Source: Armatimonadota bacterium
Lineage (GTDB): Bacteria > Armatimonadota > SYMT01
Reading direction: 5' to 3'
Length of the DNA stretch: 64,000 nt
Assembly: GCA_046292385.1 (NCBI GenBank)
Contig: JBKBRF010000038.1
Location: 1-64,000, forward strand
The position numbers were made by a program, and so were the translations under genes. This document shows positions 1-64,000 of this stretch, one piece after another; within the stretch, counting starts at the first letter, position 1, and every line of letters starts with the position of its first letter. Below the pieces are notes generated by a model, which saw only the letters and a list, made by a program, of their open reading frames with translations, made no database searches and was not told the origin of the DNA.

Positions 1-192
1 CGGAACGGAGCCGGCGGCGAAGAACCCGTGATGTCTTCGGCGCCGTCGGCTCCGTGGGGCTACGTACGGGAGCTACCCTCGAACTTTCCGCTTGACGCGA
101 AGCATAGAATCTCCAAAAACCACACCGGAGAGCTGCGTCCGCTTCCCCGGCCGCTGGTGTTTCCCGCAGCCGCAGGTGGGCGTTTCTCTCGC

Positions 193-1347
193 TTACGCGC
201 GGGAGGTCACGATGCCCTGACTGGAGGCCCACTGGGAGAGGTCGTGCCGGGCGAGGGCGGCGGCGGCGAGCTCCGGGAAGAGGTCCGGGGTGCACGCGAA
301 GGCGGGGATCTCGAGCGCCGCCAGCTCGGCGGCGACGGTATGGTCGTACGCCGGAGCGCCCTCGTCGCTCAGCGCGAGGAGGGCCACCATCCGCACCCCG
401 GAGGCGGCCAGGGCGGCGGCGCGCTTCAGCATCTCATCGCGGTTGCCGCCCTCGAAGAGGTCGCTGATCAGCACCAGCACCGTGTCCTCCGGCCGGCGCA
501 CCAGGCTCTGGCAGTAGGCGAGCGCCTGGTTGATGTCGGTGCCGCCCCCGAGCTGCGTGGCGAAGAGGAGATCGACCGGGTCGTCGAGGTCTTCCGTAAG
601 GTCGACCACAGCGGTGTCGAACACCACCATCCGCGTCTCCACGGCGCGCAGGGAGGCGAGGACGGCGCCGAAGACGCTGGCGTAGACCACGGAGGGCGCC
701 ATGGAGCCGCTCTGATCGACGCAGAGGATCACGTCCCGCAGGGAAGAGCGGCGGCGGCCGAAGCCGATGCGCGTCTCCGGGATGATCGTCCGGTGCTCCG
801 GCTGGTAGTGCTTCAGGTTCGCGCGGATGGTGCGGTGCCAGTCGATCTCCTGGTGGCGCGGGCGCCGGTTGCGGACGCTCCGCGCCAGGCTGCCGGAGAC
901 CGCCTGCCGCATCGGCTCCGCCAGCCGGCGCTCCAGCTCCTCCACCACGCGGCGGACCACCGCCCGCGCCGTCTCGCGCGTTGTCTCCGGGATCACCCCC
1001 TTGAGCGAGACAAGCGTCGCGGCAAGCTGCACGTCCGGCACCACGCTTTGCAGCATCTCCGGCTCCAGCAGCATCCGCTTCAGGTTCAGCCGCTCCAGCG
1101 CGTCCTGCTGCATTACCCGCACCACGGAGGCGGGGAAGTAGCCGCGGATATCGCCCAGCCAGCGCGCCACCTTTGGGGCGGAAGCACCGAGCCCGCCGGA
1201 GCGCGGCGCGTCGTAGAGCGCGGCAAGAGCCCCGTCGAGCCCCTGGTCCTCCGGAGTGAGCGGCAGGCCGGTCCCGTCCGCCGCCCCGCCCCCCAGCAGC
1301 AGCCGCCACCGCCGAAGCCGTTCTTCTTCCGGATCTGCGTAAGGCAT
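193..1347 (-). CDS. VWA (CoxE/YehP-like) domain protein
   Basis: 384-aa ORF; N-terminal RLRRWRLLLG, IDWHRTIRANL, MIDAS DQSGSM, GGGTDI, LISDLFEGG. Confidence 0.9.
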   Translation of the reverse strand: MPYADPEEERLRRWRLLLGGGAADGTGLPLTPEDQGLDGALAALYDAPRSGGLGASAPKVARWLGDIRGYFPASVVRVMQQDALERLNLKRMLLEPEMLQSVVPDVQLAATLVSLKGVIPETTRETARAVVRRVVEELERRLAEPMRQAVSGSLARSVRNRRPRHQEIDWHRTIRANLKHYQPEHRTIIPETRIGFGRRRSSLRDVILCVDQSGSMAPSVVYASVFGAVLASLRAVETRMVVFDTAVVDLTEDLDDPVDLLFATQLGGGTDINQALAYCQSLVRRPEDTVLVLISDLFEGGNRDEMLKRAAALAASGVRMVALLALSDEGAPAYDHTVAAELAALEIPAFACTPDLFPELAAAALARHDLSQWASSQGIVTSRA

Positions 1348-1563
1348 GGCTCAAGTGTAAGTAAAGGAGATAAGGGGATGGGACTGGGGATAGGGGGATG
1401 GGAAGCAATCGGGCTAGTTGTTGGCCGCTCTTGAACCACTCCGGACCAGTGTAGGACGACAGGCCAGTCCCGGCGCAGCCTCACCACTAATGACAGCGCC
1501 CCCACCCACTCCTAGTTCTACGCCCTCTCGTTCTCCTACTTCCCCGGCCTCACTGATGCCCAC

Positions 1564-1620
1564 AAGAAGAAGAGGGAGCAGAGCCCGCCGGCTCCCCTCC
1601 CTCTTTCCTCTTTCTTCTCT
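1564..1620. terminator. Probable intrinsic terminator downstream of the small minus-strand ORF
   Basis: Imperfect inverted repeat AAGAGGGAG...CTCCCTCTTT flanked by purine and pyrimidine tracts. Confidence 0.5.
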
Positions 1621-1639
1621 CTTCTTCTGGCTTGTCCCG

Positions 1640-1924
1640 TTAGAACCCGGTCGAGACCTGGTCCCGGTACGGCTGCTGGAACGTCTGCTGCTCGGTGGTG
1701 ACCGTCGGCTCTTCCGTGTAGTAGCCCGCCGGCTCTTCGTCGCGGCCCGACATGAACCGCTTGCCGACCTGGCGCGGGTCCTGGCCCGCCATGATGTCGC
1801 GGAAGCCCTGCCGGGCCCGGTCGATCGTCCCCTTGATGCCGCCCGGCTGCTTCGACGCCCAGTAGGCTGCTCCGCCGAGCGCGGCCATCGTCAACAATCC
1901 CCTCATCCGGTCACTCCCTCTCAT
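1640..1924 (-). CDS. Small hypothetical protein with N-terminal hydrophobic anchor (alternative start 1906)
   Basis: 3' part of ORF 1640..2353; ATG at 1924 follows GGAGG, ATG at 1906 follows GAGGGAG; MRGLLTMAALGGAAYWASK; GC-biased codon usage. Confidence 0.7.
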   Translation of the reverse strand: MRGSDRMRGLLTMAALGGAAYWASKQPGGIKGTIDRARQGFRDIMAGQDPRQVGKRFMSGRDEEPAGYYTEEPTVTTEQQTFQQPYRDQVSTGF

Positions 1925-2011
1925 CGTCTTCCTCCGTTTCGGAGTCCGGCCGATCCCGTGCGCCGGCCGTTGGGAGGGTTCTACCCGGCCTCGCGCGGAA
2001 TCAGCCCCACC

Positions 2012-2103
2012 AGGGATCGAGAGACGGATGGGGCGGGATGGGGCACGGTGCGGAGTGAACTCCGCGCATCCGTTCCGCCGGGGGTCAACCCCCGGCGATC
2101 CCT
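2012..2103. repeat. Nested palindromic (REP-like or structured RNA) element
   Basis: AGGGATCG/CGATCCCT outer stem, ACGGATG/CATCCGT stem, hairpins GCGGAG-TGAA-CTCCGC and CGCCGGGGG-TCAA-CCCCCGGCG. Confidence 0.55.
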
Positions 2104-2194
2104 CGTTGATGCCGCCCTGTTTCCTTACAGCTCTTCCCAGCCGCGGAGCACGAAGACCCGCGGAAGCGCGGGACGAGAGGGGCAGGTCGGCGGG

Positions 2195-2200
2195 TATAAT
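2195..2200 (+). promoter_or_regulatory. Putative -10 box of the pseudouridine synthase gene
   Basis: Perfect TATAAT in GC-rich context about 25 nt before the likely TTG start. Confidence 0.55.
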
Positions 2201-2225
2201 CGTCGAGTTCCGCTCACGCACGCGA

Positions 2226-3272
2226 TTGCCGGAGACTGCCTTGTCCGCCCCCGCCGCACCCCAGGAGCCAGGCCCGGTCCTGGTTGTCGACCACCAGGCC
2301 GGAGAGCGCCTCGACCGGGCGCTCCAGGAGGAGCTTCCGGAGCTCTCCCGCACCGCCGTGCAGCGGCTGGTGCAGGAGGGCCGCGTCCGGGTGAATGGGC
2401 GAGAGGAGCGGGTCGGTTACAAGCTGCGAGCGGGGGACCGGGTCGAGTGGACCCTGCCCCCACCGGAGCCGGTGGAGTCCCGCATGCAGCCGGAGGAGAT
2501 CCCGCTCGACGTCGTCTTCGAGGATGACGAGCTGCTCGTTATCGATAAGCCGAAGGGACTGGTGGTCCACCCCGCGGCCGGACACGCCTCCGGCACGCTG
2601 GTGAACGCCGTCCTGGCGCACGCGGGCGACGACCTCACCGGGATCGGCGGCGTGGAGCGGCCGGGGATCGTCCACCGGCTGGATCGCGACACCTCCGGCC
2701 TGATCGTCGTGGCCAAGACGGAGCCGGCCTACCGCTCGCTCCAGCGGCAGATCGCGGAGCGCTCCGCCGAGCGCCGGTACGTGGCGGTCGTGCGAGGGCA
2801 GCCGCGGTTCGAACAGGCGACCGTGGATGCGCCGATCGGCCGCCACCCGGGAAACCGGCAGAAGATGGCGGTAATCCCGCCCGGGAGCAGCCACACCCAC
2901 CGGGAAGCGCAGACCGATCTCCGCGTGCTCGACCGGTTCCCGGGGCTGGCGCTGCTGGAGGCGCGCCTGCGCACGGGCCGTACCCACCAGATCCGCGTCC
3001 ACTGCGCCTACATCCACCTGCCGGTGGTGGGCGATTCCACTTACGGCGTCTCCGGCCTCGAGCGCGCCGCCGATCTGGCGCCGCAAGTCCGCGCCGCCAT
3101 CGCCGCGCTGGAGGGCCAGGCGCTCCACGCCTACCGCCTCTCGTTCGATCACCCGACCACCGGCGAGCGGCTGCAGTTCGTGCGCCCTCCGGCTGCCGAC
3201 ATGCAGTCACTCCTCCACGCCCTCGGGAGCACCTGGACCCCGCGCGAAGACGACCCCTGGCCCGGCACCTGA
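2226..3272 (+). CDS. rluD: RluA-family (RluD-like) 23S rRNA pseudouridine synthase; start approximate
   Basis: S4 domain (GERLDRAL..LSRT), DKPKGLVVHP, catalytic HRLDRDTSG, TGRTHQIRVH, QALHAYRL. Confidence 0.93.
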   Translation: MPETALSAPAAPQEPGPVLVVDHQAGERLDRALQEELPELSRTAVQRLVQEGRVRVNGREERVGYKLRAGDRVEWTLPPPEPVESRMQPEEIPLDVVFEDDELLVIDKPKGLVVHPAAGHASGTLVNAVLAHAGDDLTGIGGVERPGIVHRLDRDTSGLIVVAKTEPAYRSLQRQIAERSAERRYVAVVRGQPRFEQATVDAPIGRHPGNRQKMAVIPPGSSHTHREAQTDLRVLDRFPGLALLEARLRTGRTHQIRVHCAYIHLPVVGDSTYGVSGLERAADLAPQVRAAIAALEGQALHAYRLSFDHPTTGERLQFVRPPAADMQSLLHALGSTWTPREDDPWPGT

Positions 3273-3573
3273 CGACCTCTGGCCGGGCCGGCAGGGGACT
3301 CACGAAACGGTAGACCCGCCGGTTGATCGGAATTGGTACAATGGCCGCGTCAGTGGTGTAAGCTCTTAGTTGGCAAGCGACCGATCCCGTGTCTCCCCCT
3401 GCGGCGGACTCCTCCCGTCCAGGTCGACTCACTTGCTCCGTCCCGCCGGCGCCTTAGCCTCACCTCATCGGCGGCTGGCCCGATCCATCACCAGCGCGTA
3501 CATGGCCGCGCGCCCCGGTGTCCGGCCTTCGCGGGCGTCCTCACATCGGCCGTGTTGTAGGAGTTATTACCTC

Positions 3574-5055
3574 ATGTTCTTCAGGAAACATCCGCAGGCC
3601 GGCCGGTGCTGGGCCCCGATCGCGGGACTTGCGGCAGCGTGGGTCGTCGTCGCTGTGCTGGGTGCTCAGCGCGTCTCGGCGGATATTCCGGCGCGGTATC
3701 AGATCACGGGTTTCGGTGACCTGACAGAGATAGAGACCTACGGGATCGGCATCAATGATGCCGGGGCGGTCGTCGGCTATGCCGCCTCCACCTCTGGGGC
3801 CCGGCTGCCGGTTCGCTGGAGCAATGGAGTGCTGACACAGCTCCCCTCCGAGAGCGGCGGCCTGGCTTACGACATCAACAACCAGGGCCAGATCGTCGGT
3901 CACGTGGGCAGCGCTCTCCCGCAGGCGGTGTTCTTTACCGAAGAAGGGCCGCAGACGCTGGATACCCTGGGGAGCGCGGAGAGCGTAGCTCTCGGGCTGA
4001 ACGACTCGGGTCAGGTGGTCGGCTCCTACCGAATGCCGGACAGTAATCTCGATCTGCCGTACCTCTGGCAGAATGGGACGATGGCGCCACTTGCCCTCCC
4101 GGCGAACACCTCCCAAGGGGAGGCGCTGGGAATCAGCAACTCGGGCTACATTGCCGGCGTTGCGATGGATGAGAACCGGGCCAACTATCCGGTCCGCTGG
4201 TCCCCAACCGGCGAGCCGGAGCTTCTGCGCGGTCGCAACGGGGCACTCATCTCCGGACAGGTCGTCGGCGTCAACGACGCCGGGGACGTCGCCGGATCGA
4301 TCAACACCGGGGACAGCCAGCACGCTGCGATCTGGCGGAACGGTAACCTGATCGAGCTCAAGATCCCCAACACCACGGCGAGCCACGCGTTCTCGGTGAA
4401 CAACCTGGGCCAGGTGGCGGTCTGGGCGCTCGACCGGGGGATCTCCGACGTCGCCTATATCTGGGAAGACCTGAACGGCAACAACCGATCCGATAAGGGT
4501 GAAGCAGTCAAGCTCAGCACTCTTCTCCCGCGACCGACGGAGTGGCGACTGCAGCGCGTCACTGCGATCAGCGACACCGGCAAGATCGCCGGCTTCGGCC
4601 TGTACCGGGGCTCAGTGCGCGGCTTCGTGCTGGAGCCGCTCTCCGCCCCCAGGCCGGACCTGACCGTCTCGCTGGGTGAGATCACGACCACGACGGTGGG
4701 CCGCGGCCGCAAGCGGAAGCCGGGGCTGCAGATGCCGGTGACGGTAACCAACCTCGGCGCCAAGAAGGTGAAGTTCAAGAAGCCGCTGGTGGTGGAGTAC
4801 TACTTCTCCACCGATGACCAGCTCGACGCGGGCGACCTCCGCCTGGGCAAGTCATCCGTCAGCGGCACCCTGCAGGCGCACCCGCACCCGCGCGACTCGA
4901 AGAGCTTCACCGCCAAGGTGGCGCTGCCGCTCGACTTCGACCCGTCGCAGCTCCCCGAAGGGTACCTCCTCGCCAAGGTGGATGCTTCCGATAAGGTGGC
5001 CGAGTCGAACGAAGAGAACAACGTCGGCAGCCAGGTGCTGGTGATCGCCGACTGA
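3574..5055 (+). CDS. Secreted HAF-repeat beta-propeller-like protein with C-terminal CARDB/Ig-like domain (paralog 1)
   Basis: AGGAG RBS, signal peptide, repeated (G/D)INDxGxVVG units, C-terminal PDL...VTNLG...VDASDKVAESNEENN. Confidence 0.8.
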   Translation: MFFRKHPQAGRCWAPIAGLAAAWVVVAVLGAQRVSADIPARYQITGFGDLTEIETYGIGINDAGAVVGYAASTSGARLPVRWSNGVLTQLPSESGGLAYDINNQGQIVGHVGSALPQAVFFTEEGPQTLDTLGSAESVALGLNDSGQVVGSYRMPDSNLDLPYLWQNGTMAPLALPANTSQGEALGISNSGYIAGVAMDENRANYPVRWSPTGEPELLRGRNGALISGQVVGVNDAGDVAGSINTGDSQHAAIWRNGNLIELKIPNTTASHAFSVNNLGQVAVWALDRGISDVAYIWEDLNGNNRSDKGEAVKLSTLLPRPTEWRLQRVTAISDTGKIAGFGLYRGSVRGFVLEPLSAPRPDLTVSLGEITTTTVGRGRKRKPGLQMPVTVTNLGAKKVKFKKPLVVEYYFSTDDQLDAGDLRLGKSSVSGTLQAHPHPRDSKSFTAKVALPLDFDPSQLPEGYLLAKVDASDKVAESNEENNVGSQVLVIAD

Positions 5056-5058
5056 TCC
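4657..5058 (+). repeat. Direct repeat copy 1 (CARDB-coding segment)
   Basis: Near-identical to 7487..7888 at offset 2830. Confidence 0.95.
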
Positions 5059-5112
5059 CTGCATCGAACCGTATGGGTGGCCGGGGAGTCCGGATCGGGA
5101 ACGGTCCGGCCC

Positions 5113-5348
5113 CCGGCAGATCGCGGTGCTCCACCTGGCGCCGGAGCATGAAGGAGACACGCGGGCAGCTGCGGCTCGAGCAGGCGGCGGTCGACGCGCC
5201 GATCTGACGCCCGCAGGTGCGCGCCGCCATCTAGGCGCTCCACGCCTACCGCCTCTCGTTCGATCACCCGACCACCGGCGAGCGGCTGCAGTTCGTGGGC
5301 CCTCCGGCTGCCGACATGCCGGCACTTCTCCCGGCACCTCACGACCTC
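5113..5348 (+). pseudogene. Degenerate duplicate of the 3' half of rluD
   Basis: Colinear patches matching about 2745-2837, 3069-3101, 3118-3204 and 3261-3279, with internal deletions and stop codons. Confidence 0.88.
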
Positions 5349-5662
5349 CGCTCGAAGCCTCCGGTCGCCCCAAACTGTAAGACATGGCAACTGGTATGGC
5401 ATGGGCACAGACTGATCAAAATTGGACAATTTTCTTCTCGCCGGGGTAAGCTCTTGGATGACAGGCGGGCTACCGCTTGTCATCCTTCACGCGGACCTTC
5501 CGCCGTGAAGGTAATTGAACCTCTCCCCTCCCGTCCGCGCCTTGCCCTCACCTGGCCGGCGGCTGGCTCGATGCAGCACGGGCGCGTGTTCGGCCGGCGC
5601 GCTCCCATGCCCCGCCTTCGCGGGGTTCCTCCGACCGGCCGTGTTGTAGGAGTTGTTTCCTC

Positions 5663-7885
5663 GTGTTTTCCAAGATGTACCCGCAGGGCGGGCGCCGGTG
5701 GCTGCCGGTGACCGGCCTGGCGGTGGCGTTCTCCGCGCTGGCCGCGGTAGGACCCCGACCGGCCGTGGCGGAGCTTCCCGCCCGCCTGCAGATCACCAGC
5801 ATCGGTGATCTGAACGGTATGCAGACCTTCGCTTCCGGCATCAACGACGCCGGCGTCGTGGTGGGCTATGCCGCCGCGACCGGCTCCCACCTGCCGGTCC
5901 GCTGGAGCAATGGCACCCTCACCCAGATCCCCTCCGGCATCTCCGGGGGAGTAGCGACCGACGTCAACAACCAGGACCAGGTCGTCGGCCACCTCGGCGG
6001 CGCGCGCCCGCAGGCGGTTCTCTACGGCGTGAATGGCCCGCAGGAGCTCAACACGCTCGGCGCCCAGCAGAGCTACGCGGCGGCGCTGAACGACCTGACG
6101 CAGGTAGTCGGCTGGTACCGCATGCCGGAGAGCGACTTCGACCTGCCGTACCTCTGGCAGAACGGGACCATGGCGGCGCTGGCGCTCCCCGCCAACACGT
6201 CCGAGGGTCTGGCGGTCGCCATCAGCAACTCCGGCTACGTGGCAGGCTACGCGCTCGACGGCGACTTCCTCCCCTACCCGGTGCGGTGGTCGCAATCGCT
6301 GGAGCCGGCGGTCCTCCCCGGGCCCGGCGGAACGGTGGTGATGGGGCAGGCGTCCGGGGTCAACGACGCTGGAGACGTCTCCGGATCGATCATTACCGAC
6401 GGCTGGCAGCGGCCGGTGGTCTGGCGAAACGGTCAGCCGATCATCATCGACGACCTGCCGGACGCCGTGGCCGGCCACGCGGTGGCGGTGAACAACCTGG
6501 GCCAGGTCCTGGTCTCCGCGGTCACGGTGGGCAACGATGAGCTGACCTTCCTCTGGGAAGACCTGAACGGCAACGGCGAGTCCGATCCGGGTGAAGCCGT
6601 CAACCTCAGCACCCTGCTCCCGCAGCCGAGCGCCTGGCGACTGGTGCAGGTGACCGGTCTCAGCGATACCGGCCGCATCGCCGGCTGGGGCCGTCTGAAC
6701 GGCTCCGTGCGCGGCTTCGTGCTCACCCCCGCGGGAGCCCCGCAGCCGGATCTCTCGCTGGAGATCACCCCGGCGCCGCTCCCGGCGCGGGTGGGGCAGG
6801 AGCTCACCTACACGGTGACGATCCGCAACCAGGGTGAAGCCGACGCGACCAACTCCGCGCTGGTAGTGACTCTGCCGGACACCGCCGAGCTCGTCAGCGG
6901 CAACCCGTCCCCGGTCCGAGCCACCAACGGCGCGCTCGTCTTCGGCTTCGACACGCTCGCGGCCGGGGCCACGGCGAACGCCACGCTGACGGTCCGTCCG
7001 GAGGAGCTCGGTGAGCTGGACGTTCAGTTCACCGCGGTCAGCGCGCAGAACGACGCGCAGCCGGGCAACAACAACATGAGCGTGGTGGTCGAGGTGCTGG
7101 AAGCGGCTCCCGCGGGGGTCGACCTGGCCCTCGAGCTGAGCGAGGTAGCGCCGCTCCCCGGCCGCACCGGCAAGCCGCTGACCTTCACCTTCACCGTCAC
7201 CAATAGCGGGGTAGAGACGGCGCAGGGCGCGCAGCTCATCGTCGGCCCGCTCAGCGGCGCCAAGTTCGTGGAGTCGAAGCCGAAGGCGAAGGAGCACAAC
7301 GGCCACTACCTCATCAAGCTCGGCAGCCTGTCCGCGGGCGCCAGCAAGACCGTCACCTTCGAGGTGCGTCCGACGCGGGAGGGCTCGTTCCACCTCTCCG
7401 CCTCCGCCAATTCGCAAGCGGAAGAGGCGAACCTCGAGAACAACAACGTCGAGACGTTCCTCGGTATCGAGGGTCCCGCCCGCCCCGACCTCACCGTCTC
7501 GCTGGGTGAGATCACCACCGCGACGGTGGGCCGCGGCCGCAAGCGGAAGCCGGGGCTGCAGATGCCGGTGACGGTGACCAACCTCGGCGCCGCGGCGGTG
7601 AAGTTCAAGAAGCCGCTGGTGGTGGAGTACTACTTCTCCACCGATGACCAGCTCGACGCGGGCGACCTCCGCCTGGGCAAGTCGACCGTCTCGGGCAAGC
7701 TGCAGGCGCACCCGCACCCGCGCGACTCGAAGAGCTTCACTGCCAAGGTGGCGCTGCCGCTCGACTTCGACCCGTCGCAGCTCCCCGAAGGGTACCTCCT
7801 CGCCAAGGTGGATGCTTCCGATAAGGTGGCCGAGTCGAACGAAGAGAACAACGTCGGCAGCCAGGTGCTGGTGATCGCCGACTGA
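5663..7885 (+). CDS. Secreted HAF-repeat protein with two DUF11-like Ig domains and C-terminal CARDB (paralog 2)
   Basis: GTG after AGGAG; same repeats as paralog 1; PDLSL...VGQELTYTVTIRNQG and DLAL...GKPLTFTFTVTNSG domains. Confidence 0.82.
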   Translation: MFSKMYPQGGRRWLPVTGLAVAFSALAAVGPRPAVAELPARLQITSIGDLNGMQTFASGINDAGVVVGYAAATGSHLPVRWSNGTLTQIPSGISGGVATDVNNQDQVVGHLGGARPQAVLYGVNGPQELNTLGAQQSYAAALNDLTQVVGWYRMPESDFDLPYLWQNGTMAALALPANTSEGLAVAISNSGYVAGYALDGDFLPYPVRWSQSLEPAVLPGPGGTVVMGQASGVNDAGDVSGSIITDGWQRPVVWRNGQPIIIDDLPDAVAGHAVAVNNLGQVLVSAVTVGNDELTFLWEDLNGNGESDPGEAVNLSTLLPQPSAWRLVQVTGLSDTGRIAGWGRLNGSVRGFVLTPAGAPQPDLSLEITPAPLPARVGQELTYTVTIRNQGEADATNSALVVTLPDTAELVSGNPSPVRATNGALVFGFDTLAAGATANATLTVRPEELGELDVQFTAVSAQNDAQPGNNNMSVVVEVLEAAPAGVDLALELSEVAPLPGRTGKPLTFTFTVTNSGVETAQGAQLIVGPLSGAKFVESKPKAKEHNGHYLIKLGSLSAGASKTVTFEVRPTREGSFHLSASANSQAEEANLENNNVETFLGIEGPARPDLTVSLGEITTATVGRGRKRKPGLQMPVTVTNLGAAAVKFKKPLVVEYYFSTDDQLDAGDLRLGKSTVSGKLQAHPHPRDSKSFTAKVALPLDFDPSQLPEGYLLAKVDASDKVAESNEENNVGSQVLVIAD

Positions 7886-7888
7886 TCC
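7487..7888 (+). repeat. Direct repeat copy 2 (CARDB-coding segment)
   Basis: Near-identical to 4657..5058. Confidence 0.95.
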
Positions 7889-7909
7889 GGCGTCATGCCG
7901 TGAAACGGT

Positions 7910-7944
7910 GGGGTCCGGACCAGAGCTGGTCCGGACCCCTTTTT
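7910..7944 (+). terminator. Rho-independent terminator
   Basis: GGGGTCCGGACCAG-AG-CTGGTCCGGACCCC followed by TTTTT. Confidence 0.9.
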
Positions 7945-8062
7945 GATTCGTCTGTGCCCGCGACGCGACGGGAGGCAGGAACGCACCCCACCCTCGCGCG
8001 AAGGAAAGCGAGTGCGGGCGCCCACGCGATGCCCGGCCCGTGATCCCGAGAGGAGCCCCCGA

Positions 8063-9604
8063 ATGACCCGTCTCCCCGCCCTCCGTTATCTGCTGCCGCT
8101 GGCGCTGCTCCTGGCCGCCGGGATCGCGGCGCCGGGCGCCTCTCAGGAGCGACAGCGACCGCCGCAGCCGGTGGAGACGGCGCCCCCGGGGCCGACGGCG
8201 GAGCCGGTGCGGACGGTGCAGGAGATCCGGGTGGACGGCCGCGTGCTGCGGTACGCGGTCACGACCGGCTTCCTGCCGCTCACCTCCGACACCGGCGAGA
8301 AGGAGGCGGAAGTCTTCTTCATCGCCTACACGCTGGAGGGCGACCACAAGCCGGCGGAGCGGCCGCTGATGTTCTCCTTCAACGGGGGGCCCGGCTCCTC
8401 GTCGGTCTGGCTCCATCTGGGGGCGCTCGGCCCGAAGCGGGTGAAGATGCTGCCGGACGGCAACCTGCCGCCCGCCCCGTACGAGCTGGTGGAGAACCCC
8501 CACACCTGGCTCACGGAGTCCGACCTCGTCTTCATCGATCCGGTCGGCACCGGCTACAGCCGCCCCGCGCGCGCGGAGCAGGGGCGCCGCTACTGGGGCC
8601 TGCGCGGCGACATCGAGTCGGTGGGGGACTTCATCCGCCTCTACCTGACCCGCTATGAGCGCTGGGCCTCTCCGCTCTTCCTGGTCGGCGAGAGCTACGG
8701 CACCACCCGCGCCGCCGGGCTGGTCGGCGATCTGGTCGAGAAGGGGGTCGCCTTCAACGGGGTGCTGCTGATCTCCTCGGTGCTCAACTTCCAGACGCTG
8801 CGCTTCGGCGTGGGGAACGACCTGCCGTACCAGCTCTATCTGCCCACCTACACCGCCACCGCCTGGTACCACAAGAAGCTGCCGCCGGAGCTGCAGCGAG
8901 ACCTGGGCCGCACCCTGGAAGAGGTGGAGCGCTTCACCATCGAGGAGTACACCCCGGCGCTCATGAAGGGGACCAACCTCTCCGACGCGGAGCGGCGCGC
9001 CGTCGCCCAGAAGGTGGCGCGCTACACCGGTCTCTCGCCGGAGTACGTGGAGCAGACGAACCTGCGGATCGAGATCTTCCGCTTCACCAAGGAGCTGCTG
9101 CGCGACCAGCGGAAGACGGTGGGGCGCCTCGATAGCCGCTTCACCGGCTTTGATGTGGACGCTGCCGGCGAGAGCCCGGACTACGACCCGAGCATGACCG
9201 CCATCCGTCCCCCCTATACCGCGGCGTTCAACGACTACGTCCGCCGGGAGCTCGGCTTCCGCACCGACCGGACCTACCACATCCTCGGCGGCGGCATCAA
9301 CGCCCCCTGGGAGTGGCTGCGGCCCGGCGCGCAGGGCTACGCCGACACGAGCGACGACCTGCGCGCCGCGCTGGTGAAAAACCCCTACATGAAGGTGTTC
9401 GTCGGCTCCGGCTACTTCGATCTCGCCACGCCGTACTTCGCCACGGAGTACACCCTCAGCCACCTGGGCCTGGAGAAGCCGCTCCGGAACAACCTCACCG
9501 TGCGTGAGTACCGCGCCGGCCACATGATGTACATCGACGAGCAGGAGCTGGTGAAGCTGCGGAACGACGTGGTCGAGTTCCTGCGCTCCGCCGCCCGGCG
9601 CTGA
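8063..9604 (+). CDS. Secreted peptidase S10 (serine carboxypeptidase)
   Basis: AGGAG RBS, signal peptide, FNGGPGSSS, FIDPVGTGYS, catalytic GESYG, GYFDLATP, GHMMY. Confidence 0.93.
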   Translation: MTRLPALRYLLPLALLLAAGIAAPGASQERQRPPQPVETAPPGPTAEPVRTVQEIRVDGRVLRYAVTTGFLPLTSDTGEKEAEVFFIAYTLEGDHKPAERPLMFSFNGGPGSSSVWLHLGALGPKRVKMLPDGNLPPAPYELVENPHTWLTESDLVFIDPVGTGYSRPARAEQGRRYWGLRGDIESVGDFIRLYLTRYERWASPLFLVGESYGTTRAAGLVGDLVEKGVAFNGVLLISSVLNFQTLRFGVGNDLPYQLYLPTYTATAWYHKKLPPELQRDLGRTLEEVERFTIEEYTPALMKGTNLSDAERRAVAQKVARYTGLSPEYVEQTNLRIEIFRFTKELLRDQRKTVGRLDSRFTGFDVDAAGESPDYDPSMTAIRPPYTAAFNDYVRRELGFRTDRTYHILGGGINAPWEWLRPGAQGYADTSDDLRAALVKNPYMKVFVGSGYFDLATPYFATEYTLSHLGLEKPLRNNLTVREYRAGHMMYIDEQELVKLRNDVVEFLRSAARR

Positions 9605-9639
9605 GTGCCGCCCAGAGCGACACAGGAGAGGGTCCGCTG

Positions 9640-10758
9640 GTGACGGGAAGCTCCGAGAGAACGCATGGCCGTTCCGTGACGAGGCGGCGCCTGCTGCTGG
9701 GACTGGCGCTGCTGGGGGGCTCCAGCGCTCGCGCGGAGACCGGCGCGGAGCCGGGGGACGAAGAGTACCCGCTGGCCGCCTGGCGCCTTCTCGCCCCGAA
9801 GGAGGCGGGGCTCTCCGAACCGGCCCTCGCGCAATTCCGGAGCTATGTGGGCGGTCGCGGCTGCGTGGTGCGCCGCGGGCGAATGGTCGACACCTGGGGC
9901 GACCCGGGGCGCCGGGGAGACGTCGCATCCGCGGCGAAGCCGTGGTATGCCCACTTCCTCTTCCGGGCACTGGAACAGCAGCGCCTCCCCAGCCTGGATG
10001 CCGCCGTAAGCACCTGGGAGCCTCGCCTAAGCGATCTAAACGCAGAGCTGGGCCATAAGGACCGCCGCATCACCTGGCGACACCTGGCGACCCAGACCTC
10101 CGGCTACGGCGTCCGGGAGGCGCCCGGCACGGCGTTCGATTACAACGACTGGCAGATGGCGCTCTTCTGGGACACGCTGTTCCTCCGGGTCTATGGTGCG
10201 ACTCTCGCCACCGTCGACGCGCAGGTGCTGCGATCCGGCCTCACCGACCCGCTGCAGTGCGAGGACGAGCCGACCTTCCTCGCGTTCGGAGAGCGAGACC
10301 GTCCCGGACGGCTGGCGGTCTCTCCCCGCGACTTCGCCCGCTTCGGGCTGCTCTATCTGCGAAAAGGCCGGTGGAACGGCCGGCAGCTCCTCACTCGGCG
10401 GCACGCGGAGCTGGCGATCGGCTCGCCTTTGCCGAATTCGGTGCCGCGTACCGCCGGCCAGCCCACGGAGATGATTCCCGGCCAGCGAACCATCGGCTCG
10501 CGGGTGATCCCGGATAACCAGACCGACCACCTGGGCAGCTACAGCCATCTCTGGTGGACGAACGGCATCGACCGAAACGGCAAGCGGCACTGGCCCGGGG
10601 CGCCCACGGACACCTTCGGCGCCTTCGGCCACGGCGGCAACGAGGCGCTCGTGGTGATCCCCGGGCTCGACCTGATCGTAAGCTGGAACGAGTCTCGCGT
10701 CGGGACCCGGGAGATGACGAACGAGGCCCTGCAGCGCCTGGTGGCGACAGTCACCTAA
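9640..10758 (+). CDS. Serine hydrolase of beta-lactamase/AmpC fold, Tat-type signal
   Basis: TRRRLL signal, SxxK (SAAK), ITWRHLATQTSG, PGTAFDYND, RDFARFGLLYL. Confidence 0.85.
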   Translation: MTGSSERTHGRSVTRRRLLLGLALLGGSSARAETGAEPGDEEYPLAAWRLLAPKEAGLSEPALAQFRSYVGGRGCVVRRGRMVDTWGDPGRRGDVASAAKPWYAHFLFRALEQQRLPSLDAAVSTWEPRLSDLNAELGHKDRRITWRHLATQTSGYGVREAPGTAFDYNDWQMALFWDTLFLRVYGATLATVDAQVLRSGLTDPLQCEDEPTFLAFGERDRPGRLAVSPRDFARFGLLYLRKGRWNGRQLLTRRHAELAIGSPLPNSVPRTAGQPTEMIPGQRTIGSRVIPDNQTDHLGSYSHLWWTNGIDRNGKRHWPGAPTDTFGAFGHGGNEALVVIPGLDLIVSWNESRVGTREMTNEALQRLVATVT

Positions 10759-10806
10759 GCTAAGGGGTTGCAGGAAGTCACTGACACGTTTTCCAGCGGA
10801 GTTCTG

Positions 10807-10857
10807 AGCCCGCGAAGGCGGGCTTCGCTCGGTGTAGCCTCGACTTTAGTCCGAGGC
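10807..10857. repeat. REP-like palindrome doublet between convergent genes
   Basis: AGCCCGC-GAAG-GCGGGCT then GTAG + imperfect palindrome CCTCGACTTTAGTCCGAGG. Confidence 0.6.
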
Positions 10858-10936
10858 GAAAGCGGCCCATCACTCCAGCGTACCCTCTAGCGGCGGACCT
10901 ACCTCGGGTTCCTGATCATCGATAACGCAAAGCGCC

Positions 10937-12364
10937 TCAGGCGAGGATCCCCTTCACCACCCGGCCGTGTACGTCGGTCAGGCGGAAGTCGCGGCCGGCG
11001 TGGCGGTAGGTGAGCCGCTCGTGATCCAGGCCGAGCAGGTGGAGCAGCGTGGCGTGCAGGTCGTGGAGGTGGACCTTGTTCTCCACGGCGTAGTAGCCGT
11101 AGTCATCCGTGGCTCCGAAACGGAGCCCCGGTTTCACTCCCGCGCCGGCCAGCCACATGGTGAAGCCTTCCGGGTTGTGGTCGCGCCCGTCGGCACCCTG
11201 TGCGGTCGGCGTGCGGCCGAACTCCCCGCCCCACAGGACCAGGGTGTCCTCCAGGAGCCCGCGAGACTTGAGGTCGGTCAATAGCCCGGCGATCGGTTGG
11301 TCCACCTCCGCCGCGTTGCTGGCGTGGTCCCGGCGGAGAGCCTCGTGCTGGTCCCACTTGTAGCTGTGCGTCACCTGCACGAAGCGGACCCCTCGTTCCA
11401 GGAAGCGGCGCGCCATCAGGCACTGATGCCCGAACTGGCGAGTCTTCGGCTGATCCATCCCATAGAGCTTGCGAATCGCCTCGCTTTCGCCGGAAAGGTC
11501 CTGCAGCTCCGGAGCGGCGGACTGCAGCCGGAACGCCAGCTCGAACGACTCGATGCGTCCTTCCAGCGCGCGGTCCCCGCTCCGGGTGGACAGGTGTCCC
11601 CGGTTCAGCGCCTGGATACGCTGCAGCTCCAGCTCCTGCAGCTCCCGCGGCACCTCGGTGTTGCGGATGAACGGGATCTGCGCCTGGTCCGCGGGGGTGC
11701 TGGCATTCCCCAGCGGGGTACCGTGGTAGACCGCGGGAAGAAAGGCGGAGCTGAAGTTGTTGACGCCTCCGTGCGTCAGCGTGGGGCAGATGGTGACGAA
11801 GCCCGGCAGGTTCTGGTTCTCCGTCCCGAGGCCGTAGACGATCCAGGAGCCGAGGCTGGGACGCACGAAGGTATCACTGCCGGTGTGCAGCTCCAGGAGC
11901 GCGCCTCCGTGGCGGGAGTTGGAGCCGTGCATGGAGTGGATCACGCACAGCTCATCCGCGTGCCGGGCCACCTGGGGGAACAGCTCGCTCACCCAGAGGC
12001 CGCTCTGGCCGTACTGCTGGAAGCTCCAGGGTGATTTCAGCAGGTTGCCGGTGGGACTGGAGACCACCCGCGGGCGGGCGAATGGGAGCGGCTTGCCGTG
12101 GTCGCGCGTCAGGAGCGGCTTGTAGTCGAACGTATCGATCTGGGACGGGCCGCCGTGCATGAAGAGGAAGAGTACCCGCTTCGCCCGCGCCGGAAAGTGC
12201 GGCGGCTGGGGAGCGAGCGGATGTCGACGCGAGCCCTCGGCCGCGCGGCCCTCCTCCGCCAGGAGAGACGCCAGGGCCAGGCTCCCGAATCCGGCGCTGC
12301 TGCGCCGCAGCAGCTCGCGGCGGGTGAGCGGTCGGGGACTCGCGGGGTGCCAGTGCCGGTTCAT
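10937..12364 (-). CDS. DUF1501 domain protein (sulfatase-like fold), Tat signal
   Basis: LTRRELL, AKRVLFLFMHGGPSQIDTFD, WDQH, GGEFGRTP, GRDHNP, RLTDVHG. Confidence 0.9.
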   Translation of the reverse strand: MNRHWHPASPRPLTRRELLRRSSAGFGSLALASLLAEEGRAAEGSRRHPLAPQPPHFPARAKRVLFLFMHGGPSQIDTFDYKPLLTRDHGKPLPFARPRVVSSPTGNLLKSPWSFQQYGQSGLWVSELFPQVARHADELCVIHSMHGSNSRHGGALLELHTGSDTFVRPSLGSWIVYGLGTENQNLPGFVTICPTLTHGGVNNFSSAFLPAVYHGTPLGNASTPADQAQIPFIRNTEVPRELQELELQRIQALNRGHLSTRSGDRALEGRIESFELAFRLQSAAPELQDLSGESEAIRKLYGMDQPKTRQFGHQCLMARRFLERGVRFVQVTHSYKWDQHEALRRDHASNAAEVDQPIAGLLTDLKSRGLLEDTLVLWGGEFGRTPTAQGADGRDHNPEGFTMWLAGAGVKPGLRFGATDDYGYYAVENKVHLHDLHATLLHLLGLDHERLTYRHAGRDFRLTDVHGRVVKGILA

Positions 12365-12377
12365 CGCGTCTTCCCTT

Positions 12378-15300
12378 TCAATCGACGTAGAGGAACTCGC
12401 TCGCGGCGAGCAGGGTCCGGCAGAGGCTCTGCCACGCCTGCCGCCGCGTCTCCGGCGCCGCGCTGCTGCCGCCGTCGCGGCTCGCCAGCGTCTCCTGTAT
12501 CTGCCGCAGGAAGGCCAGGGCGCTGTCGGTCTCCGCGCGCGTCGCCGGACGTCCGTACGCCTGTTCGTACGCCCGGCCGATCCGATCGGCGTCTCGCTGG
12601 TCCGGAGCGGCGAGGAGCCGGTCGGCCCACGCCCGGCTGCTCTCCAGCACCAGCCGGCTGTTGAGCATGAAGAGCGCCTGCGGGGCGACGACGGTCGACG
12701 CTCGCTGGCCGCGGACGACGCTCGGATCCCCGAAGTCAAACGCCTGGAAGACGTCGTAGACAGAGCTGCGGATCACCGGCAGGTAGACGGAGCGCCGCGG
12801 GTGGTCGTAGTTGACGTCGTTCCGGTTAGCGGTGCTGGTGACGTACTCCCGGTTCTTGTAGGTCAGCAGCGAGCCGCCCGGGGTGAGGTCGAGCCGCCCG
12901 CTTACGGCGAGCAGCGCGTCGCGGACCGCCTCCGCCTCCAGCCGGCGCCGGTCCATCCGCCAGTAGAGCCGGTTCTCCGGATCTTTCGCCGCGGCCTTCG
13001 CGTCGTGGCGGGAGCTCATCTGATAGGCGCTGGAGAGCATGATCAGCCGGTGCATCCGCTTGATCGACCAGCCGCCCTCCACGAAGCGCCGGGCGAGCCA
13101 GTCGAGCAGCTCCGGATGGGTCGGCACCTCGCCCAGGCGCCCGAAGTTGTCCGGGCTGCGGACCAGCCCGGCGCCGAAGTGGCCCTGCCAGATGCGGTTC
13201 ACCATCACCCGGGAGGTGAGCGGGTGCCGCGGCTGGGTGAGCCAGCGGGCCAGCTCCAACCGGCCGCTCCGCAGGTTGTCGATGCGCGGCTGACTCTCCC
13301 CGGCGAGAATGCGGGGGAAGCGGCGCGGAACGGGCTCCCCCAACGTCAGGTGGTTCCCCCGCAGGTGGATGCGCACGTTCTGCACCTGCCCCTCGCGCAC
13401 GCCGAGGGCGCGGGGAAGCTCCGGGCGGCTCCTCTCCAGCGCGTCGATCTCGGCGCCCAGCTCCCGCAGCTTACCCGCCGTCTCCGGCGGATAGTAGCGC
13501 TCCGGCTGCGGGGGAAGCCGGAACGGCGAGCGGTCTCCCTGCAGCAGCTGCCGGAGGAGCGGCGAGCGGGTCTCCGGCGCTCGGCTCGGGGCACGGGCGT
13601 CGTCGAAGAGCGCCTGTAGTCGCGGCTCGCCGTCCGCCCGGGCCGCCTGGAGCAGGACGGAAAGCTCGGGGGCGGCCTCCAGAGCGGCGGTCCACTGGGC
13701 CAGGAAGTCGGGGTTCAGGTCCAGCTCCGCGGCCGCCTGCTCCGCCGTCCGCGGGTAGCCGTCGGCGGGACCCTCCCACGGCGCCAGCAGGAGCTTGTCG
13801 ACGTGCGGGAACGGACCCGGCCGCTCCAGCCGGAGCCGGACCTCTCCCGCGGGCAGCAGGTAGACGCCGGCGGTCTCCCAGCGCTGGGTATCCGGCATCC
13901 AGCTTCCGGTCACGCCCCCGCCCACCGCAGCATGAGCCAGCCTCCCGTTCACGAGCAGCCGCATCGGCCGCGCCTCGGCGGCGGCATAGCGGAGCTCCAG
14001 CCGGTAGGGGCCCGCGGTGGGAACCTGGAGCGAGTATTCGGCGACGTTCGGGAGCGGACCGGCGTTCACCAACACGCCGATCCCTTGCCCGTAGCCCGTC
14101 GTATCCTTGAGGACGTTGCCCTCCGCGAAGTCCTCCGCTTCGAGCACGCGGATTCCGGGCAGCCGCTCCCAGCCGGGGCGGCCGGTCAGCGACGGGGGCA
14201 GCGGCTGCCGGCGCCGGAGCAGCTCCAGCGCGGCGGAGAGGTAGGCGCCGGCCCGGGCCTCCGCGGAGCGCACCAGCGCCGTCCCCGCCGTCTGCTGCAG
14301 CGCCTCCCGCTCCTGCTTGCGGGCGGCGAGGGACGCCGCATGCTCCTTCAACCGGGCCTGGTCCGCGGCGGAGGCGAGTGGGTGCTCGTACCACTGGGCG
14401 ACGACGGAGAAGCTCTCCATCGTCTGGGTGCTCTTGAAGATGCCCGCCAGGCTGTAATAGTCCGCGGCCGGCACCGGATCGAACTTGTGGTCGTGGCAGC
14501 GCGCGCAGCCGAGGGTGAGCCCCAGAAAGACCTGGCCGAGCGTATCGATCTGCTCGTCGATGATGTCCATCTCCATCTTCACCGGGTCATCCTCGGCGAG
14601 CATCTTCGGGCCGAGCGCCAGGAATCCGGTCGCCACCAGCCGCTCCCGGCGCGTGGCTTCGTCACCGCCGGGCAGGAGGTCGCCGGCAAGCTGCTCCTGG
14701 ACGAACTGGTCGTACGGCTTGTCCTGGTTGAACGCGCGGATCACGTAGTCGCGGTACCGCCAGGCTTCCGCGAAGGCGAGGTTCTCGTCCAGCCCGTTCG
14801 AATCGGCGTAGCGGACGGCATCGAGCCAGTGCCGCCCCCAGCGCTCTCCATAACGCGGCGAGGTGAGGAGGCGGTCCACCACCCGCGCGAACGCCTCCGG
14901 CGACGTGTCGGCCAGGAACGCCGCCATCTCTTCCGGGGTAGGCGGCAGCCCGGTGAGGTCGTAGGTGGCCCGGCGCAGCAGCTCCCGCTTGCCGGCCGGC
15001 GGGGACGGCTGCAGCCCGGCGGCCTCGAGGCGCGAGAGCACGAAGGCGTCGATCGGAGAGCGGACCCACGCCTGGTTCCGGACCGGAGGCATGGCGGGCT
15101 CCCGGGGCGGCTGGAACGCCCAGAACCGCTTCTCATCCTCGCTGAAGAGCGACCCGCCCGGCTTCTTACCGGCGGCAGGCACGGACGGGGCGGCATTCGG
15201 CCAGGGCGCTCCCAGCTTCACCCAGGTGGTGAGGTCCTCGATCTGTCGTGCGGAGAGCTTCCGCTGCGGCGGCATCTTGAGCTGCGTGCGGTGGTGGACC

Positions 15301-15614
15301 GCCTCGATCAGCAGGCTCTCCTCCGGCCGTCCGCGCACCAGCGCCGGGCCGGAAACTCCTCCGGACAGGACTCCGGAGAGAGTGTCGAGCCGCAGCCCGC
15401 CCTGCTGCACTTTCTCCCCGTGGCAGGAGAAGCACTGCTCCGCCAGGACCGGCCGGACCCGCTTCTCGAAGAGCTCCAGGTGCGCGGGATCGATCGGCGG
15501 AGCACTCGCCGGCTCCTCCGGAGGCGGCGCGGCGGCGAGTGCGACGGCACTCCCGAGGAGACAGCCGCCCAGCAGGGTGGGCCAGAGCCAGCGGAGAGAA
15601 CGAGGGTGCGGCAT
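12378..15614 (-). CDS. Planctomycete cytochrome c / DUF1549 / DUF1553 (PSD1) protein with internal CBM6/35-like domain
   Basis: Signal peptide, CFSCH, YGERWGRHWLD, CARCHDHKFDP, LEAEDF...YRLELRYAA insert, PTHPELLDWLA. Confidence 0.9.
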   Translation of the reverse strand: MPHPRSLRWLWPTLLGGCLLGSAVALAAAPPPEEPASAPPIDPAHLELFEKRVRPVLAEQCFSCHGEKVQQGGLRLDTLSGVLSGGVSGPALVRGRPEESLLIEAVHHRTQLKMPPQRKLSARQIEDLTTWVKLGAPWPNAAPSVPAAGKKPGGSLFSEDEKRFWAFQPPREPAMPPVRNQAWVRSPIDAFVLSRLEAAGLQPSPPAGKRELLRRATYDLTGLPPTPEEMAAFLADTSPEAFARVVDRLLTSPRYGERWGRHWLDAVRYADSNGLDENLAFAEAWRYRDYVIRAFNQDKPYDQFVQEQLAGDLLPGGDEATRRERLVATGFLALGPKMLAEDDPVKMEMDIIDEQIDTLGQVFLGLTLGCARCHDHKFDPVPAADYYSLAGIFKSTQTMESFSVVAQWYEHPLASAADQARLKEHAASLAARKQEREALQQTAGTALVRSAEARAGAYLSAALELLRRRQPLPPSLTGRPGWERLPGIRVLEAEDFAEGNVLKDTTGYGQGIGVLVNAGPLPNVAEYSLQVPTAGPYRLELRYAAAEARPMRLLVNGRLAHAAVGGGVTGSWMPDTQRWETAGVYLLPAGEVRLRLERPGPFPHVDKLLLAPWEGPADGYPRTAEQAAAELDLNPDFLAQWTAALEAAPELSVLLQAARADGEPRLQALFDDARAPSRAPETRSPLLRQLLQGDRSPFRLPPQPERYYPPETAGKLRELGAEIDALERSRPELPRALGVREGQVQNVRIHLRGNHLTLGEPVPRRFPRILAGESQPRIDNLRSGRLELARWLTQPRHPLTSRVMVNRIWQGHFGAGLVRSPDNFGRLGEVPTHPELLDWLARRFVEGGWSIKRMHRLIMLSSAYQMSSRHDAKAAAKDPENRLYWRMDRRRLEAEAVRDALLAVSGRLDLTPGGSLLTYKNREYVTSTANRNDVNYDHPRRSVYLPVIRSSVYDVFQAFDFGDPSVVRGQRASTVVAPQALFMLNSRLVLESSRAWADRLLAAPDQRDADRIGRAYEQAYGRPATRAETDSALAFLRQIQETLASRDGGSSAAPETRRQAWQSLCRTLLAASEFLYVD

Positions 15615-15738
15615 GGGGGGGTCCCGGGGGAAGGGGCTGACTACGGGCGCTCACCTCCGGGCATTGGGATGCCGCTCCGGGGGAGAAGTCGCAGCTCGTG
15701 TCACGCTCAGACGCGCGTCGTCGATGACGCAAAGCGCC

Positions 15739-17157
15739 TCAGGCGAAGATCTCCTTCACCACCCGGCCGTGCACGTCGGTGAGGCGGAAGTCGCGGCCGG
15801 CGTGGCGGTAGGTGAGCCGCTCGTGGTCGAGGCCGAGCAGGTGGAGCAGCGTGGCGTGCAGGTCGTGGATATGGACCTTGTTCTCCACGGCGTAATAGCC
15901 GAACTCGTCCGTGGCCCCGTACGCCGTCCCGCCCTTCACGCCGCCCCCCGCCAGCCAGACGGTGAAGCCGTGTGGGTTGTGATCCCGCCCGTCTTTCCCC
16001 TGGGCGGTGGGGGTGCGCCCGAACTCGGTGGCCCAGAGCACCAGCGTGTCCTCCAGCATCCCGCGGCCCTTGAGGTCCTTCAGCAGGCCGGCGATCGGCA
16101 GGTCCACCTCGGCAGCGTTCTTGGCGTGGTCTTCCTTCAGGTTGCCGTGCTGGTCCCACTTGTAGCTGTGGGTGCACTGGACCACCCGCACGCCCCGCTC
16201 CGCGAACCGGCGCGCCAGCAGGCACTGGCGTCCGAAGTTGTCGGTCGGCTCCCGGCCGATGCCGTACAGGTCGAGCGTCGCCTTCGACTCGCCGGACAGC
16301 TCCATCAGCTCCGGCGCGGAGGTCTGCATCCGGAAGGCGAGCTCGAAGTTTTCGATCTGCCCCTCCAGCCGCAGGTCCTCGCCCGCGCGGGAGAGGTGCT
16401 CCCGGTTGAGCCCCTGCAGGAAGTCGAGCTGCTTCCGCTGCAGCGCCCGGGGAACGTCCGGGTTCTCCAGGTTGCGGATCGACGACTGCTTCGTCGGGAT
16501 ACTGGCGTTGCCGATGCGCGTCCCCTGCGTCCACGCCGGCAGGAAGGCGGAGCCGAAGTTCTGAACCCCGCCGTGCGCCAGGGTGGGGCAGATGGTGACG
16601 TAGCCCGGCAGGTCGCGGTTCTCCGTCCCGAGGCCGTAGACCAGCCACGATCCCATGCTGGGCCGGATGAAGACGCCCGCGCCGGTGTGAAGCTGGAGCA
16701 GCGCGCCGCCGTGCGCGCTCTGATCCGCATGCAAGGAGCGGACCACGCACAGGTCATCCGCGCAGCTCCCGATCTGCGGAAAGAGATCGCTCACCGGCAG
16801 GCCGCTCTGGCCGTAGCTCCGGAACTCCCAGGGCGACTTGAGCAGGTTGCCGGTCTCCGCGAACTGCACCTTCGGCTTCGGGAACGGCAGCGGCTCCCCG
16901 TTCATCTTCGCCAGCATCGGCTTCGGATCGAAGCTGTCCACCTGCGAGACGCCGCCGTGCATGAAGAGGAAGATCAACCGCTTGGCCCGGGGCGCGAAGT
17001 GCGGCGGGCGCGCCGCGAGCGGGTTGGCGGCCGCCTCCGCCGCGCGCGAGGCGACGTCGCCCAGCAGCGAGGCGAGCGCGACCATCCCGATCCCGCAGGC
17101 GGATTGCTGCAGGAGAGCGCGGCGGGTGAACACGGGTTCGAAGTGGCGGCAGCTCAT
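15739..17157 (-). CDS. DUF1501 domain protein (second copy), Tat signal
   Basis: FTRRALL, AKRLIFLFMHGGVSQVDSFD, WDQH, TEFGRTP, GRDHNP. Confidence 0.9.
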   Translation of the reverse strand: MSCRHFEPVFTRRALLQQSACGIGMVALASLLGDVASRAAEAAANPLAARPPHFAPRAKRLIFLFMHGGVSQVDSFDPKPMLAKMNGEPLPFPKPKVQFAETGNLLKSPWEFRSYGQSGLPVSDLFPQIGSCADDLCVVRSLHADQSAHGGALLQLHTGAGVFIRPSMGSWLVYGLGTENRDLPGYVTICPTLAHGGVQNFGSAFLPAWTQGTRIGNASIPTKQSSIRNLENPDVPRALQRKQLDFLQGLNREHLSRAGEDLRLEGQIENFELAFRMQTSAPELMELSGESKATLDLYGIGREPTDNFGRQCLLARRFAERGVRVVQCTHSYKWDQHGNLKEDHAKNAAEVDLPIAGLLKDLKGRGMLEDTLVLWATEFGRTPTAQGKDGRDHNPHGFTVWLAGGGVKGGTAYGATDEFGYYAVENKVHIHDLHATLLHLLGLDHERLTYRHAGRDFRLTDVHGRVVKEIFA

Positions 17158-17159
17158 TC

Positions 17160-19682
17160 TCAGTCCACGTAGAGGAACTCGTTGGCGCAGAAGAGCGCGT
17201 GGCAGAGGCTCTGCCAGGCCTGGGTCCGGCGGTCGTCTCCGCCCGCGAGGGCGCCCGCATACTCCTCCAGGTAGGCGAGCGCGGCGGTCGTCTCCCGTGC
17301 CGTCGCGGGCCGGCCGAAGGCGAGCAGATACGCCTCGCTGACCCGCTCGGCGTCCGACCTGCCCTCCGTCCGCAGGAGCCGGGCGGCGAAGTCGGCCGCC
17401 GCCTTCCGCATCAGGGGGTGGTTCAGCATGAAGAGCGCCTGCGGCGAGGCGATCGTCTCGCTGCGGCGGGCGGTGACCACACTCGGGTCGACGAAGTCGA
17501 ACAGCTCCAGCATCTCGAAGAGCGAGTTCCGGACCACCGGCAGGTAGATGGTCCGCCGCGGGCTGTCGTACACCCCGGCCGCCAGGTCGGTGGAGCCGTC
17601 GTTGGTCACGCGCTCGCGGTTCGGGACCGCCAGGATCGACCCGCCCATCGTCAGGTCCAGCCGCTCGCCGATCCGGAGCATCGCATCCCGCTGCTCCTCC
17701 GCGGAGAGGCGGCGCCGGTGCATGCGCCACAGCAGCCGGTTGTCCGGATCGACCTGGTGGGCCTTCGCCTCGAAGGCCGTGCTCATCTGATAGGCGTCGC
17801 TGAGCATGATCAGGCGATGCAGCCTCTTGAGCGACCAGCCGAGACCGCGCTGAGGGATGAAGGATGAGGGATGAGGGATGAATCTCGAACCCTTCCGTGC
17901 GGCTGGCGCACTCCTTCCGCCGAACGCGGCGGTCCGGACTCTCTCTGTCTCTCCCTCGCTCTGTCTCTCTGTCCCGGGGTTCGCAGTAGCCGGTGCCGCA
18001 AAGACGGAAGCCAGGTAATCGAGCAATTCCGGATGGCTGGGCAGCTCTCCCAGGCGGCCGAAGTTGTCGGGGGTCCGCACCAGGCCTTCGCCGAAGTGTC
18101 CCTGCCAGACCCGGTTGACCATCACCCGCGCCGTGAGCGGATGGTCGGGGCGAGTCAGCCACGCCGCCAGCTCCAGGCGCCCGCTCCGGGTGGCGTCCAA
18201 CTGCGGCTGCGGTCCGCCGGCCAGCCGGGCCGGAAAGCCGCGCGGGACCCGCTCCGAAGGCTGGTTGTGGTCCCCGCGGATGAAGAGCTGCGCGTCCTCC
18301 GCCTGTCCGTCGGAAACGGCGAGGGCGTAGGGGATCGGCGGCGGTGCGGTGCGCTCCAGCTCGGCCACTTCCGCCTCGAGACGGGCCGCCTCCTCCCCGC
18401 CTCCGTTCTTCTTCTTCGCCTCCGCCAGTGCCTTGCGCTTCGCTTCCAGCGCCGCCTGATGGGCCGCGAAGCGCTCCACTTCCGCCTGGGAGGCCAGCGG
18501 CCGCTCGCTCCAGATCCGGTCCTTCAGGTGGACCATCGTCCGGGTGCTGCGGAAGATCCCGGCCAGGGCGTAGTAGTCCCGCTGCGACAGCGGATCGAAC
18601 TTGTGGTCGTGGCAGCGGGCGCAGGCCAGGGTGAGGCCGAGCATCGAGCGGGAGGTGGCGTCGATCTGCTCGTCGGTGATGTCCGCCAGCACCTGCTCCT
18701 TGTCCGGGTTGGCCAGGAGCTTTGGCCCCAGCAGCAGGAAGCCGGTCGCGATCAGCCGGCGGCGGCTCTCCGCGGGATCGTTCGCGACCGGCAGGAGGTC
18801 CCCCGCGAGCTGCTCCCGCAGGAACTGGTCGTACGGCAGGTCCCGGTTGAACGCCTCGATCACGTAGTCCCGGTACCGGTACGCGTTGGCGTAATGGTAG
18901 TTCTCGTCCAGGCCGTTGCTGTCCGCGTACCGCACCACGTCGAGCCAGTGCCGGCCCCACCGCTCCCCGTATCGGGGCGAGGCGAGCAGCCGGTCCACGA
19001 CCTTCTCAAACGCATTCGGCGAGCGGTCGGCCAGGAAGGCGCGGATCTCCTCGGGGGTGGGCGGCAGGCCGGTGAGATCGAAGGTGGCGCGCCGGATCAG
19101 GGTGCGCCGGTCCGCGGGCGGAGCCGGCTTGAGCCCCTTCTCGGCGCGCTTCGCCTCCAGGAAAGCGTCGATCGGATTGCGGAACGTGCGACCCGGGAGC
19201 GCCGGGACGGCGCCCCGCCGCGGGGGCCGGAACGACCAGTGGTCGTCGCCCGACGGAGCCACGGCGGCCGGCCAGGGGGCGCCGCGCTCCACCCAGAGGG
19301 TGAGATCGGCAATCTCCCGGTCGGAGAGACGGCCGCCGGGCGGCATCTTCAGGCCCGGGTCACTGTGGCGCACGGCGGCGATCAGCGGGCTGGCGTCCGG
19401 CTTCCCCGGCACGAGGGCCGTGCCGCGGGCGCCGCCGCGCAGGAGCGCCTCGCGCGAGTCGACCCGCAGCTTGCCCTGCTGCAGCCGCGGGCCGTGGCAG
19501 GCGCCGCATTTCTGCGCCAGGACCGGCCGCACCCGGCTCTCGAAAAACTTGAGCATGTCCGCGCGCGCGGGCGCCGCGGCGGCAGGAGACGCAAGGAAGG
19601 CGAGCGCGGCGCTCAGCGCCAGCACGACTCCGGCGCGGACCGTTCCAGCTCGACTCCCCAGCTTCACCGCACTCCGCTTCAT
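17160..19682 (-). CDS. Planctomycete cytochrome c / DUF1549 / DUF1553 protein (second copy) with repeat-derived in-frame insertion
   Basis: CGACH, YGERWGRHWLD, CARCHDHKFDP, PSHPELLDYLA; about 50 extra residues before GWSLKRLHRLI. Confidence 0.88.
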   Translation of the reverse strand: MKRSAVKLGSRAGTVRAGVVLALSAALAFLASPAAAAPARADMLKFFESRVRPVLAQKCGACHGPRLQQGKLRVDSREALLRGGARGTALVPGKPDASPLIAAVRHSDPGLKMPPGGRLSDREIADLTLWVERGAPWPAAVAPSGDDHWSFRPPRRGAVPALPGRTFRNPIDAFLEAKRAEKGLKPAPPADRRTLIRRATFDLTGLPPTPEEIRAFLADRSPNAFEKVVDRLLASPRYGERWGRHWLDVVRYADSNGLDENYHYANAYRYRDYVIEAFNRDLPYDQFLREQLAGDLLPVANDPAESRRRLIATGFLLLGPKLLANPDKEQVLADITDEQIDATSRSMLGLTLACARCHDHKFDPLSQRDYYALAGIFRSTRTMVHLKDRIWSERPLASQAEVERFAAHQAALEAKRKALAEAKKKNGGGEEAARLEAEVAELERTAPPPIPYALAVSDGQAEDAQLFIRGDHNQPSERVPRGFPARLAGGPQPQLDATRSGRLELAAWLTRPDHPLTARVMVNRVWQGHFGEGLVRTPDNFGRLGELPSHPELLDYLASVFAAPATANPGTERQSEGETERVRTAAFGGRSAPAARKGSRFIPHPSSFIPQRGLGWSLKRLHRLIMLSDAYQMSTAFEAKAHQVDPDNRLLWRMHRRRLSAEEQRDAMLRIGERLDLTMGGSILAVPNRERVTNDGSTDLAAGVYDSPRRTIYLPVVRNSLFEMLELFDFVDPSVVTARRSETIASPQALFMLNHPLMRKAAADFAARLLRTEGRSDAERVSEAYLLAFGRPATARETTAALAYLEEYAGALAGGDDRRTQAWQSLCHALFCANEFLYVD
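17854..17975 (-). repeat. Short-repeat element inside a CDS (octamer array, spacer, heptamer array)
   Basis: (G/A)GGATGA x4 at 17854-17881 and CTCTGT-rich array at 17941-17975; both ends match 63464-63809. Confidence 0.75.
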
Positions 19683-19877
19683 CCTCGGCCTGCCTCCCCG
19701 CTTCCGGGTATTCGGACACGGGTAATCGGACAACAGGAGGCGGTGGGAGTTGCACCCGGCACCGCGTACGGAGGCGCGGTGTGCGCGGCAGCGTGTGCCG
19801 GACGGGTCACGAGAATGAAGATCCCTGCATCGAGAGCCAGCTCTGGCCGCGACCATCCTGGCTCCCCACGCGTGCCG

Positions 19878-20810
19878 TTAGCAGGAGCCCTCCGCCCGGG
19901 TGAGCCCGCCTTGCCCCTCCACCAGCTGCCGGAGCGTGTCGAGCTGGGCGGTTCCGCCCGACGCGGGAAAGACCGCCCATACCTCGCAGCAAAGCCGCGG
20001 ATTCTCCAGCGGAATGCGGCGGAACCCCGGCGCGGCGGAAGACGGGGGAGAAGCAGGAGCCAGCAGGATCCCGACTCCGGCCGCCACCAGCGCCGCGCAG
20101 TTCTGGCCGGCCTCTCGCGGGTGGACCCTCGGCTCGAACCCCGCGGTCCGACACGCCTCGACGATGCGGTCGTAGTCGCGCGGACATTCGTGCCGCGCGT
20201 GCAGGATGATCGTCTCCTCGACGAGATCCTCGAGCCGAAGCGAGCGCCGCCCGGACAGCGGGTGGGAATGCGGGACGACTACCGCCAGCGCCTCCCGGTG
20301 GATCAGCAGACTCGTGAAGCCGGGCGTGCCCGCCTCGCTCTCAGCCTCGTCGTAGGGCGCGTCGGCGAAGCCCATGTCGACGTGCCCCTTCCGCAGCGCT
20401 TCCCCCTGTGCGGGAGCGGGCATCTCCACCAGGTCGATGCTCACCTCGTGCTCCCGCTCGCGCAGGCTCGAGAGGATCTGCGGGAGCACGGTCTGCAGCG
20501 CCAGGGGAGTGTAGGCAAGCCGGAGCCGTCCACCCTGGCGCCGCACCGCGGCCCGCACGTTCTCCAGCGCAGCATCGGCCCGCGCCAGCAGCACCCGCGC
20601 CTCGGCTACGAACACCTCGCCGACCGGTGTCAGGCTGACCCGTCGCGTGGTCCGCTCGAACAACCGGGCCCCCAGGAAGCGCTCGACCTCGGCGACGATG
20701 CGGGTCAGCGGGGGCTGTGACATGTGCAGCCGTGCCGCGGCACGACCGAAGTTCAACTCCTCCGCCAGCCCCACCAGGCATCGGAAGTGGTGCAGCTCCA
20801 GCTCTTTCAT
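19878..20810 (-). CDS. LysR-family transcriptional regulator
   Basis: AEELNFGRAAARLHMSQPPLTR HTH, LFERTTRRVSLT, substrate-binding domain. Confidence 0.95.
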   Translation of the reverse strand: MKELELHHFRCLVGLAEELNFGRAAARLHMSQPPLTRIVAEVERFLGARLFERTTRRVSLTPVGEVFVAEARVLLARADAALENVRAAVRRQGGRLRLAYTPLALQTVLPQILSSLREREHEVSIDLVEMPAPAQGEALRKGHVDMGFADAPYDEAESEAGTPGFTSLLIHREALAVVVPHSHPLSGRRSLRLEDLVEETIILHARHECPRDYDRIVEACRTAGFEPRVHPREAGQNCAALVAAGVGILLAPASPPSSAAPGFRRIPLENPRLCCEVWAVFPASGGTAQLDTLRQLVEGQGGLTRAEGSC

Positions 20811-20823
20811 ATCTGAAAGGTAT
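20809..20823. promoter_or_regulatory. Putative LysR binding site overlapping the lysR start
   Basis: ATA-TCTGAAAGG-TAT (ATA-N9-TAT, T-N11-A) in the divergent promoter region. Confidence 0.6.
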
Positions 20824-20929
20824 CAGTCCGCCCTGGAATAGGGAAAGCTCTGTCTCTCAATAGGCTGTATCATACCCCGGAAGACGTGCACCACCCGGGC
20901 ACATTGAAATCACAGGATGAGGAGCGAGA

Positions 20930-21670
20930 ATGGAAGGACAGGGAGAGCGGGGCTTCTTCGGCCGCGAGCACGCGGCGGCTCACGAGAAGCACTACGCCAG
21001 GTGGGCTCCGCTGCGAACGGCCCTGCATCTGCTGATCGGGCAGGTCCTTCTCGAGCTCCCCGCCGAGGCGCGGATTCTGTGCGTCGGCGCGGGGATCGGA
21101 CCGGAGCTGATCGACCTGGCCCACGCCTTCCCGGGCTGGCAGTTCACCGCCGTGGAGCCTTCGGCGCCGATGCTGGAGATCTGCCGGCGGCGCGCGGAAG
21201 AAAGCGGCGTGGCCTCCCGCTGCACGTTCCACCACGGCTATCTCGACACGCTGCCTGCGTCGGCCCCGTTCGACGCGGCAACCAGCATCCTGGTTTCGCA
21301 GTTTATCCTGCAGCCGGAGGAGCGGCGCCGGTTCTTCGGGCAGATCGCCGGCCGCCTCCGCGCGGGCGGCTACCTGGTCAGCGCCGACCTGGCCTACGGG
21401 CAATCCGGCCCGGCCTCAGACGAGCTCCTGCAGGTATGGCTGCGGCTGCAGCACTACACCGGCGTACCCGCCGATCAGTTGGAGAAGCTGGTGGCGGCAC
21501 TGGAGACCAGCGTCGCCGTTTCCGCGGCGGACGACCTCGAAAGAATGATCGAAGCCGGCGGCTTCCAAAGTCCCGTCCGATTCTTTCAGGCGCTGCTCAT
21601 CCACGCCTGGTTCGCGCGGCGAGACCGGAGGCGAGCGCCGCGGGGCCGCTTCAGGCACCCGAGCGCTTGA
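20930..21670 (+). CDS. Class I SAM-dependent methyltransferase
   Basis: GAGGAG RBS; ILCVGAGIG motif I, AVEPSAPML, FDAATSILVSQF; divergent from LysR. Confidence 0.9.
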   Translation: MEGQGERGFFGREHAAAHEKHYARWAPLRTALHLLIGQVLLELPAEARILCVGAGIGPELIDLAHAFPGWQFTAVEPSAPMLEICRRRAEESGVASRCTFHHGYLDTLPASAPFDAATSILVSQFILQPEERRRFFGQIAGRLRAGGYLVSADLAYGQSGPASDELLQVWLRLQHYTGVPADQLEKLVAALETSVAVSAADDLERMIEAGGFQSPVRFFQALLIHAWFARRDRRRAPRGRFRHPSA

Positions 21671-23459
21671 GCTCCAGCTCCTCCCAGCGGGCGTAGAGGT
21701 CGGCGACACGCCCCTTGGCGGCTTCGATCGCCTCCCAGCACTCCTGGATCTTCACGTGGTCGGAGGCGACGGCGGGGTCGGAGAGGCGCGCTTCCAGCTC
21801 GCCCTGCTCCCGCTCGGCGGCCTCGATCTTCTTCTCGAGCTGGCTCAGTTCCTTCAGCTCCGCGAGGGAGATGCGGGCCTTCGGCGGAGCGGCGGCGGCC
21901 GGCGCGGCCCGGCGCGCCTCCACCTCGCGGCGGGCTTCCTGGCGGGCCGCCTGCGCGCGCTCCCACTGGGAGTAGTCCGCGTAGAAGGCGTGGCCGCCGC
22001 GGCCGTCCAGGCCCAGCACGTCGGTGCAGACCTGGTCCAGCAGATAGCGATCGTGCGTCACCAGCACCAGGGCGCCGGGGAAGCTGGTGAGGCTCTCCTC
22101 CAGCACGTCGAGCGTGGCGAGGTCGAGGTCGTTGGTCGGCTCGTCCAGGATCAGCAGGTCGGTCTGCTCCAGCATCAGCCGCGCAATCAGCACCCGCGCC
22201 TGCTCCCCGCCGGAGAGCTGCCCGACCGGCATGCCGAACTGGTCAGTCCGGAAGAGGAACCGCTTGGCCCACGCGGCGACGTGCATCTGCCGGCCCCGGT
22301 AGAGAACCATGTCCCCCTCCGGCGCGAGCGCGTCCCGCAGCGGCGTTTTCGGATCGAGGCGGCGGCGGTTCTGGTCGAAGTAGACGGTCCGCAGCCCATC
22401 GGCCCGCGTCATCGTGCCGCGGTCCGGCTCCAGCTCCCCCGAGAGGAGGCGCAGGAGCGTCGTCTTCCCGCTGCCGTTCGGGCCGAGCAGCCCCAGCCGC
22501 CGGCCGGGGGAGAGGAGCAGGTCGAGCCCGCGGAAGAGCGTCTTCTCCCCGAGCTGCTTCTCCAGCCCCTTCGCGACCAGCAGCTCGCGGGTCTTCCGGC
22601 CGCTCGCCTGGAAGTCGATCTCCGCCACCTGGCCCTGGTTGTTCCGGAAGCGGACCTCCGAGAGCTCCCCGATCAGCCGGCCGGCTTCCTTGATGCGCGC
22701 CTGCTGCTTGGTGCTCCGGGCCTGGGCGTTCTGGCGCAGCCACTCCACCTCGCGGCGGACCTTCGACTGCAGCGCTTCCTGCTCGTTCGCCTGGGCGCGC
22801 AGGTACTCGTCGCGGCGCTCCAGGAACTCCGTGTAGCTGCCGTTTACGCTCAGGTAACCCTCCGCGTAAACGGGACTCAGCTCCACGATCCGGTTCGCCG
22901 CGTTCTGGAGCAGGGTCCGGTCGTGGCTCACCAGCACGAAGGCGAACGGCGCGTCCCGTAGCTCCGCTTCGAGCCAGAGGATTCCCTCCAGGTCGAGATG
23001 GTTGGTCGGCTCGTCGATCAGCAGCAGGTCCGGCTCCCGGATCAGCTCCCGCGCCAGCGCCAGCCGTTTGCGCCAGCCGCCGGAAAGCGTCTCCGCGGGC
23101 TGGTCGCCGCGCGTAAAGCCGGCCCGCACCAGCATCGCCTCCAGCTTCTCCGCCCGCTCCCGCTCGTCCCAGCCGTGACCGGAGAGCGCCTCCGAGAGCA
23201 CCGACTCCGGCGTGGCTCCCGGCGGGAAGTCGTCTTCCTGGGGCAGGTAGCCGAGGCGGACGTTGCGCCGGATGGAGACGGTGCCGCGATCCGGCTCTTC
23301 TTGCGAGGCGAGGATGCGGAGGAGAGTCGACTTCCCGGAGCCGTTGGCGCCGAGGAGGCCGACGCGCTCCCCTTCGGCGACGCCGAAGGAGATGCCGGAG
23401 AAGAGCGGACGATTGGCGTAGGACTTGGAGAGGTCCTGGCAGCTCAGGAGGATGGCCAT
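21651..23459 (-). CDS. uup: ABC-F family ATP-binding protein (Uup-like)
   Basis: Two ABC domains (GANGSGKS/LSGGW/DEPTNHLD and GPNGSGKT/LSGGE/DEPTNDLD), no TM segments, C-terminal coiled coil ending ARWEELE. Confidence 0.9.
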   Translation of the reverse strand: MAILLSCQDLSKSYANRPLFSGISFGVAEGERVGLLGANGSGKSTLLRILASQEEPDRGTVSIRRNVRLGYLPQEDDFPPGATPESVLSEALSGHGWDERERAEKLEAMLVRAGFTRGDQPAETLSGGWRKRLALARELIREPDLLLIDEPTNHLDLEGILWLEAELRDAPFAFVLVSHDRTLLQNAANRIVELSPVYAEGYLSVNGSYTEFLERRDEYLRAQANEQEALQSKVRREVEWLRQNAQARSTKQQARIKEAGRLIGELSEVRFRNNQGQVAEIDFQASGRKTRELLVAKGLEKQLGEKTLFRGLDLLLSPGRRLGLLGPNGSGKTTLLRLLSGELEPDRGTMTRADGLRTVYFDQNRRRLDPKTPLRDALAPEGDMVLYRGRQMHVAAWAKRFLFRTDQFGMPVGQLSGGEQARVLIARLMLEQTDLLILDEPTNDLDLATLDVLEESLTSFPGALVLVTHDRYLLDQVCTDVLGLDGRGGHAFYADYSQWERAQAARQEARREVEARRAAPAAAAPPKARISLAELKELSQLEKKIEAAEREQGELEARLSDPAVASDHVKIQECWEAIEAAKGRVADLYARWEELELKRSGA

Positions 23460-23794
23460 ACCGGACTATTCTAGACGGTTGGCCGGAGCGTGTGGAGATT
23501 CGTCTCGCGATGGAGCCCGCGGCCTCTGAACCGCGGATCCCACCCCGCGCCCTCTCTCCGGGAGCACTCCCTCCCGCGTGAGGGGCAGAGTCCGGGCTTT
23601 TCACGCCCTGCGGGCTAGCAGCCCGACTCTGCGTGGGTTGAGCGGCCCTCATCCCGCGCCAAGTTGTGGAGCCCGGCCCGGAGACGTAGCTCACGGGAGT
23701 GCTCCCTCCGTTCAAGCGACCACCCCTCCGCCGAGGGGTGGTCCCAGGGGTCCGGCTCCGGTCCTACCGGACCTCCGCCGCACCAAGGGGACTG

Positions 23795-24841
23795 TTACTC
23801 GGAGGCACTGCCGGGAGCCGCTGCATCATCCGTTTCCGCCGGCGGGCAGCCGCCGAAGAAAAGGGCTTGCGTGAAGCCGTGCATCGCGTCGGCGGCTTCG
23901 GCGGACTCCTCGTCGCTCTCGGCATCCGCCATCTGCGCAAACATGGCGTCCATCGCGGCCTGCACTTCGGGATGGAGCTCGGGCTCGTCGTAGATCGCGC
24001 GGGCCTCCGCTTCGAGAGCTTCGGCCTGCTCCAGGCGGCCCCGCTTCCGCTCGATCTCCGCCAGGTTCTTCAGGCAACCTGCCTCCCAGATAGCTACGCC
24101 CGCGGCGGCACAGAGAGGGCGTGCGCGCAGCAGGTAGCTCTCCTGCAGGTCCAGCTCGTCGTCGGCACACCCGAGCATGGCTGCCTCCCGGTAGGCACGA
24201 CCCGCGTTCTTGAGGTCTCCGGCCTGCTCATACAGGGTCGCAGGTTTTTCCAGGAGGACGCGACATTTCAGTAGATCCTGCTCGCCGATCGCCAGGGTTT
24301 CCAGCACCAGGGCAACGCCGCGCGGGTCGTCCAGCTCCCGGTAGAGCGCGAGTGCCTGCTCCTTCATCTCCCGCGCCCGCTGCTTCGGCCCGGTCAGCGT
24401 GAGGACGTTCGCAAGCCGTGCCAGCGACTCGGCGATCCCGGGACGGTCGCCCGCGGCCTCGCAGAGGGCGAGCGCCTCTTCATGCATCGGCACCGCCTGG
24501 GTGGGCGGGAGGACGCTCGCGAGCTGCCGCAGCGCCCTGGCTTCGCCGGGGCGATCTCCCAGCTCCCGGTAGATCTCCCGCGCTCGCTCGGCATACTGGC
24601 GGCGGCGGACCCCGGCGGGCGGGCCCCCGTCTTCCGGCAGGTACCAGAACGCCAGGTGACCGAGGGCAAGGAGCGCCTGCGCCTCGAAGGAGACGTCGCC
24701 CCGCTCCCGGCCCAGCTCCAGGGCGGTCGTGAGGTGCTGGTGGGCCGCGGCGTCGTCGCCCCGGCGTGACGCTTCCTCGGCGGCGTCGAAGAGCGCCTGG
24801 GGCTCTTCCGGAGTGGCTTCGGAGAGAGGAAAGTCGGGCAT
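23795..24841 (-). CDS. Tetratricopeptide-repeat protein
   Basis: Repeated AREIYRELGDRPGEARAL / ALALYRELDDPRGVALVL units. Confidence 0.8.
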   Translation of the reverse strand: MPDFPLSEATPEEPQALFDAAEEASRRGDDAAAHQHLTTALELGRERGDVSFEAQALLALGHLAFWYLPEDGGPPAGVRRRQYAERAREIYRELGDRPGEARALRQLASVLPPTQAVPMHEEALALCEAAGDRPGIAESLARLANVLTLTGPKQRAREMKEQALALYRELDDPRGVALVLETLAIGEQDLLKCRVLLEKPATLYEQAGDLKNAGRAYREAAMLGCADDELDLQESYLLRARPLCAAAGVAIWEAGCLKNLAEIERKRGRLEQAEALEAEARAIYDEPELHPEVQAAMDAMFAQMADAESDEESAEAADAMHGFTQALFFGGCPPAETDDAAAPGSASE

Positions 24842-24996
24842 CGGCGGCTCCAGAGTGCGCAGGGGGACCACCGGTAACTCGGACGATCAAGCCCCCGGCA
24901 CCTTCCCAAAGTCGACAAGCTCGCAACCCGCTCGCCGTTCCGGCGTCGCAGGGAGAAACCCTCGTCCCCTCCGCTCTCGCACCTCGGTAACTTCTG

Positions 24997-27594
24997 ATGC
25001 TCGTCACTTTTCGCGCCTCTCTCCTCTCCGCCAGGCGGCAGCCGGTCTTCCGGTTGATAGGGCTGCTCTTGCTGCCGCTCGCAGCGTCGTCCGTCTCCGC
25101 TCAAGCGGTGGGCACGGCGCCGCCGGCGCCGAAGCAGAGCTCGGGCCTACTGCTAGCGAAAGGGGGACGGGCGGCCGTGCCAGTGGTCGTCTCCGAGAAG
25201 GCTTCCGAAGCGACACGCGCCGTCGCGGCGGAGTTGGCGGCATACCTGGAGCGGATCAGCGGCGCTCGATTCTCAGTGGAGTCGGGCGATGGCACCCGTG
25301 GGATCGTGCTCGGCACGCTGGAGCAGTTTCCGGACCCCGCGCTGCGGAAGCCGCTGGAGGTGCGCGACCGGTTCGAGGGGCGAGAGGCGTTCGTCATCCG
25401 CACAGAGGCGCGGCGTCTCCGGCTGATCGGCGCGACCGATCTCGGCGCCTCCCACGCCGCCTTCGCGCTACTGGAGGCGCTCGGCTGCCGCTGGTTCTTT
25501 CCCACGTCGGAGTGGGAGGTAGTCCCCACCCTCCCTACGCTGCGCGTCAACCTCAACCGGAGCGAGCGGCCGGCACTCCTGGCGCGGCGGATCTGGTACG
25601 GCGGCGGGTTCTTCGAGCACGGGCCGGAGAGCCGCCCGATCCGCGACTACCAGACCTGGGCTCGCCGGAGCCGGATGGCGCAGTCGTTCACGGTTCAGTG
25701 CTACCACGTGTGGCAGTCGATTATCGCGGAGCACCACGAAACATTCGAGCAGCACCCGGAGTACCGGGCGCTGGTGGGCGGCAAGCGGCAGGGGGAGCAG
25801 CTCTGCGTGAGCAGTCCCGGCCTGCGGGAGCTGGTGGTGCGGTGGGCGCTCAACTACCTCCGGAAGCACCCGGAGGCGGACATGGTCTCTATGGAGCCGT
25901 CCGACGGCGGCGGGCAGTGTGAGTGCGCGCCGTGCCGGAAGCTCGGGACGATCTCCGACCGCGCCTTCGGCCTGGCGAACGAGGTAGCCCGGGCCGTCGG
26001 TAAGGAGCACTCGGGGCGCCTGGTGGGGCTCTACGCCTACAACGAGCATTCCGAGCCGCCCGCCTTCCCGCTGGAGCCGAACGTCTACGTGCAGCTCACC
26101 GCCGGCTTCACGCGGGGCCGCTACCGCTTCGAGGAGTTGCTGGAGCTCTGGCCGAAGAAGTGCCGGAACATGGGGTTCTACGAGTACCTCTCGGTCTGGC
26201 CGTGGGACTTCGACCAGCTTCCCGGCGGCCGGGCGGCAGATAGCGCCTACCTGCGGCGGCAGATCCCTCGCTACGCGGCGGCCGGCGCGACCAGCCTCGA
26301 CTGCGAGAGCAGCGGCAACTGGGGGCTGCACGGGCGAGGCTATTACCTAGCGAACAAGCTGATGTGGAACCCGAGGGCGAACGTGGACGCCCTGCTGGCC
26401 GACTTCTATGAGAAGGCCTTCGGTCCCGCGGCACCGGCAATGCGGCGCTACTACGAGCGGTTCGACCCGAGCAACAAGCCGCTGATGAGCCGGCATCTGC
26501 TCGGGCTCGGCTTCCGCGACCTGGCGGAGGCGTCGCGCCTCGCCGCCGGGCGAGAGGACGTGCAGGCCCGGTTGACCCAGCTCAAGCAGTATCTGCGCTC
26601 TGTCCACCTACGCTGGCTGGTCGACCGTGCTCCGGATCAGCCGCGGAAGAAGGAGCTGACTCTCGCGGCGCTCACCCACGGCTATCGCACCCGCTACAGC
26701 TACATGAACCACTGGGTGGCAATGCGGGACGGCTGGGCCGCCCAGGCAGCCGCGGACTTCGGAGAGCCTTCCTGGGCGCCGAATCACCCGGAGAAAGCGC
26801 AGCCGTGGGCGGTCGAGCGTCCCTACACCCGAGCGGAGACCGAGGCGGAGTTCCGGGAAGGGCTCGCCTACTTCCAGCCGGTGGCGGTGGAGGAGAAGCG
26901 CTTCTCCGACGACCTGGTCCCGGTCCGGCTCGCCGCCGTTGACGCGCCGCCGGCGGAGAGCGTCCAGACCTACCAGTACGGCGCCCGGTACGCACTCTAC
27001 AGCCGCCGGGGTGAGCCGCTGGAGCTGACGGTAGTGACCGGAACGATCGCGCACTACCGGGACATGGCCCCCGCGAGCTGGGTCGTCACCGACGCCGGGG
27101 GCAAGCGGCTCGCGGACGGCCGTCTCCCGCTCGACGGGGAACGCCGCCCGCTGGTGGTGAAGGTACCGAAGGCGGGACGATACTACCTGGAGTTCAACGA
27201 CTCCACTGCCGGCTGGCAGATCCGCGTGGCGCCGGACCGGCACGCCACGCTGGTGCTGGAGCCGTCGCGCCACATCGAGCATGCCGGGTGGATGCAGCCG
27301 ATGCACTTCTACGTCCCGAAAGGCACTCGCGAGCTGCACTACTACTGGGCGGGTCAGCCGCACCGGGTCCACGGCCCGGACGGCGTCGTGCTGGCGGAGG
27401 TGAAGACCAGTGGGGAGTTCGTGAAAGTGCGGGTGCCGGAGGGCGCCGACGGCAAGACGTGGCACTTCTCCCAGATGATGCTGGGCCGGCTCCGGCTCTT
27501 CAACGCGCCGAGCTACCTCGCCGCTTCCCCCGCCGCTCTGCTGGTCCCGCGAGAGGTAGCCGAGAGGGACCGGTTAGAGATGCTCGCACGTTAG
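24997..27594 (+). CDS. Secreted DUF4838-like protein (glycoside hydrolase-like architecture)
   Basis: Signal peptide; GH67/GH20-like N-domain (AAELAAYLERISGA, LGCRWFFP); HPEYRAL...QLCVS, DGGGQCEC, LMWNP. Confidence 0.75.
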   Translation: MLVTFRASLLSARRQPVFRLIGLLLLPLAASSVSAQAVGTAPPAPKQSSGLLLAKGGRAAVPVVVSEKASEATRAVAAELAAYLERISGARFSVESGDGTRGIVLGTLEQFPDPALRKPLEVRDRFEGREAFVIRTEARRLRLIGATDLGASHAAFALLEALGCRWFFPTSEWEVVPTLPTLRVNLNRSERPALLARRIWYGGGFFEHGPESRPIRDYQTWARRSRMAQSFTVQCYHVWQSIIAEHHETFEQHPEYRALVGGKRQGEQLCVSSPGLRELVVRWALNYLRKHPEADMVSMEPSDGGGQCECAPCRKLGTISDRAFGLANEVARAVGKEHSGRLVGLYAYNEHSEPPAFPLEPNVYVQLTAGFTRGRYRFEELLELWPKKCRNMGFYEYLSVWPWDFDQLPGGRAADSAYLRRQIPRYAAAGATSLDCESSGNWGLHGRGYYLANKLMWNPRANVDALLADFYEKAFGPAAPAMRRYYERFDPSNKPLMSRHLLGLGFRDLAEASRLAAGREDVQARLTQLKQYLRSVHLRWLVDRAPDQPRKKELTLAALTHGYRTRYSYMNHWVAMRDGWAAQAAADFGEPSWAPNHPEKAQPWAVERPYTRAETEAEFREGLAYFQPVAVEEKRFSDDLVPVRLAAVDAPPAESVQTYQYGARYALYSRRGEPLELTVVTGTIAHYRDMAPASWVVTDAGGKRLADGRLPLDGERRPLVVKVPKAGRYYLEFNDSTAGWQIRVAPDRHATLVLEPSRHIEHAGWMQPMHFYVPKGTRELHYYWAGQPHRVHGPDGVVLAEVKTSGEFVKVRVPEGADGKTWHFSQMMLGRLRLFNAPSYLAASPAALLVPREVAERDRLEMLAR

Positions 27595-27616
27595 GCCAAT
27601 CTCCGAGTCAAGGGAC

Positions 27617-28888
27617 CTAACGGCGCCGCTCTAACCGCAGCTCCAGCTCCACCGGGCGGGTGAGCCGCTCGATCTCCGCGGTGAGCGGCGCGGCGCGGCG
27701 GCGGGCCTCTTCCAGCGGCGACCCGGCGGGGGTCTGCGGGCGCGTGTGGCCGACGTGGGAGAGCCAGGCAGAGCTGAGCAGCCGCTCCCGCTCCTGGATC
27801 TTCGCGAACAGCTCCGCCGCCCGGCGGTTGGTGGAGAGCTCGGGATAGGCGGTCAGATCGATCCCACGAGCGAGCTCCTCCTGCGTCAGCCTCGCGACTT
27901 CCTCGTCTCCCTCGTAAAGAGCGTAGCGGAAGGCCTCGTCGCCGCGGGTGACTCGAAGAACATGCCGGTTCAGCGGCGCGAGCGGTACTTCAGCCGGAAG
28001 CGGGACACGGGTCCGCCAGCGGAAGCGTAGCCCGTCGCCGTCGCGCGTCAGACCGTTCACGTCTCCCTGCCGGACGCGCAGAGCGCGGGCGTCGATCTCG
28101 GCGCGGTCGACCTCCTCGGGCGCGCCCCACGCCCGCAGCAGCTCCCGGGCGAAGAGCGCGTGGCCGGCGGCGTTCAGGTGGACGCCGTCCGGGGCGAGCA
28201 GGTAGCCCGGGTTCGACTTCCGCTCCTCTCGCAGGTGCCGGAGCAGCGGGGTGTGGATGTCGACCACCGTCAGCCCCTCTTTACGCAGGGTCAGCAGCCA
28301 CGCGGAGTAGCGGGTGAGCACCTCGTCGTAGTCCCGGTACGGAGTCTTGTAGCCGAACTCCGGCGCGTCCGCGCCGACGGTCGACTTCACCGGCGTCGGG
28401 TCGAACGGCGGCGGCGTGACGAGCGCCAGCCGCGCGCCGCTCCCCTTCACCGCAGAGACGAGCGCCCGGATTCCTTGCTGGTACTTCTGCATCCGCTCCG
28501 GGCTGAACGGGTGGTAGATGCCGTCGTTCATCCCGTAGCAGGCGACCACCACCGACGGCTTCACCACGTGGAGCGCGCGGGTGAGGCGGTCGTGGACGTT
28601 CGGCCGGGGGAACGGGTGGTCCGGCTCCGTGAGGCCGGTCACCCCCTCGCTGCCGAGCCCCAGGTTGATCAGCTCGACCCGGCGCTCCGGAAAGCGGGTG
28701 ATGAGGTACGCCTCCAGGTACTGCGTGTAGCCGCCGGCGTGCGTGATGCTGTCGCCGAGGAGCAGCACGCGGTCGCCCTCCCGCAAGAAGAACCGGTCGG
28801 CGGCCGTAGACGCCTTTCCGATCGCCGCCAGGGCAAACGCCAGGCCGAGGACGCACGCGAGGCGCAGTAAGGAGCCAGGCTGGAGCAC
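27617..28888 (-). CDS. SGNH/GDSL hydrolase; start approximate
   Basis: LGDSIT, CYGMND, DGVHLNAAGH; signal-like N-terminus. Confidence 0.9.
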   Translation of the reverse strand: MLQPGSLLRLACVLGLAFALAAIGKASTAADRFFLREGDRVLLLGDSITHAGGYTQYLEAYLITRFPERRVELINLGLGSEGVTGLTEPDHPFPRPNVHDRLTRALHVVKPSVVVACYGMNDGIYHPFSPERMQKYQQGIRALVSAVKGSGARLALVTPPPFDPTPVKSTVGADAPEFGYKTPYRDYDEVLTRYSAWLLTLRKEGLTVVDIHTPLLRHLREERKSNPGYLLAPDGVHLNAAGHALFARELLRAWGAPEEVDRAEIDARALRVRQGDVNGLTRDGDGLRFRWRTRVPLPAEVPLAPLNRHVLRVTRGDEAFRYALYEGDEEVARLTQEELARGIDLTAYPELSTNRRAAELFAKIQERERLLSSAWLSHVGHTRPQTPAGSPLEEARRRAAPLTAEIERLTRPVELELRLERRR

Positions 28889-29018
28889 GGAGGACCTCCC
28901 GCCGGCACGCAAGCCGGCCGGGAATCCAGTTGTCCCCAAAGGGCGGCCGTCCCTGCGCCACTCGGTGCCAGGACGTGCGAGTAAGATAAGACAGTGCCGC
29001 TCTCCGTCCACGGGCGGT

Positions 29019-29053
29019 CCGGACTCCGCACTCCGTCCTCTGCACTCCGCACT
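29019..29053 (+). repeat. Heptamer tandem repeat
   Basis: CCGGACT CCGCACT CCGTCCT CTGCACT CCGCACT directly before ATG 29058. Confidence 0.7.
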
Positions 29054-29057
29054 CACC

Positions 29058-30323
29058 ATGTCGCTCACCTCGCCTCTCGCCCGCCTCGTCCCGTGGATCC
29101 GGTCCCAGTTCCCGCAGGTCGACCACCTGCGGCAGGGCCGGCCGCGCCTCTACCTCGACAATGCCGCGGGCACGCTGGTGCCGCAGACGGTGGCCGACGC
29201 CATGGCGGACGCGGCGCTCTGGGCGAATCCGCAGCCGGAGCGGAGCTGGCCGGCGGGGCCGGAGACGAAGGCGGTCCACCGACGGGCGCGCGCCCTGCTG
29301 GCCGATTTCCTCAACGCGGCGCCGGAGGACCGGATCTACCTCTCGGAGTCGAGCACCTCGTCGCTCTACAAGCTGCGGGAATCGCTGGAGCCGCGGCTGG
29401 AAGGCGGAAACGTGGTGGTGACCGACTGCGACCACTTCGCCAACATCAGCGCCTGGGAGTGGCGACCGCGCTGGGAGGTACGGCGGGCGCGGATGCTGCC
29501 GGACGGCCACCTGGACGCGGAGCACGCGCTGTCGCTGCTCGACGCGCAGACGCGGGTGGTCGCGGTGACCCAGGCGAGCAACGGCCTCGGCACGATCCTG
29601 AAGCTGGAGGAGCTGATCCCCCGGATTCGGGAGCGGGCGCCGGAAGCGCTGGTGGTGATCGACGCGGTCCACGGGGCGCCGCACCTGCCGCTCGACGCGG
29701 CGCGCCTGGGGGCGGACGCGCTCGCCTTCTCCACCTACAAGCTGTTCGGGCCGAACTGCGGCGTGCTCTGGCTCCGCCGCGACGGCGCGGACGCGCTGGC
29801 GCCGTTCCGGGTGGAGCCGCACACCGACCCGGAGACGCTGCTGGAGTGGGGCACGCTCAGCAACATCAACGTGGCCGGGATTGCCGCGGCGCTGGAGTAC
29901 CTCGACCGCCTCGGCAGCAAGCTGGAGGGCGCCTACGTCGGCCGCCTGGCGGAGTACCCGCGCGAGCGGCGCCGGCTGAAGATCGCGCTGACTGCGATCC
30001 GGGAGTACGAGGAGGAGCTGAGCCGCCGGGTGCTCGAGGAGCTCGCCGGCGTCGAGCGGGTGCGGCTCTTCGGCGTCCGGGAGCCGGAGCGAGCGGCGGA
30101 GCGCGTGCCGACCTTTGCCTTCGAGCTGGAGGGCGTGCCGAACGGCGAGCTGGAGCTGCGGCTCTGGAACGAGGGTGGGCTGCAGGTCGCGATCGGCAGC
30201 CACTACTCCGCCGCGGTGACCCGGGGGCTGGGCCGGGAGGCGCTGGCGCGCGCCAGCTTCGCGCATTACAACAGCCTGGACGAGGCGGCCGCGTTCGTCA
30301 ACGCGCTGCGAAGGTCGAGCTAG
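29058..30323 (+). CDS. Aminotransferase class V, cysteine desulfurase-like protein
   Basis: YLDNAAGT, DHFANISAW, IDAVHGAPH, PLP lysine STYK, RASFAHYN. Confidence 0.88.
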   Translation: MSLTSPLARLVPWIRSQFPQVDHLRQGRPRLYLDNAAGTLVPQTVADAMADAALWANPQPERSWPAGPETKAVHRRARALLADFLNAAPEDRIYLSESSTSSLYKLRESLEPRLEGGNVVVTDCDHFANISAWEWRPRWEVRRARMLPDGHLDAEHALSLLDAQTRVVAVTQASNGLGTILKLEELIPRIRERAPEALVVIDAVHGAPHLPLDAARLGADALAFSTYKLFGPNCGVLWLRRDGADALAPFRVEPHTDPETLLEWGTLSNINVAGIAAALEYLDRLGSKLEGAYVGRLAEYPRERRRLKIALTAIREYEEELSRRVLEELAGVERVRLFGVREPERAAERVPTFAFELEGVPNGELELRLWNEGGLQVAIGSHYSAAVTRGLGREALARASFAHYNSLDEAAAFVNALRRSS

Positions 30324-32262
30324 TCTCGGCCTCGTCCCGGCTCTCCTCCTCCGGCTCCTGCCGGACGCTCAGGCGCGAGATCGCGGCGGCGGCCTGCTCC
30401 GAGATGATGCGGAGCACGCGCAGGTGGTGCTCCGAGAGGACGTGGTAGGCCACCGTGTAGACCGCCAGGACGCCGAGCGGTCGCTCCGGCGGGCCGAGAG
30501 TGACCGCGGCCGCGGCACTCAGCTCCTGTACCTCGTCCGGTCCGAAGCGCCGGGCTACGTCCGGCGCGGCGGAGACGTTCACTCTCGGCCGCGCGTCCCG
30601 CGCCACCGCGCCCGCCACGCCCTCGCCGTCGCCGACCGTCATCCCGAGCAGCTTCTCGCGGTACTTCCCTTCCGCGGCGGCGGCCACCAGGTGGGGCTCC
30701 ACCGGGTCCTTCAGGTAGAGGACGACGGTATCCGCCGGAAGCAGCGAGAGGGTACCCCGCACCACCAGATCTGCCACCGTCTCCAGGCTGCGCGCCCCCG
30801 CCAGCGGGCCGCTCAGCTCCAGCACCGCCGCCATTTCCGCGGAAGCGGCGCTGATCTGCGCCAGCGCGTGCTGGGACTCGTCCGCGCCGCGCTCCGCCGC
30901 CAGCGCCTGCTGCTCCGCCTCCACCCGCGCGATCTCTCGCCGCGCCTCCGGCAGGCTCTCTTCGAAACGGCGGACCAGCTCCGGGTCGAACTGCTTCCCC
31001 GCCCCGTCCCTCAGCACCTGGAGCGCCTCTTCGTGGGAAAGGGCGCGGCGGTAAGGCCGGTTGGAGGTGAGCGCGTCGAAGACGTCGACGATCGAGATGA
31101 TGCGGCCGCCGATCGGGATCTCGTCGCCCTTCAGTCCGCGCGGGTACCCGAGCCCGTCCCACCGCTCGTGGTGGGTCAGCACCACGTCGATCACCGGGAA
31201 GTCGAACGGCACCGGAGAAAGGATCTCCGCGCCGACCTGCACGTGCGTCTGAATGCGCGCGTACTCCTCCGGCGTCAGCTTCCCCGGCTTACCCAGGATG
31301 TGGTCCGGAATGGCCAGCTTCCCGATGTCGTGGACCAGCGCGCCGGTCCGCACCGCCAGCAGCTCCGGCCCCTCCACCCCCGCCGCCTCCGCCAGCGCCA
31401 GGGCGTAGATCTGCACCCGGTTGATGTGCGAGCAGGTGTACGGGTCCTTCGCGTCGATCGCGTTCGCGAGGGTCGAGAGCACCGCCTCGTTCAGCCGCTG
31501 CAGCTCCTCGACGTGCTCCCGCGCCTGCCGCGCGTTCTCCTCGGAAAGGCGCAGCCGATCCTGGTGGAGCTGGTACCAGTAGAAAACCAGCAGCAAGAGG
31601 GGTAAGAGCAAGAGCGCCCGAGGCCCCATGGCTTCGAATGCCAGACGGATCCCTGCCGCCATCGAGGCCGATGCGAAGAATCCTAGTCCGGACCATAGGA
31701 AGTGCTCCCGCCACACCGCGAGCCAGGCCAGGCCACGCTGCCAGGCTATGGCACGAGAGACGCCTAGGCTGTTCACCAGGAAGTAGACGGTGGTGAACAG
31801 GCCCAGCCCAACTACGTCGCGCCACGCGGAAGAACTCACCACTCGTTCAGTCGCGAGATACACCAGTCCGCCGGCACCGCAAGCGAGAGCGGCATTAGCG
31901 GCATTGAACACCACGGTATAGGCCGCAGGACGAAGGAGCCGCAGATGCGTCAATCGCTGCGCGGGACGGACAAAGCTGCCCACCACAGCCCCGACGGCTG
32001 CACAGAGTACCGCCAGAGGGACTCCTTCCAGCATCAGGGCGAGACACACCACGGCGAACGCAGGTGTTATACGGCCCTGGAAGACGGGCAGCTCTGCCTT
32101 CCAGGTACTGAAAAAGACCGAAGCCAGGAACACCACGGTTGCCAGCCACGGCCGTTCAAGCGGAGCCGCATACACGACGAGCACCACGCTGAGCGGCAGA
32201 ATCGCTAAGCCGTGGGCCACGATGTACCATCGCAGATTGGCGGGCAAGTCACGGAAAGACAT
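30298..32262 (-). CDS. Membrane-bound HD-GYP phosphodiesterase with multi-TM sensor domain and C-terminal GAF
   Basis: About 230 hydrophobic N-terminal residues (several TM helices); DAKDPYTCSH, HDIGK, HHERWDGLGYP, DVFDALTSNRPYR; GAF (GEGVAGAVA). Confidence 0.9.
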   Translation of the reverse strand: MSFRDLPANLRWYIVAHGLAILPLSVVLVVYAAPLERPWLATVVFLASVFFSTWKAELPVFQGRITPAFAVVCLALMLEGVPLAVLCAAVGAVVGSFVRPAQRLTHLRLLRPAAYTVVFNAANAALACGAGGLVYLATERVVSSSAWRDVVGLGLFTTVYFLVNSLGVSRAIAWQRGLAWLAVWREHFLWSGLGFFASASMAAGIRLAFEAMGPRALLLLPLLLLVFYWYQLHQDRLRLSEENARQAREHVEELQRLNEAVLSTLANAIDAKDPYTCSHINRVQIYALALAEAAGVEGPELLAVRTGALVHDIGKLAIPDHILGKPGKLTPEEYARIQTHVQVGAEILSPVPFDFPVIDVVLTHHERWDGLGYPRGLKGDEIPIGGRIISIVDVFDALTSNRPYRRALSHEEALQVLRDGAGKQFDPELVRRFEESLPEARREIARVEAEQQALAAERGADESQHALAQISAASAEMAAVLELSGPLAGARSLETVADLVVRGTLSLLPADTVVLYLKDPVEPHLVAAAAEGKYREKLLGMTVGDGEGVAGAVARDARPRVNVSAAPDVARRFGPDEVQELSAAAAVTLGPPERPLGVLAVYTVAYHVLSEHHLRVLRIISEQAAAAISRLSVRQEPEEESRDEAETSSTFAAR

Positions 32263-32560
32263 CACAGACTAGCTTTCGCCTAGCGGGAACGCGGAGCCTC
32301 CTGCAAGGGTGCCGCCGGCACCCATCGCTCGCGAACTTCTTTTTCTCATATGGGATCGGCTAATTGGCACCCCGCTTCTTATCTCGGTTGGAACATGAAT
32401 ACCCGCGTCGCCCGAGAAGCAAGCGATCAACCATACGTATGCTGGGGGAAGGAGGAAGCACCATCGTTAGGGAACTACCTGTGTACGAGCCGCCTAGTTC
32501 TCAGGAGCGCCAGACGCGTGCTCGGACATCCACTGCAGTATCAAATACGGAGAGGCAAAG

Positions 32561-32941
32561 ATGATCTCACGAAGGTCTGTGGTCTCCTGGCTCGCGCTCG
32601 CTCTGCTGGCCGCGACCGGTCTCTTCGCGGCGCGCCCTGCCCTCGCTCATTTCGTCTGGGGTGAAAGCCCCTCTGCCTCCGCCCCAGAGTTGGATAGCGG
32701 CGGCGGCACGATCGGCCTGACCGTGAAGTTCGATAGCGCGGTCAATTACGACCGAGTCGTGACGCTCACGGGGAGCTCCAGCGGACCGTCTTTCAGTATC
32801 CCGCAGAGCGTGACGGTCACCGCGGGGAACACGAGCGCGCCGTACCAGATGACCTATGGATCAGGGAGCTTCGGCTCCGACTGGATCAACATCCACATGT
32901 CTGACGGGGCCGCCAGCAACAACCACCGGCTGTACTACTAA
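32561..32941 (+). CDS. Small secreted beta-rich protein, predicted mature N-terminus HFVWGE
   Basis: GGAGAGG RBS, SRR + hydrophobic signal, ALA cleavage site, IPQSVTVTAGNTSA Ig-like strand pattern, followed by a terminator. Confidence 0.8.
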   Translation: MISRRSVVSWLALALLAATGLFAARPALAHFVWGESPSASAPELDSGGGTIGLTVKFDSAVNYDRVVTLTGSSSGPSFSIPQSVTVTAGNTSAPYQMTYGSGSFGSDWINIHMSDGAASNNHRLYY

Positions 32942-32964
32942 CGCCGGCGGGAGTCTGATCGGCC

Positions 32965-33006
32965 AAAAGAGGGTGGCTCGCCGTTTCGGCAGTGAGCCAC
33001 CCTCTT
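32965..33006. terminator. Bidirectional terminator between the small protein and protease genes
   Basis: AAGAGGGTGGCTC...GAGCCACCCTCTT inverted repeat. Confidence 0.85.
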
Positions 33007-33134
33007 CCGTTTCGGTGATTCCCGCGCTCATGAGCGCTTGGACCTCACGCCGTACTGCCGAAGCCGTCAACACTGTCCAGTGCCAAGACTTAGCGGCTGC
33101 AGCGCCCGTCCTGTATCGTTCGAATCTACTACGA

Positions 33135-34769
33135 TCAATCGGGCCAGCGGGTCGGCTCGCCCCAGAGGATGTGTGCCTCGTTCTCACTGGCAGGCGGTGC
33201 ATCACTCCAGAGCGCCTGATCGCCCCAGAGGGTCGGCTCACCCCACAGAATGTGCGCGTCGTTGGAGGGCGGCGCGTCTTGCGGCATGGCGCCGTAGGCC
33301 CAGATGGCGCCGTCCGACCAGAGCCGCCGGCCGCGCCACTGCTCCCGGTTCCCCCAGAGGGAGCCGCCGCCGCGGACGGAGTGCTGGCCCGCTTGCTCCT
33401 CGCGCTGAACCGTCGGCGAGACCGCCTGGCCCACCGCGTACTCCGGCTCGTCCAGGGCCGCCGGAATGCTCAGGCGTCCCGCGCCGCGGGCATAGGGCTG
33501 GTAGGGCACGGCGGCGTTCCAGTACTTGGTGGCGGAGTGCATCAGGCGCACCTTTACCGTGTCTGGATCGAGGTCCGGCTGCGCCTGCAGCATCAGGGCG
33601 ACCGCCCCGGCCACGGCGGGCGCGGCCATGCTCGTACCGGAAAGCTCCCGGTAGCGGGCGCCGCCCAGCGTCACTCCGTCGGTCGCCGCGGCGCAGCCGA
33701 GCGAGAGGATGCGGTTACCCGGCGCCACCAGGTCCGGCTTGAGCACCTGGTCGACCTGGGTCGGCCCGCGGGACGAGTAGGTGGCCATCTCGTCATCGCT
33801 CGGGTCCAGCGTGAAGTTCGACCGAGTGGCACCGACCGTAATCGCGAGGGGATCGTTCCCCGGCGCGGTGATGCTGCCGTAGCGCACGCCGCTGTCCGGG
33901 TCCTGCGGATCGATCCGCCCCCGGTTGCCCGCGGAGACCACCACCACGATACCGGAGTGCCACACCTTCTCCACGGCGCGGCAGAGCGGGTCCTTCTTGT
34001 AGGACTCCCGTACCGGCTGCCCGAGCGAGAGGTTTGCCACGCGAATGTTCAGGCGGTTCCGCTCGCGCACGCAGAAGTCGAGCCCCTTGATGACAGTGCT
34101 GGCATAGCCGGAGAGGTCGCCGTGCAGCACCTTCACTCCGATGATGTTGGCGCCCGGAGCAATGCCGCGCAGGTCCCGGCCTGCCGCCGCCGCGGCGCCG
34201 CCGTCTCCCGCGGCGATTCCGGCGACGTGCGTGCCGTGGCCGTTGTCGTCGTAGGGAGTGGAGCGGCCGTTCACCAGGTCCACCCAGCCGGTGAGGCGGT
34301 TGACCGGCTGCACCAGGTCCGGGTGCGGCGCCACGCCCGTGTCGAGCACCGCGATGCCCACCCCGGCGCCGCTAAGGCCGGTCGCCTGCCGGACCGCCGT
34401 GGCTCCCACCGCCTCCGCGGTGTAATCGGCCGCGCCCCGGACCGGAAGGTCGGGGGAGATGTGAAGCACGTCCGCCCGCGCCAGGAGAGTCGAGAGGGAC
34501 GAGAGCGGCAGGGTCGCCGCGAAGCCGTCGATCACCTCGAACTGCGCGTGGATCGTGCCGCCGAGCAGGCCCACCAGCCGCAGCAGGAGCGAGGAGGGGG
34601 TGCCCGACGTCTGGACGATCACGCGCGCGGAGCCTCCACTCCCGCCGGGAAGCAGGCCTCCCAGGGTGTTGGAGAGGAGGCTCGCCGTCGCGTCACGGCT
34701 GGCGGAGACGCTCAGCGTGGCGAGCAGCGCCAGGACGGCGAATCCTCGCAGGACGGGGTGAGATCTCAT
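33135..34769 (-). CDS. Secreted S8 subtilisin-like peptidase (AprX-like) with Trp-repeat C-terminal tail
   Basis: Signal + propeptide; triad AVLDTG, HGTHVAG, GTSMAAP; oxyanion SAGN; tail of xLW(G/S)x repeats. Confidence 0.93.
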   Translation of the reverse strand: MRSHPVLRGFAVLALLATLSVSASRDATASLLSNTLGGLLPGGSGGSARVIVQTSGTPSSLLLRLVGLLGGTIHAQFEVIDGFAATLPLSSLSTLLARADVLHISPDLPVRGAADYTAEAVGATAVRQATGLSGAGVGIAVLDTGVAPHPDLVQPVNRLTGWVDLVNGRSTPYDDNGHGTHVAGIAAGDGGAAAAAGRDLRGIAPGANIIGVKVLHGDLSGYASTVIKGLDFCVRERNRLNIRVANLSLGQPVRESYKKDPLCRAVEKVWHSGIVVVVSAGNRGRIDPQDPDSGVRYGSITAPGNDPLAITVGATRSNFTLDPSDDEMATYSSRGPTQVDQVLKPDLVAPGNRILSLGCAAATDGVTLGGARYRELSGTSMAAPAVAGAVALMLQAQPDLDPDTVKVRLMHSATKYWNAAVPYQPYARGAGRLSIPAALDEPEYAVGQAVSPTVQREEQAGQHSVRGGGSLWGNREQWRGRRLWSDGAIWAYGAMPQDAPPSNDAHILWGEPTLWGDQALWSDAPPASENEAHILWGEPTRWPD

Positions 34770-34974
34770 GATCGGCTTCCTTGGGAAAAGAGGCTGCCTG
34801 TAGCTGGCCCTATTATCGGCCAATCATCGGCTTGCTTGAGCGTTACTTTGCAAGGACGGACGTAGAGACGGCGACCGCACACCGCCTGCTCACTAGTTAC
34901 CCGACCGCCCGCTTGATAGAAACCAAAGTTTACCACGTTTTCTACCTGTGGCACTAGCAAGCAGAGGCTTGCCC

Positions 34975-34991
34975 TGCAACTTTCGTGCCAG
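34975..34991 (-). promoter_or_regulatory. Sigma-54 (-24/-12) promoter facing the S8 peptidase gene
   Basis: Minus strand CTGGCACGAAAGTTGCA matches YTGGCACGRNNNTTGCW. Confidence 0.7.
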
Positions 34992-35071
34992 ATAGGTCCG
35001 TCGCAGCCCAGCCACGCCGGGAAGGAGGAATGCTCTGGGATGGGGAAGGCTTCGGCGGAGTATCCTCGCTT

Positions 35072-36382
35072 ATGTCTCTCTGGAATCGTCTCTCTGCCCC
35101 GCACCGGGGCCGCCTGCTGCTCGCCGCCCTGATCGTGGCCGGCTGCTCGACCGCCGCGCTGGTGGATGCCCGCATGGAAAGTCCGTCGGAGCCGCGCTGG
35201 TGGAAGGGCAACCTGCACACCCACTCGCTCTGGAGCGACGGCGATGACTACCCGGAGATGATCGTCGACTGGTACAGGCAGCGCGGCTACCAGTTCCTGG
35301 CGCTCTCGGACCACAACGTCCTCTCCGAAGGGGAGCGCTGGATCGACGCGGAGAAGAACCGCGGCGGGGGAGCGGCGCTGGAGAAGTATCGGAAGCGCTT
35401 CGGCAGCGAGTGGGTGGAGGAGCGGACCGCCGCGGGCAAGACGCAGGTGCGGCTGAAGCCGATCGGGGAGTACCGCCACCTGTTCGAGGAGCCGAACCGC
35501 TTCCTGTTGATCCAGAGTGAAGAGATCACCGACTCGTTCCAGCGCAAGCCGATCCACATGAACGCGCACAACCTCCGGGAGCTGATCAAGCCGCAGGGCG
35601 GCAAGAGCGTGACGGAGGTGATGCAGAACAACGTGAACGCGGTGCTGGAGCAGCGCCGGCGCACGGGGCAGCCGATGTTTCCCCACCTGAACCATCCCAA
35701 CTTCGGCTGGGCGGTGACGGCGGAGGACATGCTCCCGCTGCGGGGCGAGCGCTTCTTCGAGGTCTACAACGGCCATCCGGCGGTCTACAACTACGGCGAC
35801 GACCAGCACGCCGGCACGGAGCGGATCTGGGACATCCTGCTCTCCCAGCGGCTGGCGGAGCCGGGCGGCGAGGTGATGTACGGGCTCGCCACGGACGACT
35901 CCCACCAGTACCACTCCAGCTCCATCAAGCTCAGCAACCCCGGCCGCGGCTGGGTCACGGTGCGGGCGCGGAAGCTGACCCCGGAGGCGATCATCCACGC
36001 GATGGAGGCGGGGGAATTCTACGCTTCCACCGGCGTGGAGCTGGCCGACGTCTCCCGGGAGACCTCTCGCTACGCCCTCAAGATCAAGGGAGAGCGCGGC
36101 GTCAGCTACCGCACGCAGTTCATCGGCACGCGGAAGGGCTTCGACCGCACCAGCACCCCGGTCCGCGGGAAGGACGGTCAGCCGCTGCCGGTCACCCGCC
36201 GCTACAGCCGGGAAATCGGCGTGGTGCTGGCCGAAGTGCCCGGCACCTCCCCCACTTACACGCTAAAAGGCGACGAGCTGTACGTCCGCGCCAAGGTAAT
36301 CTCCACCCGGCCGCAGCAAAACCCGTTCCGGGAAGGCGACACCGAGGTAGCGTGGACCCAGCCGCTGGTCCCATCCCGATAG
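35072..36382 (+). CDS. Secreted PHP-domain metallohydrolase (histidinol-phosphatase-like)
   Basis: WWKGNLHTHSLWSDG, LSDHN, NHPNF, EVYNGH, TDDSH. Confidence 0.85.
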   Translation: MSLWNRLSAPHRGRLLLAALIVAGCSTAALVDARMESPSEPRWWKGNLHTHSLWSDGDDYPEMIVDWYRQRGYQFLALSDHNVLSEGERWIDAEKNRGGGAALEKYRKRFGSEWVEERTAAGKTQVRLKPIGEYRHLFEEPNRFLLIQSEEITDSFQRKPIHMNAHNLRELIKPQGGKSVTEVMQNNVNAVLEQRRRTGQPMFPHLNHPNFGWAVTAEDMLPLRGERFFEVYNGHPAVYNYGDDQHAGTERIWDILLSQRLAEPGGEVMYGLATDDSHQYHSSSIKLSNPGRGWVTVRARKLTPEAIIHAMEAGEFYASTGVELADVSRETSRYALKIKGERGVSYRTQFIGTRKGFDRTSTPVRGKDGQPLPVTRRYSREIGVVLAEVPGTSPTYTLKGDELYVRAKVISTRPQQNPFREGDTEVAWTQPLVPSR

Positions 36383-36433
36383 GTTGAGCTCGCGGACCCC
36401 TGTGGACGGCGCGACTCTGGAGGGGCCACCGGC

Positions 36434-38935
36434 GTGAGCGAGCGGTCAGAAGAACGCATCCTGATCCTCACCCCGGTGGGGGATCCCGACCTCGGGGTGG
36501 GCCCCCTGCTGCGCGCCGGCACCGCCCTCCCGGTTCAGGACTTCCAGGACCTCGAGCGCCTCTCCGCATCGCTCGACGCCGGGGTCGCGGCGGTACTGCT
36601 GACCGGCGCGTGGGACCGCTCTCCGGGCGCGGAGCGCTTTCAAGCGTGGGTCGAACGCCAGCCGGCCTGGTCGGAGCTTCCGATTCTGGTGGTCGTCTCC
36701 GGCGACGATCGCACCCGCTCCTCCCGGGCCTGGCGGCGCCTCGGCAACGTCACGCTGCTCGAGCCGCCGCTGCGAGACTCCACTCTCTCCACCGCCGTGC
36801 AGGCTGCGCTGCGCTCGCGCCGCCGACAGTACCAGATCCGGGAGCACCTGCGGGAGCGCGAGGCAGCCGCGGCGGCGCTCCGCGAGAGCGAGGAGCGACT
36901 CCGCTTCTCACTCGAAGCGGGAAACCTGGGCTTCTGGCAGCACGACCTTCAGACCGATCAGCTCCTCTGCTCTGAGCGCTGTAAGGCCCACTTCGGGCGC
37001 CCGCCTCACGAGCCGCTCTCCCACGAGGAGATCCTCTCGATCGTGCATCCGGACGACCGGGAGCGTGCCCGGCTGACGATCGGCCGGGCCGTGAGTGCGG
37101 GCGAGAGCTACGTGCTGGAATACCGCGTGGTCTGGCGGGACGGAAGCGTGCACTGGCTGATGGTGAGGGGACGGGCCAGCTACGACGACGCCGGACAGCC
37201 GGTGAGCACGTTCGGCGTGACGCTCGACGTGACGCAGCGAATGGAGGCGGAGCGTCGTCAGGCGCAGCAAGCCGAGCGGCTGCGGCTCCTCTCGGAAAGC
37301 GCCGGGCGGCTCCTGGCGGCGGAGAGCCGGGACGACCTGGTGGCAGAGCTCTTCTCGCGCGTCCGGGAGAGCCTGGGCCTCGACCTCTACCTCTACCATG
37401 CGGCAGACGCCGACCGTGGAACGCTCCGGCTGGGCTCCTGCGCCGGAGTACCGGAAGGGGTGGCAAGCCGGCTCCGGGAGCCGTCGCTCGGTGAGGGCAG
37501 CTCCCGAGGCGAATCCGGGACGAGAGCCCCACTGACGCGCGCAGAGGTCGAGACCGCGGCGGTTGCGTGGGCAGGATTGTTGAGCGAGGCGGGAGTGCGC
37601 GCCTTCACCTGCCAGCCGCTGCTGGTGGGGGATCGGCTGCTCGGAACCCTCGCGTTCGGCGCGCGAGACCAGTCGGAGTTCTCGGACGAGCAGATCGCGT
37701 TTCTTCGGACGGTCTGTGACTACGTCGCCATCGCCATGGAGCGCGTGCGGGTGGAGGAAAGCCTGCGGGAGAGCTCGCGGCGTAAGGACGAGTTCGTCGC
37801 CATGCTGGCGCACGAGTTGCGGAATCCGCTGGCCCCGGTCACGAACGCGCTGGAGATCATGCGCGCGAGACCCGGCCGGGAGACCGGAGAGCGCGCACGG
37901 AAAGTGATCGACCGCCAGATCCGCCACATGACGCGGCTAATCGACGATCTCCTCGATATCTCCCGCGTCAACACCGGAAAGATCACACTCAGGCGCGAGC
38001 GCCTGGACCTCTCCGAGGCGCTCCGGCAGGCGGTGGAAGGAGTGCGCGGCCTCGTCGCGCAGGCGGGTCACACGCTGGAGATGACGCTGCCGGGCCAACC
38101 GGTCTGGGTAGAGGTCGATCCGGTGCGCCTGGAGCAGCTGGTGAGTAACCTGCTCAGCAACTCCGCCAAGTACACCGAGAGCGGCGGCCGGATCGAGGTG
38201 ACGCTGAGTTCGGAGGGCTCCTCTGCCCGGATCAGCGTCCGCGATACCGGGATCGGGATCGGCCCCGAGCTGCTGCCGCGGGTGTTCGACCTGTTCACCC
38301 AGGGCGAGCGCGGGCTCGACCGGTCCCAGGGTGGGCTCGGCCTCGGCCTGGCACTGGTGAGCAGCATCGCGCGGCTGCATGGCGGGGAGGTGGAGGCGCG
38401 GAGTGCGGGGCACGGGCAGGGTAGCGAGTTCGTGGTCACCCTCCCCCTCGCGCCCGCCGCGGCGCCCGAGAGCCTGCCGGCTCCGGTTACTGAGCTGCCG
38501 TCACGCCGCCGACCACCGCTCGCGGTTCCCCCTGCTTGCCGGCTGCTTGTCGTCGACGACAACCGCGACTCCGCGGAGACCCTGGCGGAGCTGGCGCAGC
38601 TCTGGGGCTTCGAGATCGACACTGCCTACGATGGAGTGTCGGCACTCCATCGCGCCTCGGCATGGCTGCCAGAGCTGATACTCCTGGACATCGGGATGCC
38701 CGGCCTGAGCGGATATGAAGTGGCGCGCCAGCTTCGACAGGACGCTCGCTTCTCGAACGCCACCCTGATCGCCGTGAGCGGCTATGGACAGTCGGAAGAC
38801 CTGGAGCGTTCCCGCGCTGCCGGTTTCGACCACCATGTGGTCAAGCCGGTCGATCCTGGCAAGCTCGAGCGACTGCTCCGCGACGCGGCGGAGCAGCGAA
38901 CTGGCCGCAGCGGCGAGAGCAGCCAGCTTCCCTGA
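36434..38935 (+). CDS. Hybrid sensor histidine kinase (pseudo-REC, PAS, GAF, HisKA, HATPase, REC)
   Basis: [20 protein letters not shown]-box, [30 protein letters not shown]. Confidence 0.95.
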
Positions 38936-38962
38936 GCCGGGCGACCGGTCCGCTGCCAGCCG

Positions 38963-39532
38963 TCACGCCGGGGGTGCGTGGGCGGCAGAGTCCCGGGAAA
39001 GTTCGTCCCACTCCTCCCGCGACAGCACGAAGAGCTCCAGCTCCTGCTGGTACGCCTCGATCCGGCCCTCCAGGCGCATCCCCAGGCGGCGGGCGACCGC
39101 GAGGGAGCGGTGGTTCAGCGGGTGGACCACCGCCACGATCCGCTCCAGTCCCCGCACGTGGAAGCCGTAGTCGAGCGTGCCCCGCGCCGCCTCCGTGGCG
39201 TAGCCGCGGCCCCACGCCCACTTCGCCAGGTGCCAGCCGACCTCCACCTCCGGGTGCCCCGGCAGCGGCTTGAGGAGGACGGTACCGGCGAGGCGGCCCT
39301 CGTCTCGCGTCACGACGGCCCAGAAGCCTGGGGGCTCCACGCCGCCGTGCTCCCGCTCCCACCGCTTCTCCAGGTGCGCGCGCAGCGAGGCGACGTCCGG
39401 GTGCGGGTTCCCGCCCAGGAAGTGCATCACCTCCGGGTCGCCGTAGAGCGCGAACGCCTCCTCCGCGTCGTCGGGCGTATACTCCCGGATCGTCAGGCGG
39501 GGGGTCTGGAAGATCGTCTCGGGGTGTTTCAT
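38963..39532 (-). CDS. GNAT N-acetyltransferase (RimJ/RimL family)
   Basis: TPRLTIR, EVGWHL, WGRGYATEAA, NHRSLAVARRLGM. Confidence 0.92.
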   Translation of the reverse strand: MKHPETIFQTPRLTIREYTPDDAEEAFALYGDPEVMHFLGGNPHPDVASLRAHLEKRWEREHGGVEPPGFWAVVTRDEGRLAGTVLLKPLPGHPEVEVGWHLAKWAWGRGYATEAARGTLDYGFHVRGLERIVAVVHPLNHRSLAVARRLGMRLEGRIEAYQQELELFVLSREEWDELSRDSAAHAPPA

Positions 39533-39655
39533 GGCTTTGCGTAGGCGCCGTGCGCGAATGCGATCTGCCGCAGTGTTCCGCTTCAAGCGAGTAGACGCCT
39601 ACCTCTCAAGCCAGGAGACGGCGCAGAAAGTATATACAAACGAAGCCCGGGGCCT

Positions 39656-39680
39656 TATACTGGTTAAACGGTCGTTTAAC
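39656..39680 (+). promoter_or_regulatory. Efflux operon -10 box with adjacent TetR-type operator
   Basis: TATACT (39656-39661) followed by palindrome GTTAAACG-GT-CGTTTAAC (39663-39680). Confidence 0.75.
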
Positions 39681-39724
39681 TCCCCTCCGGCGACCGCCTG
39701 CTGCATTTTAGGAGCTCCCGAGTT

Positions 39725-41509
39725 ATGGCATCCGACGCCACCTCTCTGTTTCCGTCCCGCCGGTCTCCCGTCCGCTACCTGGCCATCCTGCTGCTGCTCG
39801 TCGCCGCGGCGGGCGTCTTCTTCTGGTTCAAGGGCGCTTCGGGCGCCGCGGCCGGCGCCCAGGGTGAGAAGAAGGAAGAGCAGGCCGCCGCAGCCGCCGC
39901 GCCGGTCGAAGTGACCGTCGAGCCGGTCGCCGCTTCCACCCTCACCGAGCCGCTGCGGGTCACCGGCACGCTCAAGACCGATGAGACGGTCACGCTCTCC
40001 ACCAAGGCGACCGGTATGGTCGAGCACGTCTACGTGAAGGAAGGCGACCGCGTGAAGCGCGGCCAGCTCCTGGTGGTGATCGACGACAGCGATATCCGCG
40101 CGCAGCGCGACCGCGCGGTAGCGGCGGTATCCGCCGGCCAGGCGCAGCTCGCCACCGCGCAGGCGCAGGTGCGCACCGCGCAGGCCAAGCTGGCACAGGC
40201 CCGCACCGGTAAGGGGATCAAGGACGCCGCCGCGCAGGCGGAGTTCCGCCGTGCGGAAGAGGCGCTCGCCACCGCGAAGACCCGGCTGTCCCAGGCGAAG
40301 TCGCTCTCCGGCATCACCAACACCGAGTCGGAGACGCGGGTTTCCTCCGCCCGGGCGGCGCTGCAGTCGGCCCGGGAGCGGCTGAAGATCCTTCAGGAAG
40401 GCTCCCGCCGGCAGGAGAAGGCCTCCGCGGAGGCGGCGGTCGGCCGGGCACGCGCGCAGGTGGCGCTGATGAAGAGCATGCTGGAGCGCCGGCAGCAGCT
40501 TCTCCAGGAAAAGGCGATCGCCCGGGAGCAGGTCGACGCCGCCCAGCGCGACTACGAGGTGGCGGTGACCGACCTGGAAGCGGCCCGCCAGCAGCTCAGC
40601 CTGGTGCAGGAAGGACCGCGCGGCGAAGAGATCCGCGTGGCGGAGGAAGCGGTGCGGCAGTCGGAGGCGGCCCTGCGGGACGCCGAGGCGAACCAGGCGC
40701 GGCGCAGCATTGGCAACGAAGACGTGGAGGCGGCCGAGGCGACGGTCCGCCAGGCGGAGGCCGCGCTGGAGTCGGCGCGCGCCAACCTGGCGCAGGAGCA
40801 GGTCACCGAAGACGACATCCGCAGCGCCGAGGCGGCGGTCAGCTCCGCGCAGGCGTCGGTGGCGCAGGCCCGGGCGGCAATCCGGCAGGCGCAGGCCGAC
40901 GTGCGGTTCCAGGACCAGCTCAGCGAGCAGACCCGCATCTACAGCCCCGTGAATGGGGTGGTGACGAAGCGGCAGGTCCAGACCGGCGCGGCGGTGGTGC
41001 AGATGCGCAACGAGCTGCTCACGCTGGTGAGCGCTGACACGCTCTACTTCGAGGCGACCGCGCCGGAAACGGCGCTGCCGCAGCTCCGCGCCGGGCTCCC
41101 GGCGCAGGTGATGCTCGACTCGGTGCCGGGCAAGACCTTCCCCGGCGTGCTGCGAGAGATCATCGCGGTGGCGGAAGGGACCAACCGCTCCGTGCGGCTG
41201 CGGATCTCCTTCAAGCGGCCGGCCGAGAGCGCCACGGTGGTCGGCGGCTTCGCCCGCGCGATGATCCGCGGCTCGTCCTCCACCCCTACCCTCTCCGTGC
41301 CGCGGACCGCGCTCACCTCGGATGACGGCCAGTTCGCCGTCTTCGTGGTGGAGGACGGCCGCGCAGTGCGGCGCCCGGTGATGGTCGGCGATGCCGGCGG
41401 CGTCGGCGAGCGGGTCGCCATCCAGGAAGGCCTGAACGGCGGCGAGCAGGTGGTGGTAGAAGGCGCGGCGAGCCTGGTCGACGGCCAGGAAGTTACGGCC
41501 AAGTCCTAG
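39725..41509 (+). CDS. RND efflux periplasmic adaptor subunit with long coiled coil
   Basis: TM anchor, VKEGDRVKRGQLL lipoyl half, Ala/Gln-rich coil, IYSPVNGVV, C-terminal GLNGGEQVVVEG. Confidence 0.92.
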   Translation: MASDATSLFPSRRSPVRYLAILLLLVAAAGVFFWFKGASGAAAGAQGEKKEEQAAAAAAPVEVTVEPVAASTLTEPLRVTGTLKTDETVTLSTKATGMVEHVYVKEGDRVKRGQLLVVIDDSDIRAQRDRAVAAVSAGQAQLATAQAQVRTAQAKLAQARTGKGIKDAAAQAEFRRAEEALATAKTRLSQAKSLSGITNTESETRVSSARAALQSARERLKILQEGSRRQEKASAEAAVGRARAQVALMKSMLERRQQLLQEKAIAREQVDAAQRDYEVAVTDLEAARQQLSLVQEGPRGEEIRVAEEAVRQSEAALRDAEANQARRSIGNEDVEAAEATVRQAEAALESARANLAQEQVTEDDIRSAEAAVSSAQASVAQARAAIRQAQADVRFQDQLSEQTRIYSPVNGVVTKRQVQTGAAVVQMRNELLTLVSADTLYFEATAPETALPQLRAGLPAQVMLDSVPGKTFPGVLREIIAVAEGTNRSVRLRISFKRPAESATVVGGFARAMIRGSSSTPTLSVPRTALTSDDGQFAVFVVEDGRAVRRPVMVGDAGGVGERVAIQEGLNGGEQVVVEGAASLVDGQEVTAKS

Positions 41510-41604
41510 GCCGGACCGCGGGGAGGCCGGTGCTGAGCTCCGGCCTCCCCCAGCCCTGCAGCCGACACCCCGAACCCTAAACCCTTTCCCCTGGACCCTT
41601 AGAC

Positions 41605-44790
<3,186 letters not shown>

Positions 44791-44895
44791 CATCGAGCGG
44801 AGAATAGGCGCAAGGGAGAGTGGGCGAGCTTCGCCGCTCTCCCGTCCACCCGCTCCAACCAATCAATCGCTGAATCGACCGATCGAGGATTTGGA

Positions 44896-46443
44896 ATGTC
44901 GCACTCTCCCCGAGTGGCTGCGGCCCTCGCCCTGCTAACGGCAGCGGCGGGGGCGGCCGCGGCGCAGGCCCCTGAACAGAACCCCACCCCGCCGGCGCAG
45001 CCCGGCGCCCCGGCCCAGCCTGCAACCCCCGCGCAGCCCGGCACCCCGGCGCAGCCCGGTGAGGCCGCGGCGGGGGCGGCCCGCACCACTCCGCTGACAC
45101 TGGACGAGGCGGTGCGCCGCGCGCTCCGCGAGAACCCGTCCGTAACGGAAGCCCAGGCCGCGATCCGCCGGGCGGAGGCGGTGGTGGCGGAGGTCCGCTC
45201 CTTCCGGCTGCCGCGGCTGGACGGCAACGCGCGCTTCAGCCTGCAGGGACCGATCCCCAGCTTCACCATCACCCAGCCGCCGACCGCGCCCGGACAGCCG
45301 GCGCGGCAGCAGACGATTAGCCTGGGGCGGCGCTTCACCCGCCAGTTCGACGTCACCGGCAGCTACAACCCGGATCTCTCCGGCACGATCAGCGCGCAGC
45401 GCCGCGCCGCGCAGGGCCAGGTGAACGTGGCGGAGGGGAGCTTCCTCGCCACCCAGAACGAGCTGGTCTTCGCGGTGCAGAACGTCTACCTGGCCGCGCT
45501 GCGGGCGCAGGAGCTGATCGGCGTACAGCAGGAGGCGATCGAGGCGGCGCAGGAGCAGCTCCGCGTGGCGGAGGCCCGCTTCCGCGCCGGCACCGCTCCG
45601 GAGTTCGACGTGCTCCGGAGCCGGGTGCAGGTGGAGAACGTGCGGCAGAACCTGGTCTCCGCGCAGGCGCAGTTCCGCCGGACGGTCGCCAGCCTCTCCC
45701 AGCTCCTGAGCCTCGAAGGCGGCGTGAGCCCCACCCTCTCCCCCGTCGCGCTGCCGCCGGAATCGGATAACGTCGCCAGCTCGCTGGCACGGCGGCTGCT
45801 CGACCCGCTCCCGGCCGCGGGGACGGCTCAAGAGCCGCTGCCCGGCTCGCTCGAAGCGGCGCTGAACGAGGCGTTTAATCAGCGTCCGGAGATCTACCGC
45901 GCCGTCTGGGCCCGGCGGGCCGCGGAGGCGCGGGTCGACGTCGCCCGCCGGGGCCGCCGGCCGGAAGTCGACATCGCCGCCACCTACTCCCACACGCCGG
46001 ACGCCACCGGCTTCGCGGCGATCGAGAACAGCTGGACCCTGCTGGCGAACGTGACGGTCCCGATCTGGGATGCGGGGCTGACGCGCGCCCGCACGCAGCA
46101 GGCGAGGGCCGACGTTACCGCGGCGAGCTCGCAGCTCGAGGCAGCGCGCGACATCGTGGCGCAGGAAGTGCAGACGGCGCTGGTGTCGCTGGAGGATGCC
46201 GCGGAGCGGCGCCGCGCAGCGGCCGCGAACACGGCACAGGCCCGCGAGGCGCTGCGGATCGCGCGCGTCCGCTACGACGCCGGCATCGCCGACAACGTGG
46301 AAGTGACCGACGCGGAAGCCGCCCTCACGCAGGCGCGGGCGAATGAGGTGAACGCCGCCTACGACTACCTCGCCGCGCTGGCGGACTTCAACCGCAGCCT
46401 GGGCCGGTATGCCGGGGAGGCGCTGACCGCTCTCGCCCGCTGA
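44896..46443 (+). CDS. TolC-family outer membrane protein
   Basis: Signal peptide, LTLDEAVRRALRENP, two OEP repeats (ARFRAG, RVRYDAG). Confidence 0.9.
   Translation: MSHSPRVAAALALLTAAAGAAAAQAPEQNPTPPAQPGAPAQPATPAQPGTPAQPGEAAAGAARTTPLTLDEAVRRALRENPSVTEAQAAIRRAEAVVAEVRSFRLPRLDGNARFSLQGPIPSFTITQPPTAPGQPARQQTISLGRRFTRQFDVTGSYNPDLSGTISAQRRAAQGQVNVAEGSFLATQNELVFAVQNVYLAALRAQELIGVQQEAIEAAQEQLRVAEARFRAGTAPEFDVLRSRVQVENVRQNLVSAQAQFRRTVASLSQLLSLEGGVSPTLSPVALPPESDNVASSLARRLLDPLPAAGTAQEPLPGSLEAALNEAFNQRPEIYRAVWARRAAEARVDVARRGRRPEVDIAATYSHTPDATGFAAIENSWTLLANVTVPIWDAGLTRARTQQARADVTAASSQLEAARDIVAQEVQTALVSLEDAAERRRAAAANTAQAREALRIARVRYDAGIADNVEVTDAEAALTQARANEVNAAYDYLAALADFNRSLGRYAGEALTALAR
44989..45060 (+). 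repeat. Coding 18-bp tandem repeat, (xPAQPG)x4
   Basis: PPAQPG APAQPA TPAQPG TPAQPG linker after the TolC signal peptide. Confidence 0.75.
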
Positions 46444-46519
46444 GGAGGCGATTGCAGACGAACGGTGTAAGGATTACTGTCTGTGCCCGGGAATCTGTAC
46501 CCCTCGGGCACGCTTAGCC

Positions 46520-47116
46520 ATGTCAAAGATACCTGCGCCCGAGATTACTGACGCGCGCGACCGGATCCTCCGCGCGGCGGAGAAGCTGTTCGCCCGGAAG
46601 GGATACGCCGCCACTTCGGTCCACGAGATCACCAACGCGGCCGAGGTAAACCGCGCGCTGCTCTACTACTACTTCGAGGACAAGCACGCCCTTTACATGG
46701 CGCTGATCGACGAGGGGGTGGCGCACTTCCGGCAGATGCTGAAGCGCGCGCTCGCCTCGCCGGGCAGCTACTCGGACCGGCTCGCCGCCTTCGTGCGCGG
46801 TCACCTGGAGCTGATCCGCACCCGGCCGGACCACGCGCGGATGGTCCACCGCTGCCTCCTGGACCGCCATCAGGAGGAGTTCGGCCTGGTGGAGAAGTTC
46901 CAGGCGAACGTGCAGGTGATCGAGGCGTTCTTCCGCGAGGCGGTAGAGGCCGGGGAGTTCGACGTCGACCGGCCCGAGCTGGCGGCCCGCACCCTGCTCG
47001 GCCCCACCTTCGTCTACTCGCTCTGGCGCGTCTACGAAGGCGACCGCTTTACCCCGGAAGAGCTGGAGCGCCACGTCACCAGCCTGCTCCTCCGCGGCTG
47101 GCAGCGGCACGATTAG
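46520..47116 (+). CDS. TetR/AcrR family regulator
   Basis: RILRAAEKLFARKGYAATSVHEI...ALLYYYFEDKHAL. Confidence 0.95.
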   Translation: MSKIPAPEITDARDRILRAAEKLFARKGYAATSVHEITNAAEVNRALLYYYFEDKHALYMALIDEGVAHFRQMLKRALASPGSYSDRLAAFVRGHLELIRTRPDHARMVHRCLLDRHQEEFGLVEKFQANVQVIEAFFREAVEAGEFDVDRPELAARTLLGPTFVYSLWRVYEGDRFTPEELERHVTSLLLRGWQRHD

Positions 47117-47125
47117 TCGCTGTTT

Positions 47126-47217
47126 GCAGGTTTCAGGTTTCAGGTACCAGGTTCGCGGACTTGCTGACGCGGGATAGGGCTCCAAACCTGCAACCTGCCA
47201 ACTTGCAACTTGCCAAC
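47126..47217. repeat. Facing arrays of CAGGTT(N) and AACCTG(N) short repeats
   Basis: GCAGGTTTCAGGTTTCAGGTACCAGGTT ... AACCTGCAACCTGCCAACTTGCAACTTGCCAAC. Confidence 0.75.
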
Positions 47218-47237
47218 GTGGAACGGATATGCGCGAA

Positions 47238-47261
47238 CGGGCGGCCCAGACGGGCCGCCCG
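47238..47261. terminator. GC-rich hairpin between convergent genes
   Basis: CGGGCGGCCC-AGAC-GGGCCGCCCG. Confidence 0.65.
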
Positions 47262-47289
47262 CTCTGCTTAGAAGCTTCGTCGCCGCGCC

Positions 47290-47874
47290 TTAGCGCATGC
47301 CGCTGTACTCCTGGCGGCTGCCGGCGACGCGCTGGAAGTAGCCGCCGAGCACTTCGTTCGCCGTGGCGACGGCCACCGGCTCCGGCAGCGTGAACTCGGT
47401 GCCGAACTCGCGGGCGGCGCGGAACTCATGGCCGATCTGGTTGAAGTAGATCGGCTTGTTCGTATGGGTGTTGAGAACCCGCAGGTGCAGCACCGAGATC
47501 GGCTCGATCAGGGAATTGTCGGCGTCCGCGTTGGCGGCGGGGATGCCGACGCCCAGGAGCCGCGGATAGGCCACCAGGTCCGCGTTGACCGCCTCGCCGA
47601 AGCGCAGCGCCATCCGGTCCGGATAGTGCCGGTTGTGCTCCAGGTTCATCGCCTCGAAGCGTTGGCGAGACTCGTCCATGGAGATGACGGTGTAGCCGGC
47701 CTCCTCGAACTGGCGCACGAGACCCTCGGTCACGTTCTCAGCGCTCTCCGCGTCGGCGGAGAAGTACTGGGTCGGCATGATCGCGATCGTCGGCTTCCGC
47801 TGGGCGGCGGCGGGGGAGGCGATCACCAGACCAAGTGCGGCGGCACACAGGGCGCCACAGACAGTCCACTTCAT
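47290..47874 (-). CDS. Secreted hypothetical protein (CsgG/TolB-N-like alpha/beta fold possible)
   Basis: AAGGAG RBS, signal MKWTVCG...PAAA, KPTIAIMP first strand. Confidence 0.75.
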   Translation of the reverse strand: MKWTVCGALCAAALGLVIASPAAAQRKPTIAIMPTQYFSADAESAENVTEGLVRQFEEAGYTVISMDESRQRFEAMNLEHNRHYPDRMALRFGEAVNADLVAYPRLLGVGIPAANADADNSLIEPISVLHLRVLNTHTNKPIYFNQIGHEFRAAREFGTEFTLPEPVAVATANEVLGGYFQRVAGSRQEYSGMR

Positions 47875-48047
47875 GGGGTTATCTCCTTGGGAACGCAAGC
47901 GTTGGACTTGCAAACAGGCGGTTAATCACCGAGTATTTACCTGGAGAGCGGCCAGTTAAAACCTCTCCGGAACGGAATCTTCGTCTCAGTTTCGGGAGGA
48001 GCCTCGCAGAGCCGCCGTCCGGGCCTGGCTGCCCACGGAGACACGCA

Positions 48048-49178
48048 GTGAGCCGACCGCCGCTCCGCCAGCGCCTCGAGGCGATGAAGCTCAACTACCT
48101 GATCGGCCTCACGGCGCCGCGGTGGCGGGAGCTGCGCCGCCGGCACCGCTTCGATCCGGAGTTTCGCGACCGCGCGGCCGTGCTGACCGGGATGAGCCTG
48201 ATCAACTCGCTCACCGCCCGGAGGGAGGCGCGCCGGTTCGACGACCGCATCGAAGCGACCCGGGTGGAGGCGCCGCCACTCTTCGTGCTGGGGCACTGGC
48301 GCAGCGGCACCACATTCCTGCACAACCTGCTGGCACAGGACCCGCTGCTTGCCTACCCCACCGGCTACCAGGTGGTCTTCCCGCACTCGTTCCTGACCTG
48401 CGAAGAGTGGGCCACCCGCCGTTTCTCGTCCTCCGGCCCGAAGACCCGGCCGATGGACAACGTGCCGCTCTCCTTCGAGAGCCCGCAGGAGGAAGAGCAC
48501 GCGCTGGCGGTGCTGACGCTGCAGTCGCCCTACCTCGGCATGCTCTCCTTCCCACGGGAAGAAGCGCGCTACTCCCGCTACCTGACCTTCCGGGACGCGG
48601 CGCCGGAGGAGCGGACGCAGTGGAAGGCGGCGCTCCTGTGGCTCGCGCGGAAGCTGACGCTGAAGTACGGCGACCGCTCCCTGGTGCTCAAGTCGCCGGC
48701 ACACACCGCGCGGATCGCGCTGCTGCTGGAGTTGTTTCCGGACGCCCGGTTCGTCCACATCCACCGGAATCCGTACGACGTCTTCCGCTCCACCCGGCAT
48801 CTCCTGGAGGTGCTGCCGGAGTTCGACTACCTGCAGCGCCCGGAGCGGCCGGCAGACGTCGACGGGATTCTGCGCCGCTACACGGAGATGTACGACGCCT
48901 ACTTCCACGACCGGAAGCAGATTCCCGAAGGGCGGCTCTACGAGCTTCGCTACGAGAGCCTGGAGCGAGAGCCGGTACAGGAGCTGCAGGAGGTCTATCG
49001 CAGCCTGGATCTCCCGGGATTCGAAGCGATGCGGCCGGCCCTGGAGGCGTACGTTGCGTCCATCAGCGGCTACCGTAAGAACCGGCATCAGCCGCTCGAG
49101 CCGGCGCTGCGGGAGCGGGTCCGCACCGCCTGGCAGCACAGCTTCGACGCCTGGGAATACTCCCCGCGCGAGGAGTAA
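48048..49178 (+). CDS. Sulfotransferase (Stf3-like); start 48048 or 48084
   Basis: PLFVLGHWRSGTTFLH PAPS loop, RPMDN, PQEEE, LKSPAHTAR, HIHRNPYDV. Confidence 0.92.
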   Translation: MSRPPLRQRLEAMKLNYLIGLTAPRWRELRRRHRFDPEFRDRAAVLTGMSLINSLTARREARRFDDRIEATRVEAPPLFVLGHWRSGTTFLHNLLAQDPLLAYPTGYQVVFPHSFLTCEEWATRRFSSSGPKTRPMDNVPLSFESPQEEEHALAVLTLQSPYLGMLSFPREEARYSRYLTFRDAAPEERTQWKAALLWLARKLTLKYGDRSLVLKSPAHTARIALLLELFPDARFVHIHRNPYDVFRSTRHLLEVLPEFDYLQRPERPADVDGILRRYTEMYDAYFHDRKQIPEGRLYELRYESLEREPVQELQEVYRSLDLPGFEAMRPALEAYVASISGYRKNRHQPLEPALRERVRTAWQHSFDAWEYSPREE

Positions 49179-49281
49179 CGACGAGACGCGCGGTCCCGGC
49201 CGCGGTAGCAGGCGGGCACGAATGCCGGACGCGCGACGGGTGGGATAGAATCAGCCGTCGCCCCGATCTGCCCGAGCCTGC

Positions 49282-50106
49282 ATGAGACGCCCCAAACCCC
49301 CTGTGACGCCGCTGGAGCGCACCAAGTCCGCGCTCAACCACCTGGAGAAGTGGGCCTACCTCCACGGCCTGCGCCCCACTCCCCGGATGCCGCTGCCCGA
49401 CTTCCTCGGCATCGGCGCGCAAAAGTCCGGCACCTCCTGGCTCGATGCCAACCTGCGCCACCACCCGGACGTCTACCTGCCGCCGCGCAAGGAGTTGCAC
49501 TACTGGGACCGGCAGTACGACCGGAGCCTGCGCTCCTATTCCCGGAAGTTCCGCGGCGCCGGCTCCCGGCTGAAGGGGGAGATCACGCCGTTCTACAGCA
49601 TCCTGCCGGTGGAGCGGATCCGGATGATCCACGCGATCCGGCCCGACACAAAGCTGATCTTCCTGATGCGCAACCCGGTGGAGCGAGCGTGGTCGCACGC
49701 GCTGATGCGCCTGGTGAAGCGCCGCAACCGCCGCTTCGAGGACGTGAGCGAGCAGGAGTTCCTGGAGCAGTTCCGCCACCGCGGCTCCCTGCGGCTCGGC
49801 GACTACCCCCGCATCCTGGCGAGCTGGCTGAGCGTCTTTCCGGAAGAGCAGCTCTTCGTCGGCTTCTTCGAGGACGTGAAGGAGCGCCCGCGGGAGCTCT
49901 TGACCGGCGTGATGGAGCACCTGGGGCTGCGCACCGACATCGACTGGGACTCCATGCCCTACCATGAGGTGGTACATGGAGGGGTCAAGGTCCGGATGCC
50001 GGAGAAGTACCGGAAGGTACTCCAGGAGATGTACCAGCGCGACCTGGAAGCGCTGCACGAGCGCTTCGGCGCGCCCGTCAGCCGGTGGATGACCCCTAAG
50101 AGTTAG
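49282..50106 (+). CDS. Sulfotransferase (heparan sulfotransferase-like family)
   Basis: PDFLGIGAQKSGTSWL, KELHYW, GEITPFY, RNPVERAWS. Confidence 0.92.
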   Translation: MRRPKPPVTPLERTKSALNHLEKWAYLHGLRPTPRMPLPDFLGIGAQKSGTSWLDANLRHHPDVYLPPRKELHYWDRQYDRSLRSYSRKFRGAGSRLKGEITPFYSILPVERIRMIHAIRPDTKLIFLMRNPVERAWSHALMRLVKRRNRRFEDVSEQEFLEQFRHRGSLRLGDYPRILASWLSVFPEEQLFVGFFEDVKERPRELLTGVMEHLGLRTDIDWDSMPYHEVVHGGVKVRMPEKYRKVLQEMYQRDLEALHERFGAPVSRWMTPKS

Positions 50107-50349
50107 GGCTGTGAGCGCTCAAGGGAGGGATCTCTCCCAGGCCCTCCACACCCCTACTACCCTTCCCCTCCACCGGTTGGTCGGCCCTCCGCCTACCCCC
50201 GCTAGCAAGCTTGCCCGACACGCCCGGCTGCGCCGAGTGGCGTCAGCAACGCGGCAGTCGATCTGGACACGAGAGCGATTTCTATTAATGTTTTATTTAC
50301 TACTTTCCCTGTGCGGGTAAGGGGCTGCTTGCCAAAAGGAAGAGGGGGC

Positions 50350-50365
50350 TGTTTCACGTGAAGCA
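50350..50365. promoter_or_regulatory. parS: parS centromere-like site
   Basis: TGTTTCACGTGAAGCA, one mismatch to TGTTTCACGTGAAACA, about 1.15 kb from parB. Confidence 0.85.
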
Positions 50366-50427
50366 GCCCCCTCTTCTACAATCCCTCACAACCGGTGCCA
50401 AATCGGGTCACAAGCGGTGAGTTGGCG

Positions 50428-51336
50428 TCACAATCGGGCGAGCGCTCCCTTAACAAGGGGTAACACCGACTCGTCCACCTGCTCCTCGGTCTCGGCGGAC
50501 GCGCCCCGGAAGAGGAGCCACTGCTCCACGTGCTCCGCGCTCTCCCCCGGCTGCAGCGTCTGCAGCGGCCCCAGTGTCTCCAGCTCCAGGAAGTCGCCCG
50601 CGGTGTAGCACTCGAGACCGCAGTTCAGGTCCGGGTACTCCGCGTCCGGGAAGTGCCGCACACACTTGAGGAAGAGGCGGTCGCCGTTCACGTAGGCGCA
50701 CCAGCCTTCGGTCGACTGCGTCCCCAGCTTCGTCGCCTCCTCGCGCGCGGCGTCCGGCCGAACGCGAAGATAGCGCTGACCCCACAGAAGCCGGGGATCG
50801 CCGGGACGGGTGTAGGGCCAGAGGACAACCGACCGGTTCGGCAGCAGGTTCTCCGGCGAGGCGTACGGGGGCTGGGGGATCACGACGGTACCCCCCGGCG
50901 CCATCACCGTAAGCGCCCAGGGGGCGAGGCGGACCGGCCAGGCGCCGCGGTTGGTGAGGCGGTGCGTCAACCGGAGGTGAGCTTCTCCGGCGAATTCGAT
51001 CTCCAGGCTCTTCTGGATGCCGGTGACGGCCTCCACCGGCTGAAGCAGGCGGACCCCGTTCTCCCGGGTCTCATGCTCTACCGAGTCGTTGTCCGGCTGG
51101 TAACTCCGCGGCTTCTGCTCCGGCGCGTGCCAGAGCCGGTGACCGCCGAAGACGTGCCACTCGTCACCGCCGGTCAGGCCCTGCTGCTCCGGAAACTCCC
51201 GCAGCTCGTTGGGGCCGCCCTGGAAGCCGAAGTGGACGATCCGCGGCCCGACGTCGGTCGTCACGATCAGCTCCACGGCTCCGTCGGAGAGTCGCAGGCA
51301 GTGGGGCCAGCCGCCCCAAGATACGGTCTCCACCAT
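50428..51336 (-). CDS. Conserved hypothetical protein, galactose-mutarotase-like fold (DUF4380-like)
   Basis: GGAGGT RBS; VTTDVGPRI, GGHRLWHAPE, WALTVM, LELETLGP. Confidence 0.75.
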   Translation of the reverse strand: MVETVSWGGWPHCLRLSDGAVELIVTTDVGPRIVHFGFQGGPNELREFPEQQGLTGGDEWHVFGGHRLWHAPEQKPRSYQPDNDSVEHETRENGVRLLQPVEAVTGIQKSLEIEFAGEAHLRLTHRLTNRGAWPVRLAPWALTVMAPGGTVVIPQPPYASPENLLPNRSVVLWPYTRPGDPRLLWGQRYLRVRPDAAREEATKLGTQSTEGWCAYVNGDRLFLKCVRHFPDAEYPDLNCGLECYTAGDFLELETLGPLQTLQPGESAEHVEQWLLFRGASAETEEQVDESVLPLVKGALARL

Positions 51337-51516
51337 TCCGATTGCACCTCCTCCGTGCTTTGCGTACGCTGTGGAGAGATTAACGCGTCTCGGGGCTCAG
51401 GGGCCAGCGACCGGGGCTCAGCGCAGAATAACCGGGGTGGGCGTCTGCCACGACGACCCGAGCACCGCTGCCGGGAGAGTTCTTTCCTCTCCCTTCTCCC
51501 GTCTAAAAGGCTTGTC

Positions 51517-52320
51517 ATGGAAGAGGTGATCGAGATCGAGGTGGGGCGGGTGCTTCCCAGCCCCTACCAGCCGCGGCTCCGGTTCGAGGACGACAAGCTG
51601 GAGGAGCTGGCCGCCTCGATCCGCAAGCACGGGGTGATCCAGCCGGTGCTGGTGCGGCCCGCGGGCGGCAAGTACCAGCTCATCGCGGGAGAGCGGCGGC
51701 TGCGCGCGGCACAGCGGCTGGGCCTGGCCACGATCCCCGCGCTGATCCGTGACTACTCCGACGAGCAGGCGGTCGAGACCGCGCTGATCGAGAACCTCCA
51801 GCGCGAGAACCTGACGGTGGTGGAGACCGCCCGCGCCTACGAGCGGCTCATCGCGGAGCACGGCTACACGCAGGGGCAGGTGGCGGAGCGTACCGGCAAG
51901 AGTCGCTCGGCCGTCAGCAACACGCTCCGGCTGCTCCAGCTTCCGGGCGAGGTGCTGGAGATGCTGGAGACGGGAGACCTCAGTGAGGGCCACGCCCGGG
52001 TTTTGTTAGCCCTGCCCTACCCCTCTCTGCGGATCGAAGTGGGGGAGTGGGCCGCGCGGAACGCCGTGCCGGTCCGGGATCTGGAGCGAAAGGTGCGGGA
52101 GCTCTGTGCCGGCGGCGCGGCCGCGGCAGGGGACGCCGCGCGGACGGCGCCCGCCCGGAGCGACGTGCACGTCGCGGCCCTGGAAGAGCAGCTCCGGCGG
52201 CACTTCGGGACGAAGGTCGGCGTGACCTACCGCAAGGGCAAGGGCACCCTGACCCTGGAGTTCTACAGCGACGATGACCTCTACCGCCTGCTGGAGGCGA
52301 TGGGAGTGGAGGGGCTGTAA
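51517..52320 (+). CDS. parB: ParB/Spo0J chromosome partitioning protein
   Basis: PYQPR, GVIQPVLVR, CTP-binding GERRLRA, ALIENLQRENL, HTH GKSRSAVSNTLRLL, SEGHAR. Confidence 0.96.
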   Translation: MEEVIEIEVGRVLPSPYQPRLRFEDDKLEELAASIRKHGVIQPVLVRPAGGKYQLIAGERRLRAAQRLGLATIPALIRDYSDEQAVETALIENLQRENLTVVETARAYERLIAEHGYTQGQVAERTGKSRSAVSNTLRLLQLPGEVLEMLETGDLSEGHARVLLALPYPSLRIEVGEWAARNAVPVRDLERKVRELCAGGAAAAGDAARTAPARSDVHVAALEEQLRRHFGTKVGVTYRKGKGTLTLEFYSDDDLYRLLEAMGVEGL

Positions 52321-52326
52321 GGGGTT

Positions 52327-52409
52327 CACAGGTTGGCAGGTTACCGGTTTACAGGATCCGGGCTTCGCTCTCCCAAGGTCCTAACCTGCAACCTACCAAC
52401 CTGTAACAG
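52327..52409. repeat. Facing arrays of CAGGTT(N) and AACCTG(N) short repeats
   Basis: CAGGTTGGCAGGTTACCGGTTTACAGG ... AACCTGCAACCTACCAACCTGTAAC. Confidence 0.75.
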
Positions 52410-52410
52410 C

Positions 52411-53613
52411 CTACTTCGTCGAGTACTCGACCCGGTAAGCGTCCTCCCCGGTCTTGCGGTAGCTCAGGGCCGGCAGGCTCTCGCGGAGGGCCGCGATCAC
52501 CATATCGAGCGCGACTTCCACTCCCACCTGGTCTGCCTTCACCGTAAGGGGAAGGTTCGGGATGTTCGGCGCCATCTCGATCTTGGCGCCGGTCTGGCCG
52601 GAGATCCCGGCGAGCACGGAGCTAAGCCCTAACAGACGGTAGTTAAAGGTCGCGGTCTTGGTCCGCGCCACCTCCGCCCGCAGCGCGGTCGCCACCTCCC
52701 CTGGCAGCGGACCCGGCTCCAGGTGGAGGACCCCGTCGCCTTCGCGGTAGGTCACCGGCTCGCCAGCCTGCGCCGCCAGCTTCAGTACGCGGCGCAGCGC
52801 CAGCAGCTCCGGCTCCGACTGCACGTGGTAGGAGATCGGCACGTCCCGGACCGACGGAGCGATCTGGAGCTTCCAGTTGGAGCCGTTCAGGATCTGCGCC
52901 ACCACCGTCCGCAGCGGCTGGTTGCTCGCCGCTACCTCGATGCGGCGACCACTGCTCACGGGAGTCTTCTGAACGTGAACGACGTAGCTGTCGCCGTCGA
53001 TGCTGTAGGTGAGGTTCGGCTCCTGCTCACCCACCGCCATCAACACCTGGGAGAGGGCCTGGCTCCAGTTGTTAGGCCGGAGCTGGAGGTCTACCAGCAG
53101 GGGGGGCACGCTCGGGTCGATCCGGCCCCTCACGTTCATCAGCTCGAAGAGCCGGGGGAGCACCTTGTTCAACCGGGCGTTGGTGAGGCTCACCAGGTTC
53201 TCACCGTCCCGTGGACCCATGTCGATATACTCCCGGTCGATCCGGACCTCGCCCCCGTTGTTCGGCTGCGGCACGAACGACCAGACCAGCGCCTCCTCCT
53301 CCGGGTCCTGCTTCAGGACCTCCGCCAGCACTTCGGAGAGCGGCTGGTCCGCCGCGCTGACCGAGAAGAGGTGTGGGCCCAGGGTAGCGCGGATGGAATA
53401 GCTGTAAGGGGTCTGCTTGAAGATCGAGTGAAGGGTCCCGCCCAGAGAGCGGGGTGCCTGGGTCAGGGTAATGCGGGGCTCCGGCTGCGGGAGCCGCACG
53501 ACAGCCGGGACCGGTGAGGCCGGCTGCTGCGCGGCGGCGCTTCCGCCCATCAGGACGGCGGCACCGGCGCCGGCGGCGAGCGCCCAGGAGCGTAGGGACA
53601 GGTTCGAAGTCAT
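52411..53613 (-). CDS. Secreted protein made of tandem STN/secretin-N0-like modules
   Basis: Signal peptide; four similar modules, each ending in a (L/V)(T/S/V)(Y/W)...G..Y/L hairpin. Confidence 0.65.
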   Translation of the reverse strand: MTSNLSLRSWALAAGAGAAVLMGGSAAAQQPASPVPAVVRLPQPEPRITLTQAPRSLGGTLHSIFKQTPYSYSIRATLGPHLFSVSAADQPLSEVLAEVLKQDPEEEALVWSFVPQPNNGGEVRIDREYIDMGPRDGENLVSLTNARLNKVLPRLFELMNVRGRIDPSVPPLLVDLQLRPNNWSQALSQVLMAVGEQEPNLTYSIDGDSYVVHVQKTPVSSGRRIEVAASNQPLRTVVAQILNGSNWKLQIAPSVRDVPISYHVQSEPELLALRRVLKLAAQAGEPVTYREGDGVLHLEPGPLPGEVATALRAEVARTKTATFNYRLLGLSSVLAGISGQTGAKIEMAPNIPNLPLTVKADQVGVEVALDMVIAALRESLPALSYRKTGEDAYRVEYSTK

Positions 53614-53680
53614 GGGATTGGGGAATCCTTTCGCATGCTGCGGATCTACCTCTACTATAGGCAGCGGCCCCGCGGATCGC

Positions 53681-53699
53681 GCGCTCACTTTGTGAGCGC
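53681..53699. promoter_or_regulatory. Palindrome upstream of a minus-strand -10 box
   Basis: GCGCTCAC-TTT-GTGAGCGC; TATAGT on the minus strand at 53654-53659. Confidence 0.45.
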
Positions 53700-53792
53700 A
53701 AGCCGGATACCCCGAGTTCTCACCTCGAGTGAGTGACCGAAGTCACTTTCTTCTTATTGGACGCTCACCACCCGCAGCCAGAGGGAGAGCGT

Positions 53793-54566
53793 TCATCCCG
53801 CGACTTCGGTCGAGACGACCCGCACCGCCTGGCCCAGCCGCACCCGAAGCCGGGTATCGATCGGCGCCGCCTCCCCGCCCACCCGTATCGAGCCCTTCAC
53901 CGCCGCCTCCACTTCCCCGGCGGGCGAGACGCGCGGCTCCACCTGCGCTGTGAGCCGCAGCCCTTGCCGGAAGCCGGCCAGCCGCAGGGTCTCACGGTCG
54001 AGAGTCAGCCCTTCCAGGGAGACCCTGTTACAGGTTAGTCGCACCCGCAGCGAGGGGCATGGAACGTCTACGTAGGTGAGGACCTCACGAAACAGCGCGA
54101 TATCCGAGGGTGTTCCCCGAACGAGGAGGGTGTTGTCGGCGCGGATGCCCACGACGGCGACAATCCCTTCCGGCACCAGGTGCTCGAGCACGCGGTAGTA
54201 CCCCGGCGGAGGCGCGCTCGGCGGCGGGGACGGGAGCGTCGTCCCGGTACAGAGGAAGATGCCCCCGTCGATGCCAGTAGGAAATCCGTGCGGGAAGCTA
54301 TAAAAGGCCGGCATCTTGATCTGCTTGGACGCGCGCCTCACCTCCTTAATCTCTCGCCGGAGATCCTGGAGCGATTCGGGAAACGAGTCTCCCCCGAGAG
54401 CCCGCACCACCACCGCGGCGTCCGCGGTCCGGAGGCGGATGCTTTCCCAGAACAGATCGTACTGGTTGGTTGCCCCGGAAGGCTCGGGCTCGGGCTCGGG
54501 CTCCTGGGCCAGGGTCGGGGCAGCGGAGGCGACCAGCAGCACGAGGGTCGCCTCCGCGCTCCTCAT
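53793..54566 (-). CDS. Secreted protein with secretin N-terminal (NolW-like) domain
   Basis: Signal peptide; PEGIVAVVGIRADNTLLVRGTPSDI...VDVP. Confidence 0.6.
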   Translation of the reverse strand: MRSAEATLVLLVASAAPTLAQEPEPEPEPSGATNQYDLFWESIRLRTADAAVVVRALGGDSFPESLQDLRREIKEVRRASKQIKMPAFYSFPHGFPTGIDGGIFLCTGTTLPSPPPSAPPPGYYRVLEHLVPEGIVAVVGIRADNTLLVRGTPSDIALFREVLTYVDVPCPSLRVRLTCNRVSLEGLTLDRETLRLAGFRQGLRLTAQVEPRVSPAGEVEAAVKGSIRVGGEAAPIDTRLRVRLGQAVRVVSTEVAG

Positions 54567-54972
54567 CCGCCTTCCGGGTGCGATTCGTGGTAAGGGCAAT
54601 CCTCCTCCCCCGGAGATTAGACCTACCCATACCCGGAAGAAGTTACTCGCTAAGCCTTCTATTAAGGGGTGGGACCGCCGATGTGAGGGAATGTGAGCGG
54701 ATTTGAGAGGGTTTATAGGCCGCTGGGAGCCCCACATGGGAGGGCTCTGAAAGGCCTTACACAGCAGACTCAAGGGGCAGAGTCAACGCTCCTGTTACGG
54801 GCGGTAAGGGGTTTGGCTGAGTCATCGACGTGCTCTCAGAGGAGGTTCGCGCGTCTTCCGAGGACGAAAAAGACGCCGTTGCCCGGCGGCCCGGTGCGCA
54901 CGGATCTCACTATTAGCAGATGGACCTGCCCGCCATTCAGCCAGCACTCCAGTTCCTTTAGCGCAAAACCAA

Positions 54973-55584
54973 GTGCGGACCTCAACTACTACTGACAAGC
55001 CTCTACCGCTGCACTGGCGGCTCGTGGAGGCGGCGTTCCATGCCGTCTACCGGATTCAGGTGCTCGACGACGATCCGGAGGCGCTGCTCGCCTACAACCT
55101 CTTCCGGTACACGGGGCCGCCGCTGCAGCTCGGATGTGGAACGAGGGTGGAGCGCGGCGACCTGGTGGCGGAGCTGCACTTCCGGAGGGAGGCGCTCTCC
55201 CCGCTCTCCGCGGGGGGCGATCCGCGCCGGGCGGCGCTGGCGCTGCTGCAGCTCGGCGACCGCGACGTGCCGCGGCTGGCGCGCAAGCTGCGGGAGGAGC
55301 TGACGGAGGTGAAGGCGCTGCACGCGGTGACGCTATTCCACCGCGGCATCGGGCGCTACGGCTTCGAGATTCGGCCGCTGGAAAGCCGCTGCGCGGAGCA
55401 GTGGCTCACCGCGTGGCAGCGGCTGCTGATGCTGCGGGACCGCGGCCCCGGGGCGGGCCGGCAGCGGGCCGGGGAATTGCCGGTGGCGCGGCACGTCTGG
55501 GTCTCCCGGAAGACCCTCATTCAGCGGTATGGCTCGGCTGCGGAGAGCCGGACTTCTCCCGCGGGCGAGGGCCCGTGCCGTTAG
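54973..55584 (+). CDS. YkoP-like protein
   Basis: RYTGPPLQL..GTRVERGDLVAELH, VTLFHRGIGRYGF, VWVSRKTLIQRY. Confidence 0.7.
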   Translation: MRTSTTTDKPLPLHWRLVEAAFHAVYRIQVLDDDPEALLAYNLFRYTGPPLQLGCGTRVERGDLVAELHFRREALSPLSAGGDPRRAALALLQLGDRDVPRLARKLREELTEVKALHAVTLFHRGIGRYGFEIRPLESRCAEQWLTAWQRLLMLRDRGPGAGRQRAGELPVARHVWVSRKTLIQRYGSAAESRTSPAGEGPCR

Positions 55585-56896
55585 GTCCCGGTGACTGGGG
55601 GGTGGGCGGCACCACGTTGGTGCCGCGCGGCTCGTCGTCCTGGTCCTCCGCTTCTTCCGGAAGGATGTAGCCGCGAGAATAGATGAGCGCCAGGATACCG
55701 AAGGTGATGCCCGCCACCAGGAACGGCGCGGTCGGGTGGACCCGCGCGTAGAGCGAGGGGCCGACCAGGTGCCCGCCGGCCAGCGCCGCCATCTCCACGC
55801 TCATCAGGATCGCCAGGGAGCGGCCCCGCTGGTGCTGCGGGATGCGGCCCAGCGCCAGCGCGTGCCAGGCGGGCAGCAGGAAGGCGTAGGCGACGCCGGC
55901 TACCAGGATGCCGGGGATCAGCAGGGCGAAGCGCGCCCAAGGGTGGAGCGGCATGTAGCCGAGGAACGGCGCCGCGGTGATGAGCGGCGCCACCACCAGC
56001 ATGGAGTAGATCACCGACTTCCGCCGCCCAACCCGGTCCGAGATCTTCCCCATCGGGCCGAGCAGGCCCACCGCCGGGGCGCCGCCGATCAGGACTACCA
56101 GGCCGAACTGCGCCGGGTTCAGGTGGAGCAGGTCCTTGGCGCCTTCGCGGAAGGTGAGGATCAGCGAGCCGAAGGCGAGGTTCTGGATGAAGAGCCCCAG
56201 CGCCATCATCTTCAGCTCCGGCGGGAAGTTGCGAGCCAGGTTGCTGATCTCGTCCGCGTCCATCCCGTGGTGCGCCGGAACTCCCAGCCGCCGACCGGTC
56301 CAGAGCGCGGCGCCGATCGCCACGCTCCACATCAGGATCGGCGCGTAGGTCGCCACCAGCTCCACGCGCCCAGTCAGCCCCACCAGGATGTTGCCCAAGA
56401 TCAGCCCCACGCCGAGACCGGCCATCCACCAGGTGAGGATCTGGCCCATGATCTCGCCGCGCTCCCGGGCGCTGCGGCCCCGGGTCCAGGCGGAGATGAC
56501 GGCGGGCCAGATCGGCGCGGAGCCGACTCCATGAAGAATGGCGCCGAGCAGCATGAGGTTCGGCGTGGGGGCGAGCAGGATCACCGGGACGGAGAGCAGG
56601 GACACGACGAGGCCCACCAACAGCGGACCATCCGGCCCGCGGTGGTCTACCTGGTGTCCGGCGGTGAGCTTGAGGACCAGCTCCGCCAGGGTGTACGCGG
56701 CGAGACAGAAGCCGGCGAGCTGGACCGCGGTCACCGGCAGCACCAGCAGGAGGTGCGCTCCCTGGCTGAAGCGATTGCTCGTTAGCTCCGGGATGATGCC
56801 ATACAGCAGCATCCCGTGCGCGAGCTCCGCGAAGAACAGGATGACACTCAGCCGTCCGAACAGCGTTCGACGCGTCGCCTCTACGTTTTGCTCCAC
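55517..56896 (-). CDS. MFS transporter (LtaA-like candidate)
   Basis: About 12 hydrophobic segments, motif A GKISDRVGRR; start overlaps the upstream glycosyltransferase stop. Confidence 0.85.
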   Translation of the reverse strand: MEQNVEATRRTLFGRLSVILFFAELAHGMLLYGIIPELTSNRFSQGAHLLLVLPVTAVQLAGFCLAAYTLAELVLKLTAGHQVDHRGPDGPLLVGLVVSLLSVPVILLAPTPNLMLLGAILHGVGSAPIWPAVISAWTRGRSARERGEIMGQILTWWMAGLGVGLILGNILVGLTGRVELVATYAPILMWSVAIGAALWTGRRLGVPAHHGMDADEISNLARNFPPELKMMALGLFIQNLAFGSLILTFREGAKDLLHLNPAQFGLVVLIGGAPAVGLLGPMGKISDRVGRRKSVIYSMLVVAPLITAAPFLGYMPLHPWARFALLIPGILVAGVAYAFLLPAWHALALGRIPQHQRGRSLAILMSVEMAALAGGHLVGPSLYARVHPTAPFLVAGITFGILALIYSRGYILPEEAEDQDDEPRGTNVVPPTPQSPGPNGTGPRPREKSGSPQPSHTAE

Positions 56897-58092
56897 CGCC
56901 ACCTCTCGTGCGCCAGCTTCAGCATCTCCGCCCCGGCCTCCGCGGCGGCGTCCGGCCGGCGGATCTGACGGGTCGCTTCCCGCATCCGCGCCAGACGCCC
57001 CGGGGCCGCGCAGAGCGCGTCCAGCTCGCGTCCTAATTCCCGCATCGTGTCGACCGACACCGCGGCCCCGGCTTTGACCAGGTAGTCGCGGTTCGCGTAC
57101 TCCTGGCCGGGGATCGGGTGGAAGATGATCATCGGGAGCTCCATCGCCAGAGCCTCCGAGGTCGTCAAGCCGCCGGCCTTGGTAACAAGAATATCCGATA
57201 TCGCCATCAATTCCGGCACCACTCGCACGAAGGGGAGGATGCGGAATTCCGGATAGCGGTGCGACTGCAGCTTGAGCCGCGCCATGAGCGAGCGGTCTTT
57301 GCCGCAGAGGAAGAAGCCCTGCACCGGCCGTGCCGCCACCGTGTGAAAAAGCCGCCACGGCTTGCGCATCAGCCCCTGGGCGCCGGTCATCACCAACACC
57401 GTCGGCAGACCGGAACGGAGTCCCCACTTCTCCTGCAGCAGCTCTCGCTGCTCCAGCAGCCCGGTGTTGATCCGGATCGGGATGCCGGTCGCCCGCACCC
57501 GGTCCGTCGGCACGCCGCGCCGGATCAGCCCGTCCCGCACCTCCTCGCTGCCCACCAGGTAGAGATCGGTGTGGTTATGGATCCACTGGTTGTGGACCAC
57601 GTAATCGGTGATCACCGTCGCCACCGGCACCTGCAGCCCCTGCTGCCGCAGGAAGGAGAGCGCTCCGGAGGGAGTGGGATGCACCGCCACGATCAGGTCG
57701 TACTCGTGGTTCTTCAGGTGCTCTTCCAGGGCCCGCACCCCGAGCGTGTTGAGCCAGTGCTGGGCCGGAGAGCGCGGCGGGAGGTCGCGCGTGGTCTCGT
57801 AGAAGATGCGGTAGGCGACCGGCAGCAGCCGCACGCTCTGGGTGTAGCCGACGCTGGCCGCCAGCGTGGTAAACGGGTGGACGAACTCGTCGTAGTAGTC
57901 GAGGATCTCCACCTTCCCGCCGGGGGCGTGGCGCTCCCACCAGTCGGCCAGCGCCTCGGCGACCGTCTTGTGGCCGCCGCCGAAGCGCGCCGAGAGGATC
58001 AGCAGCCGTGGACCCCGAGCCGGCGTGGCCGCCGGCCCGCTTCCCGGCTCAGCCGAGCGCCCCGGCAGCGCCGGATCGATTGTCGCGCTCAT
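56881..58092 (-). CDS. ugtP: MGDG synthase / UgtP-family GT28 diacylglycerol glycosyltransferase
   Basis: SARFGGGH, TVITDY..HNQW, TGIPI, TKAGGLTTSEAL, PIPGQEYAN. Confidence 0.88.
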   Translation of the reverse strand: MSATIDPALPGRSAEPGSGPAATPARGPRLLILSARFGGGHKTVAEALADWWERHAPGGKVEILDYYDEFVHPFTTLAASVGYTQSVRLLPVAYRIFYETTRDLPPRSPAQHWLNTLGVRALEEHLKNHEYDLIVAVHPTPSGALSFLRQQGLQVPVATVITDYVVHNQWIHNHTDLYLVGSEEVRDGLIRRGVPTDRVRATGIPIRINTGLLEQRELLQEKWGLRSGLPTVLVMTGAQGLMRKPWRLFHTVAARPVQGFFLCGKDRSLMARLKLQSHRYPEFRILPFVRVVPELMAISDILVTKAGGLTTSEALAMELPMIIFHPIPGQEYANRDYLVKAGAAVSVDTMRELGRELDALCAAPGRLARMREATRQIRRPDAAAEAGAEMLKLAHERWRWSKT

Positions 58093-58494
58093 CCTCAGTA
58101 CCCCCTCGCCCGGTCCGACCGATTCTACCCGAACGGCGGCTTCGGAACCCGCCTCTCTCCCAAAGAACGCCGGGAGCGCACCCTCGGTTTCGCGCCGCGG
58201 GCTCAATCGGGATTTGCCCCACCATTCTCCTCCGATTTCCCGCCTCCCTGCCCGCCTCCCCCCGGCTCCCCTGCTCTCCGCGGCAGGACGGACCGGGTTA
58301 CCATGCTGGTAGCCGCCCCGCTTCCTCACAGTCTACCCCGCCGCCGGCCCTCCGGTTCGGGACCAGAGACCCAGCGGAGGCGAGGGACGGTCTCGAACTG
58401 AGTGGGCGCCAGGGAGAGTGGGAGCGGGCGGGAAGACGGTTGCACGAGGGCGATCTGTCCGGTGCCAGGCCAGGTCCCCGTGTGAGGGGTCCCA

Positions 58495-58529
58495 AACCTG
58501 CCAACCTGAAACCTGTGAACCTGTGAACC
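58495..58529 (+). repeat. AACCTG(N) short tandem array
   Basis: AACCTGCC AACCTGA AACCTGTG AACCTGTG AACC. Confidence 0.75.
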
Positions 58530-58579
58530 CGCACCGCGCCCTCGTTCTACTACTCACGCAAGACAGCCTGGAGGCGAAG

Positions 58580-59344
58580 GTGATTCCGATTGATCTTTCC
58601 GGTAAGAACGCCCTGGTTACCGGGGCGAGCAGCGGCCTGGGCGCGGAGATGGCGCGCACACTGGCCCGCGCGGGCGCGGGGGTAGTGGTGAACTACCACG
58701 GCAACCGGCAGGGCGCCGAGGAGGTGGCGGAAGCGATCCGCTCCGAAGGCGGCCGCGCGCTGGTGTACCAGGCCGACGTGGCGGACCGCGGCGCCGTCGA
58801 CGCCATGGTCGAGGCGGCGCGGCGGGAGCTCGGGCCGCTCTCCATCGTCGTGAACAACGCCGGCCGGGAGCTGCGCCTCGCCGCCCCGTTCGAGCTGGCC
58901 TGGGCAGACTACCAGCAGATGCTCGACCTGAACCTGCAGGCGATCTACAACACCGTCTCCGCCGCCTACCCGGACATGCAGAGCGCGGGGTGGGGCCGCG
59001 TGGTGAACATCGGCTCCGTCGCCTTCAACCGGCCGTTCCCGGGCAGTGCCGCCTACTCCGCGGCCAAGGGCGCCATGCTCGGCGTCACCCACGCCCTGGC
59101 GAACGAGCTGGGGAAGGACGGGATCACCGTCAACTACGTGGCGCCGGGCTGGATCCCGGTCGAGCGCCACGCGAGCGCGCCGCCGGAAGCGCTGGAAAAG
59201 CTGCTCCAGGAAACCCCGCTGGGGCGCCGCGGAGCCCCCGAGGATATCGCCGGCGTGGTCCTCTTCTTCTGCAGCGATCTCGCCGCCTTCGTCACCGGAG
59301 CCCACCTCCCCGTCGCCGGCGGCCACGGCGGGTACATCTCTTGA
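58580..59344 (+). CDS. SDR oxidoreductase (FabG-like)
   Basis: GGAGG RBS; TGASSGLG, NNAG, YSAAK, VAPGWI. Confidence 0.92.
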   Translation: MIPIDLSGKNALVTGASSGLGAEMARTLARAGAGVVVNYHGNRQGAEEVAEAIRSEGGRALVYQADVADRGAVDAMVEAARRELGPLSIVVNNAGRELRLAAPFELAWADYQQMLDLNLQAIYNTVSAAYPDMQSAGWGRVVNIGSVAFNRPFPGSAAYSAAKGAMLGVTHALANELGKDGITVNYVAPGWIPVERHASAPPEALEKLLQETPLGRRGAPEDIAGVVLFFCSDLAAFVTGAHLPVAGGHGGYIS

Positions 59345-59454
59345 CGGGGCCGGCTCCCTCTCTGCGGCGGCGACGGAGAGACGGAGTAACAGAGGGACGG
59401 AGAGACTGCCGTGCGGCCGGAGTCTTTCCTCCTTCTTCTTCCCTCTTCCGTCTT

Positions 59455-59660
59455 CCCCGGATTCTAGACGAATCGCGCTGACGAGTTTTGAACAGGGTGT
59501 CGATTCTGCTGTCGAAATCGACAGAATCTCACCCCCGGCCCCGGATTCTAGACAGGCCCGACCGAATCGGTCTCTTTCGACACCGGTCCTGTCTAGAATC
59601 CGCAGGCACAGCGGCGGGCGCCTGACTGCCTGGGGACCCCCTGCTTTGAACATCTGAACA
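59455..59660. repeat. Cluster of direct and inverted repeats upstream of recF
   Basis: CCCCGGATTCTAGAC at 59455 and 59539, inverted copy 59588-59602; several TCGACA and TGAACA cores. Confidence 0.7.
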
Positions 59661-59858
59661 TCTCTAATACCACTCCTGAATTCATAGATACTCTGGTTCG
59701 GACTCCTGAGTACCGTGTGCAAAGCGAGCGTTCGGGGGGCTTGCCCCGGGCTGGAGAGGAAAAAACTTTCGGGTGTGGAGCGGTGGCCGGAAGGATCGCG
59801 CCGGGGGAGGGCAGGACTATCCGGGGAGAGCGGGCGGGGATAGAATAGCGTCACGCCG

Positions 59859-60986
59859 ATGATCCTCCGCCACCTCACCCTCCAGCAGTTCCGGAACTAC
59901 CCCAGCCTGCGCCAGGAGCTCTCTCCCTCGCTGAACGTCTTCATCGGACAGAACGCGCAGGGGAAGAGCAACCTCCTGGAGGCGGTCTACCTCCTGGCCA
60001 CCAGCAAGTCGATGCGCGGCAGCCGGGACACGGAGATGATCGCCTGGGACATGCCCGCCGCCATGGTGACCGGCGAGGTGCTGCGCCAGAAGGCGAACGA
60101 CCTCGACCTGGAAGTCTGCCTCTCCCGGACGGAGAAGAAGTCGCTGGTCGTGAACACCATCCATGTGCCGCGGGCGATGGAGTTCATCGGGCAGCTCAAG
60201 GCGGTCTCGTTCAGCAGCTCCGACCTCGAAGTGGTGCGGGGGGAGCCGGCCCGCCGGCGGCGCTTCCTCGACCTGGAGATCGCCCAGCTCAGCCCCGCCT
60301 ACTGCCATGCCCTCGGCTGCTACCGGAAGGTGCTGGAGCAGCGCAGCCGGCTGCTGAAGAGCATGCGCGACCGCTCCATGCGCGCGGTGATGGAAGACAC
60401 GCTGGAGGTCTGGACGGAGCAGCTGGTGGAGTACGGAAGCAAGCTGGTGGAGCGCCGGCAGCTCTTCATCTCCCGCTTGGAGGAGTTCGCCCGTCCGGTC
60501 CACTCCCTCCTCACCGCCGACACCGAGCGGCTCTCCGCCGCCTACCGCCCGTCGTTCAAGGCGCCGGACGACCTGGAGGGGATCCAGCGAGAGTTCCGCA
60601 CCGCGCTGGCCGGCGTGCGGGAAGAGGAGCTGCGGCGCCAGGTCTCGCTGGTCGGCCCCCATCGAGACGACATCCTCTTCCTGGTGAACGGGCGCGAGGT
60701 GCGGACCTACGGCAGCCAGGGCCAGCAACGCACGGTGGCGCTCTCGCTCAAGCTGGCGGAGGTGGAGCTGATGCGGGAGCTCTCCGGGGAGAGCCCGGTC
60801 TGCCTCCTCGACGACGTCTTCAGCGAGCTCGACGCCCGCCGGCGCGCCCACATCTTCGACGTCACCCTCGGAAGCTGCCAGACCTTCCTCTCCACCACCG
60901 ACCTGGAGCTGCTGCCGCAGCCGGTCCAGCAGGAGGCCGAGGTCTTCCGTGTCAGCCAGGGCCAGCTGGCTCGTGTGAAAGGCTGA
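59859..60986 (+). CDS. recF: DNA replication/repair protein RecF
   Basis: QFRNY, Walker A GQNAQGKSN, P.RRRRFLD, GPHRDD, GSQGQQR, LLDDVFSELD. Confidence 0.97.
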   Translation: MILRHLTLQQFRNYPSLRQELSPSLNVFIGQNAQGKSNLLEAVYLLATSKSMRGSRDTEMIAWDMPAAMVTGEVLRQKANDLDLEVCLSRTEKKSLVVNTIHVPRAMEFIGQLKAVSFSSSDLEVVRGEPARRRRFLDLEIAQLSPAYCHALGCYRKVLEQRSRLLKSMRDRSMRAVMEDTLEVWTEQLVEYGSKLVERRQLFISRLEEFARPVHSLLTADTERLSAAYRPSFKAPDDLEGIQREFRTALAGVREEELRRQVSLVGPHRDDILFLVNGREVRTYGSQGQQRTVALSLKLAEVELMRELSGESPVCLLDDVFSELDARRRAHIFDVTLGSCQTFLSTTDLELLPQPVQQEAEVFRVSQGQLARVKG

Positions 60987-61200
60987 GGAGCGCCGGCCGG
61001 AGAATCGCAAACAGATTTAATCTGCGCGCCGGCAAGAGAAGGGTGGAACAAGGGGTATCGTTAGGTTGTCTTTAGATATGTCCAGTGTTTGGGAGGGGGA
61101 TGGAGAGATCCAATCCCGGAACGCACCTCCAGGACTCAAGAAAGGCCGAGCGGAACACTCCCCGCCCGGCCTTCTTCTTGTTTCAGGCGGCAGCCGAGTT

Positions 61201-62931
61201 TCAGCCGCCGGAAGGCGCTGATTCCGCCGGACCTTCCGAGGTGGGCACCACCGCGGGAGCTGCAGACGTAGAGCTCGCCGGCAGCGCCGCCACGGGGCGG
61301 GGAAGCTCCACGGTGGACGTGGCCTGGAGCAGGCGGAGGTCCTGGAAGAACGGGTTGTCGAGCGCCCGGTCGGCGGTGCGGGTGTAGGGGTGACCGGTCA
61401 CCACCGCCGGAAAGCCGCGCTGCACGTGCACCGTGCGGTCCCGCGGATCCGGACGCTCCCGCGCGGAGCCGTTAGCGAACGGCAGGGTGCCGTCGCGCAC
61501 CACCACGATCCGGTCGAGGCGCCACCGCGGCGCGTCGGTCCCGGCGCCGGCGAGCCAGCCGGTGACGGCCGACCACCGGTTCCACAGCGCGATCTGGCGC
61601 TGTGCCCAGTCTTCCCAGCAGTTGCTGCCGATCTGCAGGTCGCGCTGGCGCTCGTGGAAGTAGCGCAGCGTGCTCTCTTCCACCCAGAAGCCGACGGAGA
61701 GGGCGTCGGTCGCCACCGTCAGGCGGTTGTTCTCCTCGCTCAGCTCTTCCGTCTCGTTCCGCGGATCGACCTGTACCTCCAGGTCCTGGCCCTGGGCGGA
61801 CCACGGCAGCGACAGCATCACCTCGGTCTGGGCGAAGCGCGCCAGCTTCGGCAGCTCGCCTTCGAGGATCGTCTTTCCATCGAGCAGGATGCGGATCGTG
61901 GTCGGCAGCGCCGGGCCGGTGCCGTAGTTCTTCACGTGGGCGAACCACTCTACCGGCTTCCCCGGCTTCAGCTCCGCCTGCGGGTGGAGAGAGGCGTCCC
62001 GCGGGGAGCGCTCCACGTGAGTCACTACCCAGTCCGGAACTCCCTTCGCCAGCACTTCCAGCTCCCGCGGCGCGGAGCGTACGCCATCGCGCACGGCGAC
62101 CACCCGCGCCCGGCCCGCCTGGAGCCCTTCCAGGCGGTGGAGCACGTCGACCGCGGCGGTCGATGCGGGACTCACCTCCCAGGTGGCACCCTCCGTCAGG
62201 TTCTGCGTCGCGCCGCCGTCGTAGCGGCCGATCACTCGCAGCGGGAGGCGGTCGCCGACCGCCACGTTCGCGGCGAACGAGTCGACCTCCAGCCCGGAGA
62301 GCGACTGGGAGCACCAGAGTGAGAGATCGGCCAGCGAAACCGGCTCGCCGGAGGCGCGGCTGCACTCCAACCGGAACGCGCCGAGCGGCTTGCCCGCGGG
62401 GAGCGGGGCGCGGTCGATTCTCCCCGGCGACGCGCTGCGCGCGGGGACCAGGAGCTGGTAGCTGCCCCGACGGGCCTTCAGATCGGCCTCCGTCGCCGCG
62501 GCCTCCAGGCTCCAGCGGACCGGCTCCTCGCCGGCAAAGGTGACCTCCACCCCCTGCACCACGCGCGGTCGCCGGAGGGAGACCTGCAGCTCCGCGGGCG
62601 ACTTCTCACGGGCCGGCAGCTCGGCGGCTGTCTTCAGGTGACCGTCGAAGATCTCCCGCAGGCGGCTCGGCTCGAGCTCGGCAGGGCTGACGGTCGCCTC
62701 ACCGGATTCTCGCAAGAACCAGAGGTCGAGGGGAGCGTCGAGCGCGGGCCGGACAGCGGGCTTCGCCGCCGGGACGGGCTTCGCTGCCGGAGCCGGCTTC
62801 GCCGCCGGAGCCGGCTTCGCCGCCGGAGCCGGTCGAGCAGGTGCGGGCTTGCGCGGCGCCGGCTTCCCCTGGGAAGCGGCGGGAACGGCCGCAGTGGCGG
62901 CCGCGGCGAGCAGGGCGAGGCGGTACAGCAT
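61201..62931 (-). CDS. Secreted multidomain protein (PAK-rich linker, discoidin-like, Ig-like and CARDB domains)
   Basis: Signal MLYRLALLAAAATAAVPAAS; Big_2-like GRYDGGATQNLT; CARDB HVKNYG...VDPRNETEELSEENN. Confidence 0.7.
   Translation of the reverse strand: MLYRLALLAAAATAAVPAASQGKPAPRKPAPARPAPAAKPAPAAKPAPAAKPVPAAKPAVRPALDAPLDLWFLRESGEATVSPAELEPSRLREIFDGHLKTAAELPAREKSPAELQVSLRRPRVVQGVEVTFAGEEPVRWSLEAAATEADLKARRGSYQLLVPARSASPGRIDRAPLPAGKPLGAFRLECSRASGEPVSLADLSLWCSQSLSGLEVDSFAANVAVGDRLPLRVIGRYDGGATQNLTEGATWEVSPASTAAVDVLHRLEGLQAGRARVVAVRDGVRSAPRELEVLAKGVPDWVVTHVERSPRDASLHPQAELKPGKPVEWFAHVKNYGTGPALPTTIRILLDGKTILEGELPKLARFAQTEVMLSLPWSAQGQDLEVQVDPRNETEELSEENNRLTVATDALSVGFWVEESTLRYFHERQRDLQIGSNCWEDWAQRQIALWNRWSAVTGWLAGAGTDAPRWRLDRIVVVRDGTLPFANGSARERPDPRDRTVHVQRGFPAVVTGHPYTRTADRALDNPFFQDLRLLQATSTVELPRPVAALPASSTSAAPAVVPTSEGPAESAPSGG
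62757..62832 (-). repeat. Coding 18-bp tandem repeat (PAPAAK)n
   Basis: GGCTTCGCCGCCGGAGCC repeated about 4 times. Confidence 0.85.
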
Positions 62932-62977
62932 AGAGATCCACCCGGTGTTGTCGGAGAACGGTAAAGTCCGGCGGCGG

Positions 62978-63379
62978 TTAGACCGATCCAGGCATTCCGA
63001 GAACAAGGTCGGACGATTGGAGAGCAGCCGGCAGTAGAGCCAGGGCAGATTTGATCTCCCAGTTGGCCGGGTTGGTGATCCAGAGACCCCCGGCCACCAC
63101 GTAGAGCGCGAAGAACCCGCCCCCTACCAGCAGGAGTAACAGCCCTAAGCGCAGCGCCCAATGGATCCGCAGGCTCCAGACCCAGGCGCCGAGCGCCCCT
63201 AACAGACCCCCTACCAACCCGCCCCCGATACCCCAGGCCCAGGCAGGCTGCAGCTCGAAGCCGCCGACGATCACTCCGCCTGCCACGGCGCCGGCGACCA
63301 CCCACCACCGCTCGCCTCCGCGTCGCGGGGGCTGCCGGCCAGCCGCCGTCTCCTCTTCGGCGGGCGCTCTCTCTCCCAT
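62978..63379 (-). CDS. Hypothetical membrane protein
   Basis: Three Gly/Trp-rich hydrophobic segments; ATG after GAAGGA. Confidence 0.55.
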   Translation of the reverse strand: MGERAPAEEETAAGRQPPRRGGERWWVVAGAVAGGVIVGGFELQPAWAWGIGGGLVGGLLGALGAWVWSLRIHWALRLGLLLLLVGGGFFALYVVAGGLWITNPANWEIKSALALLPAALQSSDLVLGMPGSV

Positions 63380-63463
63380 CCGGCGGGTCCTTCCCGGGAG
63401 AGACACCGCTCCCCTGCCAGCAGTCTACCGTGGAACCGCCGCGGCGGCATCAATCGGGGCAGC

Positions 63464-63809
63464 GGGACAGAGAGACAGAGGGACAGAGGGTGGTGGGAGC
63501 TGCGAGCGGACCTGGTCCTCTGAGTGGACGGGTGCCCCTGAAGGAGCACCCTGTCTGTTTCGGAAGGACGCTGAAGCGCCCTGCGCTCACGCGAGAACAC
63601 TCCGCAGTACAGCGCCCTTCAGGGTGCTTCGGAGTAGGACAGCCGGGTCCTTCGGGGCTCGGCGTCCGAGCCGGCCGTGCCCCTCCCGGACCGAGCTGGC
63701 GAGAACGTGTCGGAAGTACCGGGCCGCCAGCGAGCAGGAGCAAGAGTAAGAGCAAGAGCAGGATCATCCGCTCACGGATGGTTCGGATTCATCCCTCATC
63801 TTTCATCCC
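63464..63809. repeat. Non-coding composite repeat element
   Basis: Octamer array GGGACAGA/GAGACAGA, internal palindromes, hexamer array GAGCAA, terminal heptamer array TCATCCC. Confidence 0.6.
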
Positions 63810-63840
63810 GGAGCGGTAGTTGTTATGCCAGAGATAGGAC

Positions 63841-64000
63841 TCACTGGCAGGCAATGGTAGGCCTGCTCTGGTAGTCCCAGTAGGAGGTAGCTCCTCCGGA
63901 TGTCCGGAACCGCGTGGGAGCGGGTATCCATGCGCCTTCCAGTTCGTGAACCCGGTGCGGACGCGGACCCGTTAGCCCATAAGTTGGTTGAATGGCAACC
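63841..64000 (-). CDS. Possible 3' end of a gene cut by the window edge
   Basis: Frame open from the edge to TGA at 63841 (...GGATSYWDYQSRPTIACQ*); no recognisable motif. Confidence 0.3.
   Translation of the reverse strand, partial: VAIQPTYGLTGPRPHRVHELEGAWIPAPTRFRTSGGATSYWDYQSRPTIACQ

Follow-up and report, generated by a model that had tools for sequence, protein, structure and literature searches.

A tryptophan hexapeptide common to a subtilase tail and a small exported protein encoded beside a MASE9-like membrane sensor

At one locus of an Armatimonadota bacterium, the C-terminal tail of an S8 protease and the predicted mature N-terminus of a small exported protein carry the same kind of tryptophan-containing six-residue unit, next to the gene of a membrane sensor. 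Is this sharing real, and if so, which partner reads the unit? The locus lies in a stretch of 64,000 nucleotides (contig JBKBRF010000038.1, assembly GCA_046292385.1), hereafter the window, in which the small-protein gene sits between the S8 and sensor genes. The features are as follows:

30298–32265, minus strand: membrane sensor of 655 aa, with a MASE9-like multi-TM domain, HD-GYP and GAF (Pfam)
31543–32265, minus strand: MASE9-like membrane domain (sensor aa 1 to ~240), the part conserved beside S8 genes
32266–32560: divergent intergenic region of 295 bp between the sensor and small-protein genes (ORF coordinates)
32561–32941, plus strand: exported Ig-like small protein of 126 aa, stop codon included (translation, 5 homologues)
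32561–32647, plus strand: signal peptide of the small protein
32648–32665, plus strand: HFVWGE unit, predicted mature N-terminus of the small protein
from ~32696, plus strand: beta-sandwich of the small protein (AF2 model)
32967–33006: perfect inverted repeat of 13 nt in the gap where the small-protein and S8 genes converge
33135–34769, minus strand: S8 subtilase of 544 aa with a signal peptide (Pfam Peptidase_S8)
33138–33371, minus strand: C-terminal tail of the S8 protein, 78 aa of Trp hexapeptide units including HILWGE twice, PTLWGD, QALWSD and PTRWPD

The S8 reading frame is open from a TTG codon at 34823 (33135–34823, minus strand), and its likely start is the ATG at 34769. The 13-nt inverted repeat could possibly act as a two-way terminator; a simple scan of positions 30000–35300 returned no terminator, the repeat escaping it because it has no T run. 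Scans of the same interval, the 295-bp intergenic region included, found no sigma-70-like site and no Rfam match. We infer only that this region might be a control region common to the sensor and small-protein genes. The RNA-library run X11 contained no contig over the small-protein gene, a result that is uninformative either way.

The small-protein frame reads MISRRSVVSWLALALLAATGLFAARPALA and then, across the predicted cleavage site, HFVWGES, with HFVWGE at 32648–32665 on the plus strand. The S8 protein ends in ...NDA-HILWGE-PTLWGD-QALWSD-APPASENEA-HILWGE-PTRWPD, the two HILWGE units being encoded at 33237–33254 and 33156–33173 on the minus strand. Further upstream the tail holds the six-residue register with the weaker units SLWGN, EQWRG, RLWSD and AIWAY. 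In a six-frame translation of the 7,043,135-bp genome (61,497 ORFs, read from stop to stop and 60 aa or longer), the pattern H[FILVM][FILVM]WGE occurs three times, always at this locus. The sharing of HxxWGE between the two proteins, on which the original prediction was built, is therefore real and not due to chance. Nor is it a recent copy at the DNA level, since the codons differ (CAT TTC GTC TGG GGT GAA in the small protein, CAC ATT CTG TGG GGT GAG in the S8 tail). A literature search with the motif string returned no relevant paper.

Five homologues of the small protein were found, and together the six make up a rare family of exported Ig-like proteins. The -3/-1 rule and an alignment with these homologues served to place the signal-peptide cleavage site of the small protein, whose predicted mature form has 97 residues. 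In all six members a tail-type unit directly follows the predicted signal-peptidase site (AxA or AVS), and the position of this tag is constant although the homologues have diverged to 27–54% identity. The placement of the motif at the mature N-terminus was thus correctly foreseen, as far as cleavage prediction can tell. The emphasis placed on histidine as the first residue of the unit did not survive: the six mature N-termini are HFVWGE, QALWSD (three members), QALWGD and QALWID, so that Gln starts five of them, and a ~93%-identical relative has SFIWGE. We considered a metal-binding 'histidine brace' formed by an N-terminal His and rejected it, given the Gln of these five members and the Ser that starts the tail unit of the close relative.

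The AF2 model of the small protein (mean pLDDT 78.3) is a seven-strand Ig-like sandwich, with a low-confidence linker after the tag. Foldseek matches to it were only generic Ig/Fn3-like ones (TM up to 0.53), as were those from a protein atlas comparison; plant subtilase C-terminal domains were among the Foldseek matches, and kinship with them was not accepted. Pfam and NCBIfam gave no match for the small protein. In a profile search of 401 genomes of the phylum full-length matches occurred only in the genomes G000 and G004, all others being single Ig-like repeats of large proteins. The pattern AxA-QALWxD matched five times in these 401 genomes, against two matches for a control pattern: once in the known G004 gene, once inside a tail of G000, and three times in unrelated frames, two of them long ORFs with no upstream signal peptide and the third a 10-residue frame. 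Gene context is known for two of the six family members, those of the window and of G004. The other four are metagenomic, and when their context was sought in metagenomes (two scans) and genomes (one scan), only the G004 contig came back.

At both loci with known context the small protein and the adjoining S8 tail bear matching units, HFVWGE with HILWGE in the window and QALWSD with (QALWSD)x15 in G004. In the closest S8 orthologue, at 58% identity, the unit is still QA[LV]W[SAG]D, and the change to H-h-h-W-G-E is therefore lineage-specific on both proteins. At the level of sequence, these pairs show the unit of the small protein to have changed together with that of the adjoining protease tail, the two loci amounting to one co-change event. 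A further trait of the G004 locus is a 206-nt region copied (92% identity) ahead of both the small-protein and S8 genes; the genome contains only these two copies, and sigma-70, terminator and Rfam scans of the repeat found nothing.

Could the tag be devoid of function, the N-terminus of the small gene being a captured tail fragment or a chance match? The unit and the D/G/S-P that follows it look like the last residues of such a block in a tail (QALWSDDP...), and common descent of the segment is therefore possible. The confinement of all three genomic matches to this locus, the different codons of the copies, the fixed position of the tag in 6/6 diverged homologues and the lineage-specific co-change on both proteins speak against such an origin as the whole explanation, which we consider highly improbable.

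The protease itself is a subtilase by Pfam (Peptidase_S8, PF00082; E 2.9e-53, bit score 181.5, cut-off 21.8), and its catalytic triad D143, H178 and S380 and oxyanion N282 are invariant in an alignment of 15 paralogues. Tandem arrays of Trp units, variable in length, are found on many of these S8 paralogues, and most tails share a C-terminal h-x-G-D motif. The tail of the G004 protease, with (QALWSD)x15, contains 17 units in all, which represent three peptide versions encoded by 13 DNA versions, Ser being specified by AGC, AGT and TCC; other tails have 12 copies in 11 DNA versions, 16 in 12, six in six and eight in six. As read from these codon patterns, each Trp unit is shown to be under strong selection at the peptide level. 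Cleavage after an Ala preceding the His, which had been taken as the cue for release, does not hold as a general rule, because in most tails the unit follows the Asp of the preceding unit.

Such arrays invite a structural explanation, in which the units would associate with each other or with a polymer of the envelope, forming a Trp ladder or solenoid, and would thereby keep the protease on the cell surface or assemble it there. Through its single unit the small protein would join or cap the array, and the adjacency of the sensor would reflect regulation only. The tandem arrangement and variable length of the arrays on many paralogues, the common terminal motif of the tails and the placing of the single unit at one end of the small protein, which would suit strand addition, would all fit. 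However, exposed positions of structural repeats are usually free to vary and here all six residues are held, while a single unit would bring little avidity. In addition, a Pfam search with the whole S8 protein at E<=0.01 returned only Peptidase_S8, with no hexapeptide-repeat family (PF00132) on the tail. We regard the structural explanation as distinctly unlikely. A left-handed beta-helix fold of the tail was likewise left without Pfam support and was set aside.

The third gene had been taken to encode a multi-TM sensor with an intact HD-GYP domain and a GAF domain, and this is confirmed by matches to Pfam HD_5 (PF13487; E 1.2e-42, aa 266–430) and GAF_2 (E 2e-9, aa 491–629), with HD at position 312, HHExxDGxGYP at 363–375 and GYP at 373. 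The HD-GYP output is predicted to hydrolyse c-di-GMP. Residues 1–235 contain ~7–8 hydrophobic segments (aa 13–233) separated by loops of ~12 aa or less. This domain scores 18.9 bits against Pfam MASE9 (PF20972), below the gathering cut-off of 24.3, and MASE9 is matched at E<=0.1 by 11 of its 17 aligned homologues, the best at 4.2e-8. N121, N165 and W191 are invariant in the alignment and F120 nearly so, and the MASE9-type features (multiple TM segments, short outer loops, conserved aromatic and Asn/Ser positions) are present. No ligand of MASE9 is known to us. As described by Galperin and Chou (bioRxiv 10.1101/2021.11.05.467447), MASE9 proteins begin with a multi-TM domain whose loops are short, followed by HD-GYP, GGDEF or another output. 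The sensor of the window resembles them in its multi-TM domain joined to HD-GYP, with homologues that match PF20972 and a domain of its own that stays below the cut-off. The words protease, peptidase and subtilisin have 0 occurrences in the text of that preprint.

Homologous sensor genes lie beside Trp-tailed S8 genes at 9 of 21 loci in the host's bacterial family, whatever the output domain, and at four of these nine the two genes are on one strand with a gap of 21–60 nt. Outside the family the adjacency recurs at two of the best 23 loci, in two other families. The outputs of the paralogous pairs are histidine kinases or HD-GYP+GGDEF. The tailed S8 protease and the MASE9-like sensor are shown to be an inherited gene pair with a varying output domain. 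An HD-GYP receptor as the partner of the protease is accordingly only half right: the pairing of S8 with a membrane sensor is conserved, but the conserved part is the MASE9-like domain and not the HD-GYP output. The small protein is found at 2/29 S8-tail loci (flanks mostly +/-1.5 kb); the protease is its sole invariable neighbour, and a MASE9 sensor is present at one of the two loci, the kinase that adjoins the G004 gene being a cytoplasmic TPR kinase. With this distribution, the small protein counts as an accessory component. Linkage of all three genes is therefore partly supported, through the S8–sensor pairing at 9/21 loci and at two loci elsewhere. Covariation likewise divides: it is seen between the tail motif and the N-terminus of the small protein (2/2) and not between S8 catalytic-domain and sensor TM-domain identities, for which a Mantel test on eight pairs gave r 0.20, reached by 1023 of 5000 permutations and not significant.

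The pairing raises the possibility that the MASE9 domain recognises the Trp unit as its ligand, the unit being a genetically encoded, co-evolving peptide 'address' read inside the membrane. The tail would be a polyvalent ligand, tethered or cut into hexapeptides, the protease would release or present its many copies, and the small protein would present a second, N-terminal one; binding in or at the membrane would switch the HD-GYP domain, or the histidine kinase in paralogous pairs. The retention of the S8–sensor pair while the output changes fits the protease as an input better than as a regulated target, identical units with scrambled codons are expected of a multi-copy peptide precursor, and the small-protein gene stands between the other two in the window. 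The outer loops are short, and the describers of MASE9 propose ligand binding within the membrane (10.1101/2021.11.05.467447). On the other side, 20 of the 29 S8-tail loci have no MASE9 gene in the flank examined, the second tagged small protein adjoins the TPR kinase instead of a MASE9 sensor, and the co-divergence of S8 and sensor is not significant. We consider such an address rather unlikely. If it did exist, paralogous protease/sensor pairs that differ in their units would serve as private channels to c-di-GMP or two-component outputs, and the system would amount to protease-coupled peptide signalling of a new class, with the first ligand proposed for MASE9.

The explanation that we tentatively prefer, and that may well prove wrong, is that the cleft of the protease reads the unit as a tag, that docking of the small protein takes place through its N-terminus and that the sensor is the signalling partner of the protease. 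The locus would then encode a three-part cell-envelope module consisting of an exported S8 protease with a Trp array, a unit-bearing Ig-like protein and a MASE9-type intramembrane sensor. The unit would be a recognition tag for the protease's own substrate-binding cleft, and the tail would provide a built-in series of identical sites for recognition or cleavage. By docking its free N-terminal unit in the cleft as a product-like mimic, the small protein might serve as a periplasmic 'safety catch' inhibitor, as AprI does on alkaline protease, or else be a privileged substrate. The sensor, with its HD-GYP-GAF output in the window, would convey to c-di-GMP turnover, through c-di-GMP hydrolysis, whether the protease or tail is intact, bound or cut. 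In favour of this explanation count the confinement of the motif to this locus, the place of the unit right after the signal peptide in all six family members, the matching tail units at both loci with known context, the many DNA versions of identical units, the constant presence of the protease beside the small-protein gene, the duplicated 206-nt region of G004, the adjacency of S8 and sensor genes and the precedent of AprI for docking by such an N-terminus.

Acceptance of Asp or Glu at the unit boundary would be unusual for a subtilase cleft. AprI is a barrel, in contrast to the seven-strand Ig-like sandwich of the small protein, and no inhibitor is among the Foldseek matches listed. We know of no copy of an AprA repeat unit at the AprI N-terminus and of no membrane sensor partner of AprA/AprI. 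AprA, of the serralysin family, is a zinc metalloprotease with Ca-binding RTX nonapeptide repeats, whereas here a serine protease carries Trp hexapeptides. The N-terminus that signal peptidase creates on Pseudomonas aeruginosa AprI enters the active site of AprA, and N-terminal fusions abolish inhibition; as in our locus, the gene of a small signal-peptide protein adjoins that of a secreted protease with tandem repeats at its C-terminus (PMC4070987). A complex prediction for S8 residues 116–544 and small-protein residues 30–126 scored 0.00, which argues neither for nor against binding. Against docking in the cleft stand the Asp/Glu at the unit boundary and the Ig-like fold where AprI has a barrel; against the preferred explanation as a whole stand the restriction of the covariation to two loci and one co-change event, the small protein's occurrence at 2/29 S8-tail loci and the lack of significant co-divergence between S8 and sensor.

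Other known systems share parts of this architecture. In NisP/NisK (lantibiotic) and Agr, a processing protease and a multi-TM sensor with little extracellular domain are encoded together, along with a precursor that has its own gene and with genes for modification or export. Unlike there, the repeated peptide here belongs to the protease itself, and no dedicated precursor-peptide, modification or export genes were seen in the window flanks and paralogous loci; G004:C133 alone has an ABC exporter gene upstream. LiaF-LiaS and BceAB-BceS have a sensor without a real outer domain that takes its input from the product of a neighbouring gene; that accessory is a membrane protein or a transporter, whereas here it would be a secreted protease with a repeat tail.

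Taken together, the sequence comparisons point to an undescribed protease-linked signalling unit. The locus offers a concrete handle on the function of the tail and on the ligand of MASE9, in the form of a six-residue unit that a second protein appears to use in trans and that has changed together with the tail. If the unit is a signal, it would represent a new bacterial coupling of extracellular proteolysis to c-di-GMP and two-component signalling.

The sensor gene, a small-protein gene and an S8 subtilase gene lie between positions 30298 and 34823 of the window, and the coordinates in the original prediction were all correct:

30298-32265, minus strand: 655-aa membrane protein (the sensor), matching Pfam HD_5 (E 1.2e-42) and GAF
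32561-32941, plus strand: 126-aa small protein, without Pfam match
33135-34823 (likely ATG at 34769), minus strand: S8 subtilase, matching Pfam Peptidase_S8 (E 2.9e-53)

NCBIfam added nothing specific to the Pfam assignments of the three genes. The catalytic triad of the subtilase is intact in the alignment (D143, H178 and S380, 544-aa numbering), as are the HD and GYP motifs of the sensor. At the C-terminus of the subtilase, 78 residues form a tail of Trp hexapeptide units (...AHILWGE PTLWGD QALWSD APPASENEA HILWGE PTRWPD), and the small protein begins with MISRRSVVSWLALALLAATGLFAARPALA followed by HFVWGES. When the full 7.04-Mb genome is translated in six frames, 61,497 ORFs reach 60 aa or more; among them the motif H[FILVM][FILVM]WGE has only three matches, all in this locus. 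The proposed sharing of the motif by tail and small protein is thus real and not due to chance. Recent copying of DNA does not account for the motif, as its copies use different codons. Positions 34985-36382 and 36434-38935 hold a PHP/CehA-like metallohydrolase, in which HTHSLWSDG is part of the ordinary PHP motif and no tag, and an 833-aa hybrid histidine kinase, which follows the subtilase on its other side.

A profile of the mature small protein was searched against 1.84 billion representatives. It gave 372 matches at E<=0.001, the majority being individual Ig-like repeats within giant proteins, and only two full-length single-domain relatives among the matches listed. Extending the profile search to 5.8 billion proteins brought the family to six members in total; in the phylum sample, profile searching found none in the remaining 399 genomes. 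In all six members a tail-type unit directly follows the -3/-1 site of the predicted signal peptide, which bears out the placing of HFVWGE at the predicted mature N-terminus.

Predicted signal-peptide end and mature start of the six small proteins (P numbers, metagenomic homologues)
Window protein: ALA, HFVWGE
Member in the related genome G004: AAA, QALWSD
P0013: AQA, QALWSD
P0083: AWA, QALWGD
P0153: AFA, QALWID
P0154: AVS, QALWSD

The AF2 model of the small protein (mean pLDDT 78.3) shows a seven-strand beta sandwich after a poorly confident linker, for which Foldseek and the protein atlas returned generic Ig/Fn3-like matches only.

Paralogues of the S8 protease occupy 28 loci in six of the seven genomes of the same bacterial family, and nearly all end with tandem Trp hexapeptides, among them (QALWGD)n, (QALWSD)n, (SVLWGD)n, (TVLWGD)n, (QMTWGD)n and (QVVWSD)n. 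Most tails close with a shared h-x-G-D motif, which may serve as a signal for sorting or for processing. In the paralogues L011-L037 (alignment A5) this end reads ISGD, VVGD, HGD, IEGD and the like, sometimes with a few further residues, whereas the window protein ends TRWPD. In two tails of genome G005 (L023 on contig C1 and L028 on contig C4), the Trp units are followed or interrupted by long stretches of low complexity rich in Tyr, Pro, Asp and Glu (YYEPYYDP..., PPPPDDYY...). The 17 units of the tail on contig C133 of G004 comprise three peptide versions encoded by 13 DNA versions, with Ser codons AGC, AGT and TCC; in other tails 12, 16, 6 and 8 copies have 11, 12, 6 and 6 DNA versions, respectively. 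So many synonymous versions of identical units show that selection holds every residue of every unit. This is more in keeping with units that all bind at one common site than with a purely structural repeat. Self-association or anchoring of the units, the third-ranked reading, is regarded as improbable.

Gene context for covariation of tag and tail is available for two members of the small-protein family, those of the window and of G004:C133. In the latter, the S8 gene has the small-protein gene immediately upstream. That protein starts with QALWSD, the sequence of 15 of the 17 units in the adjoining tail; in the window, the start HFVWGE accompanies two HILWGE units. The nearest orthologue of the window protease (G004:C458, 58% identity) has kept units of the form QA[LV]W[SAG]D and the other five small proteins have kept QALW, so both partners changed to H-h-h-W-G-E in the window lineage. 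This is a single event of co-change, yet a specific one. Of the covariation proposed as a check, the match between small-protein start and tail held at both loci with context; S8 and sensor identities do not covary significantly.

The two G004:C133 genes are each directly preceded by a 206-nt region (L103, 2121-2326 and 2938-3141; 92% identity), present in only two copies in that genome, suggesting common control. Rfam gave no match for the region, and the upstream regions of the window lack it. Two further small ORFs adjoining S8 genes bear a unit. One, downstream of S8 on G004:C133 (L009, 1-171, minus strand), has a signal-anchor-like start followed by ...SQMLWGDGP and runs off the contig end. 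The other (G000:C17, 52530-52715, L102) encodes 61 aa with a signal peptide and possible lipobox (..AAGC) and has ...QVLWSD as its very last residues; it overlaps the stop codon of an S8 gene with a (QALWSD)n tail. Given its weak coding signal (GC3-GC2 0.16), this ORF may be a remnant. The flanks examined at the remaining S8 loci contain no further tagged neighbour.

Residues 1-250 of the sensor were searched in 41 related genomes. The membrane domain occurs at 21 loci in the seven genomes of the family, nine of which adjoin a Trp-tailed S8 gene (G000: C38, C44, C30; G005: C9, C1, C8; G001: C5; G004: C44; G002: C17). In most cases the S8 gene comes first and the sensor gene follows on the same strand; at four loci 21-60 nt separate the two. 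At G002:C17 (L095, 6223-6519) the contig edge retains only the tail end, with SMLWTD repeated perfectly about 15 times, and the gene directly downstream encodes a MASE9-like HD-GYP protein of 901 aa; for one further sensor, the contig ends 171 nt from its start, which hides the neighbouring gene. At two G005 loci S8 and sensor are separated by a prepilin-like gene (L083 on C8, 5800-6603, Pfam N_methyl and DUF1559; L081 on C9, 7044-7736, judged from a similar sequence motif only). Among the best 30 loci from 151 phylum genomes, 23 belong to other families, and two of these (in G094 and G009) have a Trp-tailed S8 gene directly upstream. Outputs of the paired sensors vary between HD-GYP, HD-GYP with GGDEF and HisKA/HATPase, so the conserved partner of S8 is the membrane domain. 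The latter is probably MASE9-like: PF20972 (MASE9) matches 11 of 17 aligned homologues (best E 4.2e-8), the window domain itself scoring 18.9 bits, below the cut-off of 24.3. N121, N165 and W191 are invariant in the alignment, and the loops are short.

The predicted linkage of three genes is thus borne out in part, as S8-sensor adjacency; the HD-GYP output varies, and the small protein accompanies two of the 29 S8-tail loci. Within the flanks examined, 20 of these 29 loci lack a MASE9 gene; five of the 20 have other signalling genes (TPR kinase at three, NarL-type regulator at two). The second tagged small protein, on G004:C133, adjoins no MASE9 sensor; the genes upstream of it and S8 (L103, 5565-7511) encode a 648-aa ABC exporter, in which TM and ATPase parts are fused, and a TPR histidine kinase of cytoplasmic type. 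Kinases of this type also precede S8 in G000:C17 and G005:C4.

Because the protease is the only constant companion of the tag, we tentatively rank first, at less than even chances, a reading in which the unit is read by the protease cleft. The tail would then be an array of recognition or cleavage sites built into the protease, the small protein would dock through its free N-terminal unit as a product-like mimic, and the sensor would read the state of protease or tail. A known model for such docking is AprI, whose N-terminus, generated by signal peptidase, occupies the active site in alkaline protease, which likewise has C-terminal repeats (PMC4070987). Ranked second, and rather unlikely, is the ligand model of the original prediction, widened from HD-GYP to MASE9 and from cleavage after Ala to unit boundaries. 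The describers of MASE9 proposed ligand binding inside the membrane; the terms protease, peptidase and subtilisin are absent from their text (10.1101/2021.11.05.467447).

DNA near-identical to the small-protein gene and its flanks, with zero differences over 307-618 nt, occurs in contigs (X2, X3 and X6) of soil and root metagenomes of other studies. An RNA-library run (X11) contains contigs of a relative about 93% identical to the window S8, tail included; they show presence in an RNA library and do not prove transcription. In this relative, reconstructed from listed differences only, the first HILWGE (window 33237-33254) reads SFIWGE and the next unit PALWAD; therefore, the His of the unit varies even between close relatives.

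No paper dealing with the motif strings, with subtilase tails built of Trp repeats or with MASE9 in connection with proteases came up in the literature searched, where the name MASE9 occurs in two papers only, one of them unrelated. Subtilase, Ig-like domain, MASE9 and HD-GYP are each of a known kind. What this literature does not describe is the way they are coupled, above all the co-evolving tag used in trans. The locus would represent a form of protease-coupled envelope sensing.
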